From the NCBI GenBank assembly GCA_024704765.1, contig JAKMXF010000133.1, forward strand, positions 248,001 to 312,000: DNA of 64,000 bases, given 5' to 3'. Shown here in pieces: positions 1-64,000 of this stretch (positions within the stretch are counted from its first letter, which is position 1; each line of letters opens with the position of its first letter). The notes below the pieces were generated by a model, which saw only the letters and a list, made by a program, of their open reading frames with translations, made no database searches and had not been told where the DNA came from. The position numbers and the translations under genes are program-made. Source of the stretch: Oopsacas minuta. Lineage: Eukaryota; Animalia; Porifera.

Positions 1-3000
1 CTTATAAGGCAGCTAAAACAGCTCTGAATAATACGCTAGAGATGTCTAACTTGCAAGCACAAGCTATACACCACACTAACATGCTGGAGAAGACGAATAA
101 GCAGGTCAGATCTAATTCCTGCTTGATGCCACAATTGCTTGTGGCTCAACCACTTTGTATAGCCATATCTCCAACATTATAAGTCCGTATTAATAGCTTA
201 AGTTGCAAGTATGTAGGTCAGAGGGCCTTCTTCCCGAAAGATTCAGTCTCAGGACGATTCGTCATGCCATTAATACACTAATTTGTCCTTATAGGTTTTG
301 AAATATTTGAAAGAAGGAGCTCTTGTAGAAGACTTCGTTCTAGACAATATTCCCCGATTAATGAGTTGTCTAAGAGACTGTAACGTGACAATACGATGGC
401 TAATGTTACACACAGCTTATACACCTGAATGTGAGATAGCTGGTAGGTGTAAGAAGGTGAGAGAACAGCTGATCCAGGATTGTAGATATGATCCTACTAA
501 AGTATTTGAATTATTATTAAACACAGCTCAATTTGAGTTTGTGCTCTCTGAGATGTGTAAGAAATTATTGGATATGAAATATGAGATTTGGTTGAATGAT
601 AAAGATGAGTGTTCTTCTAGATTGAGAGAGCTTGGAGAGGTGAGTAATATATACATATATGGATATATAGTGTTATTACTGTAATACAAGTGTGTCCTCG
701 AGTAAACGCATACTTCCCAACTGTCCAGAAACGTGACAAAAACTGTAAACACTTTTTTCTTAGGTATTCTCAGGAGAGAAGCCCCTAACTCGTGTGGAGA
801 GGAACGACAACCTACAGGCCTGGTTCCAAGAGATGGCTAACCAAATAGATAAACTTAGCTATGAGGATAGTACATCAGCTGGTAGGAAGATAGTACAGCT
901 GATACAAGCTATGGAAGAGGTGTTAGAATTCCATCAACTGGAACAGAATCTACAGGTTAAACAGTTCCTCCTAGATGTCCAGAGATATCTCAAACATATG
1001 CTACGTACTATTAATATTAAAGGAGAGACCCTCGTAGTGTTAAAGATAGTATCTGACCTTTCTTATGCTTGGATTATTATAGATACTTATACTCCATTCA
1101 TGCAGGTATGTAGATTTTTGTGAGAACACCCTTGGGGTTACAACACATGTTCTTATAACCCGTATAATATACAGGAATATATGAGAACCGTTTTCCAGAA
1201 CATGGTGCTTATAACCGGCATCCACTGTACAATTGTTAGATAAGACGAACTATAATACTGTAGAACTTGGACATCTTATCCGAGTCCTACTGTATTTAGA
1301 ATATTTGTTTATATTTAAGTTTCTTAGGAAGGAATCAAGAAGAACCCTCAGCTTGTAATAAAGCTCCGTGCTACCTTCCTGAAGCTAGCTACAGCACTAG
1401 ACCTCCCTCTAGTCCGTATACTACAAGCTAATAGCTCAGATCTACAGTCTGTATCTAAATACTATTCATCTGAATTAGTGTCTTATGTAAGGAAAGTATT
1501 ACAGATTATACCAGAATCTATGTTTTTGAAATTAGCGGAAATTATAAATCTACAAACTGACAAGGTAAGTGGTACTTAAATATGCCACGTCACCACTATC
1601 TTAGCGACACTTTTCACACCTTTTAAGGTGAAAAATTATATATATATTTCTTGTACACATTTCAGATAAAAGAAGTCCCTACTCGATTGGATAAAGACAA
1701 AATTCGCGAATTCTCACAGTTAAACGAACGTTACCAAGTAGCAGAACTAACTCACTCAATATCCGTGTTTACTGAAGGAATCTTAATGATGAAAACTACA
1801 CTAGTTGGTATAATTAAAGTAGACCCAAAGCAGTTATTAGAAGATGGTATCCGTAAGGAATTAGTTAACAAAGTAGCACAAGCGTTACACTACGGTCTCG
1901 TGTTTAATTACAGAACTAGAGTAAGTGAATTGGAACCAAAATTGAAACAGCTCGCCTCAGATATGTCAGGTTTTCTACGTTCGTTTGAGTACATACAGGA
2001 TTATGTGAATATATACGGGCTTAGAATATGGCAGCAAGAAGTGTCCCGTATTATTAATTATAATGTAGAACAAGAGTGTAATAGGTATTTAAGGAAAAAG
2101 GTTATGGACTGGGAGTCTATCTATCAATCTCCTACTATACCTATCCCGAGGTTTAGACAGTATGACGGTGAGTCTTATAACTTTATTGGACGTCTGGCTA
2201 GAGAGATTATTCGTATAACTGATTACAAACATACTTGCTATGTACCGCAGATGCGTATTTGGTATGACAAGAAGACTCATGCCGAAATAGTGGGTGTGGG
2301 ACTGTGGGGGAGATTACTAGAATCTGTGGATACATTTGGACTTAGCGGATTGGACAGATTATACTGTTTTATGATCGTAAGGGAGCTACAGAAATTACAA
2401 ACTTTAGTAAACAGGAGGATGTTAGTGGATAAGACATTAATGAGTTTGGTTGGGAGTTTAGCTAAACCGCTAAACGAGGGGAGAGCTACACTGACAGACC
2501 CTCTTAAGGTCTACAATCAAGTTGTCAGTAGGACAGGGAAATATTGGTCTCAGTTCGCCGAGCATGTTATACGTGTAGGACAGATACAAATAATTCGACA
2601 GCAAATAGCACATGAGTTGAGAGCTGCTGGTAAATTTGATAGCAAGCTGTTAATGTCTTGTTTAGAGAACTTTAATAATCTCCTCTTATCTGATATACAA
2701 GCACATTACAAAGACCCTAGTAAACCATATCCGGGGGGTAATAATCCATTAATGTTTGAGCTAGCTTCTTACCTAGAAGCAGCAGGACTACACGATCCTT
2801 CTACCAAGATATATATCGCTACGATGCAGTTACAGAATTTATCACTTATAAAATTCCTACTTCTTTATACTCAGTTATCTAAATTAACATATTTCAGGAA
2901 GATAGGAGGGCTTGTGGCTAAAAAGCAATCAGAAGCGATTGATGGTCCCCCCTTCATAGCAGGGATGGTTACATTACTTAGACAATTCCATTCTGACGTC

Positions 3001-3213
3001 ACTGACGAGTTCTTACAATATACATGTCAGTATATACGGTCTCTTTTGTATGAAGAAATTTCTAAAGAAAAGATAGGAGAAGTGACCGATGAGATTGTAG
3101 TAGCTCTCACGTTTGTGGACGATTTCATGCGGACAGCTGGGTTATCTAGAGACAAAGTGCTTAATAGTATACCCACCTATCTGTTTGATGAATTTAGAAC
3201 ACTTGCTATCTGA
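1..3213 (+). CDS. WASHC5: WASH complex subunit 5 (strumpellin), 5' end outside window; exons <1-104, 295-639, 764-1105, 1328-1564, 1666-3213
   Basis: Spliced translation gives [12 protein letters not shown]...VLKYLKEG...[24 protein letters not shown]...QFEF...[27 protein letters not shown]...[30 protein letters not shown], matching strumpellin; all junctions GT-AG and phase-consistent. Confidence 0.95.
1120..1227. mobile_element. Partial family-A MITE in a WASHC5 intron
   Basis: Ends CTTATAACCGGCATCCACTG-TA and shares the CCCAAGGGT core with 17537-17603; left TIR not found. Confidence 0.5.
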
Positions 3214-3652
3214 TATATGAATATTTATTATATGTATATTTGTACTAGTTGTAAGCTAATTTAGCTAAATGATGAACTTCGTGGAAAGAAGGTAGAGAGT
3301 AAGTGATTACTTAATAAGTTCAAAGTTCTATTAAACAACATTATTATAGTTCAATCCCCCCAACAACAATCACGACAGAATATACTTACTGTCTCTTGTA
3401 ATTGTATTATCAGTGGTTACATACGTGTTATAGATGCTTACTTTTGCTAGCAGAATATCAAATTTTGTTATTCCCAATCTCTTTGGTAAGATACTATAGC
3501 TTAATGATTTTCACTGTAGGGTCATTACGTGTATTTATCTGCACGTGTATACTAATGATTCTTATTGTGACTCGAGGCTTGGCGAAAACAAATTCATAAT
3601 TGCTATCAATAATGTTAATATTAAAGTCACTGATAATGTTTGTCCCTAGCTT

Positions 3653-6397
3653 ATGCCTCGTCTTACAGTAGAAGTTATAACAGAATCTGAACAGTATGTA
3701 AATGCTGTGAAAGATAGAGAATTGAATTTGAGAGGTGAGGGCAGTAAACCTAAAATATTTGTATATCAGGATATAGTGGTTGCCGGATATAAGAACCATC
3801 TGGAAAACGGTTCTCATACTGTAAATTAACTTTATTCTCTTATTTAGCTAAGAAGATACCAGCTATTGAGAACCTAGGAGCAACGCTGGTGAGTTAATAG
3901 CTACAGTGCTAGCAAGAAGTTATGTGTTAAATTTTGAGTTGTAATAGGATCAATTCGACACGATAGATTTCTCAGATAATGACATATGTCGCTTAGACGG
4001 ATTTCCATTGCTAAAGAGATTGAAAACTCTAATTCTCAACAATAACAGAATATGGTACGTATATTTTTGAGGCTATACTAGCTCCCCCTCTTCCCCTGTT
4101 TATTCGTACTTGATGATATGCTTTATTTCTGTAGTCGTTTTGCTGAAGATCTCAATTTATCGCTTCCCAATCTGGACACAATAATTCTAACTAACAACAC
4201 AATGCAAGAACTGGTATGTATCGAATTTATGATATTTAATGACAGAAATACAAATGAATGAGATCGAAATAAAATATAATGACACACTACTAAATAGCAA
4301 TTGTGTAAGAAGAAAACAAAATGAGCAAATTGAGGAGATTTCTTTTTAAGCAGTCTGCACCAAATCAAGGAAGTTATGTAGCACTGATTTGTAGTTCAGT
4401 TTAGCCCGTATATTATCTGTAGCTTGCTGTCCGATAGAGAGGTTCAGGACTAATAATTCCTTGTCCTGCTGCTCAGTCTCGTTAGCTATAGGATTCACAG
4501 ATAGAGAAGATACGCCTACGGTAACATTCTCATGGTATGTGTGGTTGCTAGAGAGAATCTTATCTATGATAACTCCTTTCAATGCTAGTCTGTCTGGTTG
4601 ATTTACAACACTGCTCTGCCAATTGTTGAGTAGGATAGACAGATAATCGTTAGGGGAAGGAAGCATTAAGTGGAAGAGGACATCTCCTTCTGTTCCATCA
4701 AGACGTTTTAAAATATGAGATTTCCATTTGGCATTTATCGTGCTAGGTGTTGATAGCTTGAAGCAGAGATAATGATACCCCTTAGCTGTGTAGAGAGAGG
4801 AGTGTCTTACTACTTGTGTGGGGCTATTGAGGGGTGAGGTTAGAGTAACACAGACCCCCTTCATCTTAGGGAGGAAGGGAGGGACAGGTTCAAGTTTGGG
4901 AAGAATATTTTTGTTGGTTATGGCTGGATGTATAGCTCGTAATTGAGGGATGAAAATCCGTGGAAAACTAATCTTTGAAATTAGCATTGACGTAATTCTT
5001 GATTGATGTTGTATAGTATTGCACTTGTACGATACTCAGCGTATTTATACTATAGCTTCATAATGCGCTCTCATCCACATAACCTCAACATATTCAGTTT
5101 CACAAGCTTATTAGGACGTTATCGTGTTTATACTGTTACTTGTGTTAATATTTATCTACTTGATTACAACCAACTGTTTTATGTACGTAGCTCACTTCTA
5201 CGAATTTATTTGGTTTTACTTCTAGAAGGATATTTTGCCTTTGAAACCTCTGAAGAACTTGAGATGCCTCTGGTAAGTTAATACCCCTGTCTGTTAATGA
5301 AATTATAGTAGTATCTTTTAACAAATAATTAAACTCAAATTAATATTTTAGTTTCCTAAAGAACCCAGTTATCCACAAGCCTCACTACAGACAATACATT
5401 ATATATTATCTGCCACAAGTTAGACTGCTGGATTTTCGTAAGATAAGATTGAGGGTAAGACAGTGGTAGAGATTATTATTAAGTAGCTTGTATCGGCGTA
5501 TAGTGACGTCAGTTATATAGCTTGATTAATTATTATTTCCAGATTTAGCTGTTAAGTAGCTTTAATGAAGATAACAGGTGAGTAAACAAACAATGAATTG
5601 TACATGAGAATACTCCAGTATATCCATCCCTCAATATGCTACTATAGTATTCTATTTGTCTTCATTTTTGTGAGAACAGTTCATGACATTCTGCATGAAC
5701 ATTGTATCTGTTTATTGTTTTATATTTTGTGTGTACAAACTTGACAAAACTTTGCATTATCATGTTTTGTATAAATAGGAACGACAACAGGCTAACCAGA
5801 TATTTCAAGCCAGAAGGATAGACGTTTCAAAAGAAATTATTCCTGCAGTGGCAGTGCCAGTGCCAGTCTCGTAAGAAATTCGTATTAATTAACTAGTTAA
5901 CACCTTGATATATACGTATATTATGATAGTTATTGTTGTCATTACTTAGAACACCAGCAACTACGCCAAATACGAATGTAATTCAGAAGTCTGTTGATGA
6001 ATTGGAGAAAATAAGGGTTAGTTAGCAGATTTATTTATCATTGTTCCTCGCTGCCAATGGCTGTATGAACGCGTAGTCCCTGGGGCCTGGTACTCCCTAG
6101 GAAGGTGGATATTTCCCAAATATGTAAACTCAACAGGTCTCAATACATAAAAAATTAGTATGAGTTTAGTATAATTATTCCAATACTCTAGCTAATATAA
6201 TGATGTTGCAGTTTATATTTTTAGAAACTGATTTCTAAATTTAGAGTAATTAACCTAATAATCTGCTAGTATGATTCAATTCATTCAACGTAGCTCTATC
6301 TACTCCATAGGCAGCTATTGATCAAGCTAAGACTATAGAAGATATAAAAAGACTTGATAGCATGCTTGCTGGTGGAACAGATATTCCTGGATTTTAG
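3653..6397 (+). CDS. SNRPA1: U2 snRNP A' (LRR protein); exons 3653-3734, 3848-3888, 3948-4054, 4135-4213, 5226-5272, 5352-5454, 5779-5870, 5950-6016, 6311-6397. Not visible in the ORF track
   Basis: Manual splicing: MPRLTVEVITESEQYVNAVKDRELNLRAKKIPAIENLGATLDQFDTIDFSDNDICRLDGFPLLKRLKTLILNNNRI...KNPVIHKPHYRQYIIYYLPQVRLLDFRKIRLRERQQA...AAIDQAKTIEDIKRLDSMLAGG, collinear with U2A'; GT-AG junctions in phase. Confidence 0.93.
4346..4987 (-). CDS. 213-aa intronless protein nested antisense in SNRPA1 intron 4; possibly a divergent DUF829/TMEM53-like alpha/beta-fold protein with a mitochondrial-type N-terminus
   Basis: 642-bp ORF fills most of intron 4214-5225; motif spacing (VVRHSSLYTAKGY / VLFHLM / LKGVIIDK) recalls DUF829 (HLxKYxxLYxxxG / LFHxFSNGG / xGxIFDS); N-terminus is R/K/S-rich with no acidic residues. 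Confidence 0.6.
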   Translation of the reverse strand: MLISKISFPRIFIPQLRAIHPAITNKNILPKLEPVPPFLPKMKGVCVTLTSPLNSPTQVVRHSSLYTAKGYHYLCFKLSTPSTINAKWKSHILKRLDGTEGDVLFHLMLPSPNDYLSILLNNWQSSVVNQPDRLALKGVIIDKILSSNHTYHENVTVGVSSLSVNPIANETEQQDKELLVLNLSIGQQATDNIRAKLNYKSVLHNFLDLVQTA

Positions 6398-6676
6398 TTT
6401 TGAGATTTTCTCTACGTACATTGAATTGTCCAGCCTCTAACATGAACTATAGAGTTATGTTTTCACCAGTTACAGTTCGGTCTGTATAGTGTAACCTTCA
6501 TAAACGGGGAAGAGTGAATGAATAGAGCGAAGTCCCACACAAATGAACCTCCACAAACCGGGCAGCATTTTCGGCCTACCTGGCTCCCATTTGTGGAAGT
6601 TACACTCTATAATTTATCAAATATTTCCTTATTCATATTTGTTATTAGAATAGATTTAGATCTGGAGGCGACCGAA

Positions 6677-7777
6677 ATGATGATGTATGGAAGAAGGAGA
6701 AGGAGGTATAGGAACATAGATTGTCCTATTTGTACTGAGTCAGTGAGAGAATCTACCACTATCTCATTACCCTGTTGCAATAATCGAATCTGTAATAATT
6801 GTATGGAAGGATACTGCACTGAACAGATAAACGAGGGAATTTTCAAAATAGCATGTCCCTTCAATAAATGTGATAAAAAACTAAACCACGGACGAATTGT
6901 GAATAGTCTCACAGATCCCAAACAGAAGAAATTATTCGAGAAAATGATAATTGACTCAATGAGTGATCCACACCTCAAAACATGTCCCGGCTGTTCCAAG
7001 ACAGAACGAATTACAGACGAAGTTCTTACTGCTATCAACAAGAACAAGAGAGCATGGTTGACATCTAACAATTCTACTGTTAGTAATATAAAATGTGAGG
7101 AATGCAATCTCCAATGGTGTTTCAGTTGTCACGCGCCCTGGCATCAAGGCATGTCATGTTCTACATACAAAAAAGGCGATAAAGCATTCAATCAGTGGAT
7201 GAATTGGAGATCAGGTCAACCCATAAATGCACATTATTGCCCTAAATGTAAGATACCAATACAAAGAGCTAGCGGCTGTCCTAGCATGGTGTGTAGCTAC
7301 TGTAATGTGAGCTGGTGCTATGATTGTGGACAATCTAAAGCATGGGACAATACAGTACTCGGGCCTCATTATTCTAAATTAGCATTCAAAGGATGTCTTA
7401 CCTCCAGCTACCTTTACTTCAACAGTATACCCCTGACGTACTTAATTCGTACAGGTGCTCTCGCGTTTATGCTAGCTGGGTTTTTCATATTAGGATTGAT
7501 CATGGTATTAATCGGGGTACCAATCTTACCCCTCCTTCTCCTCGGAGGTTTTACGGTCATTCCAATATACGCAGTCCTTAGAAAACAGAAGCCTATATCT
7601 GGAAGAGCTCCCTACACTATTCTTAGTGACTGTCTAACATATACCACGAGGTTCGGAATGATATCACTCGTAATTAGCCTGTGTATCCTACTAGGTCCTA
7701 TTACAATGCTGAGTGGATGTACTTTAATACCTCTGATGTTGTATTACTCTAAAGTGTTTAAGGCAATTGTACGCTAG
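6677..7777 (+). CDS. RNF217: RBR (RING-IBR-RING) E3 ubiquitin ligase with C-terminal hydrophobic segments, RNF217-like
   Basis: RING1 CPIC...CCNNRICNNC...CP; IBR CPGC...CEECNLQWCFSCHAPWHQGMSC; YKKGDK; RING2 CPKCKIPIQRASGCPSMVCSYCNVSWCYDCG; ATG at 6677 chosen over the upstream in-frame start. Confidence 0.85.
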   Translation: MMMYGRRRRRYRNIDCPICTESVRESTTISLPCCNNRICNNCMEGYCTEQINEGIFKIACPFNKCDKKLNHGRIVNSLTDPKQKKLFEKMIIDSMSDPHLKTCPGCSKTERITDEVLTAINKNKRAWLTSNNSTVSNIKCEECNLQWCFSCHAPWHQGMSCSTYKKGDKAFNQWMNWRSGQPINAHYCPKCKIPIQRASGCPSMVCSYCNVSWCYDCGQSKAWDNTVLGPHYSKLAFKGCLTSSYLYFNSIPLTYLIRTGALAFMLAGFFILGLIMVLIGVPILPLLLLGGFTVIPIYAVLRKQKPISGRAPYTILSDCLTYTTRFGMISLVISLCILLGPITMLSGCTLIPLMLYYSKVFKAIVR

Positions 7778-7960
7778 TTCATATTGCGGATAGTGTTTGT
7801 ATGTTTTATGCTTATTTCAATATTTTCACATTATGCATGTCTCTATCTATCCTAATGCTGTGAAGTTCGCCTATTCTCAAGTTGTATTTTGCACGAATTT
7901 CCTTGCTATTAGGCGAACACCACAGCATTTCATAGCTATAAATATTTGTAATTAGTATTC

Positions 7961-8215
7961 ATGAGTCGATCAAACTCAGGTTTAAAATTCCTTAATGACA
8001 TCGGTCTTATTGAAGACGATGACGAATTTGATGAGTTCCCCTCCGAGAACTGGGATCAACGGGGTATAGACCAGGAGGACGACCAGCTCTGGCAGAATGA
8101 GTGGGACGCTAATGAACCACAGGACAGTTTCTTTTCTCAGCTTAGAGCTCAGCTGGAAAATATGGGACATAAGATATCACAGACTAATTCTCAAGAAGAT
8201 GAGAATATGAACTAA
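7961..8215 (+). CDS. SEM1: 26S proteasome subunit SEM1/DSS1
   Basis: GLIEDDDEFDEFP...W...LWQNEWD...DSFFSQLRAQLE is the DSS1 signature. Confidence 0.92.
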   Translation: MSRSNSGLKFLNDIGLIEDDDEFDEFPSENWDQRGIDQEDDQLWQNEWDANEPQDSFFSQLRAQLENMGHKISQTNSQEDENMN

Positions 8216-8351
8216 AGAGATTAAGTGTTACTGTTCATTAGATGAGTTATTAATATACTTTATTGTAGTATATATTGGCTTAGGGCTGTTGTAACACAAA
8301 ATTCATTAATTTCTAAGCTAGACATAGTAATTATCACTTGAATCCTACCTC

Positions 8352-11300
8352 TTAAGTTCTTCCTTTAAACTTGTAAAACTTTTCGAATTCCTCTCTCAGC
8401 TGTTTATAATAAGATCTCCCAGCTGTGTCAAGTTGTGCTTGAAGAGACAATAATGTCTCAGGTTTAGAGAATCCTATTAGCGCTAATATACAGGGAGTTA
8501 GTAATTTCTTAATTGTCTGTTTTTGTGGATATTCCTGTGCTGTAACTATATATTGATGTAGAACATGGTATGTGTAGTTAGAGAGAGCTGGGATAGAAGT
8601 ATAAGACTCTAGCAAACGAGGGAGAATTGATATTTCAATGTTATCAAGCTTAAACACGAACTTCACCAGTTCTTTCGTCAGTAGTAGGAATACAGGTATA
8701 CATGAGATAGTACTCTCAGGATAGTTGTGTAGAAGATTATGGAGAGATTTGCATTTGAACTGGAAGATGTTGTTTGGCGTCTCTTCAAACTTGTCCAGAG
8801 GTAATAAAGTGAGAGATGTTATACCTTGTACAACAGATCTATTGGATAATCCTATATGATTCGGTAGTGTAAATATTCCTGATAATAAGGATAGACAGAT
8901 GAAAGCATCATTTCTGTTTATTTCTCTGTCGGTAAGATAGTCTGTTAGTTTAGTCAGGATTCTGTGAAATGATTTTCTGATCTCCCCCCTGTGTGTGTCG
9001 GGTATGTTACCTTCTATTAGCCCACTTAAAAGGCGACAAAAGATCATAAACTCGATTTTATCAACCATCTCATCCAGGAAAGTTCTGAAATTATGTAGAT
9101 CAGAGCATGCAATCCATCCAACCATGAATTTCATACTCACAGCCCCAGATTCATCCATAGATTGTTTATTCAAAAACTTATCTATATCAATATCTACCGA
9201 GTAATTATGTTGTCTTAACGTATTTGCTATGGATGATAGAGCCTCTAGGCTTGAGCTGTCATTCACATTATGTTTAAGCAAGAGCTTTACTATTTGTCTT
9301 AGAATTAATTCAATTGCTTCAATTAATAGCTGAGTTGATTCTTGTTTTTTTGATAGAATTATATAACTCAGATTTACTGATATACTTCTCAATGCATTTC
9401 CCGTACAGCCATGTGTCCTGGTTATAATGTTAAGTAGAATTGGTGTAGTAACCTCGACAAGGTTATTAATAGCATTTCTCATTTTTTCACGCAAAAACCT
9501 AGGTTTGTTAACAATAGCATACGTTAGTTCATATTGCTGTAACGGTATTTCCAGTATATCAGCGCTCCATAGAGTTATAGTGTAATTTGTTAGTGATACG
9601 AATTGTTCGATATTTCTGTCAGAAAGAAAGATAGCAATCTCTGTGAATAATTCTAAACAGCTGATCTTGTTATCTCTGGAGATATTGTATGTGTATATTG
9701 TAAATTGGTCTAAGTTACATATATACTCTTCTACTTGGTTTCTCTCATATTTTAGCATCTTGCCATTCACTCCATGTAGTAATCTCACACAATACTCGAG
9801 TGTTATCTCAATTATCTCTCTATCAGCTACCGAGATGATCAGGACCTCTAAACCAAGGAATAGACACAGTTTAAGTTGCACAGATATCTGATTTAATGGA
9901 ATAATATCTAACGGACAGAGGAGATCTCTCTCAATTTGTGAATCTATATTTCTTCTGTTCTTTGTATGAGAAGTTAGTATAGAGTTAATTTCTCGTATAA
10001 TTGTATGGAAATCATTCTCTCTGCATTGAATCAGGTTTGTATAGAATTCTATGATTAATCCTATTAGAAGAGTATTCGTGTTTATCCGTTGGAATACTCG
10101 AATCATACAGCCATAACATATATACGAGTGTAATAGAGGCAGCTCCTTGAATTGAGGAGAATATAACACATTCCTTAGTGTATTATCAGTTGCTAATGAG
10201 TCAAGAATCCGCTCTGAAATAGCTAATAATGCTTGAGGAGAGAGTTTGTGTAGATACTGCCAGGAATATTGGAGAATTGTCACTAGAATTTCATTTTCAT
10301 TTTTATGTGTAAGAATTTGTTCTATTGCTAAAGAGAGATTTTCTATTACATTGTCAGGTGGAATATTAAAGATGTTAGCTTCATGGTAACGAGACAGGGT
10401 TATAAGAATGTTCATTTGGAGTATCTCAATTCTCTTCAACATTTCTTCACTGAATTTGCTAGCAATATTTCTCCATTCGCTGCTCCATACTATTGGAATA
10501 ATAAACCAGTTTATTTGCACTATTTCTAGTACTTTTAGAGATGAAATCGAATCTTTTGAGAATGATAACATTCCTAATTGAAGTGAAACTAACACGAATG
10601 CATCCAGGAGATTGAAATAACAGAATACACCTGGTAACGAAGAGGGAGTATAGGTATTTAATAGCGAATGTAGCCGATTAATAATCTCTAGGAATGTGTT
10701 CTTGTGTGTTTGTGTAGTATTGAGATCTCTTATTGGAGACACAGCAAGGATATGACAAAACAAACTAGATAGAATAACAAATGGATTATTCTCTATATCA
10801 GTTAATAATATTTCTAGACATTTATTAGAGGTGTTAAGCGAATTTATCGCAAAATATTTCTGAGTTATTTTCTTGATTTCAACCATAGGCCGCAGCAAGG
10901 CCTGATCCAGCTCGTTTGCAGCTGCTATAATAATCTGTATTAATTTGTCTAATTGGTTTAGCCTGGAGTATATCTCGAATAAACTGTCCAGTAGTTTCAT
11001 CTCGTATACGTCTGTTGAGAATATATTTACGAATATTTCTTGTAGTTTAACTTCTACTATTTTGTGATTTATCTTCTGTATGTTTGTAATACATAGAGAT
11101 GTGTATTTTGGGTATACGGTGTATAGAGGGATCAGTTTATTAAGGATATCTGAAAAGGTGTAGAATTCTGCGGATTCGAGCTCAGGGTCGTTAGGGAATA
11201 CTCGTAAATGAGATTCTAACTGTTCTATAATTATCGATAAACATTCAAATCTTGAGGTTATAAGAGGTAGAGTTTTGTAGGTTGGAGAGTTCAATTGTAG

Positions 11301-12002
11301 TCCTAGAATGAACTGTTTGAGAGCTGAAATAGGAAATTGTTTGCAGTTTGTCTGTACCTCTGGAAAAGCTGATAGAAATTCCCTGAAAATAATCGGGAGA
11401 TATTTATGGAAATATTGTAATTTTTGTATATTTTCTGCTTCTCCAATCTCCGCCAGATTTGAAAATAACTTCTGTATGTGATCTGTTTTCCTAATTTTAT
11501 TACGAAAGAGATTTGTGTAATCTTCAGCCAGGCCTGTGTGAAAAAGCGCAGATCCCATAATTTCAAATACACCAGTATATTTATCCAACACCTGTATGGA
11601 TATCTCTAACAGATTATCACAAAAGACCCCACAAACTCGTCTAATATTCGGGATATTATTTTGTAGCTGTATATAATGTAGACAGAGTTTGTTAGTACAA
11701 TTCTTTATCTCATCGCTAACTGCGTTACCATTTATAACTTCTAATTGTAGCAATGATTGTAGGAGAATAGAACTTTTCTCTAACGAAGAGAATATAACTA
11801 ACGCAGAGGGAAATGCGAGAATTTTGGGTAGACAAATAGCTGCATAATGTATAGCAGTATTATTGGAGGATTGGAATGCATCAAGAAGTATGTTATCCCA
11901 TTTGATGTTGTAATTAATAGTAAGTGTTATGTCCCTATTCTCCTTGTGATATTGATCCAGTAGCTTGTTCAGTTTCAACCAGTTTGTTCCTAAGCTACTC
12001 AT
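8352..12002 (-). CDS. URB2: Nucleolar pre-ribosome factor URB2/Npa2-like, 1216 aa, intronless
   Basis: Long helical ORF ending LTPCILALIG...LQAQLDTAGRSYYKQLREEFEKFYKFKG, resembling the Urb2/Npa2 C-terminal domain. Confidence 0.75.
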   Translation of the reverse strand: MSSLGTNWLKLNKLLDQYHKENRDITLTINYNIKWDNILLDAFQSSNNTAIHYAAICLPKILAFPSALVIFSSLEKSSILLQSLLQLEVINGNAVSDEIKNCTNKLCLHYIQLQNNIPNIRRVCGVFCDNLLEISIQVLDKYTGVFEIMGSALFHTGLAEDYTNLFRNKIRKTDHIQKLFSNLAEIGEAENIQKLQYFHKYLPIIFREFLSAFPEVQTNCKQFPISALKQFILGLQLNSPTYKTLPLITSRFECLSIIIEQLESHLRVFPNDPELESAEFYTFSDILNKLIPLYTVYPKYTSLCITNIQKINHKIVEVKLQEIFVNIFSTDVYEMKLLDSLFEIYSRLNQLDKLIQIIIAAANELDQALLRPMVEIKKITQKYFAINSLNTSNKCLEILLTDIENNPFVILSSLFCHILAVSPIRDLNTTQTHKNTFLEIINRLHSLLNTYTPSSLPGVFCYFNLLDAFVLVSLQLGMLSFSKDSISSLKVLEIVQINWFIIPIVWSSEWRNIASKFSEEMLKRIEILQMNILITLSRYHEANIFNIPPDNVIENLSLAIEQILTHKNENEILVTILQYSWQYLHKLSPQALLAISERILDSLATDNTLRNVLYSPQFKELPLLHSYICYGCMIRVFQRINTNTLLIGLIIEFYTNLIQCRENDFHTIIREINSILTSHTKNRRNIDSQIERDLLCPLDIIPLNQISVQLKLCLFLGLEVLIISVADREIIEITLEYCVRLLHGVNGKMLKYERNQVEEYICNLDQFTIYTYNISRDNKISCLELFTEIAIFLSDRNIEQFVSLTNYTITLWSADILEIPLQQYELTYAIVNKPRFLREKMRNAINNLVEVTTPILLNIITRTHGCTGNALRSISVNLSYIILSKKQESTQLLIEAIELILRQIVKLLLKHNVNDSSSLEALSSIANTLRQHNYSVDIDIDKFLNKQSMDESGAVSMKFMVGWIACSDLHNFRTFLDEMVDKIEFMIFCRLLSGLIEGNIPDTHRGEIRKSFHRILTKLTDYLTDREINRNDAFICLSLLSGIFTLPNHIGLSNRSVVQGITSLTLLPLDKFEETPNNIFQFKCKSLHNLLHNYPESTISCIPVFLLLTKELVKFVFKLDNIEISILPRLLESYTSIPALSNYTYHVLHQYIVTAQEYPQKQTIKKLLTPCILALIGFSKPETLLSLQAQLDTAGRSYYKQLREEFEKFYKFKGRT

Positions 12003-12169
12003 TTATCTTCTAATTACTAAACACATGAAAACAGATCAAAGATTTACAGAAAACACTCCCATTCAATTGTTATAGGATAAAATTCTGTCGGCTCAGATCT
12101 TACTTTAAGATATTTTCGTTTCGCTTCCAGTTTCTTATTATTTGATTTATAAGAATTACGAATTAGGTT

Positions 12170-12883
12170 ATGAAGCAGTTGGAGCAGAATAAATACCGGG
12201 TAGTTGTTGAGGGTAACATAGCTTGTGGGAAGAGTACTCTATTACGTCATCTCTCCAAGGTCCCCTTCACAGAGGTACACTACGAGCCGATAGACAGATG
12301 GCGAAACATTGAGGGGGAAAATTTACTAGCTAGATACTACAGTAATGCAACCAGATATGCTTATCTATTCCAACAGAATGTATTGCAAACGATGATGGAA
12401 ATACATCACCTGCCACAAACAGAGCCTTTATTCGTTATGGAGAGATCAGCATTCAGTAGTAGATACTGTTTCGTAAAGACGCTATACGAGAACAGATCTA
12501 TTGAGGATTTAGAGTTCAATTGTTTTGACAGATGGTTCAAATGGCTAATGAGGGAGAGACCACCTTCTGTCGATTTGATTATCTACCTCCGCACGTCACC
12601 GGAAACCTGTCTACAGCGTCTGTACTCTAGAAGCAGAGAGGAGGACAAAGCTCTGCTTTTACCGTTCATAAAATCATTAGATGTTTGTTATGAGCAATGG
12701 CTAGGGACACCTGATAATCATATATGGCATAACAATACGCCAGTCTTGTTGCTAGATGGTAACTTGGATGTAGGCTCAGATGCAGCGCTACATAACAAGA
12801 TGGTATCACAGATTATACAGAAATTGGAGAATATAACACCTCCTGAAAAGGTTATGAAAGCACAAATAGAAGTTTCTAATTGA
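12170..12883 (+). CDS. Deoxynucleoside kinase (TK2/dNK family)
   Basis: P-loop VEGNIACGKST, EPIDRW, MERS, lid motif YLRTSPETCLQRLYSRSREE. Confidence 0.92.
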   Translation: MKQLEQNKYRVVVEGNIACGKSTLLRHLSKVPFTEVHYEPIDRWRNIEGENLLARYYSNATRYAYLFQQNVLQTMMEIHHLPQTEPLFVMERSAFSSRYCFVKTLYENRSIEDLEFNCFDRWFKWLMRERPPSVDLIIYLRTSPETCLQRLYSRSREEDKALLLPFIKSLDVCYEQWLGTPDNHIWHNNTPVLLLDGNLDVGSDAALHNKMVSQIIQKLENITPPEKVMKAQIEVSN

Positions 12884-13318
12884 ACTAGTAATTTGAATTA
12901 TATTCACTTATCTCACCGATCTTACCACTTCTATTCATAGTATAATAATGCACGCTATAACACTTTCAATCAAACTGTCTCTTATATGCTTTCTACATTG
13001 GGTATTTGTATACGAGCAGGTTGTGCTTACTATATTTTACTTGTAGATTAACTTTATATAGAAAATATTCTCGAACCTTCTCAGTATGATATTGATATTA
13101 TGGCCAAGTGATAATTATGAGATTATATTTTATTATTGAAAAATGGCAAGAAATAACGTATTAGGTAAGTGATTGATGTTAATAAATAAATCGATATCTT
13201 TCAATGTGCTATTTAAGCTGAAGATCATTGTTACTGGAAATTATGAGTATCCATGGTTGTGCTATGTTGGTGCAATTATGACTCAATTATGACTCATAAT
13301 TTTTATCAAAAAGATACT

Positions 13319-13392
13319 CGCCCAGTATGGGACTCGAACCCACGACCCTCAGGTTAAAAGCCTGATGCTCTAGCCAACTGAGCTAACTGGGC
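13319..13392 (-). tRNA. tRNA-Lys(TTT)
   Basis: Reverse complement GCCCAGTTAGCTCAGTTGGCTAGAGCATCAGGCTTTTAACCTGAGGGTCGTGGGTTCGAGTCCCATACTGGGCG folds as a cloverleaf with A and B boxes and anticodon loop CT-TTT-AA; T5 Pol III terminator a few nt downstream. Confidence 0.97.
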
Positions 13393-13516
13393 AGAGATAA
13401 ATAATACATTCCCTCTCAGTAATTTTCACTGTATCTTCCGCAATATTTGCATTCGTTTTCTACTTAAAAAGCAAATTTACTTCCAAAACATTGACTAAAA
13501 TTATTATATCTGATTA

Positions 13517-15334
13517 TTATGAATTAACAAATGGTTTCCTCTTCTTCTTGCTCTTGAGGACAGCATGAGCAAGAAACTCTGACACTACATCCGTACCATC
13601 TGCATTTTGTAATGGCACACAAATTTCTTGTTTAGCTAGGATAGCATATAACAAGTGTGTTAGCTCACTAGAATAAGGTGGAACAATTACATTCAACACT
13701 TCGCTTACAAAATGTCGTATGAGAGACTGATCGAAACATCCTTTTTCACTACAATCCAGTATATAACTCATTACTTCAATCGAGTAGCCACATACAAACA
13801 AATGTATCATATGATCTAGCACAGTTTGTTGTAATTCTAACTCATGGTATATCTCTATTCCCTGGTTAGTAGCCTCGAATAACTCGGTTAACAACTCAAA
13901 TACATCTGGGTGTAGTAAGCTATGCTTCTCTGATATCTCATCTAACAGTACGAAGTATATTGGACCATGGATTGGGTACACTTGAAAGAACTCTGAACCT
14001 CTCACTGTATGTGTGAACCAGCATAAAACACCTTTAGACACTACTGGATATGAAATAAACTGAATTAGATTTGAAAAATGAGATGGAACATCTGATAAGT
14101 TCAGAGTCAGCTGTTTACAAATAGAACTTGACATCTGAATAACTTCAATAGTTTCTTGTAGTTCTGCTTGATTGTCTGGAGGTGACGAATCAGCTGATAT
14201 ATCAGACGATTGCATAGTTACCGCATATGCTAATAGGAATATACACTTCTCTACATGATCAGTATTTGATGAACCGTTAGGATGGTATATCTCATCAACT
14301 AACAGCCTCAAGAACTGGGGTATTCTGAGTAGTAACACAGATCCTGTTGAGGAATGTTCCTTCCTAAAATATTCATAAATGGTATTAGCATCAGATATAT
14401 GCAATGCATCTTTGGTTAGAATTGAATTGATGGATGCTAAGACCTGATAATCACAAGGGACCTGCTTAATTAGGAGATCGATTCGTGTTACGTCGATTCC
14501 CTTAATTTTAGCTTGTTTTGTGAGATAATGCGATAAATAACGAATTGATAATTTATTCTGATTATATGTTTTGTTTTGTTGTTCGCTAGAATCTGTGTCT
14601 TGTTTTGTAAGAGCTAGAATATTATCAAAATTGGTTAGGAAATCTAGGAAAGTTTGTATTAGGAAATAAGCGTGTTGGCTGTTTAGTGCGAGCTGTGTGA
14701 ACTCTTTCAGTGTAGAGTTACATTTGGAGTTCGGCTCTACAGCTTCATTCAGATTGAAAAGTATTTTAGTTAGAGATGGATTCAAAATAGTTTGGAAATA
14801 TTGGAAATTTGTAGAGGCTGTTTTTACGTTAATTAACTCGCTATGATATCCCGAATTAGCTATCAAATCTTGCATTAGTTTAAGCATTAGACAATCTGGG
14901 TATAAATCCAATAGTTTGTATATCATTTGTCTCCAATATTTCTCATTTATCATCGTCTCTAGCCACGGAGGTATGTCGTGTCGTGAAAATATTTCGTCAG
15001 CTTTTTTAGGATCGAAATTCCGCATTACGAAATCTGCGAAATGATTCATATTCAGTTCATTTATACTTTTGGCTGTGTAGCCGAGTGAGGTGAGGAGACC
15101 TTGGAGGACATAAATCGCGAACGGAGCACACTCATAACTTTCAAATAACATCTCGTAAAGTTCCCCGAGTGCATGTCCGTCTGCTATGTACTTATCCACC
15201 ACAGGGTAGATAGAAGGTTCTAGAATAAAATCCTTTTGACTCAGGTCATGTTCTAGACTAGTGTCTTGTTCCTGAGGAAGTTCTAGAGATTTAGAGATAT
15301 CATTGGATGTATCAGTTTCATTGCTGTCATCCAT
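13517..15334 (-). CDS. NELFCD: Negative elongation factor C/D (TH1L)
   Basis: DFILEPSI...PPWLETMINEKYWRQMIYKLLDLYPDCLMLK...LLRIPQFL...PVVSKGVLCW...VLDHMIHLFVCGY...IRHFVSEVLNVIVPPYS. Confidence 0.93.
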   Translation of the reverse strand: MDDSNETDTSNDISKSLELPQEQDTSLEHDLSQKDFILEPSIYPVVDKYIADGHALGELYEMLFESYECAPFAIYVLQGLLTSLGYTAKSINELNMNHFADFVMRNFDPKKADEIFSRHDIPPWLETMINEKYWRQMIYKLLDLYPDCLMLKLMQDLIANSGYHSELINVKTASTNFQYFQTILNPSLTKILFNLNEAVEPNSKCNSTLKEFTQLALNSQHAYFLIQTFLDFLTNFDNILALTKQDTDSSEQQNKTYNQNKLSIRYLSHYLTKQAKIKGIDVTRIDLLIKQVPCDYQVLASINSILTKDALHISDANTIYEYFRKEHSSTGSVLLLRIPQFLRLLVDEIYHPNGSSNTDHVEKCIFLLAYAVTMQSSDISADSSPPDNQAELQETIEVIQMSSSICKQLTLNLSDVPSHFSNLIQFISYPVVSKGVLCWFTHTVRGSEFFQVYPIHGPIYFVLLDEISEKHSLLHPDVFELLTELFEATNQGIEIYHELELQQTVLDHMIHLFVCGYSIEVMSYILDCSEKGCFDQSLIRHFVSEVLNVIVPPYSSELTHLLYAILAKQEICVPLQNADGTDVVSEFLAHAVLKSKKKRKPFVNS

Positions 15335-15578
15335 CTTATTGGAAATAAACTATAAAATTGAAGCAATTATTTTGTAATGTAAATATTTGTATTTTGATAT
15401 GTGTACTCGTTTAAGAGGTGCTTACAAATTACAGCTGATTAAGGAATAACCTGTGAAAGCATCAAAAATTGGGCTTTGGGAAAGAAAACACCCCTTATGC
15501 TATTAAATGAAGGTTCATTTCTCATAGACGGAACATAACCGTACTCAACCTACAAATTCTACTATTAATCCATTATAG

Positions 15579-17429
15579 TTATATCTTTATAATCTGCCCT
15601 GAGAATCCATCCTCTGCTAATCTCAGTCTACAGAAACTCCCTCCTGTCTCTCCTCTCACCAATCTCCCCGGGTTAACACATAATGTCGGTCCCTCTAGTC
15701 GTAAGAATTCTTTCATCTGTGAGGGTATAACAAGTATATGCGGACGCTGATTTATTGCTAAATGAATACCTTTCGTGATTTCTAAATTAACCTCAACACT
15801 AGGAGGGTAGAGAGGATAGAACTTCCTTTGAGAGAATAAATGTCCCAAAATTCTAGCAAATCGATCTGTCATCTCAACAGCTACTTCTTTCTTAACCATG
15901 TGCGCGATAACGTCAGTGCTAGAAACCGCGAATCTAATAGTATTAAAATCAAATTGTGCTGGATTCGGGTACAAATGAGAGTGTGTTCCTATTTTAGCTG
16001 GGTTCGCACCTTTTAAAATATTCTCTTTCAAGTTCAGATTCGGATACGGGGGTTGTGGAAATATAGGGGGATGATAGATATCTTTCAGTGACGGAATTAT
16101 CACTACTTTAGTCCCAATCTTACTTGTAGCGTCTAGAAGAATCTCTATCTGCCTTCTAAACAGCTCGTCATAGCTACATTGTAGCTCTGGAGTTCCTAAT
16201 GCTGTATTATCCTCTGACACAACTGGTCCCATCATGATTAAGAGGTCAGGTTTAGCTTCGTTAATTACTTTTATGAAATCATTCAATGGTTCATACTCTA
16301 AGTCCTTAGATGACGTATAAGGCCCAGCTATTATATATACGATAAGAGGGCATGTAGTGATCGGTCTGCCTATTATGGGAGGAGGTACTCCTGTTCTAAT
16401 CTCTCTTACATGAAAATACTTCTCATCAGGGTTCTTGTATCCACGGACCGCGATTATCTGTCCGGGAAATAGAGAGTATTTGTCTAGCTTTGAAATGTCC
16501 AGTTTAGCCCATCTGTGTCTCGCAGAGGTCTCTCTTGTACCTACGATTGCAAAAGAAGCGGATTTTAGTTCAGAATTGGCGTGCTCATCTTCGTTATCGA
16601 AATCAGACGCCAGACGGCCTGATACCCAGATATCCTGTCCGCTAACTTCAAGAGTATCAAACTCAGGAATGTCTAACTCAATCGCCATCAGCTCTGACAT
16701 CTCGTCGGCCTGTTCATCCATGACCTGAGCATCTATAGCTTGTTTTGGGTCCATATACTTGTATGGTGCTGTGAGTGGTTTAACCGCAGGATGACTAGAT
16801 ACCAATTCTATCATACACGGGTCTCTGTCTGTCGGGGGAGAGGAGTTGTACCATTTTATGGTTAGACTAGCGTCCTTCCATTGGTCAGGGAGATGTTCCT
16901 CGTTGATCGTAGCTATAATCATGCCTCGATTCTTCCTGGCAAAATAAGGAGTATCTTCTGTAGGATCATGTTTAAAAACCGGGATCCCTTCTTCTCTCTC
17001 ATCCATAGTTATCAGTGATTGCATTGAACTAATCTCCTTCCTAGCTTTCTCCTTGGTCTCTTCGTCAGCATACTTCTCAATCATCTCCAGGTCTTCAGGG
17101 GCTGTAACCATTTCCCCTTGTCTCCGATTGGTGCCCACACGGGCGATGGATACAGGCTTGCTACTGGATGCCAGCGCAACTGAACTAGACTGCTTTAACA
17201 CTGGGAGGAAAGTGTCCAGGTCATCTGGAGTCAGGACAAATTTAATGTCACCACTATCAACTTTGAGAGTGTACAGTATCCATTCGTCTACGAATTTGTC
17301 TGCTTGAATTCCAATTGCATTACACGTCTCTTGGATACGTGATACCACTACTGGGTCAGATACTTTTATATCAAAGCTATCCAGCTGTTCCTTCACGTTA
17401 TCCTCTGTTGTTACTTCTGTATTAGACAT
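15579..17429 (-). CDS. POLA2: DNA polymerase alpha subunit B
   Basis: YSLFPGQIIAVRG, AGPYTSSKDLEYEPL, PDLLIMMGP, FPQPP, QRKFYPLYPP, PHILVIPS, CVNPGRL. Confidence 0.95.
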   Translation of the reverse strand: MSNTEVTTEDNVKEQLDSFDIKVSDPVVVSRIQETCNAIGIQADKFVDEWILYTLKVDSGDIKFVLTPDDLDTFLPVLKQSSSVALASSSKPVSIARVGTNRRQGEMVTAPEDLEMIEKYADEETKEKARKEISSMQSLITMDEREEGIPVFKHDPTEDTPYFARKNRGMIIATINEEHLPDQWKDASLTIKWYNSSPPTDRDPCMIELVSSHPAVKPLTAPYKYMDPKQAIDAQVMDEQADEMSELMAIELDIPEFDTLEVSGQDIWVSGRLASDFDNEDEHANSELKSASFAIVGTRETSARHRWAKLDISKLDKYSLFPGQIIAVRGYKNPDEKYFHVREIRTGVPPPIIGRPITTCPLIVYIIAGPYTSSKDLEYEPLNDFIKVINEAKPDLLIMMGPVVSEDNTALGTPELQCSYDELFRRQIEILLDATSKIGTKVVIIPSLKDIYHPPIFPQPPYPNLNLKENILKGANPAKIGTHSHLYPNPAQFDFNTIRFAVSSTDVIAHMVKKEVAVEMTDRFARILGHLFSQRKFYPLYPPSVEVNLEITKGIHLAINQRPHILVIPSQMKEFLRLEGPTLCVNPGRLVRGETGGSFCRLRLAEDGFSGQIIKI

Positions 17430-17536
17430 ACGACTACTCGCTATAGAGTATAAGAGGACAGTTCAATGAGGTCAAATGTTCTGGTACCAAAGGCATAGTT
17501 CTAGAATATTCTGCGATTCCAAGTTATTTATCGATA

Positions 17537-17603
17537 CGTGTATGCCTGTTATAAAAACATGTATTACTACTCCCAAGGGTTTTCTTATAACCGACATACA
17601 CTG
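17537..17603. mobile_element. Tc1/mariner(pogo)-type MITE with TA flanks, family A
   Basis: GTGTATGCCTGTTATAAAAA versus reverse complement of TTCTTATAACCGACATACACTG; TA on both sides. Confidence 0.6.
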
Positions 17604-17636
17604 TATTTAGAGATAAGAAATATAGAATAGCACAAC

Positions 17637-19109
17637 ATGGCTACTCCTACAATATGCTCAATAACAGAACTAGTTGCCACACACGACTACACACCAACAG
17701 ATGAGTCAGAGACTAGTGAGATAGAGCTAGAGTATCTCTACGAGGTAAGAGCTCTGTCTGAGTTCAGGAGTCAAGAACCAGAAGACATATCATTCTCTAA
17801 AGAAGAAATCCTATACATTATAGATGATAGTAGGAAGGACGGATGGTTACTAGCGTATAACGAGGATGGAGATCAGGGTCTAGTCCCTGGTAACTATGTA
17901 ACTGTAGAGAATGTAGTAGAAGAGGAGCCTAAGCCGAAACAGACAGGAGCAAGTGTCTGGGCTAAGGTGAGGGAGAACATGGCCCCGGATGCATTTAGAT
18001 TAGCCCTTAGAGGATTTGGAGTTACTCTCCCCTCTGGATTCAGGGAGTCAACACTCGCGAAATTTCACACCTCAACTCTGTCTACCCGCTTCAAACCTAA
18101 GCTCTCAGTATCCGGACTTAATTTCGTGGACCCTTGTCTAAAACCTACTCACTATAGCCCCGCACTAGAGAGAGAATTGTCTATTCTTTATGCGTCAAAT
18201 GTTCCAGAGGTTGACAACCAGCTTAACGTCATTAAAAGTCAAGTCAGATTGTGTATATTTAACAGGAAATCTGATATTTTATCTAACATGCTAACTCTAA
18301 CAGCTGTAATGTCGTCTGGTGATAAGAAGACTTGGAAACTTAAGAAAGGAGTATCTAATCGTGACGTAATCCTCTCTGTCAAGGAATTAGACCCGAATCT
18401 AGAACTGGTTATAGAATTGGGGGTTAGCTACACCAAGGAGGATCACCAGGACGAGCTATCAACCGGATGGGCTTGTGTTCCTCTATTCAAACAAGGCACA
18501 GCTTTACAGAACAAGACTTATGGAATAAAATTAAATGGAGGTAGCCTGTTCGAACAAGGAATAGAGCTCGATCCTACCGCGAATATTTCAAACAAGAAAA
18601 GTATATTCGTTACAAACAGAAAACCGACCGTATTTCTAAGATTCTCATCCATAAGCAGAAGTAATAGAGAACTAATAACATTCCTTCCTGATGACGTAAT
18701 AATCCCTAAAGCATATATACCAATAGTCCATCGTTACCAAAAGTTATCCTCACAAATTTTAGAATATTCTTCGCTGAATTTATCGTCACCTGAAATATAT
18801 GTGTTCCTAACCGCGCTTGACAGACCTCTCATCATGGATACGGTAGTGCAGCTATGGAATGATATTAATCAGAATAAGAGACGTACTCAGAGGATTAATG
18901 ACGTCATGCAAAATCAATGTCTGGTAGACTTTATATTACAGAAAATGTACCCGTTGATAACTTCAACATATCTTGAGGAACAGCTGATTAAACAAGATCC
19001 TATACAAACACTCACAGGAGAAGATGAATCAGATTCTCCTCTATTTGCTTACAATCTTCACTTCACACCTTTCAACATATCTGAAATTATTACAGAGTTC
19101 AGCAGCTGA
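17637..19109 (+). CDS. NPHP1: Nephrocystin-1-like (SH3 plus nephrocystin homology region), lacking the N-terminal coiled coil
   Basis: SH3 (ALSEF...EDISFSKEEIL...DGWL...GLVPGNYV); GFRESTL...RFKPKLSVSGLNFVD; ELSTGWACVPL; LNGGSLFEQGIELDP. Confidence 0.85.
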   Translation: MATPTICSITELVATHDYTPTDESETSEIELEYLYEVRALSEFRSQEPEDISFSKEEILYIIDDSRKDGWLLAYNEDGDQGLVPGNYVTVENVVEEEPKPKQTGASVWAKVRENMAPDAFRLALRGFGVTLPSGFRESTLAKFHTSTLSTRFKPKLSVSGLNFVDPCLKPTHYSPALERELSILYASNVPEVDNQLNVIKSQVRLCIFNRKSDILSNMLTLTAVMSSGDKKTWKLKKGVSNRDVILSVKELDPNLELVIELGVSYTKEDHQDELSTGWACVPLFKQGTALQNKTYGIKLNGGSLFEQGIELDPTANISNKKSIFVTNRKPTVFLRFSSISRSNRELITFLPDDVIIPKAYIPIVHRYQKLSSQILEYSSLNLSSPEIYVFLTALDRPLIMDTVVQLWNDINQNKRRTQRINDVMQNQCLVDFILQKMYPLITSTYLEEQLIKQDPIQTLTGEDESDSPLFAYNLHFTPFNISEIITEFSS

Positions 19110-19176
19110 TAGTAATATTCATTTCTTAAGTAATTATCCAAATGCACTTACTTGTTATGTTACTACCAGCCTAGTA

Positions 19177-19306
19177 CAGTGGTTCCCAATATTGTTCATC
19201 CATGGACCCTCTCTTATAGACTGCAATATAATTTTAGATCCTGTGGAACCCTGTTGTCGCCCGTGGACCACCATGGGGTTCATGGATCCTAGATTGGGAA
19301 CCGCTG
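19177..19306. mobile_element. hAT-type MITE, 130 bp
   Basis: TIRs CAGTGGTTCCCAA / TTGGGAACCGCTG; 8-bp flanks only 4/8 identical. Confidence 0.7.
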
Positions 19307-19456
19307 TCCTAAACGACCTCCTGGTGCCGTATGGTGAATATATTCAATGACTAAAGGTAGTAACTTAATAATTTATAACTCTTATCATTTTTGTAATGTA
19401 TTGAATTAAATAGTTAGAAATCTGCTAGACATAATCTATGCACACAAAATGCATTA

Positions 19457-20020
<564 letters not shown>

Positions 20021-20330
20021 CTATTGTGTATTAGCCTGATTTATACAAGTGTATTACTGCCACGTATACAATAACTACAGAGCATAACCAAATCATTTAC
20101 AGTAAGGGTTCAGTAGATAACAGACCTAATAGAATCTGTTTAAAGTTGTATTTGGCTATTATATCACCGAATTTTGAATACTAACCAACACCATATAATT
20201 ATTTCCCGAGATTTTCAGGTTTTACTGATAAATAGCGATTTCATACATGTATATTCAAAATTATTATAATTAGGCGTTATAATGCATACAATGAAGGGAT
20301 TATATATCAGTACGTGTAGTGATCAGGTTG

Positions 20331-22219
20331 CTAATTGTAACTTAGTTTAGAACGTCTAGGGTGAGCTCTGCCATCAATTCCACTAGCAAGAACATTCTGT
20401 ACTCTATCCTTATAGCTCTCCTCTACTTCCTTACCTCTCATAAACTCCATTAGCTCTAATTGCTTCTCGTCCTCTTTCATCCTATCTTGATAATCCATCT
20501 GATAGAGTAGATCTTGTCTGTATTTCTTATTTGTATTTCGTATAGCTTCTTTCTGTTGTTCTTCTAGAGATCTGTGTTCTTGTAAATTGCACATTATTCT
20601 CTTCTGTTCCATCAGTGTATCCTCTTGTTCTAGTCTGTTACGCTCAAGCTTCTCTTCCAACTATAAATACAAACACATAATATACAAGATCTCTTTTAAC
20701 AGCGGAGTCCACTGGTGAAAAAGGTTGGAAACAGCTGCGTTATAGGTTCATGTTTTACACCTTCCCTTTATGTTAATATACCTGTTTCCTCCTGTCTTCT
20801 AGAACATCTTTCATGAGTTTGTCTCTCGCCTGTTTCTCCATTCTCCAATTCTCTACCCTCTTATTCCATTGCTTTTCCACCTCATCATTAATCAGAGAGT
20901 CTAACTCCCTATCTCTCATCTCTTCTACTTTCTTCTGTTCTCTCAGATGTTGTCTATAGTACTGCATCTCTTGCATTCTCTCTCTCTTCCTTGCTAGACT
21001 CTCCTGAGCTTCATTCTTCGTGGAGGTAAGAAGATCTTCAAGAATCTTCATATCAAGAGCTAGTTCCTCCTGTATTTCTTTAGCTTGTCTCTTCAGTTTA
21101 AGTTTGAGGGAGTAGTCTAGTGTGTTTCTTATTTCTCTCTGTCTGTTACGCTTCTCTTCTTTGTTACGTGTCTCTTCTACTGCTCTTAGGTGAGATTGTT
21201 CCCTAAAGTTATTGCTCATATAAATATGTTAAGACCCCAGTATAGCTTAATGAATGGGCCCAAGACATAACATTTTCGGGAAGAGGGCACTCTGACCTAT
21301 CTTTTTGAAATTTTAAAGCAAAAGAGGAAGTTCTTTATGGATCCAGACGGGGCTAAATGGGGCGAGGGGGTTACCTTAGGAACTCTGCTTCTTCCTCTCT
21401 TAACTTCTGTGCTTCCTCTTTCTGTCTCTCCAACGCAGCAGTCTGTAGGTCCAATATACTCAGTGTCTCCATATTCCTCTCAATAAGCATTCTAGTTTCA
21501 TTCTCCTCTCTCTCTGCTTTTGATGCAATATCATTCTGCCATAATTCAGCATACATACGTCCCTCTTCTCTCTCAATCTCTCTCTGTTGTTCTTTGAGTT
21601 TCAGCTGAGCTTCTCTGTCACGGAATACTCTATCAACGTGTCTCTTCGTCATAATCGACCGCACCTATTTAATGATTATACCAGCATTGAATTTATTTGA
21701 TAGAATAAGTCATACCTCTTCACAATTATTCCTAAACTGTTGGTCAAGCTTACTAGCTACTAATTCCTTCCTCTCTTCTTCCCGTTTAGTTTTATACATT
21801 TTCAACTTCTCTATCATGGCCTGTTGTCTATCCTCTACCGTTTCTTGTTGCTGCTCCATCTCTCTGAACCACTGTTCCTCCTCTTTCCAAAGCAGACCCC
21901 TCAATTCCTCCTTCCTCTCCTCTAGAGTATGTTCTTGCTGTCTTTGAAGCTCTCCTACAACCCTCTTAACCCGGTTAGTCTGAATACGTTTATCAGTTTG
22001 TTGTTCCCAAGTAGTTTTTATATCGTATTCCTGCTGACTAGTCACCTGGGCTAGAGCCTGATCTCTCAGCCCCTCCTGTCTCCTCCGCTCTAGGATAAGA
22101 TGTTCAGGTGGTAGTCTGTACGGAGGACGAGCGAATATCCCCACAGAATGTGGAGTAGGCCCGTTCACCTCTCGTACCTTCCTGTTCCTATCTAACTGCA
22201 TTGACATACTAGCTAGCAT
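20331..22219 (-). CDS. CFAP53: Cilia- and flagella-associated protein 53; exons 22219-21716, 21664-21375, 21202-20782, 20660-20331
   Basis: REVNGPTP, KLDQQFRNNCEEVR, ELWQNDIASKAERE; long coiled coil matching CCDC11/CFAP53; junctions in phase. Confidence 0.85.
20700..20737. mobile_element. Internally deleted copy of the same hAT MITE family, in a CFAP53 intron
   Basis: CAGCGGAGTCCACTGGTGAAAAAGGTTGGAAACAGCTG aligns to the reverse complement of 57392-57440. Confidence 0.6.
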
Positions 22220-22283
22220 ACAATTAATACAGATTTAAAATTTGACTAATAAATTCGTTAATAATATCCTCTACGCATAATAG

Positions 22284-23624
22284 CTAAACAATAGATATTT
22301 GTATAACAGCATATTCTCCATTAACCATCCATCTATCAGATTCCTTCGCTGCCCGATCAGCTGTCTCTTGTGTAATTCCACACACCAGGTCAGCTTTGAG
22401 GGTCCTCAGAGCTAACAGATTAGTCGGTGAGAATCCTTCTAATGCTCTCTTGAAGGGTGTAGTGTATGACCAATCTCTATCCCCTAATAGTTTACGATAA
22501 TTGAGATCTCCTTTGAGTATAACAAGATAGCCACTAGCTAGTGACGTGTATAGATCAGGAGATGTTACCTGCATTGTAGAGAATTGGTGAGCTAGTGTCC
22601 AGAAAGGGTGACAACCATATGTCCATATCTTATCCGCAAAATTTCCTAACCATCTATCTGCTAGCAAATTTAAATTCTTATTAGGAGAGGACTTGAGTTG
22701 TTCTAAGGTCCAGTGTAGATCATTTGGAGTTACATCAGATACGAACCAAGGAATATTCTTAATTTCAAAATGGACCTCAGTTGCTGAGTTAGACGTTATA
22801 AGCCAGTCTGCGAAACATAAGTCAGTGAACAGTTCGAATCCAGAATTATCTAACACATATGTTATTCGCCTTTTCACACCTTTTTCCTTGTTAATTAGTG
22901 TCCATGCTAGCTCAGTGTCGTCACATAATATTTTAGACCTCAGGTTGGTGAGATGATCTTTACTGGAAGCTTGTAGCTGAGACAGATCCTGTGAACCGTC
23001 ATATTTCGCGATTAACGACAGATCAGTTTTGTTCCCCCATAAACAGAATTGTAGAAACTTCAAGAAATCTTCTCTCAAATCTGTTTTTATTTCTAACTTA
23101 AAGTCATTTATCTTCTCAATTAAATACATAGATAATGTCTCCATAGCTGGTAATGAGGATTGGAATCCTTTCTCCTTTTGTATACGGAAAGGATCGTATT
23201 TCTTAAAATATTCACTCCCGATAAGTATATCTATAACCTTTCTGTACATATAGCATTCCACGTATAACCATGGGACATTATACCAAGAGGGCATTACATT
23301 CCTTTTGTTAGCTAACTGGACATACAGCTGTCTCCATTCTTCCAGACCATCACCGTGTTCTAAGAACCCCAGATCTTTATCTGTCATTAACTGGTGACGG
23401 ACTTCACTTAGATTACCAATCAGGCATTTTCCCTCTTCTATTTTATTCTTATATTCTTCAGAATTTAGCTCAGACACTGCCTGGTGTAATGTGTCCACTA
23501 TTTGTGTCATTATAACCGGCATTCTGTCTCGGATTGTTAGATACGCAAAGCTGCCAGTTTTACTTCCAATAAGTCTAGGAGCATTCTTGTGTGTGTCCAA
23601 GCATTCTTTGTCTGTTCCTGCCAT
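22284..23624 (-). CDS. ARMT1: Damage-control phosphatase ARMT1 (DUF89)
   Basis: SFAYLTIRDRMPVI, PWLYVECYMYR, LWGNKTDLS, VLDNSGFELFTD, PWFVSD, LKGDLNYRKL, RTLKAD. Confidence 0.95.
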   Translation of the reverse strand: MAGTDKECLDTHKNAPRLIGSKTGSFAYLTIRDRMPVIMTQIVDTLHQAVSELNSEEYKNKIEEGKCLIGNLSEVRHQLMTDKDLGFLEHGDGLEEWRQLYVQLANKRNVMPSWYNVPWLYVECYMYRKVIDILIGSEYFKKYDPFRIQKEKGFQSSLPAMETLSMYLIEKINDFKLEIKTDLREDFLKFLQFCLWGNKTDLSLIAKYDGSQDLSQLQASSKDHLTNLRSKILCDDTELAWTLINKEKGVKRRITYVLDNSGFELFTDLCFADWLITSNSATEVHFEIKNIPWFVSDVTPNDLHWTLEQLKSSPNKNLNLLADRWLGNFADKIWTYGCHPFWTLAHQFSTMQVTSPDLYTSLASGYLVILKGDLNYRKLLGDRDWSYTTPFKRALEGFSPTNLLALRTLKADLVCGITQETADRAAKESDRWMVNGEYAVIQISIV

Positions 23625-23763
23625 TAGTAAACCTACGTATTAGCTGTGTATTCCCTGTAAACTGTATTTTGAATAATACTATGAGGGTAATTTGAAGCTT
23701 CAAAATAGGACTCAGTTATTTTTAGCTAGCTAATATGGGTAGTTCTTGCAACCTTATATGATA

Positions 23764-23930
23764 GAGTCAACTCCTGTTATATCGAACACGGATATATGGA
23801 AATACCTGCTTATATAGAAGTCTGAAATTATACAAATATGGTCCCAAACTGTCAAACTAAACAAGTTTTCCATCGGTTATATCGAAGTAATTATTGCAGT
23901 CCCTTGAGCTTCGATAACAGGAGTTGATTG
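23764..23930. mobile_element. pogo-like MITE with TA TSD, family B
   Basis: TA-GAGTCAACTCCTGTTATATCGAA ... TTCGATAACAGGAGTTGATTG-TA. Confidence 0.7.
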
Positions 23931-23953
23931 TATGCCATTTATAAGTTATAGCT

Positions 23954-24250
23954 ATGAGTAATAGTAATAAATGCTCAGAAGAACATTTCGACAGTATGAG
24001 AGAGAAGGTTTACCAGAGAATAATCCGGTCTAGACAAGATGATGTGAATCAAACTAAACTTGGTTATGAGAGGATTGAAAAGAAATTTGAAGAGCTCGAG
24101 GAGAAAATAGCAAAATTGACAGAGTTAAAGCAGAGAAAGAGTATAAGAGAGAAATACATTCTAATAATCGTTGGAGCTATTATTCTATTTATTCTATTTG
24201 TTCTACAGATGATATTTTTCCGAGAGAGAGAATGGAGGATTTTTAGTTAA
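23954..24250 (+). CDS. 98-aa coiled-coil protein with a C-terminal transmembrane helix; unknown family
   Basis: Heptad-rich IEKKFEELEEKIAKLTELK followed by YILIIVGAIILFILFVLQMIFF; TAG acceptor 2 nt before the ATG like neighbouring genes. Confidence 0.6.
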   Translation: MSNSNKCSEEHFDSMREKVYQRIIRSRQDDVNQTKLGYERIEKKFEELEEKIAKLTELKQRKSIREKYILIIVGAIILFILFVLQMIFFREREWRIFS

Positions 24251-24403
24251 CTAAAATTGTATGTGTCATGTGTGTGCGTCTTTTAATCACAAATTATTTA
24301 TATGAAATGTCTCTCGACAAGTGTTATACGTAGTTAAGAGTACAATATCAGTAAATGTACACAGAGGTGAATAGGATATTTATAAGCGATCTGGTTACAC
24401 AGG

Positions 24404-27400
24404 TTATGAAGACTTCTCTTGCAAGTTGAGGCGTTTTGATTTTCTAAAAATATACATATCAATTGTCTTATCCTCATTATTGTCGTGTTAATTATAGTGT
24501 CAGTTTGTAACACGTAAATAAATCTAATTAGTGACTTACCTTTGATATGGGAACTCGTTTATGCGATTTTCTCTTTCTTGGAGAATTCGTTCCTTTTCAG
24601 CTAGCAGTCTGTCTTTCTCCATAAGCCTTGATTCCCATCCTACACACAACAATACAATAATATACGTATAATGTAACCTCCACAAGCGGGGTGTCAGGGA
24701 CGCCGATGCTACCACGCTTCCCGTTAGTGGAGGTTACACTGTATACTTTTGTTCGTATTTAGTAATGGCAGTATTCGGGTCTCCAGCAGAGCAGGACATG
24801 TTAGTAGACAGTTTCTGCGGAATCACAGGTATACAAGCTGACAGAGCTAGGAACTATTTAGAAGCACATGTCTGGAATTTGGAGACTGCTCTCTCAACAT
24901 ATTATGACGACAATCCGGGAGGACACAGCCCGCAGGTTATCCAACAGCTCAGAAGTCCTGTTCCGAAAGGAGCGGATCCGAAGGCAGGAGGGTACACAAA
25001 TATGAAAGAGATGCGTATGGACCAAAGCAAGGAGATGGAAAAGAAAAAGAATGAACAGTTCTTTGCCGGGGGGAGTGACTCGTCTGGACAGATGATAGAA
25101 GGTCCCCCTAAACCTGATCTAGAGGATGACATAGTGACTAGCACCTTCAAGTCAGCTAAGGAACAAGGGGCAGAGAGTGCAGAAGAGTACCATCGAACTG
25201 CTAAGAATACGGATCCTGGACAATTCATGGGTACAGGAAGGAGACTAGGCAAGAGTGAGACAGAGGTTAGCAGAGAGATCCAGGGAGCTCCTCCACCCCC
25301 CAAGCCTAAAAAGTTCCATCTGAAATTCTACAAAGACGGTTTTACTGTGGATAATGGAGAACTGAGGAAGTTCGAGGATCTAGGAAGTAAGCAATTCATG
25401 ATGGCGATATCTAAAGGATATATTCCTGATGAATTAGTTAAAGAAGCAGGAGGACAAGAAGTACATTTGGAGATGGAGGATAATCGGGAGGAGATCTACA
25501 CGCCTTCTAAACCAAAGCTCCAGCCCTTCGGAGGTAGCGGGCAAAGATTAGGGAGTGTAGCTCCTGAAATAAAGACAAACCAACCAGAACCAATTCCAGA
25601 GGTGACAACAGCTGATACGGAAAGTAATCTCCCAATAATCAACACCTCTCTCCCTATCACTACTCTACAAATACGATTAGCAGATGGTACTAGACTAACT
25701 CAGAAATTCAATCACATGCACACTATTGCAGACCTGAGACTATTCATCTCATGTAAAACTACTCAAACAGAGAAAATATTTGTGATAATGACAACATTTC
25801 CCAACAAAGAATTGACAGATGACAGTCTTACACTCTATGAGGCTAATCTATTGAATGCAGTTGTTGTACAGCGATTCAAGTGATTAGTTATGTGTCATGC
25901 TAGTGTGTTAGGTGACTTGTTAGATAGTGAATGCCAATTACCCTAACAACAGTGTTGATTATATTGCAGAGGTTGCTATTAATAATATATACAAATCATA
26001 CAAATATAGTGATATTCAAATTTGCTTAATCGGGACAATTTCCAGGTATGATTCAGAGATATGAGAATTTTCGGTTAATCGGGAACTCTGCTTAATTAGG
26101 ACGAATTACATGGAAGGAATGTGTCCCGATTAAGCGTAAACGACAATAAAGTATGTGAAGTATTCGCCAGTTTATTAAAGTCAAATTCTTCTGAATTATT
26201 AATATATATATATTCCCTGCATTATACAATAAGTATGTGTGCAGCTAAATACCCTAATAATGAAATAGACACAACAGATAACAGAGACAATACTACCCCA
26301 TTCGATACTCTCTTTAAACTTTACAAAAAGAAAGTACTCTTATCAACTCTACCAGCTCCTATAGACTTACCCTCTGTTACAGCTGATTCAGAATGGAGCA
26401 AGCATTTGAAATTATTAAAACTTGACTACAGAGATGATTTCCATCATAACCTAGGCTTAAACTCTCCTTTAGATTGGGATTGTTACACCCTCCCTGAGTT
26501 ATACCCCGGGTTAATGTATATACCAAATATCTTCAAAGAGGGGTGCCAGTATCCATGGGTATGGAGAGCTATCTCAGCTTACAACTGTCTGCCTAACAAA
26601 TGCAATATAGATGCACATATACACCGTAGTGATAGAAAGAGACTATGGAATGCAGTAGAATGGACTGATATAAATCTTAAGGAAGGAATCAGACATAAAA
26701 TGAGAGATAACTTGATGTATCAACTAAGATGGACTACTCTAGGTTACCAATACGATTGGACTAGTAAAGTATACAGAGAGAAGGACTATTCTCCCATCCC
26801 TGAAGAATTAATACAATTATTCCAGTATATAGCTAATGTATTCGGGTACAAAGCATTCAAACTAGAAGCTGGTATAATCAACTACTATCATATAGATTCT
26901 ACTCTATCTGGTCATATTGATCAATCTGAATTTAACCTGGACGCTCCTTTGTTCTCACTGAGCTTTGGACAACCTGCTGTATTCTTGGTAGGAGGGGCTA
27001 CTAAAATGACAAAGCCTGTTCCTTTATTGCTACATAGCGGAGATCTGGTAGCAATGACAGGGCCTACACGACTAGCTTATCACGCTATACCTCGAATAAT
27101 AAAACAAGAATCTGATACTAAAGCCGTTACTGTTATAGATGATACAAGTAATTTAATTGAGGAACTGAGAAGCAAGGAAATGTATGGAGAAGTGGAAGCA
27201 GTCAAGAATTATATGGAATATTCTAGAATAAATATGAATATACGGGAAGTAGGGGTATTCCCTAAAACATAGATAAATACTAAATGTATTCTATACTTAT
27301 TCTATAAATGTTATATAGCATGGCTCAAGCAATAGATACTGAAGAAATAACTGAGAAATCAGATGAGAAACCAGAATTAACTTTCAAGTCTTTGGGTATT

Positions 27401-30040
27401 GTAGACGTTCTCTGTGAAGCCTGCCTACGTTTGAAATGGACTACACCCACTAGGATACAAGAGGAAGGGATTCCTCTAGCTCTAGAGGGTAAGGATATTA
27501 TAGGACTAGCGGAGACAGGTTCTGGTAAGACCGCAGCGTTCGCTATCCCAATCTTACAAGCTCTCCTGGAAAAACCTTCCAGATTATTCGCGCTTATTCT
27601 TACTCCAACACGTGAACTAGCCTATCAGATTTCAGAACAGTTCGAGGCACTGGGATCAGGGATAGGTGTTAAATGTGGCGTTATAGTGGGCGGTATGGAC
27701 ATGGTGTCACAAGCCCTCGTACTAGGTAAACGTCCTCACGTCCTTATAGCTACCCCTGGGAGACTACTTGACCATCTAGAGAACACCAAAGGGTTCAATC
27801 TCAAATCTCTAAAGTATCTAGTCATGGATGAAGCAGATAGGATACTGAATATGGATTTTGAAGTTGATCTGGATAAAATTCTTAAAGTTATTCCCAAACA
27901 AAGACACACATATCTATTCTCAGCTACGATGACTAAGAAAGTACAAAAGCTACAAAGAGCTTCTCTCAAGGATCCAGTTAAAGTAGAAGTATCAAGCAAG
28001 TACCAAACAGTGGAAAAGCTCCAGCAATATTATTTATTTATACCAGCCAAATACAAAGATTGTTATCTAGTTAGTATTATCAATGAGATGGCTGGTAACT
28101 CTTTCATGGTGTTCTGTGGTACTTGTAGCAATACCACACGTACAGCTCTGTTGCTACGGTCCTTAGGGGTGCAGGCTATCCCCCTAAACGGGCAGATGAG
28201 TCAGACAAAGAGGTTGGGGGCACTTAACAACTTCAAAGCTAAGCCTGGGTCTATCTTGGTAGCTACAGATGTAGCTAGTAGGGGGCTAGACATTCCGCAC
28301 GTAGATTTCATTATTAACTTTGATATCCCGACACATTCTAAGGATTATATACACAGAGTAGGACGGACAGCCCGGGCAGGGAGATCCGGTCGTAGCGTGA
28401 GTTTTGTTACCCAATATGACGTAGAACTCTACCAAAGGATCGAATTCTTAATTGGAAAGAAGTTACCTGAATTTCCTACAGTACAAGATGAAGTACTACT
28501 GTTAATGGAGAGGGTTAACGAAGCTCAGAGAATAGCAAAGATGGAAATGAAAGATTTAGAGGAAAAGAAGAAAAAGAGAAAAGTAGACGATGAAGATGAT
28601 AATAGAATTATTCCTTACAAGAAGAAGAAATATAGGAAATAAATTCAGTTCTCTATTAGCTAGTTTGTTATCATTGGAAGTAATATTAAATAGGGATATA
28701 CCACTTACTCAATAATTCCTTCTCCTTTGCCTGTAGTTCACGTTCTCTTGTTGACAATATTGTTGTTGTCCTCTCACGAGTGTGACTAACAAACAAATAA
28801 ACAATCATAAACAAGTCTAGGTTTATTTCATATATTAAATCTTACTTTCCAAATTCCATCTCTGCTACTTTGAACATTCTATGCGAGATTAATTCAGCTA
28901 TATCTGGTCTGGAGCAAGGCTAGAAACATGAAAATTATACGGACATAACCAGAGGGTAATTATGTGAAGTATTACCGATAATTGTAGCATTTTATTGATA
29001 ACTATTGCTAGATCTTGTGAGTATAGTTTAGGAGAGAATGGTTGATACTTTCCCGCTTTTATTTTCAGGAACAGAGCTGATTGATTAAGAGCTGTGAACG
29101 GAGGACTAGCAATAACAAACAACAAATAAACACAAATACCATCATACATATTAATACTTCACACCTCAACACACATAGCTCATATATAATACATCCTAGC
29201 GCCCAGATATCTGATTTTTCGTTATAAGCCTCATTATTCAACAGTTCCTATTAACAACAAATATTTGATATGAAAATTTACACGTTTTGACACATAAGTA
29301 CTCACAGGTGACATGTAGTAAGGTGTTCCCACAAATGTAGTAGCGAAACTAGAGTTATGCGCTAATATCCTAGCCAAACCGAAGTCTCCTAACTTGATAT
29401 TAAGAGAACTGTCTAAGAATACATTCCCGGGTTTAAGATCTCTGTGTATAACTTTAGCCATGTCTGATTTCTGACGATAATGACAGGCTTGTAGAGCTTG
29501 TAATAGTTGCTGGAACCATTTCATAACGAGATTAGCTTCAAAGGGTTTTCTTTAGCAATAGGAAATAATAGAAAATTTCCATAGAATAGGAACGGTGATA
29601 CTTATTTATTTATTCAAAAAAAGTTTAAGCCTACCTTTTGGGCTTTTGCCTAGCAATGAGAGAAGACAGATCACCCCCAGAGCAATATTCCATTACAATA
29701 TAGAGTCTTAAAGTATTTTTGTCTATTATTCGCTGATAGTACTTTACAATGTGCTCATGTCTTAACTCCCTCAGTAGATTAACTTCTGATACTAGCATCT
29801 GTTTCTCGTTATCTGACATTAATCCGTAATCCAATTCCTTCCATACGAGTATCTATACAATGATATTGTGTATTAATAATTATGCGAAAGACGGATAAGT
29901 TATGAGCTCTTTGCGTCGAGCCTAGAAGCATTTCTGGAAAATATACATACTTTTGAATCTGTTTTTCGTCTAATTTTCTTACAAACACCGAAAGAACCTT
30001 TCCCTATCTGTTCTAGAACTTCATAATCCTTCAATTCCAT
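24404..30040 (-). CDS. NEK2: NIMA-related kinase NEK2; exons include 30040-29951, 29852-29635, about 29560-29306, two short kinase exons near 29250-28990, about 28919-28846, 28785-28709, then 24639-24540 and 24443-24404
   Basis: [26 protein letters not shown] / [10 protein letters not shown]...SEVNLLREL / [12 protein letters not shown]...DFGLARIL...[11 protein letters not shown] / KSDIWALGC; the coiled-coil tail REREL..KEKELL continues in phase into [26 protein letters not shown] beyond a 4069-nt intron. Confidence 0.85.
24669..24741. mobile_element. 73-bp TA-flanked MITE, family C
   Basis: TGTAACCTCCAC(A)AGCGGG / CCCGTTAGTGGAGGTTACACTG inverted repeats; a lone similar TIR (TAGTGTAACCTTCATAAACGGG) lies near 6487-6508. 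Confidence 0.65.
24765..25883 (+). CDS. NSFL1C: p47 / NSFL1 cofactor (UBA-like, SEP, UBX), nested in the NEK2 intron
   Basis: FCGITG...[11 protein letters not shown]; [11 protein letters not shown]; [18 protein letters not shown]...GYIPDEL; [10 protein letters not shown]; [14 protein letters not shown]...FPNKEL. Confidence 0.95.
   Translation: MAVFGSPAEQDMLVDSFCGITGIQADRARNYLEAHVWNLETALSTYYDDNPGGHSPQVIQQLRSPVPKGADPKAGGYTNMKEMRMDQSKEMEKKKNEQFFAGGSDSSGQMIEGPPKPDLEDDIVTSTFKSAKEQGAESAEEYHRTAKNTDPGQFMGTGRRLGKSETEVSREIQGAPPPPKPKKFHLKFYKDGFTVDNGELRKFEDLGSKQFMMAISKGYIPDELVKEAGGQEVHLEMEDNREEIYTPSKPKLQPFGGSGQRLGSVAPEIKTNQPEPIPEVTTADTESNLPIINTSLPITTLQIRLADGTRLTQKFNHMHTIADLRLFISCKTTQTEKIFVIMTTFPNKELTDDSLTLYEANLLNAVVVQRFK
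26023..26136. repeat. Inverted-repeat element (decayed MITE) upstream of ALKBH1
   Basis: GCTTAATCGGGACA / TGTCCCGATTAAGC perfect 14-bp inverted repeat, plus internal copies GTTAATCGGGA and GCTTAATTAGGAC. Confidence 0.55.
26235..27272 (+). CDS. ALKBH1: AlkB homolog 1 dioxygenase, nested in the NEK2 intron
   Basis: [62 protein letters not shown]; first ATG at 26235 (the GTG start at 26121 lies in a repeat). Confidence 0.93.
   Translation: MCAAKYPNNEIDTTDNRDNTTPFDTLFKLYKKKVLLSTLPAPIDLPSVTADSEWSKHLKLLKLDYRDDFHHNLGLNSPLDWDCYTLPELYPGLMYIPNIFKEGCQYPWVWRAISAYNCLPNKCNIDAHIHRSDRKRLWNAVEWTDINLKEGIRHKMRDNLMYQLRWTTLGYQYDWTSKVYREKDYSPIPEELIQLFQYIANVFGYKAFKLEAGIINYYHIDSTLSGHIDQSEFNLDAPLFSLSFGQPAVFLVGGATKMTKPVPLLLHSGDLVAMTGPTRLAYHAIPRIIKQESDTKAVTVIDDTSNLIEELRSKEMYGEVEAVKNYMEYSRINMNIREVGVFPKT
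27320..28642 (+). CDS. DDX47: DEAD-box RNA helicase DDX47/Rrp3, nested in the NEK2 intron
   Basis: [31 protein letters not shown]; [14 protein letters not shown]; ATG 27320 follows a TAG acceptor (in-frame ATG at 27308 is an alternative). Confidence 0.95.
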
Positions 30041-30110
30041 ATTTATAGCTAATTCAAAACATAATTTATTGTTGTTTACTTGCTTTATTAAATAAATAAT
30101 ATTGGAATAT

Positions 30111-31166
30111 TTATGATTGAATTTCAGAGAGTTTATTTCTAATCTCAGATTCTTCTCTAATCAGTTTCTGCTCCTCCTCTTCAATCTCATTAAGTTCTCT
30201 AGTGAATCTCTCTTTCAAGAACGGATTTGTAGTTCCATCAATCCTACTCTTTTGTTTATTTAGTTTTACTCTAAGTGATTTCAGTTCTTTACTCATTTTA
30301 TCTAAGTCTTCTTCCAATTTTAACTGTACACTATTATCAATTTCTATCTTGGGATGTGTGTCTATCTTATCTTGAATCAGGTCTACTTGCTCTTCAATAA
30401 TATCTTCTATAGGCTCAGGTAGCTCTTCTAAAACTTCCCCCAGATTAACTAGAGGATTATTTTTATCATCCTCCTCATCAGAAGAACTTACTTCACCGAT
30501 AAGATTAATGCCAGAGGCTGGAGGGGTCGATTGTACAGGTACACAGAGTTGTCCTTGGTTCAGTGACATCTCAGCTGATGATATGTCCATGAGTTCCTTA
30601 GGCGTAGCTGGGGTGCCAGGGGGTCTAGCCTCCTCGTCAGTCAAGAGCTCAAACTCCACATTAACAGCTTCTGCATCCTCCTTCAACAATCGTCTAACTT
30701 CACTCTCAATCTCTGGGGAATCGATTAATTTTTTGAGTGCTGTTTTCCTAAACCTCTTTTTACGTATATTTTTAAGTGGAGGTGTGATACCGTGTTTCCA
30801 TTGATATCTTCTCTGTAGCTGATTTCTCTGTTTAAGTGTCAAATCATTTATATCATCGCATGGCATATCAAAGGGTTCTTCACTACACACAATCATTTGT
30901 CCGATATTCCCAGATTTGTAAAGTGTCTTTTTGTCTAATGTCTTATTAACATCAATAATACAAGGGAGATCAACTGCTCTACCATATAAGGTATTATCAT
31001 CAAATCTTAATTTACAATTTCTACCGTCATGTCCTATTTTTATTTGTAGTCGCTCCTCTAGGGTGTCTGTTGTTATTGATTTGGCTACCTGTTGGGCTAC
31101 ATGAGGGGGGAGGCGAAGGAGGCAATGTTGTTCTAGCTGTCCTATTCCGTACTCTTGTTCTGTCAT
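30111..31166 (-). CDS. TAF7: TFIID subunit TAF7
   Basis: LEQHCLLRLPP, VDLPCII, LYKSGNIGQM, HGITPPLKNIRKKRFRK, C-terminal NPFLKERF coiled coil. Confidence 0.93.
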   Translation of the reverse strand: MTEQEYGIGQLEQHCLLRLPPHVAQQVAKSITTDTLEERLQIKIGHDGRNCKLRFDDNTLYGRAVDLPCIIDVNKTLDKKTLYKSGNIGQMIVCSEEPFDMPCDDINDLTLKQRNQLQRRYQWKHGITPPLKNIRKKRFRKTALKKLIDSPEIESEVRRLLKEDAEAVNVEFELLTDEEARPPGTPATPKELMDISSAEMSLNQGQLCVPVQSTPPASGINLIGEVSSSDEEDDKNNPLVNLGEVLEELPEPIEDIIEEQVDLIQDKIDTHPKIEIDNSVQLKLEEDLDKMSKELKSLRVKLNKQKSRIDGTTNPFLKERFTRELNEIEEEEQKLIREESEIRNKLSEIQS

Positions 31167-31527
31167 TATTATAACTAACAAATATAGTCTGAACTGTTTG
31201 ATGAATAATTTGAGGCGGTATTACGCCGATGTGCATACTTAGCAACCCAATTTACAAATTCCTGATTTCACATATTACCCCCAAAAATATCCAGAAATAT
31301 TGAAAAAAACTTTCTCCAAGATTTTCAATATTTTCCCCTGGATATGAAGTCAAGTTCCGAGGTAATCCTTTGGAGAAGTTGGCAAGTATGCATATGATCT
31401 CACGAAGCCGATAATTAGATAATTAATGATATAATTAATATACAAATATGATATATACCTATTCAGTATTCCAAAAAGCTAGTAAACAAAATCGGTTCTA
31501 AAATTCTCACTAATATTTCTAAACATA

Positions 31528-32040
31528 TCAGTCTTGCTTAACAGAATCTGGCTTTATAAATACCCCGATAGTGAAGTATCTCCAGGAAATCAGGAAAGTC
31601 ATTACCATAGGTGGTACAACCTGGGATACAGGGTCCCCTAAAGAACAATGTGTGTAGAATGCCCCTACCATCATTAGCAAGAGGAGATGATTAGCTAATA
31701 TCCTTAAGTTCCTGGTACCCACGAGTAGGAGGATAGCTAAAACTATCTCTGAGACCCCGACGAGAGTTCTGTAGTTATCCGGATCAGGTGTGTAACCGAA
31801 TAAACAAGTCGGAGCAACAGTAACGTACCGATGGAATTCTCTTTGTAAATGAACATGCAATTCATATGAAAACCTTATTGATAGCTTCATGTAACCAGCC
31901 AGTAAGAATATTAATACAATTACAATGGTTAGTATTCTGTTTATAATTACTCGCATGCTATTCATATTAGAATTATCTGTGAAAACTAACTTGAATATGT
32001 AGCTTGTAAATTTTGAGATCTCACTTGAATTCCTTGACAT
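31528..32040 (-). CDS. TMEM35B: TMEM35-family (DoxX-like, NACHO-related) membrane protein, closest to TMEM35B
   Basis: GYMKLS, FGYTPDPDNYRTLVGVSE, LLLMMVGAFYTH; several hydrophobic helices; first ATG at 32040. Confidence 0.75.
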   Translation of the reverse strand: MSRNSSEISKFTSYIFKLVFTDNSNMNSMRVIINRILTIVIVLIFLLAGYMKLSIRFSYELHVHLQREFHRYVTVAPTCLFGYTPDPDNYRTLVGVSEIVLAILLLVGTRNLRILANHLLLLMMVGAFYTHCSLGDPVSQVVPPMVMTFLISWRYFTIGVFIKPDSVKQD

Positions 32041-32220
32041 TTTGTTACGTGAAAATATTTGGGAAAATATTCTATAAAAATGAAAGTATAGACAATAATT
32101 AAAAGTAATAAGCAAGAGAGGGGACACCCTTGTCTCTGAGGCTAGATTAAAATGTGTATTACAATATAACAAAATATTCGTATTTGATTAATGTAAACTG
32201 ACAGTTAAGTATAGCAAGTA

Positions 32221-32676
32221 TTAAAATTCGTTAGAAATGCGTCTATAGAAGAAATAAGCTGTTAGAAAATAAACGAGAGCTAAAAATAGGATCGAAGCAG
32301 CACTCTTTAATGATACACCACTAGCTCTAGGCTCGGGAATAGTATCTGGCCTATTTACTGAATCGTTTTTCCTAACCTTGCTAACTGTCAAGTTCTCTTG
32401 TAGGTGATTGGGTTGCTCTATCGATGGAGAACTTATATTTACAGACCGTTTCACAGATCTCTTCTTTGATTTTTTCTCACTACACATAGGACAGTACCAT
32501 CGCTGATATCGTCTTGGCATTGTATCAGCTGTTAGTCCCACACAAGATATATGATACTCTCTTGAGCATTCCATAGCACTACATCCTATCCACCATATTT
32601 TGCTATCCTCTCCGTCATCCTCTGCCTTCTCACATAAAGCACACGTGTCAATACCTCTAGCCAGTGGAATAGTCAT
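32221..32676 (-). CDS. 151-aa PHD-finger protein with a C-terminal transmembrane helix
   Basis: C4HC3 CALC...WWIGCSAMEC...YHISCVGL...WYCPMC; basic KKSKKRSVKR; hydrophobic AASILFLALVYFLTAYFFY then RRISNEF. Confidence 0.75.
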   Translation of the reverse strand: MTIPLARGIDTCALCEKAEDDGEDSKIWWIGCSAMECSREYHISCVGLTADTMPRRYQRWYCPMCSEKKSKKRSVKRSVNISSPSIEQPNHLQENLTVSKVRKNDSVNRPDTIPEPRASGVSLKSAASILFLALVYFLTAYFFYRRISNEF

Positions 32677-32807
32677 TATAGCTAATTAGAATAGTTAGTT
32701 AAGCCACCTGTATAATAATAATATAGCTGTTATGGAGAAATTCGCCAAATTGTGGACAACATTTTTGCAATTCATTTATTAATATATCTCATTGAAATTA
32801 TACATTA

Positions 32808-33557
<750 letters not shown>

Positions 33558-33683
33558 CTAACAAAAGACGATAAATAAACAAATTTCTACTCACTATATT
33601 AAAGAAATATATAATGAACAGTAAATATATATCAATACATGAAAACTAATCAAAATCTCTGAAAAGTCAACACTAAATAATGT

Positions 33684-35549
33684 TTATTGTGGGAGATTTT
33701 CCTTGTCAACTTCCTTCCCAGAAGTATCAACCATCTTAATAAACCCAGACTTATTCAGTTTATCAATAGCATCCATTAGTTTAACTGCTTCCTTCTCTTT
33801 CTCTTCTTCAGTCATTGAATCGATTTCTGAGGGCTCTTTAGACTTGGGGGCTGCGGTTATAGGATCGAGATTAGATTGACATTGTAAGAACTCCTCTGTG
33901 TCAGAATCCTGACTGTCTGAGGAGTAGCTCGCCTCCCCTTCATGTGATCCCCCTCCCATTAACCCCCTCTGCATCAAAAGACCAGCAGCATTCCCAAACC
34001 CAGTATACTTAACCATCCTATCTACATTCTCTTTACAGAGTACAAATAAGAAATCAGCTGTTGAGTAGGCTAACGAGTAATCAGAGTGTATCATAAGTTT
34101 AACTATCCTTCCTTTCATATCCTTACCATCTTCTGGTCGGCTTGTTACCTTCTTAAGTGGAGGCAGTACTCTCTTCCTTACGTAGTGACGAATAACAGAA
34201 TTACCTCGGGATAAAGTACGTAGAGTTGGCAGTAGTGTTATTTTAGTTAAGGTCATTTGATCGCATTTATCTTCATTACACAATAACTCTTCATCTAACC
34301 TGTCAACTAGCAGTTTGATAATTGACAGATTCCTTGCTTCATATTGTACTAACAACCGTGTATTTTGTGCTACAACCTTGCAAGCACCTTCTAATAGCGT
34401 ACAAGGTGGGGGAGTAATTTCAAGACATTCCTTACTGAATATAACGTTACCAAGTTTAGGAATAAGAACTGGTATAAGAGAATAAGGAATATTCATCAGT
34501 AAATTTACACAGTCATTAAACAGCGTCTTGTATACGATATCAGCATTACACCAACCTGAGAAACTAACAACCAACAATCTGAGATCGTTATAAAGTCTTC
34601 TAAGGCAATCCTTATTCCCAGGACTATCATAAAATTCTGTAGTCCAATTTGCTGTTAGACTGAATAGAATTTTCAGAGAATCTACTATCATTCCAACAAC
34701 TTTAATTTCTGGGAGAGAAGTGACACAGATCACATCAAACATCATCTCTGAAGTTAGAGGAATGTTCTCTTCAAGTAAAGCAGTGTCTATTTGCTTGCTT
34801 AATTCACTTACAAGATATTTCCTGGCTAGACTAGGGGGGTCAGGTCTGTATGAAAAGTGTACCCACTGGTGTACAAGTGAGCACACGATTGAGAACCCAT
34901 CCGTATCCTCTAGCACCCTGTTCCTCTCCGAGGGGGAGCAGGCTGTAATCAGGAACAATAATTTCAGATCATAGACTATCAGATCAAGAGGTAGATGGAT
35001 GGAGACAGGTCCCACGTATCCCTTCAATCGGTTCAGTAGAGATTCAACTAAACAAATATTCTTCATATTATCTATAATATCAGAAATGAGACCTGAATTG
35101 TGATTTACAAATATAATATTTATCAGAGTCTTTGTGCCTTCAATCCATGCATCAGTTTGTATGTGTGATGCAGGCAGATAGCCTTTCTTCATAGCAAGAC
35201 AGTAGGGAACATCTTGATAGTATAATCCCCCGGTAGACGCAATAGAGTGAATATTCTCTATTTCTAACAATAATTCAGGTGTTCCATCTCTGGTTAGAAT
35301 TCTTAAACAATTTGTGCTAGCTAGTAATAGCTGTAAATTGTCGGTACTAGTGTCTTCTGTGAAATAAATATTTTGTATACTATCTCTTATCTGTTTCAAT
35401 AATTGTGTTGTTATTGGTTTCTTTATTGTGTTATCAAACTTTCTAATCTCAGCATTGTCTTTGTTGAACTTCTTTAGTTTGTTTATTATATTTTCTGTGT
35501 TTTGTGTCGTGTCTGTTTCGAGTGCTTTTTTTAGGGATGATAGATCCAT
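33684..35549 (-). CDS. RIC8: Synembryn / RIC8 G-alpha GEF and chaperone
   Basis: CLRILTRD, YDLKLLFLITA, RKRVLPPLK, FLFVLCKENVDRMVKYTGFGNAAGLL, MTEEEKEKEAVKL. Confidence 0.93.
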   Translation of the reverse strand: MDLSSLKKALETDTTQNTENIINKLKKFNKDNAEIRKFDNTIKKPITTQLLKQIRDSIQNIYFTEDTSTDNLQLLLASTNCLRILTRDGTPELLLEIENIHSIASTGGLYYQDVPYCLAMKKGYLPASHIQTDAWIEGTKTLINIIFVNHNSGLISDIIDNMKNICLVESLLNRLKGYVGPVSIHLPLDLIVYDLKLLFLITACSPSERNRVLEDTDGFSIVCSLVHQWVHFSYRPDPPSLARKYLVSELSKQIDTALLEENIPLTSEMMFDVICVTSLPEIKVVGMIVDSLKILFSLTANWTTEFYDSPGNKDCLRRLYNDLRLLVVSFSGWCNADIVYKTLFNDCVNLLMNIPYSLIPVLIPKLGNVIFSKECLEITPPPCTLLEGACKVVAQNTRLLVQYEARNLSIIKLLVDRLDEELLCNEDKCDQMTLTKITLLPTLRTLSRGNSVIRHYVRKRVLPPLKKVTSRPEDGKDMKGRIVKLMIHSDYSLAYSTADFLFVLCKENVDRMVKYTGFGNAAGLLMQRGLMGGGSHEGEASYSSDSQDSDTEEFLQCQSNLDPITAAPKSKEPSEIDSMTEEEKEKEAVKLMDAIDKLNKSGFIKMVDTSGKEVDKENLPQ

Positions 35550-35853
35550 CAGTAAAGTTATACAAATAGTGTATTATGTAAAAACAGAGCTAGCAAAGTT
35601 ATACAATAAATTCTTGTTATAACGAAGCAACAAGGGACCCAGTTTCATTTCAATACAAGAGAAGAAAAATCATTACTTTCAAAGTATAGGAGAGAGATCA
35701 CTTCAGTATAACGGTTGAAGGAAAACGAGACGCATTTGTTCTATCTCGCGGGACGTAGCCCATCGGATGAGATTTAGCGAGAAAAGATACATAACATCCC
35801 GAAAATCAGAATTAAGAAGTAAAGGGCTGGCTACATAAATGGATTACAAAAAG

Positions 35854-36165
35854 AATATACAAACTACAATACCGCAGGAGTAGTTATAATATACAAACTA
35901 CAATACCGCAGGAGTAGTTATAATATACAAACTACAATACCGCAGGAGTAGTTATAATATACAAACTACAATACCGCAGGAGTAGTTAGAATATACAAAC
36001 TACAATACCGCAGGAGTAGTTAAATATACAAACTACAATACCGCAGGAGTAGTTAGAATATACAAACTACAATACCGCAGGAGTAGTTATAATATACAAA
36101 CTACAATACCGCAGGAGTAGTTATAATATACAAACTACAATACCGCAGGAGTGGTTATAATATAC
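35854..36165. repeat. Minisatellite, 34-bp unit, 9 copies plus a partial
   Basis: Unit AATATACAAACTACAATACCGCAGGAGTAGTTAT in head-to-tail copies with only single-base variants. Confidence 0.97.
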
Positions 36166-36437
36166 AGCAGTTTAGGTTCTCAGTATCAGTTTATTAAATT
36201 TGTTCAATCAATTGAAGTGGACAGTTCAAAATATGTACAGAGTGAAAATATTTTAAATTAGAAGCAAAATACTGATACCAGTTCGAAGTGACAATCACAA
36301 ATTGTACAAAACTGAATGAAATTGAAAAAGGAAATAAATACTGTGAAAGCATGCAATCTAGTGAATAGATGATATTTGCTAGGTTGAAGGGGAGAAGAGG
36401 GAAAAGGGAGAAGAGGAGGGAGGGATAATAATCTGAA

Positions 36438-39400
36438 TTAGTCAAAACTGCTTGAAGAGAAAGCTAACTTAAACGTGTAAGCTGCTTGATGATTTGCTAA
36501 AAAATAAATAAATGAACTTAGAAAATTCGATAAATATAAATAAGTAAGTTACTTGAAGTGTGCACTGTTGCATGATTAGCCAGAACAAGTGCGTTTAGTG
36601 CTGATTCTACGTCTAACCATTGCATAAGTCCAGCTCTAGCCTTGCCATCTAATAATTCGTACAAAGTAAAACACATGAATTCAAATACACAATGATATGC
36701 AGTTTGATATCCAATAAGCAGGTAGATGTAAATGTGTAAATGTAACTTACTGTATTCAAAGAAACGAATAGCAAGAGGCTTTGTGATTTGTAAGAGTTGA
36801 AATATCTGCGAAATAAACACAAAGAATTTGATTATTAAAATATGTAATGAGATAGTTTATGCTCACATTCAAAAGTGAATCATTAGTGCTATCTGGTGGA
36901 GCATTATAGAAGTGTAGAACTTTAGTTGGAGAAAAGATCCCTAGAGAATGGAGAATGACATGATACATATTTAATTTGCTAATATCAAATCTAACAAGAA
37001 CATTGTTGTTGTTGTTGTTGTTGTTGTTATTGTTGACTTACGGTTTTTGGAAGAAACATCAGTCGGAATGAATCTACAAATATACACATGTTAATATAAG
37101 AATGAAATATCCCATATATACAATAGACCCCCATGTTACCTGTTATTCCTAGAATGTGAATACTCCCTAACAGCTAGAGAGTGATCATATAGCTCTGCAA
37201 TATACCCAGAGGGAGGATCTGCTATGAACGGATGACGAGATATCCTAAATAGGAATAATGTAAATATACATACAGCTTCGAAATAACTGATCTATAATGT
37301 GTATAATGTGACGTACGAAATTTCAAGATTATTCCCCATTAATTTCTGTTGGTTTAGATGTCTTATAGCATACGTTGCAGCTTGCTTTGAATGCAATTGA
37401 GCCATAGCTATTCCATTCTTATTTGTGAGTACTTTAATCTTGATAATATTCCCATAACTGCATAGCAAGTTGAATATATGGTCACAGTTTAATCGATCAT
37501 CTATCCCGTATATCATTACTACCGTATCTGATTGTACCAAAGAGTTTGGAGGTGGTGTAGGATCGTCTATTGCTGATAAATCTACACATAACACATGTGT
37601 ATGTAATCAAGGAATCTTGATTGAGGTATTACAACTTACCTTCATTTGGAGACAGACCATTAGAAAGATGTTTAGCTCTATGAAGGGGACTATGCTCTTG
37701 AAATGTACTATGTGGGATATGTCCCTGACTGGCTAATAGATGCTGACCAGCTGGTGTGTATGTAAGATTGTGAAGTGAAGCTGCTGTAATATGTAATGAA
37801 ATTATTACACGCGATTTCGTTCAATAAGGTTAAAGTTCATCGTTAATTTAATATAAGGAATTACTGCATTGTCTCGAGGTTTCATGGATTTGTTCATTAT
37901 GATAATATGATACAATTAAGAGAAGCGGTATATGTCATATGAGATTATATCATCACTACTAATATACAAGCATGATTGGGTATATTACTATTTGATCAAG
38001 AATTTGTTTCGTAATTAACACATCATATATATTTGTAATTCATTAAAATACTGACTTATTGAGTGTCCTATAACACTAAAAGGTTCGCAAAAGCCCATTT
38101 TTCGCAGGACAGAAGAATACGTAATATGCAACTTCACAAATTCCAAAATATGCCTTAGACATTAAGATGCTTGTATTAATAACATTTACATAATTATTGT
38201 GTATAACTAACTAACCAGATGATCTATCCATTGTATAATCCCAGGTAAGTCTATCATTTCTAAATACGTTCAATCTTTCAGTCTAAAATGCATGTAAAGA
38301 ATTGTTAATTAGTGTTTACTAAATAATTGGTGTTTGAGGCTTTGAGCTAACCTTTGAGAATTCTATTCGTAGTGTACAACATCCTGAGTATATGTCTGCT
38401 CCGTCTAATGCCTCTTTAGCTCGGAGAGCTGATTCAACACTTTCAAATCTAAACAATATACATCTATAAATCATTCGCAGCCGATGAGATTTAAGAATAT
38501 TTGTATCTAACTAAAACTACGTACTCCACTAGAGCTTGTACTCCATTCTTACTGAATATTACAATCTTCTGCACAGCTCCGCACGGACTGCTAATTGTTT
38601 GTAAGATATCCTAATGTGTAAATGCACATATGATATTAAAATACTACAAATAATGAAGTTCTATTCTTACACACCACTGATATAGGATAGATAGGATTCA
38701 ACACAGTATATAGGAGAATGTGTGTAGGGTGTGTGTGAGTAGGAGAATTAGAGTTATTCGAAGTTGGTGATTTCGGATCAAAGCCATAAGGCGATCTATT
38801 GAAGAAAAACTACCATGAACTAGTGAGCTTAATCGAATAAAGAAATCTTAAGAAACTCGCTTAGAACAAACCGTGTGATCTCCTGACTGGTTGAGTAATT
38901 AAAAAACACAGGTCTTCCCATTATGTACTGTTGGTTTTCCTGTGCATCTTTAACACAGCTATGCGCGGCCTCACATAACTACGAATACATAGAATACAAG
39001 TAAATAACTCTAAGTAAGAATCACAAGGATATAACCATCATCAGTAAACACATTATACAGAGCTCTAATGGTACCATTAATGTTTGTTGTCAAATTAAAA
39101 TCCATTTTAGTGTTTCTCTTACCTCAAACTCAATTAGAGACTGTCTAAGCTTTGGCATCATAGTTACATATCTATAGGAGGACAGATAATGATAGTAACA
39201 TCTGTTTAAGAATTTGTTGTATGGTTATGAGAAATCACACATCTAATAGTAACCACGTGTGTGTTCGTTTACGTAGCATGAAAATTGCGCGATTTACAAT
39301 TGTGGAGCTAATTAATAAATTACAAAATACTCACTTAATTTTTCCATATTTGGAAAGAGAATTGTTCATTTCGTGTGCAGTACAACCATCTGGTACAGCA

Positions 39401-39627
39401 CGTGCATGTACTACGGGAGATTCTGGCGGTGCATGTGGATCTAAACTGCTCTTGTCGCGTCGGAAATTATCAGATCTCTGACATTTTGAGTTTGGTGTGT
39501 ATTCGAAGTTATCCTCATTGGAGTGAAGTGATAGATTCTTTTCAAGTAAATTAGCTGTTGAGTCTGTAGGGGAGTTGGGAGTAGGAGATAGAATAGTAAC
39601 GCCAAGTTCAATTGGGTGTTCTGCCAT
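36438..39627 (-). CDS. HNRNPL: hnRNP L-like four-RRM protein, many short exons
   Basis: SPVVHARAV, YVTMMPKLRQSLIEFE, FNYSTSQEITR, ILLYTVLNPIYPI, LNVFRNDRLTWDYT, VVMIYGI...IFNLLCSYGNIIKIK, SRNNRF...KVLHFYNAP, GLMQW...ALNALVLANH, YTFKLAFS. Confidence 0.88.
37003..37035. repeat. (TTG)n / (CAA)n microsatellite, 11 units with one variant
   Basis: Read directly; starts immediately after the GTAAGT donor on the minus strand. Confidence 0.95.
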
Positions 39628-40045
39628 GATGTATTATATGTAATAAATGACTGGGTGCTCTTAATAAGTGTTCAAGTGCTACAAACATAAATTCCAATAA
39701 CTTATCGCTCTGTTATCAGGCAATTTATAGGAGTACAAAGTTCAAATACAATCGAAAGATAGCCATTACATATTTCCCTGTGATATATATATAGTTAAAA
39801 TTGTATAAAATTCTATGAAGAAACCAATGCAAATCTTGATATAATATTAAAACTATTCAATAAAGGACGATATATACCTTGCATTGAAATTAGCAGAATC
39901 AAAGGCCTAATTATTTGGCTATTATTACAAAAAATTTTTCAGTTATTGGGTGCTGTTTTTTCTAAGATTGCACATAATTTTTTTCTTAAGAAAGCTAACT
40001 GCAATTGTGTTAGTCCTTGACGAACCGGGGCGCCGATAAATGCAT

Positions 40046-40855
40046 TCAAAGGAGAAATAGTTTGGCTTGGCAGGACAGAACGAATGGAATAATATAATCT
40101 CGTAGAAGTATTGACATTGGCTTCTTATTTTCAGATATTTCAATAATTGTGCGTTGCTTAGCGTCCTTTCTTTGCCAGTCAAGTATAACTAACTTAAGAG
40201 ATGTTGATAGATAGTTGAACTTCTGAATCAGCTGTAGGAGACGTTCTGGTGTGCCTGTAGCAATGTGACATATATGTTTTGACATATATTCTTGCTGTTT
40301 GTCTAGTTTCATATGTTTTGCAAATAGTTTTGCAATGACACAGTCATTTCCTAGCGCCAATTTGGCTTCGCGTGCCATCTCAAGCGAGCGAACAGCAGAT
40401 GAGCTAATCATCAAAAGAAGAGGAGAACCAGTTTGTGTGTGTTCAGATTTTTCTTGATTCCAATTATCCGCAAAAAACATAGTTAGAAACTGAGATAATA
40501 CAGTATTGCCATCAGAACATTCATCCATTTTACATTTAGCAAAGTTCTTATAACTTAGAGCCAAATTTTGTTTAAGAGATATTCCATCTAACTCTGTGTA
40601 AGCATGCTCGCTGCAGAATGTATCAAACTGTGTGTACTGGTGTTTCCTTTGAAGTATAATATATTGTTCTTGTTGCAATGATTCTTCAGGTTTATGACAT
40701 TTCACCTTCTTCATAGCTGGTATTGTACTCTCCACTATATCCTCTTTATCAATTCCCTCAGACATTTTGGTTCTTTTCCTAGTTTTCTTAGCTATTATTT
40801 CTTCTATTGGAGGCTCCATTTGCTCGAAATGTATGTTTCCAAATAAATCGTCCAT
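40046..40855 (-). CDS. CMSS1: Protein CMSS1 (cms1 small-subunit processome factor)
   Basis: GSPLLLMISSSAVRSLE, IAKLFAKHMKLDKQ, ATGTPERL, LKLVILDW...DAKQRTI. Confidence 0.9.
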   Translation of the reverse strand: MDDLFGNIHFEQMEPPIEEIIAKKTRKRTKMSEGIDKEDIVESTIPAMKKVKCHKPEESLQQEQYIILQRKHQYTQFDTFCSEHAYTELDGISLKQNLALSYKNFAKCKMDECSDGNTVLSQFLTMFFADNWNQEKSEHTQTGSPLLLMISSSAVRSLEMAREAKLALGNDCVIAKLFAKHMKLDKQQEYMSKHICHIATGTPERLLQLIQKFNYLSTSLKLVILDWQRKDAKQRTIIEISENKKPMSILLRDYIIPFVLSCQAKLFLL

Positions 40856-41538
40856 CCTATCTTAATGCGTATTCTAAGCTTAAGTATTTATGTAATCAAT
40901 TTACAAGTAATATTTCTCAGAACAGCCAACCCTTATTGGAGCTATTTCTTGTAGGAATGGATTCATGTCCATCCCATAGAGATAGTGTAGAATTACCAGA
41001 TTAACTCACGAATTAAAATGTCTTGTATTTGAAGTAATATAATATTATTTACCAAATAGTATACAAACAATCAAACAATCAAACATGATCGCAGCAAAAT
41101 ATATTGTTTGAATGGGTAAACTAGTCTGGATAACTCTAGAATTAAGTAAATGTAAATCGGAGCAGTTTAATATTACATCAAACATTCAGACAATAACAAA
41201 TGCAAAGAGATTAACATACGTATCCTTCTTTTTACTCAAAAATATACAAAAGTTTTATCAAACAAAGTAACAAATATAAAGAAAACTCACTTCATTTCAA
41301 TTCTCAACATCCACAAAGTAACAGCACAGGAATATTATATGTAGTAGAACAGCAAAAATCAGAGTTAGATAGTATATTTACACAAACATGATGAATATAT
41401 ATAAAAAAGAATAGACTAGCTAGCTCATACAATCATTTTAGGGATTCAAGGCATATTTGAAAATTAGAGCTCATAAAAATGTAAGATACAACCGTGAAAA
41501 TCACAAAGGTTAATAACCCCATTATATTTATATATCAA

Positions 41539-43116
41539 TTAGATTACACTCCTTGAAAATTCACTAGGACTATCTCTACCATTAGTGTTGTTGTACAGGG
41601 AAATGGCATCCATAGTGAACGTATTCTCAGTTGCGGATACTTCAATAAAAATAACTTCCAGCAAAGCAAAGCATATTTTGCACACACGTACTGGTTTATG
41701 GTAGCCAATACATGGTATTGGAGCAGTGTTACTACTGCAAGACTGGCAGAACACTCTACCACAACATCTACAGTGATGTCTTCTGTTCTTACTGTCGAAG
41801 GGAGAGAGACATTTTGAATTCATACAATTGCTAACAAGTGAATCTTGTACCCAGACTAACTTGTGTTTCAAAACTGAGGTTTGTAGCTCATCAAAATCTG
41901 TCTGTTTCTCTTCAGATAAATGTTTGTATTGTTGGATAATCGTCTCACAGTCGCTACGTAGTTTGGCTACCTGATTTTCCTGAGCTGTTCTGAGTCTCTG
42001 AGTATCGAGGAGATGTGTTTCTTCTTGTTTACGTAATTTTTGTTTGATGCGATCAATTTCTCCAACTTTCTGTGACAAACTATACATTAGCTTTTGATTG
42101 TCTCTTTTAAGATTTTTGAGTTTTTCACCTGTCTCCAGATCTTGTGAGGTGACAGCTCCTGGATAGGAGGCGAGAGAGGACACAGACCTGTCCAATATAG
42201 GAGTGTTACCTCTCGTACTACTCTCCATCTGTATATCTTGCTTCTCTCTTATCAGATCTTCTAATTGTTCTAGAACAAATCTTATCGGTCTCTTTAAATC
42301 ATCGATACGAGTACCAGGACTATTCCCTTCTATAACATTCTCTAGTAACTGTCTGTAGCATTCTAATTCCTTTTCTCTAAAGTATCTCGTTATAGATTCG
42401 TTCTTCAATCCCATCCGTACAGCTAGTTGGTACGGAGTTTCATTGCTCTTTGTATTAGCAATAGGGTTAGCCTTCCCAGTTCTTATCAGAATATCTGCAC
42501 ATTCCAAATGTTCATCAGAATCACCCTTCCAAGCGATTGCATGTAACGGTGTCCAACCAAGGTTGTTAGCTAGATTCGCATCAGCTTTGTGTTCTAATAA
42601 CAAAAGCACACATGGATATTTACCGTTTTTAGCTGCTAGGATTAGAGCAGTATTATTATCAGAATCCTTTAGATTAGGATCAACTCCTTTTTCCAATAAT
42701 GTAACTAAGATATGATGATCTCCCCGTTTAGCAGCTCCCATTAGCTCTTCACAGAATCCGCTAGCTCTGGGACAATCAAACTGTAGCGGTAGATCTATAC
42801 CATGTTTTGATTTGGTTATATCTCTTAGGGCTACTCGTGTTGTCTCATGGTGTCGATCATCTGCTTCTTTACAATTAAGACAAATTTTCACTAAACTGCC
42901 ATGAGCCGCTAAGCAAGACTTACAAATTGGCCCGTGACATAGTCTACAGTGAGAACGGACACCAATCGCTAGCTTAGCGAAAACCCTCTGACAAACAGAA
43001 CAATTCCTGCAGGTACAATTCTTAAAAGATTTATTGCATAGCGTGCAGGCGATCGAGATCTTTGTTGGGGTTTCAGAAGATGTTGTGAGAGATGACTGTG
43101 AAGAAGAATGCAGCAT
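41539..43116 (-). CDS. FYVE-like zinc finger, ankyrin repeats, coiled coil and canonical FYVE domain
   Basis: N-terminal CSVC...RSHCRLC..ICKSC...ICLNC; ANK TALILAAKNG and GWTPLHAIAWKG; C-terminal WVQD...RRHHCRCCGRVFCQSC...RVCKIC. Confidence 0.85.
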   Translation of the reverse strand: MLHSSSQSSLTTSSETPTKISIACTLCNKSFKNCTCRNCSVCQRVFAKLAIGVRSHCRLCHGPICKSCLAAHGSLVKICLNCKEADDRHHETTRVALRDITKSKHGIDLPLQFDCPRASGFCEELMGAAKRGDHHILVTLLEKGVDPNLKDSDNNTALILAAKNGKYPCVLLLLEHKADANLANNLGWTPLHAIAWKGDSDEHLECADILIRTGKANPIANTKSNETPYQLAVRMGLKNESITRYFREKELECYRQLLENVIEGNSPGTRIDDLKRPIRFVLEQLEDLIREKQDIQMESSTRGNTPILDRSVSSLASYPGAVTSQDLETGEKLKNLKRDNQKLMYSLSQKVGEIDRIKQKLRKQEETHLLDTQRLRTAQENQVAKLRSDCETIIQQYKHLSEEKQTDFDELQTSVLKHKLVWVQDSLVSNCMNSKCLSPFDSKNRRHHCRCCGRVFCQSCSSNTAPIPCIGYHKPVRVCKICFALLEVIFIEVSATENTFTMDAISLYNNTNGRDSPSEFSRSVI

Positions 43117-43630
43117 TTATTTAGCGATTTGTAATTGCGGTCTTCTGTCGTGTCTATTTAATATATATTAATATTTAAGTAATTAAAAGAGTATTTTACT
43201 GAAGTTATCATTATTTCTATGACGAGCATATTTGATAGATGATTACTACTGTATGTAGTGTAATAGCTTCCAGTTTATCTCGAGGATAATCTATTAATAT
43301 AATGCAACCGAACTGTTATGACGAGAAAGCACAAGACATAATAAACTCGAGAACTTTCTACTACTTATAACCAAAATATCTTACGTGTCACAAGCTAAAT
43401 AGCAGGTAGAATCAGTTCACGTAGTGGCTGTTTATGAAACGCCCTAATTCACAACCTGATTAATAGACAATTATATAACCTATAGTCATTCGAGTCAACC
43501 CGCGTAAATACAAATTAATGTACTATCCACATACTTAGTTGAAATTAATATGCCTTCTTCTCGCTATAAAAGAGAGATAAGATCAGCGAATTTGTAATTA
43601 CATTTTCGAACAAAGATTAATTTGGTAGCT

Positions 43631-45363
43631 ATGCAATCGAATGAAATAGTTTCAAATCGCGAGCCTGACAACGCCGGAGGCATAAGGAATGCAATGAGTG
43701 GAGCGATTTGGCAAGGTTACGACCGGATGTGTTCGTTAAAAGAAAATTCGTATGTGCAGAGTGGGATTGAGAAATCCATCTCAACAGTCTCTTACATTAC
43801 TCCAACAATTGGGAAGCAATACTGTAAGTTATACCGATAAACACGTAATTAATAGATAACATCCAGAAATGAAAGTCTAGCAATTAACAATTAGAATATT
43901 TATATATTATCTGCGTAATCCCATAATGAGTTTCTAATAAATAGTTTAGAGGAGACTTTGTACTACCATATTTGATTGACAATTACATTACAAAACTGCA
44001 GATGGAGTGAATTTAGTGTTAATTATCCGTAAACGAATATGTCATACATTTTCCACGAATTTATCATGAATAATTTACTTAATGAACTTGTAAAAGATTA
44101 GATATATAATTTGACGGCTAATTGTTAAATACTGGTAATAATATTTGAGGAATTGTTAGATAATGAAGCTTCAGATGCTCTAACGAAGATATACAGCAGT
44201 CCTACGGAGAGTATTACCAGTGGGAAAGAGTATATTGGAGGAAAATTATATGATGGTAATTATTGTAATTTTAACAACACTTTTTGTTAAAATAATATAA
44301 ACCTTTTGTTAATACATAATATTACTAATATATAGGAAGAGATTACATCGGAGGTAAGCTAACAGGCGGTAAAGATATAGTGGTGAATGCGAAAGATCGC
44401 GTGGGTGTGAAAGTAAGCTCTGGTGCTGATTACGTTAAAGGTAAAATGAATAGCAATGCGGAGTATGTGCAGTCCACTAGAGTAGGACAAGCTCTGAAGA
44501 CCGGTGTGGATAAGGGCCTGACAGCAGCTGATGGAGTGATTGATTATCTGTTACCAGGAGAGGAAGAGGGGAATATAGCGAGTAGAGAGGAGGGGGTATG
44601 GGAACACGGAAGAGAGGTGACCTCCAAGGCAAAGGATAGATTGACTTCTCTAGTAGCCAATAGGTACTATCAGACTGGAGACTATATCAATAATGTAAGT
44701 TTATCGAAGCTCAAGGGACCGCGATAATTACTTCGATATAGTTAAAATACTGCTTTAATTTAATTAATAACTATAGAAATATGTGAAAGGGAAAGAGAAC
44801 ATAGACATGGTGAAGGGATATGCTTATGAAGTGACTGTAGCAAAGGGTAACTCTATAGGAGAACGGTTCAAACATGGAAGAGAATTACTGGATTCACTCA
44901 CAATGGTACAGAGATTAAGTAAGAATTTCGGAGAGGCTGTATTGTCTGCGGAAGATTTAGTAGATAAGTTACTACCTCAGACAGTTGTAGATTCAGATGA
45001 GAACGATGAGATAGAGAGAGGATCTCTAGCTCATGCTGTTAAGCTAACCAGAAGAATACAGAGGGAATTGTTAGGGAGATTGAGAGCTGCTACTACTAAA
45101 CTACCATCTCTACATCCAACAGAAGATACTAGCATCTTAAACAAGGTAATTATTATAAAGTATTACATTTATTGTGAGTATTAAATGTGTATTTTTAGAG
45201 TTTCTCTACTGTGGGCTTATTGCCTATACCTACCGTGATCAAGAGCTATTTCCCAAAGTATTTTGAAGAGGTTCGTGATAATTATTAGATTTCTAATCCT
45301 ATATTTTATTGTATTAATATTTAGAATGAAGAGTTAAAAGTAGAAGACAAGTCGACTAAGTAG
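43631..45363 (+). CDS. Perilipin-like lipid-droplet protein; exons about 43631-43823, 44160-44254, 44335-44694, 44777-45145, 45200-45271, 45325-45363
   Basis: 11-mer-type repeats (GKEYIGGKLYD / GRDYIGGKLTG / GADYVKGKMNS) and VGQALKTGVDKGLTAADGVIDYLLPGEEE, typical of perilipins; junctions in phase. Confidence 0.7.
44701..44740. mobile_element. Fragment of the family-B MITE in a perilipin intron
   Basis: 38/40 identical to the reverse complement of 23878-23917. Confidence 0.7.
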
Positions 45364-45604
45364 AGAGGAGGTGTTACACACAGAATATTCTAGAATCTAA
45401 AAATTACTATTTGAATGAATCGATATCTTTAGACTAACAAATATTATCATTTTGGTAGAATTTAAGATTTCGTATTACTGGTGTGTGTATTGTATTACTT
45501 TATTAAATCTATTACAAGATTTTACCAAATAGCAGCTATACCAACCATGAATAACAACATATGATCAGCTATACAAGTTTGCATTTGAAAGTAAATGGAA
45601 TGAT

Positions 45605-46663
45605 TCAATTTTTGCGTTTCTTTTTTGTATAAAAGTCTGGAGGAGCAAAATCAGGATTCCTTTCTTCCTCTTTTTCTCGTTTTTTGGGGAGAATTTTTTC
45701 TGGGGTTACTACCAGTTTATCTTTGTCCCATTCTCTGACAGGAATTTGTCTAGTTGACTCTCTGATAGAGTCAATTAATTTGAAAACTTCTACTTTTTGT
45801 TTATCAAGTGTTTCGGTCTCCTTCAATTCCGCAGAAACAGTTTCTTGTAATTCCTTTTCTTTCCTAGCTATCTCGTCTGCTTCATCTAAGAAGCTTACAT
45901 CTTTGCCTTGAGAAATAAGTTCTTTCCTCATCTTATCTCTAACTCGTTGCATTCTAGCCTCTTTTTCAGCTTTCCGTTTTGCCAGTATTTTCTGTCTTTT
46001 CGCGATATTTCTCTCAGTTTCCAAATGCAAATTATCTAAATCTTGCATTTGCTGTCTCCGAATATTTTCATCAGTTGAGAATGAGAAGTAGCCTACCCCA
46101 TGTTCCCGTATTTCTTTACCAACAGCTTCTTGATAATGTAAATACTCACTTTCACCGCACTTAACTTCATCATTTTTCAAATATTTAGAATTCCCTTCTG
46201 GTACAAAACCGTTAATTGAATTTCTGCTGAATCCTCCGAAGCTAGAAATATAATTTGATAGCTCTGGGATTTGTTGCGTGTATTTATTTGTAATTTTATT
46301 GTCAATAATTTTCTGCTCAAAATCAACAAGACAAGATTCTGTGTTTTTAATCACAGAATCTAAATTATCTATTTTATTCATTTCATTGTATAAACGAGTT
46401 TTCTTTTGGAGAGTCATTTGAGATTTCGCGAGCAATTCTTCGGTTTCTGGATCGATTTTTGAATGTTTTTTGTGTTTATTTGTATTCTCATTCTTCTTTC
46501 GTTTATCTTTTTTGAACAGAGGTGTGTTTGTTTTGTGGATAGAGATATCTTTTCGTGCTTTGCTACTATTAAATTCCTTTCGTTTCTTTTGAACTTCAGT
46601 CTGCAAACTGAGACTAAGACTACTCACTTTTGCAGCAAACGGATCATCCTCATTAAAATTCAT
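45605..46663 (-). CDS. CCDC174: Coiled-coil domain protein 174
   Basis: SLSLSLQTE, LQKKTRLYNEM, CLVDFEQK, IREHGVGYFSFSTDENIRRQQM, REWD. Confidence 0.85.
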   Translation of the reverse strand: MNFNEDDPFAAKVSSLSLSLQTEVQKKRKEFNSSKARKDISIHKTNTPLFKKDKRKKNENTNKHKKHSKIDPETEELLAKSQMTLQKKTRLYNEMNKIDNLDSVIKNTESCLVDFEQKIIDNKITNKYTQQIPELSNYISSFGGFSRNSINGFVPEGNSKYLKNDEVKCGESEYLHYQEAVGKEIREHGVGYFSFSTDENIRRQQMQDLDNLHLETERNIAKRQKILAKRKAEKEARMQRVRDKMRKELISQGKDVSFLDEADEIARKEKELQETVSAELKETETLDKQKVEVFKLIDSIRESTRQIPVREWDKDKLVVTPEKILPKKREKEEERNPDFAPPDFYTKKKRKN

Positions 46664-47016
46664 TTAGTAATCTAACTACAGTAATCAAGTAGGTAGATAA
46701 GGTGCTATTCAAACGTACCACTACAAGGGGGAGGAAGTGGTATGCGAAATGTGACAGCCCCATCCTTTTTATATTACAAAACGGTGACAAAGCGTGACAC
46801 AGGATGGGTGTTGATTTTCGGGAATTTTCGGAAAAATTAGAAGTATAGTTAGTAGAGCTGATATCAAAACCCGAAAGGTAATTAATAAATATAATTAAGT
46901 GATAAATAAGTAACAATACAAACCTAACACTAAAACTTATCAAAAGCTAAATAGCTTATTATTGGTAAAGCTATCATGCAAACTAGCGATAAAACAAAAG
47001 AAAATACGTAGTATAG

Positions 47017-50000
47017 TTAAGCGAGTGTGAATATTATCTGTAAAAGTACAGCAATAAACAGGAGCTGAAGAATAGGGTAAGACAATCCAGCAGCTGACAT
47101 CTCACATCTGCGAGACCCTAGAGTGTTAATACAAGTCTCATCAAGTGCACAAGGTTCTGAGAATATATCTTCACACTCGTTGATATCCATACAGGTTACT
47201 TGATCTGATCTGAGTCTGAAACCAGTTCCACAACTACACAAGTATGACTTAGGAATGTTAGTACAAATGTCCTCACAAGAAGCAATCCCGATAGAACACT
47301 CATCTAAATCAACACACATGTTGGAATCAGGATCGATAGTATAACCGCCATCACAAACACACATATCTTCACCAGCTATCACAGCACATGCACCAAATCC
47401 ACAGTCAGTAGCACATCCATTAACAGGCTCACAAGTACCATTCAAGTATTCCCAATCTTCAAAACATGCACACATGTAACTTCCATCAGTATTGTTACAT
47501 ACTTGTTGACAAGGATTGAGTAAACACTCATTGATATCTACACAGGCATTCCCCTGGTCAATATACCCTGACATACACGCACACATATAGCTACCTACTG
47601 TGTTAATACAGGCCTGACCAAATGAATTACAATCATGTGTAAGACCACCTTCACCGAAACACTCATTCAGGTCCACACAGCTCGTGTCACCTTCGATGGT
47701 ACCATCAGGACAAGAACCACATTCTCCAAAGATGGAGGGTGGAGGGAGATCTGTACACTCTACTCCAGGGTAACATTCCTGTAGCACACAACCATCTACA
47801 TCTAGATCACACAGATCTCCATCATACCCGCTATCACATAGACAAGCTTGTAGTTTGTAACGAAGAGCTGAAGACTCGTATGAGTATAAACCGTCTCTAC
47901 ACTCCCCATTTTCACATGCACATACAGTTATATCAAAATGCAGAGAGGATGTAGCTCCTTTAATATCAGTAGCTTGTAAACTGAGGGAGAAAGGATCAGT
48001 ATTCGTTGTATGTAGTGCTACATGGTAGCGTTTAGTTAGTGGCATATCAGATATCAATGAAGCTGTAACACTAACAGTACTATTAGCTACTAAGAATACC
48101 CCTTCATCCTCGTCTACTACATCTACCTCAAATGAATGCTGCCCTCCAAGCATTAACAGTATATCTGTTGTACTTCCCTCACTGACTATAGTAATCACAG
48201 GAGGGAAATTAGCGAGGTCAGCTTGCATAACGAAGAATTCTGAGTTCTGGTTAGAAGATGTGTCTGCAATATCTGAGTTTCCGGTCTGTGAGAAGTCGAA
48301 CAAACAAGCCATATTATCACCACACAGATTTATCTGATCGGGGGTATAGTTAAGCTCGTCTGGGAATTTAGGCACATAAGAACTATTAGTATAATTAAGA
48401 GCATCTTCACCAATTGGGTAGAAGAAAAAGGAATCAACTAGACCGACCTGCCATGTTAAACCGAACTGATAATGTATGTCACGGAGGGTAGAATTAACAG
48501 GTAGTGGTATAAATGAGGTAGAAGGTGTCAAGTCGTCGTTTTGGTCATCATTCCATATACCCATGAGACCCTCAGTCTGGTACTTGTACTCTGGGGGTAG
48601 TGACAGGAGATAATCTAGAATTCCATTCTTAACAGATACAACTAAAGTAAGAGTACCTTCTACAATAATAACTACATTTCCAGGAGCTTCTACCTCTATT
48701 TCAACACCAGAATCATTATAATAATCTCCAATAACATCCAGCATATAGCTAATATCAACAGTAACACCTGGACTAACCTGAAGCTTAGTGCTCATGTTAA
48801 AAGGAGATGATTCATTCAAACTTATTTCCATAGTTATACTGCTTCCATATTTGAATGCTAGAGCAGTTAAAATCGTAGCATCTGGTGCACCAGGGAAAAC
48901 ATCTGTTCTACCTAATAGCTCGAATGAGACAGACACTCCAGGTCTAGTACGCACTAATATATACTCTCCAATTCCATTGAAAGTATACTCCAGATCATCT
49001 AGTGTAATAAAATGAGGATCCCCGAATATACAAATAAACCTAGGAGGTAGATAGCCGGTACAAGAAGCCCTACGTCTATATTGGTAAAAGATACTCGACA
49101 ATATACTATTATAAGAACAGGCCTCAATAAATTCAGCTGAATCATAGGTGTTATAAAGCGATACACCACGCCTGTAGGAGTATCTTGTGTATACAGATAA
49201 ATCTGTATTCAGCTCAGATGAAAACGATGAATAGCAACAACGAACAAATACAGAGCGACCTCTATTTTCGTAACAAATATCTAAATCAGAAAAATGACCG
49301 ATAGAAGCAAATCTTCTATCAAGGTTGGCTTGTGTCAAACTGCAAGGACATGGAATATTAAAATTTACCCCTGTCGACTGTCCTCCAAAGATTCGTCGAT
49401 CTGTATTTAAAGATAAAATACAAAGTACTGCTTGTTCTTGAAGAAAATCAAAGAAATCATCCTGTGAAATTGTGTATACCAACACCTAAATAGAGAACAT
49501 GTAAATAGCAATTCCTATAGAAGTTAATTGCAAGATGTCGCTATTACAAATTGCTGGTGCAAAGATTAGGTTCTAACCAGAGGTAGAGGAGTATTTAGGT
49601 TCACAAAATGTCACATACACGAATGTTATTAAATTCAATCTGAAAGTTTTTGGCCAAAGCTAAATTCGATACTTTAGTTCGTAACGAGGATGTGCCTATA
49701 TTATAGAACTTACATTACTGGAAATTTCGTCCCCACTCAAATCACTGCAACCAATCTTACTAACACCTTCTTTATTAGAGAATTGGTGATTAACAAAATA
49801 TTCTGGAGTATCAAACCCGATAGTAGCTCTGGAAGTGATTCCATCCCAATTCACTAGCTCACAATTGTACTCACTAATAAAATAAGATTTAGATCCATCT
49901 GTAGTGAGGATGGTTTGATAACTATTTGTCTGCTGACAAGATTCTGAGTAGCCTACACCGAGCTGTGCGCATTTGAAGAATATATCCCGGTCTGCAGGAT

Positions 50001-52476
50001 AGGGGGGGACATTCACCCAGGTTGCGATTATCGCCCACACAGCTACGAAATCATGTGGAGCATCTTGAGCATTACTTCTCACAAATGCTAAAATCAAATC
50101 AAAATGAAATTAAATGAACAAATAATTCACATAAATTCAGCTTCTACGTAATTAGATTAACTAACCTGAAACGTTCGAAAGCTCCGAATCGGTTGCAGAT
50201 ATATATCGATAGTATACATCCCCAAATTCTCTGTGATCATGATGTGCCCAGTAAGTAGCCAGAACAGGGAGTGGGAGAGTTTCGTCTGAAAACATCCTGG
50301 GGTTAATCCCAGCAGCACATCCCCCAAGACTAATAGCTCCATTAGAAGTAACATAAGCACTCGTCTGTATAGATCGGCCAGCTGGTATATTAGTAGTAAA
50401 TAGGATCTCATCACCGCATAGATTGGTACCCCTTGGTATTTCCTTGTCGCCATATTCAATGCCATATGGAAATTCAAATTCCAGTATATTAGTTTCAGAA
50501 GGAATAACATTAACTGTAAATTCGAAAGATATAGAAGAGATATTTGGATGTGCAATAGTCAACTTTCCAGTGTATATGAGAATAGGCGTGAGATCCTCAC
50601 TTAACTCGTTGCATAAATAACGGATATCGCCATCAGCAGCTCCCTCATAAGAACATGCACCCTGTATAACTTCAGATGGGGTATCAGAAAGAGAGGTATC
50701 TAGGCTAAGTTCTATAGTATTGAAAGTCTCGTTTGGGTGTATTAAACCAAAATAACCGAAAATATCACGTTGATGGAAACAAAATCCATGATTTCCCAAT
50801 GTAACTACCACAGAATTCTCATTTGCTATGCCAGAAGGAACAGATTCTTCACTACTGGGGGCGATGAATGGTAGATAAACAGTTGTGTTGTACACCTTAT
50901 AGCTATCATCGGCTGGACAGAATAGGCCAATACGTACGTACACTGTTTCGCGTTCTTCCTGTGAGAGAAGATAAAAACCAGTCTCTTGTTCTTCACCCTC
51001 ACTGATTCGTGGAGAGTTGTAAACATATTGTAATAGTGAAGCTGTAAGGTAATCATCTATTTCTGAGCTTTTGATAGTTCTAGTATAGGCTAAGCTATTA
51101 TTCGATATATTCCCAGATCCAGCTGAAATAGTGTAGTAAGTCTCTCCAGGGCATGCAGATGGTATATGAAAATTAGTAATACGAATCAGGTTGAAATCGA
51201 TGGGGCCATAGCCATTCGCGCATAAAGGCGCTAATTCTATATCGTAATCCTCTCCAGATAACTCTTCCACACTGATATCAGTAGTAAAATTGATATTGAT
51301 ATTAACACTCGCGTAATTAGAGGAATAATCCAAAAATGTGCGATAGAAAAAGAAAAATTTTGCAGTAAAGCTCTGCAAACGCAATACTTCACCATCAGAG
51401 AATAAATCTGGAATTGAACCAATTCCAAACAATGTACGCTCCGTCGCGTCATAACGATAAGACAAGAAAACTCGAATATAATCAAAGTTTAACTCATCGG
51501 AAATACCGACTTCTGTCGTCCTTGTCACATCTTTAAATATACATTTGTTTGTGCCAGATAGATCAGTGCAATAATCGTTCTCTCTAATCACACGATGGCA
51601 TAATCCAAACTGAGGCAGAATTGGTAAGGATACTACAACTATTCCGTTACCAAATGATAGTTCAGGATCTCCGAAGGTATCAAGGTCTATCAAAGGGAAT
51701 CCACCACTAAAATAATCACTAGATACATCCGGTTGAGCAATAACATAACCATTGTAGAAAATATAATTGCTAACTAGTTCAATACTTGCATCTAGCTCAA
51801 CATATGTTTGAAACTCGTTTCCTTCAGTTGTCCAAATGAAATCTATTGAATCATATATTGGAGTATCATTAGAAGCTTGGAAATAATTGGAGAATATATA
51901 TAACTCTATTTTAAAAGTGACTACAATATCTGTTTCAGGTGTTGACCAAGTGATATTGAAAAATAATCTATCTTCATTAGTGCAGGATATGTTTGAGTTG
52001 AATACATTTACACGGTATGAAGAGAAAGGAATAAAAAAAGATACTTGATTCCAAGGGGTAGATGGTACAAACACAGCTGGATCAGCTACAAATCCTTGTT
52101 CTATCCGGATAAATGTACTGCTAGAATCTCTAGCGATTGACTCATGAAAAGTTAGTGACTCTTTGTCTACTTGCTGGAGCTCGAAAGATAGTCTAGAACT
52201 GTTTCCAAAGGAATTAGAGGTATTTGTGAGGCGATAAACCTCCTGAATTCCTGTATCACAAATGTCAGGACAGTTTGAAATAAGTACACGACTGAGATCG
52301 TATTCCAAATTAACAAGTGAAAAAGGATCGCCAAGAATATCAAAAGTAACCGTCAGGAATCCAGAATTGAGGTCCAATTCATAAGGAGAAACAGTCGCAA
52401 CAAAGTCCTCACATTTTACAACTGATGTGAAGAAGCAGCAGCAGAGAAATAGTAGAAAATACAAGTCAAACTTCAT
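47017..52476 (-). CDS. Large cell-surface protein (about 1700 aa): signal peptide, unassigned N-terminal region, NIDO, AMOP-like, vWD, several (Ca-binding) EGF repeats, probable GPI signal; MUC4/SUSD2-like; exons 52476-50166, 50087-49714, 49485-47017
   Basis: YVTSNGAISL...VLATYWAHHD and IIATWVNV...YQTILTTDG (NIDO); FGDPHFITLD...YTFNGIGEY and GLMGIWNDD (vWD); CxDxxEC EGF repeats; terminal hydrophobic tail with no cytoplasmic domain. Confidence 0.85.
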
Positions 52477-53095
52477 GAAAATAAGCTAACTATCAGGTGC
52501 AGTAAAACAACAACAAAATATATGTATACGACTATTTATACACCATGAGGTGTAGCTCATGTACTGCTGCCTCAAATCTAATTTTATCACAAAAGTGAGG
52601 TAACTGAAGAATCATCCTACAAACCACAAAAGGAATTCTAGAGTGGAATGTAACAGGAAGTATTAGCTTCAGTGTGGGTCCCAGGAAATGAACGTGTCGT
52701 AAGGATTTTATTAATAGTTTGAGTAATGTAGTCGGTATAGCCGTGCCTATGAACAAAATTGATCTCAAAATAATATTAGGTAAATAGACCGTCTTTTTCT
52801 ACAAACTTTGTATTAGAATCTATGGGAGTTCATAGACGGTTTAGAGTACAAATCTTACTGTGATTTACGAGCATAATATGTGTATAAACCCGGCAAAAAT
52901 CTGAATTAATCAAAGTTGTGTGCAGTCTAGATCAAATCCTTCCCTGATACACATGGTGGGTCTTACACATACGCACACAATACTTGGATTCCGAATTTAA
53001 TCAAACAATAGAATAATAAAAGTGATATTTGAGCAAATCCTCACGTTTACTCATTACCAATCTATTCACAATTGATTTGTCTAACACTACATGAA

Positions 53096-53119
53096 TGTGT
53101 GTGTGTGTGTGTTTGTGTG
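53096..53119. repeat. (TG)n microsatellite downstream of the ISWI stop
   Basis: tgtgtgtgtgtgtgtgtttgtgtg. Confidence 0.85.
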
Positions 53120-53178
53120 AGTGGGTAAATACGTCATGGAATAAATCTGCAAGAATTACAACAGAGCTAGTCTATAAT

Positions 53179-58586
<5,408 letters not shown>

Positions 58587-58669
58587 ATATACAATTCTAA
58601 CTATTAACAAACAAACATTAGTGTAAATTTATTAACCATAATAAACATTAAACATCAAACATATAATAT

Positions 58670-59155
58670 CTACTCTTCTGCATGAGCTCTGTTTATCTTC
58701 ACATCCTCTGTAGGCTGATCTCCTGCATCGGTTGGTACTAATCCTATCCTATTAACAACTCCTAATCCAGCACACACACGACCAAATATCGTGTGTTTAC
58801 CATCCAGGCTCTGCGTAGGAGCTAGAGTAATGAAGAACTGACTCCCGTTAGTATCAGGTCCGCTATTAGCCATAGAGAGTATACCAGCGCCTGTATGCTT
58901 CAGGTCTGGGTGTATTTCATCATCAAACGTATCCCCAAATATAGATTTTCCCCCTCTACCTGTTCCAGTAGGATCTCCTGACTGAATTACAAATTCAGAA
59001 ACAATTCTATGAAATTTACAATCATCGTAGTAGCCTTGATGAGCGAGGGTAGCGAAATTCTGGCAAGTTCTAGGGGCGTGGTCCCAGTATAACTCACAGG
59101 ATATTTTCCCCATTGTAGTCTCCATGATGACGTAACGAGGTGGTGCATCTGCCAT
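58670..59155 (-). CDS. PPIL1: Peptidyl-prolyl isomerase-like 1 (spliceosomal cyclophilin)
   Basis: ETTMG...ELYWDHAPRTCQNF, FHRI, GDPTGTGRGG, LKHTGAGILSMANSGPDTNGSQFFITL, LDGKHTIFGRV. Confidence 0.95.
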   Translation of the reverse strand: MADAPPRYVIMETTMGKISCELYWDHAPRTCQNFATLAHQGYYDDCKFHRIVSEFVIQSGDPTGTGRGGKSIFGDTFDDEIHPDLKHTGAGILSMANSGPDTNGSQFFITLAPTQSLDGKHTIFGRVCAGLGVVNRIGLVPTDAGDQPTEDVKINRAHAEE

Positions 59156-59278
59156 TCTATGCAAACTGAGGAAAAGTATAAATAGGAGTGAATTACCTGA
59201 TTTAAACCGATTAAAATTCAATATTATTATTATTATTTATTTAACTGAATAACTACATCCAATATATTGTCTAATTAT

Positions 59279-60133
59279 TTACTTATCAAAGTATTGAATA
59301 GTATTCTCCAGCATTCTACACCCGGTTTCATTACCAGAGTTCCTATATAAAACTTTCAATTTGCATTTAGCCCAATCCACCATTCGTTTCTCCTTGCTTT
59401 GAAGGTTCTGTCTAGACATCTTCATAATAGCATAGAATGTTAGTATAACTCCGAAGAGAGCTCGTATAGAGTCAGGCTTAAGTGTTAATACCTTAGTGTA
59501 ATGTTTAGCTGCACTATCCCAATACTCTTCACCCTTCGTATAGCAAATCTCTGCGTACTTCAAATGATTGAGATAGCTAAGTGGATTGCTTAGAATTAAC
59601 TCTTCAATACAAAATCCAGCATTGTACAGATCTAGCTCTATAATGTACAGATCACATAACTCCAGCCAGGCCTCTGTATCCCCAATAAATAGAGACAAAT
59701 ATTCGCATAATTCTTGAATCGCCATTTTGTTTTGCCCCTTAGACTTGTGTACTGTTATTTTTCTTTTCCTACACTCACGATTCAACGGTTCATTCCTTTT
59801 AATTTCTTGGTACAATTCTAGTACTTCATCTGAATGTCCCTTAGCTTCTAACAGTATTCCTTTCAAAACGAGTACACGCGTACTTTTAGGGAACCGAGCC
59901 GATAATTTAGACAGAGCTGACGTAGTTATTTCGTAGTCACTACAGTCAAGAGACGCTAGAACAATAGACTCATATACTTCCCATACATTTTGTCCTAGAG
60001 CTCTGCTATTGTGTGTTACCAAATGGTTTGCTAGAAGTAGAATAGTGGAATAGTTCTTTCTTAGTTTCTTCTGCTCCACTTGAAGCTCCTCATAAACTAA
60101 TCTCCAGTCTGAGGAGAGTAATTCTTTTGACAT
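59279..60133 (-). CDS. EMC2: ER membrane protein complex subunit 2 (TPR)
   Basis: WEVYESIVLASLD, RFPKSTRV, DTEAWLELCDLY, FCIEELILSNP, RALFG. Confidence 0.92.
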   Translation of the reverse strand: MSKELLSSDWRLVYEELQVEQKKLRKNYSTILLLANHLVTHNSRALGQNVWEVYESIVLASLDCSDYEITTSALSKLSARFPKSTRVLVLKGILLEAKGHSDEVLELYQEIKRNEPLNRECRKRKITVHKSKGQNKMAIQELCEYLSLFIGDTEAWLELCDLYIIELDLYNAGFCIEELILSNPLSYLNHLKYAEICYTKGEEYWDSAAKHYTKVLTLKPDSIRALFGVILTFYAIMKMSRQNLQSKEKRMVDWAKCKLKVLYRNSGNETGCRMLENTIQYFDK

Positions 60134-60170
60134 AAGTAAGAAGTGCTAATTATTAAATTTATATATAATA

Positions 60171-60238
60171 CTGTGTTTGCTGGTTATAAGAACCGCGTTT
60201 CGAGTAGCAATACATGTACTTATAACCTGCATCCACTG
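60171..60238. mobile_element. Family-A MITE upstream of EMC2
   Basis: CTGTGTTTGCTGGTTATAAGAAC ... GTACTTATAACCTGCATCCACTG, degenerate TIRs similar to 1200-1227. Confidence 0.55.
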
Positions 60239-60405
60239 TTATACGCATTATCCATAGTACATGAATGGCCGAGACTCCAAGCTGGTAATAGAACTGAATA
60301 AGAACGATAATTTCCACTAAATAGCAATTGATTAAGTTAGCTAATTTCTAGCACATGTAGTACAGGTATTTCTGTTCGTAATGATAATCTCTTAAAAGCT
60401 AAAAT

Positions 60406-61488
60406 TCAGGGGAAAAACACCTTCTCAAACTTGGATATACGAACTCTACAGATAGGACACAGCCCTTCCACCTTAGTAGCACAAGTTGTACATAGGCATG
60501 CATGGTTACAAGGCTTAACCAATACTCTAACAGGCCTCTCGTAGCAGATAGTACAGACTAGAGAACCAGATTGTCCAGTTGAAGTATTCTGGATAATCTC
60601 GTCATCTGTTCGGTCTGAGATATCCGGTATAAGCATGTTAATCCTGAATTCCTCACTCTCTCTTCTCTCCTTCAATTTCTCAAACAGTCGTTTAATAGAT
60701 TTAATAATCAAATAAGAGACTAAAGCACCGAATATAACTCCTAGGGATATAGTTAGAAATCTGAGTACATCAACATTCAATATCTTTGAAGCTAAGAACT
60801 CATCATAGGAGAGTGCAGTGCATCTGTAGTTGTATGGAGATTGTGGTTTGCTAACTCGAAAAATATATTTTAATCCGTCTAACTCTTTGGTTAGTTTTCC
60901 ACAGATTATTACATTAGTTCCAACCTTTAGCATACTCTCTATACGCTCGTACCCAACAACCACTTCATTTTGAAGAATGTTATCAAGAATTTTTTTCAGC
61001 ATGGGGTCATCAACTGGTTCAGTAATATTGGACACCTGTTTGAGTAAATCGTGTCGTTTAACCTCAGAGAAATCCTGTACATATATCTTGCAGTTATTCT
61101 TGTCAGTTAAATGCATTGGTACATTACTTTCAGACGAGGAATGCAGGCTCGAACTCATATCCCAATTCCGGGTAAACACATTCCAGATTTTTTTCAGTTT
61201 CCATGTTATAAGAGTTCGTACTACTCCTTTAGTGAACGGCTCGTATAGACTGTTGATTGCGGTAGAATTTGGATGGATCTGACCTTCTAGTATTGCATAA
61301 GGGCACTCTGATTCAAAATCCAAAGATAACTGATGGAAATCTCGAATTCTAGGAGCTTGCATAAAGTTTTGTAAATCATCTCGATGTTCATCAAGGAATT
61401 TAGATAATATATAGTAGCCTACCCAGAATATACCAGATGTTAGAAGAGAGGGAATGTTCTCTTCTAACAGCTCTCTCAAGATATCCAT
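60406..61488 (-). CDS. MUL1: Mitochondrial E3 ligase MUL1/MAPL (TM-GIDE-TM-RING)
   Basis: Two TM helices, PYAILEG, ESMLKVGT, C-terminal C3HC4 CTIC...PCNHACLC..C...CPICR. Confidence 0.88.
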   Translation of the reverse strand: MDILRELLEENIPSLLTSGIFWVGYYILSKFLDEHRDDLQNFMQAPRIRDFHQLSLDFESECPYAILEGQIHPNSTAINSLYEPFTKGVVRTLITWKLKKIWNVFTRNWDMSSSLHSSSESNVPMHLTDKNNCKIYVQDFSEVKRHDLLKQVSNITEPVDDPMLKKILDNILQNEVVVGYERIESMLKVGTNVIICGKLTKELDGLKYIFRVSKPQSPYNYRCTALSYDEFLASKILNVDVLRFLTISLGVIFGALVSYLIIKSIKRLFEKLKERRESEEFRINMLIPDISDRTDDEIIQNTSTGQSGSLVCTICYERPVRVLVKPCNHACLCTTCATKVEGLCPICRVRISKFEKVFFP

Positions 61489-61814
61489 GGTTAGCACAAG
61501 TATAACATATCACAAGCTACAACTAAGAGAAATAATAGAATGAACAAACATTACGAAAAGTTTCAACTGAATATTATCAGTATTTAGTTAGGCTGCTAGT
61601 CATGAATTTTGATATTTGGTTCGAGCGGTTTGTACCTTGCTAAAATGTCAGAATTGAAAAGGGGCTATTTGACAAATTCAATCTGAACAAATCAAACAAC
61701 AAAACAGATCAACAAATCGAGTTCTAATAATAGAGAAAATTAATTAAGACAGATTCTGCTCTGTTAGAGTATGAAACCAAAGCCTGGGATTAATCTGAAT
61801 CATTAAAAGTCAAA

Positions 61815-63086
61815 TCATGCTTTTTTAATATAAAATTTTGAAATGATTTTGTCCACATAATGTTCAATAAAATAAAAATAAATATGCTTAATCAATAATC
61901 CATCAATCTGGGGTACTTCCCCCCTAACTCTATGCACATAGTATGATAGAGTACTATGGTTGCTAGGGACAAATACTGAGCTATGCACACAGACCAATTG
62001 TTCATGGATGCCAAGATAGGTCTGATGGAATGCAGGAGGAATATTGTTAAAATTAATGTAAGGTGTAAGTGAAGTGGCGTTTATAAGTTTGTAAGAATTG
62101 AAGTGATCGAAAAATTCGTTTTCAAGTAAATCAGTTGCAATATATAAAACGCGTCCTTCATTGCAGCCTAAAGTATCCGTTAATCGAAGGAAATACTGCC
62201 AAGTTAGATAAGATCGATGATAAAATGTCCTGCGTGCGTGGATACAGCAATAATTAGACGGTAACTCTGAAGTAAACTTGTCGACAGTCGTGATAATTCC
62301 AGGATTATATCTGATATAATGGGAGATCCAGTACTGGGCAGCTCTGGCTGAATCTTCATTGAAAAAACGTACATCAATAGCAAAGAATGTTCCTTCTGAG
62401 AAATACAAAATATCAGATTGATCTGATAACAAATCAGGAAATATATACTTAACAATTGGAACATATTTATTAGCCTTAGATGTAATTCGAGATTGTTTAC
62501 ATTTACCTAACATGTCATTCTTTTCACGGAAAAACTGATCCTCTAGGATCGATTTTTCCCGCTCCGTTTCGGCTCTTCGATCTACCCAAAAGCCGTAAGC
62601 TACACTGTGACATATGTCGGTCCGTGAGAAGTGTGAAAATTCACGAATAAATTCAGGATGAGGTTTCACATTCTCTATAACAGGAAGGAAATTAGAGAGA
62701 TGATGCAGGTCAATTATTCTAGAAATTGGAAGAAGATTGGATTGTTTCATCAAATTATAAGCTTCATAGCCATTAATTTTCAGTTTACCCACCATATCTT
62801 GTCCTAAAGGATGTTCAGAAACAGGCTGCAATATAAGAGTACGATTCAAAAGTTTCGCAAAAACAACCGCATGCTCCAGAGCTATTCTCTGGTTGTTCCA
62901 ACCTTGGCCACCCGGTTGGTAACTCAGGAATTTCTCACCGCTCCTAACAGCTGAGTAGGTACCGTAATGCAAAACCTGTAGAGACTGGAAATATCTGAGA
63001 CTTAAAAATGCGAACACGATGAAACTGGCGCTAAATATAATGAACCCTTTGAAATACTTTGAAACTTGTCTGTGTATAATCTTCAT
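61815..63086 (-). CDS. GDP-fucose protein O-fucosyltransferase family (POFUT2-like), type II membrane protein
   Basis: N-terminal TM; FLSYQP..QGWNNQRIALE...AKLLNRTLIL; CIHARR; LYIATD; HEQLVC...FV.SNHSTLS. Confidence 0.8.
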   Translation of the reverse strand: MKIIHRQVSKYFKGFIIFSASFIVFAFLSLRYFQSLQVLHYGTYSAVRSGEKFLSYQPGGQGWNNQRIALEHAVVFAKLLNRTLILQPVSEHPLGQDMVGKLKINGYEAYNLMKQSNLLPISRIIDLHHLSNFLPVIENVKPHPEFIREFSHFSRTDICHSVAYGFWVDRRAETEREKSILEDQFFREKNDMLGKCKQSRITSKANKYVPIVKYIFPDLLSDQSDILYFSEGTFFAIDVRFFNEDSARAAQYWISHYIRYNPGIITTVDKFTSELPSNYCCIHARRTFYHRSYLTWQYFLRLTDTLGCNEGRVLYIATDLLENEFFDHFNSYKLINATSLTPYINFNNIPPAFHQTYLGIHEQLVCVHSSVFVPSNHSTLSYYVHRVRGEVPQIDGLLIKHIYFYFIEHYVDKIISKFYIKKA

Positions 63087-63287
63087 ATCAAGTAGAGCTA
63101 CAATAAATAAAGCTTCATATTGCTACACCATCATTACACGTAAATAATTAGTAGATTGATTGAAATGCAAATTAATTAATGAGCTTAATAAAGGTAGCAA
63201 AGCAGAATTTATGTTTTTCAGGGATTAATTTCAACGATAGAATATGGATTATGCAAAAGTTGAACATACAGACGGTCAGGCTCCCCT

Positions 63288-63379
63288 CAGGGTCGCATCC
63301 AGAGATTTCTCCACTGTAGATTCGCAATAAGAAGTTTTGGACAGTACCAGGGTCTAGATGACTCTTAATGCAGCCCTAG
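63288..63379. mobile_element. Possible decayed hAT-like MITE
   Basis: CAGGGTCGCAT / ATGCAGCCCTAG imperfect TIRs; flanks GCTCCCCT / TCTCCCCC (6/8). Confidence 0.35.
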
Positions 63380-64000
63380 TCTCCCCCAAGGAAACTAAAT
63401 GTATTCCTTGAAGATTCTACTAACGAATTTCAAGACTAGTATGTTTGGTGTAATAGTAATTGTTAGGGTTGAAAGAATAAACATTTTAGGGAAATATGTA
63501 GTATTAGAATTCATTAAATAACCTCATTTATCATTGTAAACATTATGTTTACAATGATTTTGATAATTTTTAGGAAAGATTATTTGTAATCAAAAATATT
63601 GGGGTTTTAGTTCAAAAAGAATTGAGGAAGTAATTATCCTTTATAGATCTGTAAGTCTTTATATGGAATTAGAACTGAAAATACTGTCATATTCTAAAAT
63701 ATAAACATATACACATTATATCTTATCCTTGAAAATATTAGGGTAAACTTCAGTCTTGATTGTGCATATGTTTGCTAATGAGTATATATTATGCCACATC
63801 AGCGTCCAGACAATAGTATGAATAAATTTTAGCACCAAGCGAGTAGAGAATGGCCCCCAAAATATGAATATTTCACTGAATTATTCAAGAATTTATCGTC
63901 TTGAGAAACACCAAATACATTAACAACTAACTGTAAAGCAAGAATCACTAAATATTCAGTCAATAAATAACTATTGAGGATTCTAACATTCTAGAAAAAT

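Follow-up and report, generated by a model that had tools for sequence, protein, structure and literature searches.

The genomes of glass sponges carry abundant nested genes, that is, genes lying inside other genes, and these arrangements are often conserved (PMC10282587). In Aphrocallistes vastus, 2432 nested genes have been counted, making up 12.4% of all genes, while the annotation of Oopsacas minuta, with an assembly of 61,460,524 bases in 365 contigs (PMC10282587 Table 1; PMC10280926), contains only 83; the authors ascribe such low counts in some genomes to the gene-modelling method (PMC10282587). On the protein side, the cell-cycle kinase NEK2 is characterised by an unusual leucine zipper. 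In the human protein, leucine occupies each seventh residue and the other core position is taken by Lys/Arg (+3) or Glu (+4), over about six heptads, and this zipper is required for dimerisation and activation (PMC3149346).

Here we describe a locus of O. minuta in which these two subjects meet. It lies in a stretch of 64,000 nucleotides (the window, to whose first letter all positions are counted) and comprises a NEK2 gene whose proposed intron 7 contains p47/NSFL1C, ALKBH1, and DDX47. The locus resembles the nested genes of A. vastus and other glass sponges (PMC10282587) in that intronless guests sit in a host intron of a compact genome, are conserved between species, and have been missed by automatic annotation. 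It differs from them in that three guests share one intron, all of them are antisense to the host, and the dimerisation motif of the host is split. We did not find the NEK2 nest described in PMC10282587. Nesting itself is already known for glass sponges, and the NEK2 locus is a further case, not a new kind of genome organisation. It is nevertheless a clean case of an intron that holds several antisense guests, conserved across five genomes, and it supports the published view that the annotation of O. minuta, with its 83 nested genes, badly undercounts nesting when set against the 2432 of A. vastus. Its practical value is the correction of a truncated public gene model. We put the probability at roughly 0.85 that NEK2 splices across the 4069-nt intron 7 with its three complete antisense guests to give a kinase of 351 aa.

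Exon structure of the host gene

The host gene was modelled with nine exons on the minus strand, from 30040 to 24404. Exon 1 (29951–30040) begins with the ATG at 30040 and corresponds to residues 1–30 of the public protein P0124. Exon 2 (29635–29852) was assigned to the kinase domain by mapping of P0124 and by the Pfam Pkinase model, which matches the NEK2 exons. Exon 3 (29306–29549) contains the catalytic loop, the DFG motif, and the activation segment, and its top match among solved structures is human NEK2 (E 9e-26), with NEK7 at E 5e-15. Exon 4 (29165–29247), exon 5 (28976–29105), and exon 6 (28846–28919), the last of which holds the end of the kinase domain, were placed by sequence reading together with the mapping of P0124. 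The named protein relatives retrieved by word search are the NEK2 proteins of many animals. Judged by sequence, the host kinase domain resembles NEK2 more than any other NEK kinase.

Exon 7 (28709–28785) encodes the linker and zipper heptads 1–2. It ends with ...KEKELL a|GTAAGT, so that the donor at 28708 lies in phase 1, exactly where a reading of the sequence alone had put it; the same donor appears as A|GTAAGT, A|GTATGG, or A|GTATGT (A|GTAWG) in the five genomes compared below, always in phase 1. The next exon in the model is about 4 kb away. Exon 8 (24540–24639, 100 nt), which starts with RWE... and encodes the rest of the zipper heptads, is bordered by tag|GA TGG and CAA AG|GTAAGT. It is entered in phase 1 after a good pyrimidine tract and left in phase 2, and it is present as a single copy in the O. 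minuta genome. The claim that this orphan exon fits the phase of exon 7 is borne out by its frame and its splice signals, both of which are kept in five genomes. Intron 8 (24444–24539) has 96 nt in the window and 54–63 nt in the relatives, and exon 9 (24404–24443, 40 nt) adds a short basic tail, KSKRL..., and closes with the TAA stop that had been expected there. Intron 7 (24640–28708) has 4069 nt in the window and 3817–4777 nt with the same content in the relatives. The remaining NEK2 introns are as short as had been supposed, measuring 56–98 nt by the exon coordinates, and the gaps between the aligned blocks of P0124 agree with these values within a few nucleotides.

The public protein P0124, deposited as "Nek2-like isoform X2 [Oopsacas minuta]", has 312 aa and maps exactly onto exons 1–7. 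It then continues through the exon 7 donor for 8 codons and stops at 28686. The closing tail, SKWYIPI plus stop (28686–28708, minus strand), most probably represents the first nucleotides of intron 7, and the sequence past the donor varies in composition and length in every one of the five genomes. Since P0124 ends in a read-through tail, it appears truncated, as the sequence-only reading had predicted for automated annotation; the spliced nine-exon model has 351 aa. Exon 7 alone supplies two heptads, so the 312-aa model is without most of the zipper. If the nine-exon model is right, the public O. minuta NEK2 is short of four of six heptads in the motif for dimerisation and self-activation, and whatever is concluded from it about cell-cycle or centrosome kinases in sponges would be wrong. 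A word search with NEK2 recovered no other glass sponge NEK2 protein (117–371 aa) from the protein pool searched.

Several further elements were looked for around the gene. Acceptors lying shortly past the exon 7 donor (at about 28662, 28655, and 28632) lead only to hydrophobic tails that are not conserved and that pass through DDX47 in antisense, and these were rejected as partners. An Rfam scan of 23800–30200 gave no match, and a tRNA search gave none either.

Guest genes inside the proposed intron 7

The three guests, all of them housekeeping genes, occupy 24765–28642 on the plus strand, between the point where the host exons stop (28709) and the point where they restart (24639). The first, p47/NSFL1C (24765–25883), is a single intronless ORF with UBA, SEP, and UBX domains, which is the p47/NSFL1C architecture. 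The second, ALKBH1 (26121–27272, with the likely start ATG at 26235), is likewise intronless; its top match is to solved ALKBH1 structures (E 1e-57), and the gene calls in the relatives have 351–359 aa. The third, DDX47 (27308–28642, with a likely start at 27320), also lacks introns and shares 78–80% identity with named animal DDX47 proteins. By their single ORFs, their full domain coverage, and the intact ORFs in the relatives, the three guests are complete genes. The coordinates and domains therefore agree with the earlier proposal of a 4069-nt intron holding NSFL1C, ALKBH1, and DDX47, all intronless and co-oriented on the strand opposite to NEK2. Because of this opposite orientation, the guests cannot share the host transcript.

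Within the intron, the guests are closely spaced. From 25883 to 27320, the p47 stop and the ALKBH1 start are separated by 240–350 nt, and the ALKBH1 stop and the DDX47 start by 35–47 nt. Tightly packed genes on the same strand, as the guests are, could form a trans-spliced operon.

Conservation across five genomes and the proposed split zipper

Four relatives were found through a word search with DDX47, whose proteins in metagenome assemblies have 90–94% identity, and we took them for other glass sponges. Their contigs (L008/L009, L010/L011, L012, and L013–L015), taken with the window, bring the comparison to nine contigs from five distinct genomes. All relatives have their genes in the order ARMT1 (−), small gene (+), p47 (+), ALKBH1 (+), DDX47 (+), NEK2 (−), and TAF7 (−), and in the synteny comparison that the sequence-only reading had pointed to, the same order and the same three guests in intron 7 recur in all five genomes. 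Between the small gene and p47, the alignment of the five genomes contains two conserved blocks, and these coincide with exons 8 and 9. Splice signals form the edges of the blocks: the TAG| acceptor, which is conserved, the donor, which is GT in three genomes and GC in two, and the TTTAG| acceptor. Intron 8 and the flanks barely align.

The constraint on exon 8 is of the kind expected for a coding exon. It measures 100 nt in every genome but one, where it has 94 nt; both lengths are 1 mod 3. The codon formed at the junction of exons 7 and 8 is AGA in three genomes and AAG or AAA in the others, which encodes Arg or Lys throughout. Between distant genomes, most differences affect third codon positions, with dN/dS of 0.08–0.33 and pS of 0.50–0.72, close to saturation of the synonymous sites; in the closest genome pair only 5 of 96 sites differ, which makes that pair uninformative for dN/dS. 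On these substitution patterns, exon 8 is under coding-type selection. The sole in-frame ATG of exon 8 in the window is replaced by GTC, ATC, or TTT in the other genomes, and p47, on the opposite strand, starts only about 125 nt from exon 8. With no conserved ATG and so little space before p47, exon 8 needs an upstream coding exon.

Three minor features adjoin the 3′ part of the gene. In two relatives, the donor of NEK2 intron 8 is AG|GCAAGT (L008:7323 and L013:7475), a GC donor, and in the window and the other two genomes it is GT. Just past the exon 9 stop (24370–24395, minus strand), the window, L008, and L013 share a conserved block, CCAGATCGCTTATAAATATCCT, of about 22 nt, which the two genomes at greater distance do not keep. 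The block may serve NEK2, as a polyadenylation element or an element of its 3′ UTR, or it may be a signal for a neighbouring gene. A small ORF of 98 aa (23954–24250, plus strand), with a coiled coil, a C-terminal hydrophobic segment, and no Pfam match, occupies the same place in all related contigs (calls of 92–110 aa) and is convergent with the NEK2 3′ end.

The residues on the two sides of the junction form a common pattern. In each of the five genomes, with residues numbered from the junction, leucine stands at −16, −9, and −2 in the tail of exon 7, and Leu, Ile, Val, or Met at +6, +13, +20, and +27 in exon 8. These seven zipper positions stay in one unbroken register over the junction in five of five genomes, with Lys/Arg (once Trp) at +3 and Glu/Asp at +4 of the heptads. 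A zipper of the NEK2 type is found only when exon 7 is joined to exon 8. The earlier suggestion that a NEK2-type coiled coil continues into the far exon thus agrees with heptads that remain in register in every genome compared.

The similarity of exon 8 to individual NEK2 proteins is more limited. Exon 8 aligns with residues 298–325 of Nematostella NEK2 (WEKSL...), right after the match of the exon 7 tail, and this is the best score among 240 proteins; it lies above all 2000 composition shuffles and has p ~0.05 under heptad-preserving shuffles. Under the latter shuffles, the matches of exon 8 to NEK2 proteins other than that of Nematostella are not significant, and an exon 8 profile compared with solved structures (PDB) returned only chance coiled-coil matches, human NEK2 not being among them. 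The evidence for the zipper is therefore one of pattern and register, not of clear sequence homology.

One of the closest described systems is human NEK2A, which shares with the sponge model a NEK2-type kinase domain followed by about six heptads with a core of Leu and Lys/Arg or Glu (zipper residues 305–335; PMC3149346). The human protein has 445 aa and the sponge model 351 aa. Unlike human NEK2A, the sponge model has only 5 residues of exon 8 and a basic tail of 13 residues past the zipper. The C-terminal motifs of vertebrate NEK2A, namely the PP1-binding KVHF, the KEN box, and the MR tail, are not family-wide and are not required outside vertebrates. None of the three is present in the end of exon 8 or in the exon 9 tail of the sponge model.

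Rival readings and age of the nest

From the conservation in five genomes, we infer the splice from 28709 to 24639 and host transcription across the guests. RNA polymerase would pass through NEK2 intron 7, in which the guests are transcribed in the opposite direction; the transcript would then be spliced from 28709 to 24639 and from 24540 to 24443. The predicted product is the 351-aa kinase, with a six-heptad NEK2-type zipper split by intron 7, with two of the heptads encoded before the intron, in exon 7, and the other four after it, in exon 8.

Both forms might be made, the spliced 351-aa kinase and, through intron retention or early transcript end, a short form of 312 aa. The open frame indeed ends 8 codons past the donor and, by reasoning from the layout of the locus, early termination would be plausible in an intron of 4 kb that three transcription units cross in the opposite direction. 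Against this stands the tail itself, which is unconserved in sequence and in length and makes a selected short isoform unlikely; also, no canonical AATAAA or ATTAAA was seen on the minus strand just past the stop. We consider the production of both forms unlikely, though still worth weighing.

A related idea is that the nest acts as a regulatory device, in which transcription of the guests sets how often polymerase and spliceosome reach exon 8. In that case, the ratio of the dimerising, activatable 351-aa NEK2 to the zipper-less 312-aa form would be coupled to guest activity. We regard this as speculative and attach little weight to it.

Distinct from both is the reading that NEK2 ends by read-through at 28686 with 312 aa, and that the exons in 24639–24404 belong to another, unannotated gene or to a tiny independent ORF, whose mRNA might begin with a spliced leader added at the acceptor at 24640. 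P0124 is annotated to stop at that point, spliced-leader trans-splicing exists in glass sponges (PMC10282587), and a word search with the stop-free frame holding exon 8 found no transcript-derived peptide spanning the junction of exons 7 and 8 in that collection. A separate gene, however, would have to manage with a conserved frame in which neither exon 8 nor exon 9 keeps a start codon across the genomes, and with no space for an upstream exon before p47. For NEK2 itself, the read-through tail is unconserved, yet the donor and its phase are conserved; the zipper register and the Arg/Lys junction codon would become coincidences repeated in five genomes, and the resulting protein would retain only two of the six heptads. 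On balance, an end of NEK2 at 28686 with a separate gene beyond it is improbable.

Least probable by far is that 24639–24404 is conserved as non-coding DNA, for instance as the 5′ UTR or promoter region of p47, or as the 3′ terminus of the adjacent small gene. In its favour are the position between two plus-strand genes and the short block past the exon 9 stop, which is also conserved in three genomes. Set against these are changes mostly at third positions of the minus-strand frame (dN/dS 0.08–0.33 between distant genomes), exon lengths that keep the frame, splice signals that coincide with the borders of the conserved blocks, and an unconserved intron between them.

The arrangement of NEK2 exons and guests is common to all five genomes, and by this distribution the nest is old and predates their split. 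As an outgroup, we compared NEK2 of the demosponge Dysidea avara (L016). Three NEK2 intron positions are common to Dysidea avara and O. minuta, after ...YYMSP, inside ...ELC.L|S, and after ...LL.x before P. The equivalents of exons 6–8 form one exon in Dysidea avara, so that introns 6 and 7 of the glass sponge gene have no counterpart there. The lack of an intron at the intron 7 site suggests either that the glass sponge line gained the intron or that Dysidea lost it; this species is the only outgroup compared, and it is uninformative on how the nest arose. Insertion of a whole gene block into a host intron, as the sequence-only reading proposed, would be one possible origin.

Intron 7 of O. 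minuta also contains a palindromic dispersed repeat (24671–24738), some 30 nt before the acceptor of exon 8, which is species-specific at this site and absent from the same site in the related genomes. The repeat is about 70 nt long, with a 12-bp terminal stem and an RNA fold of −36 kcal/mol (z −4.85). It gave no match in Rfam. At least 17 copies, with 76–94% identity, occur in the O. minuta genome, and by its structure and dispersal the element looks like a small MITE-type insertion.
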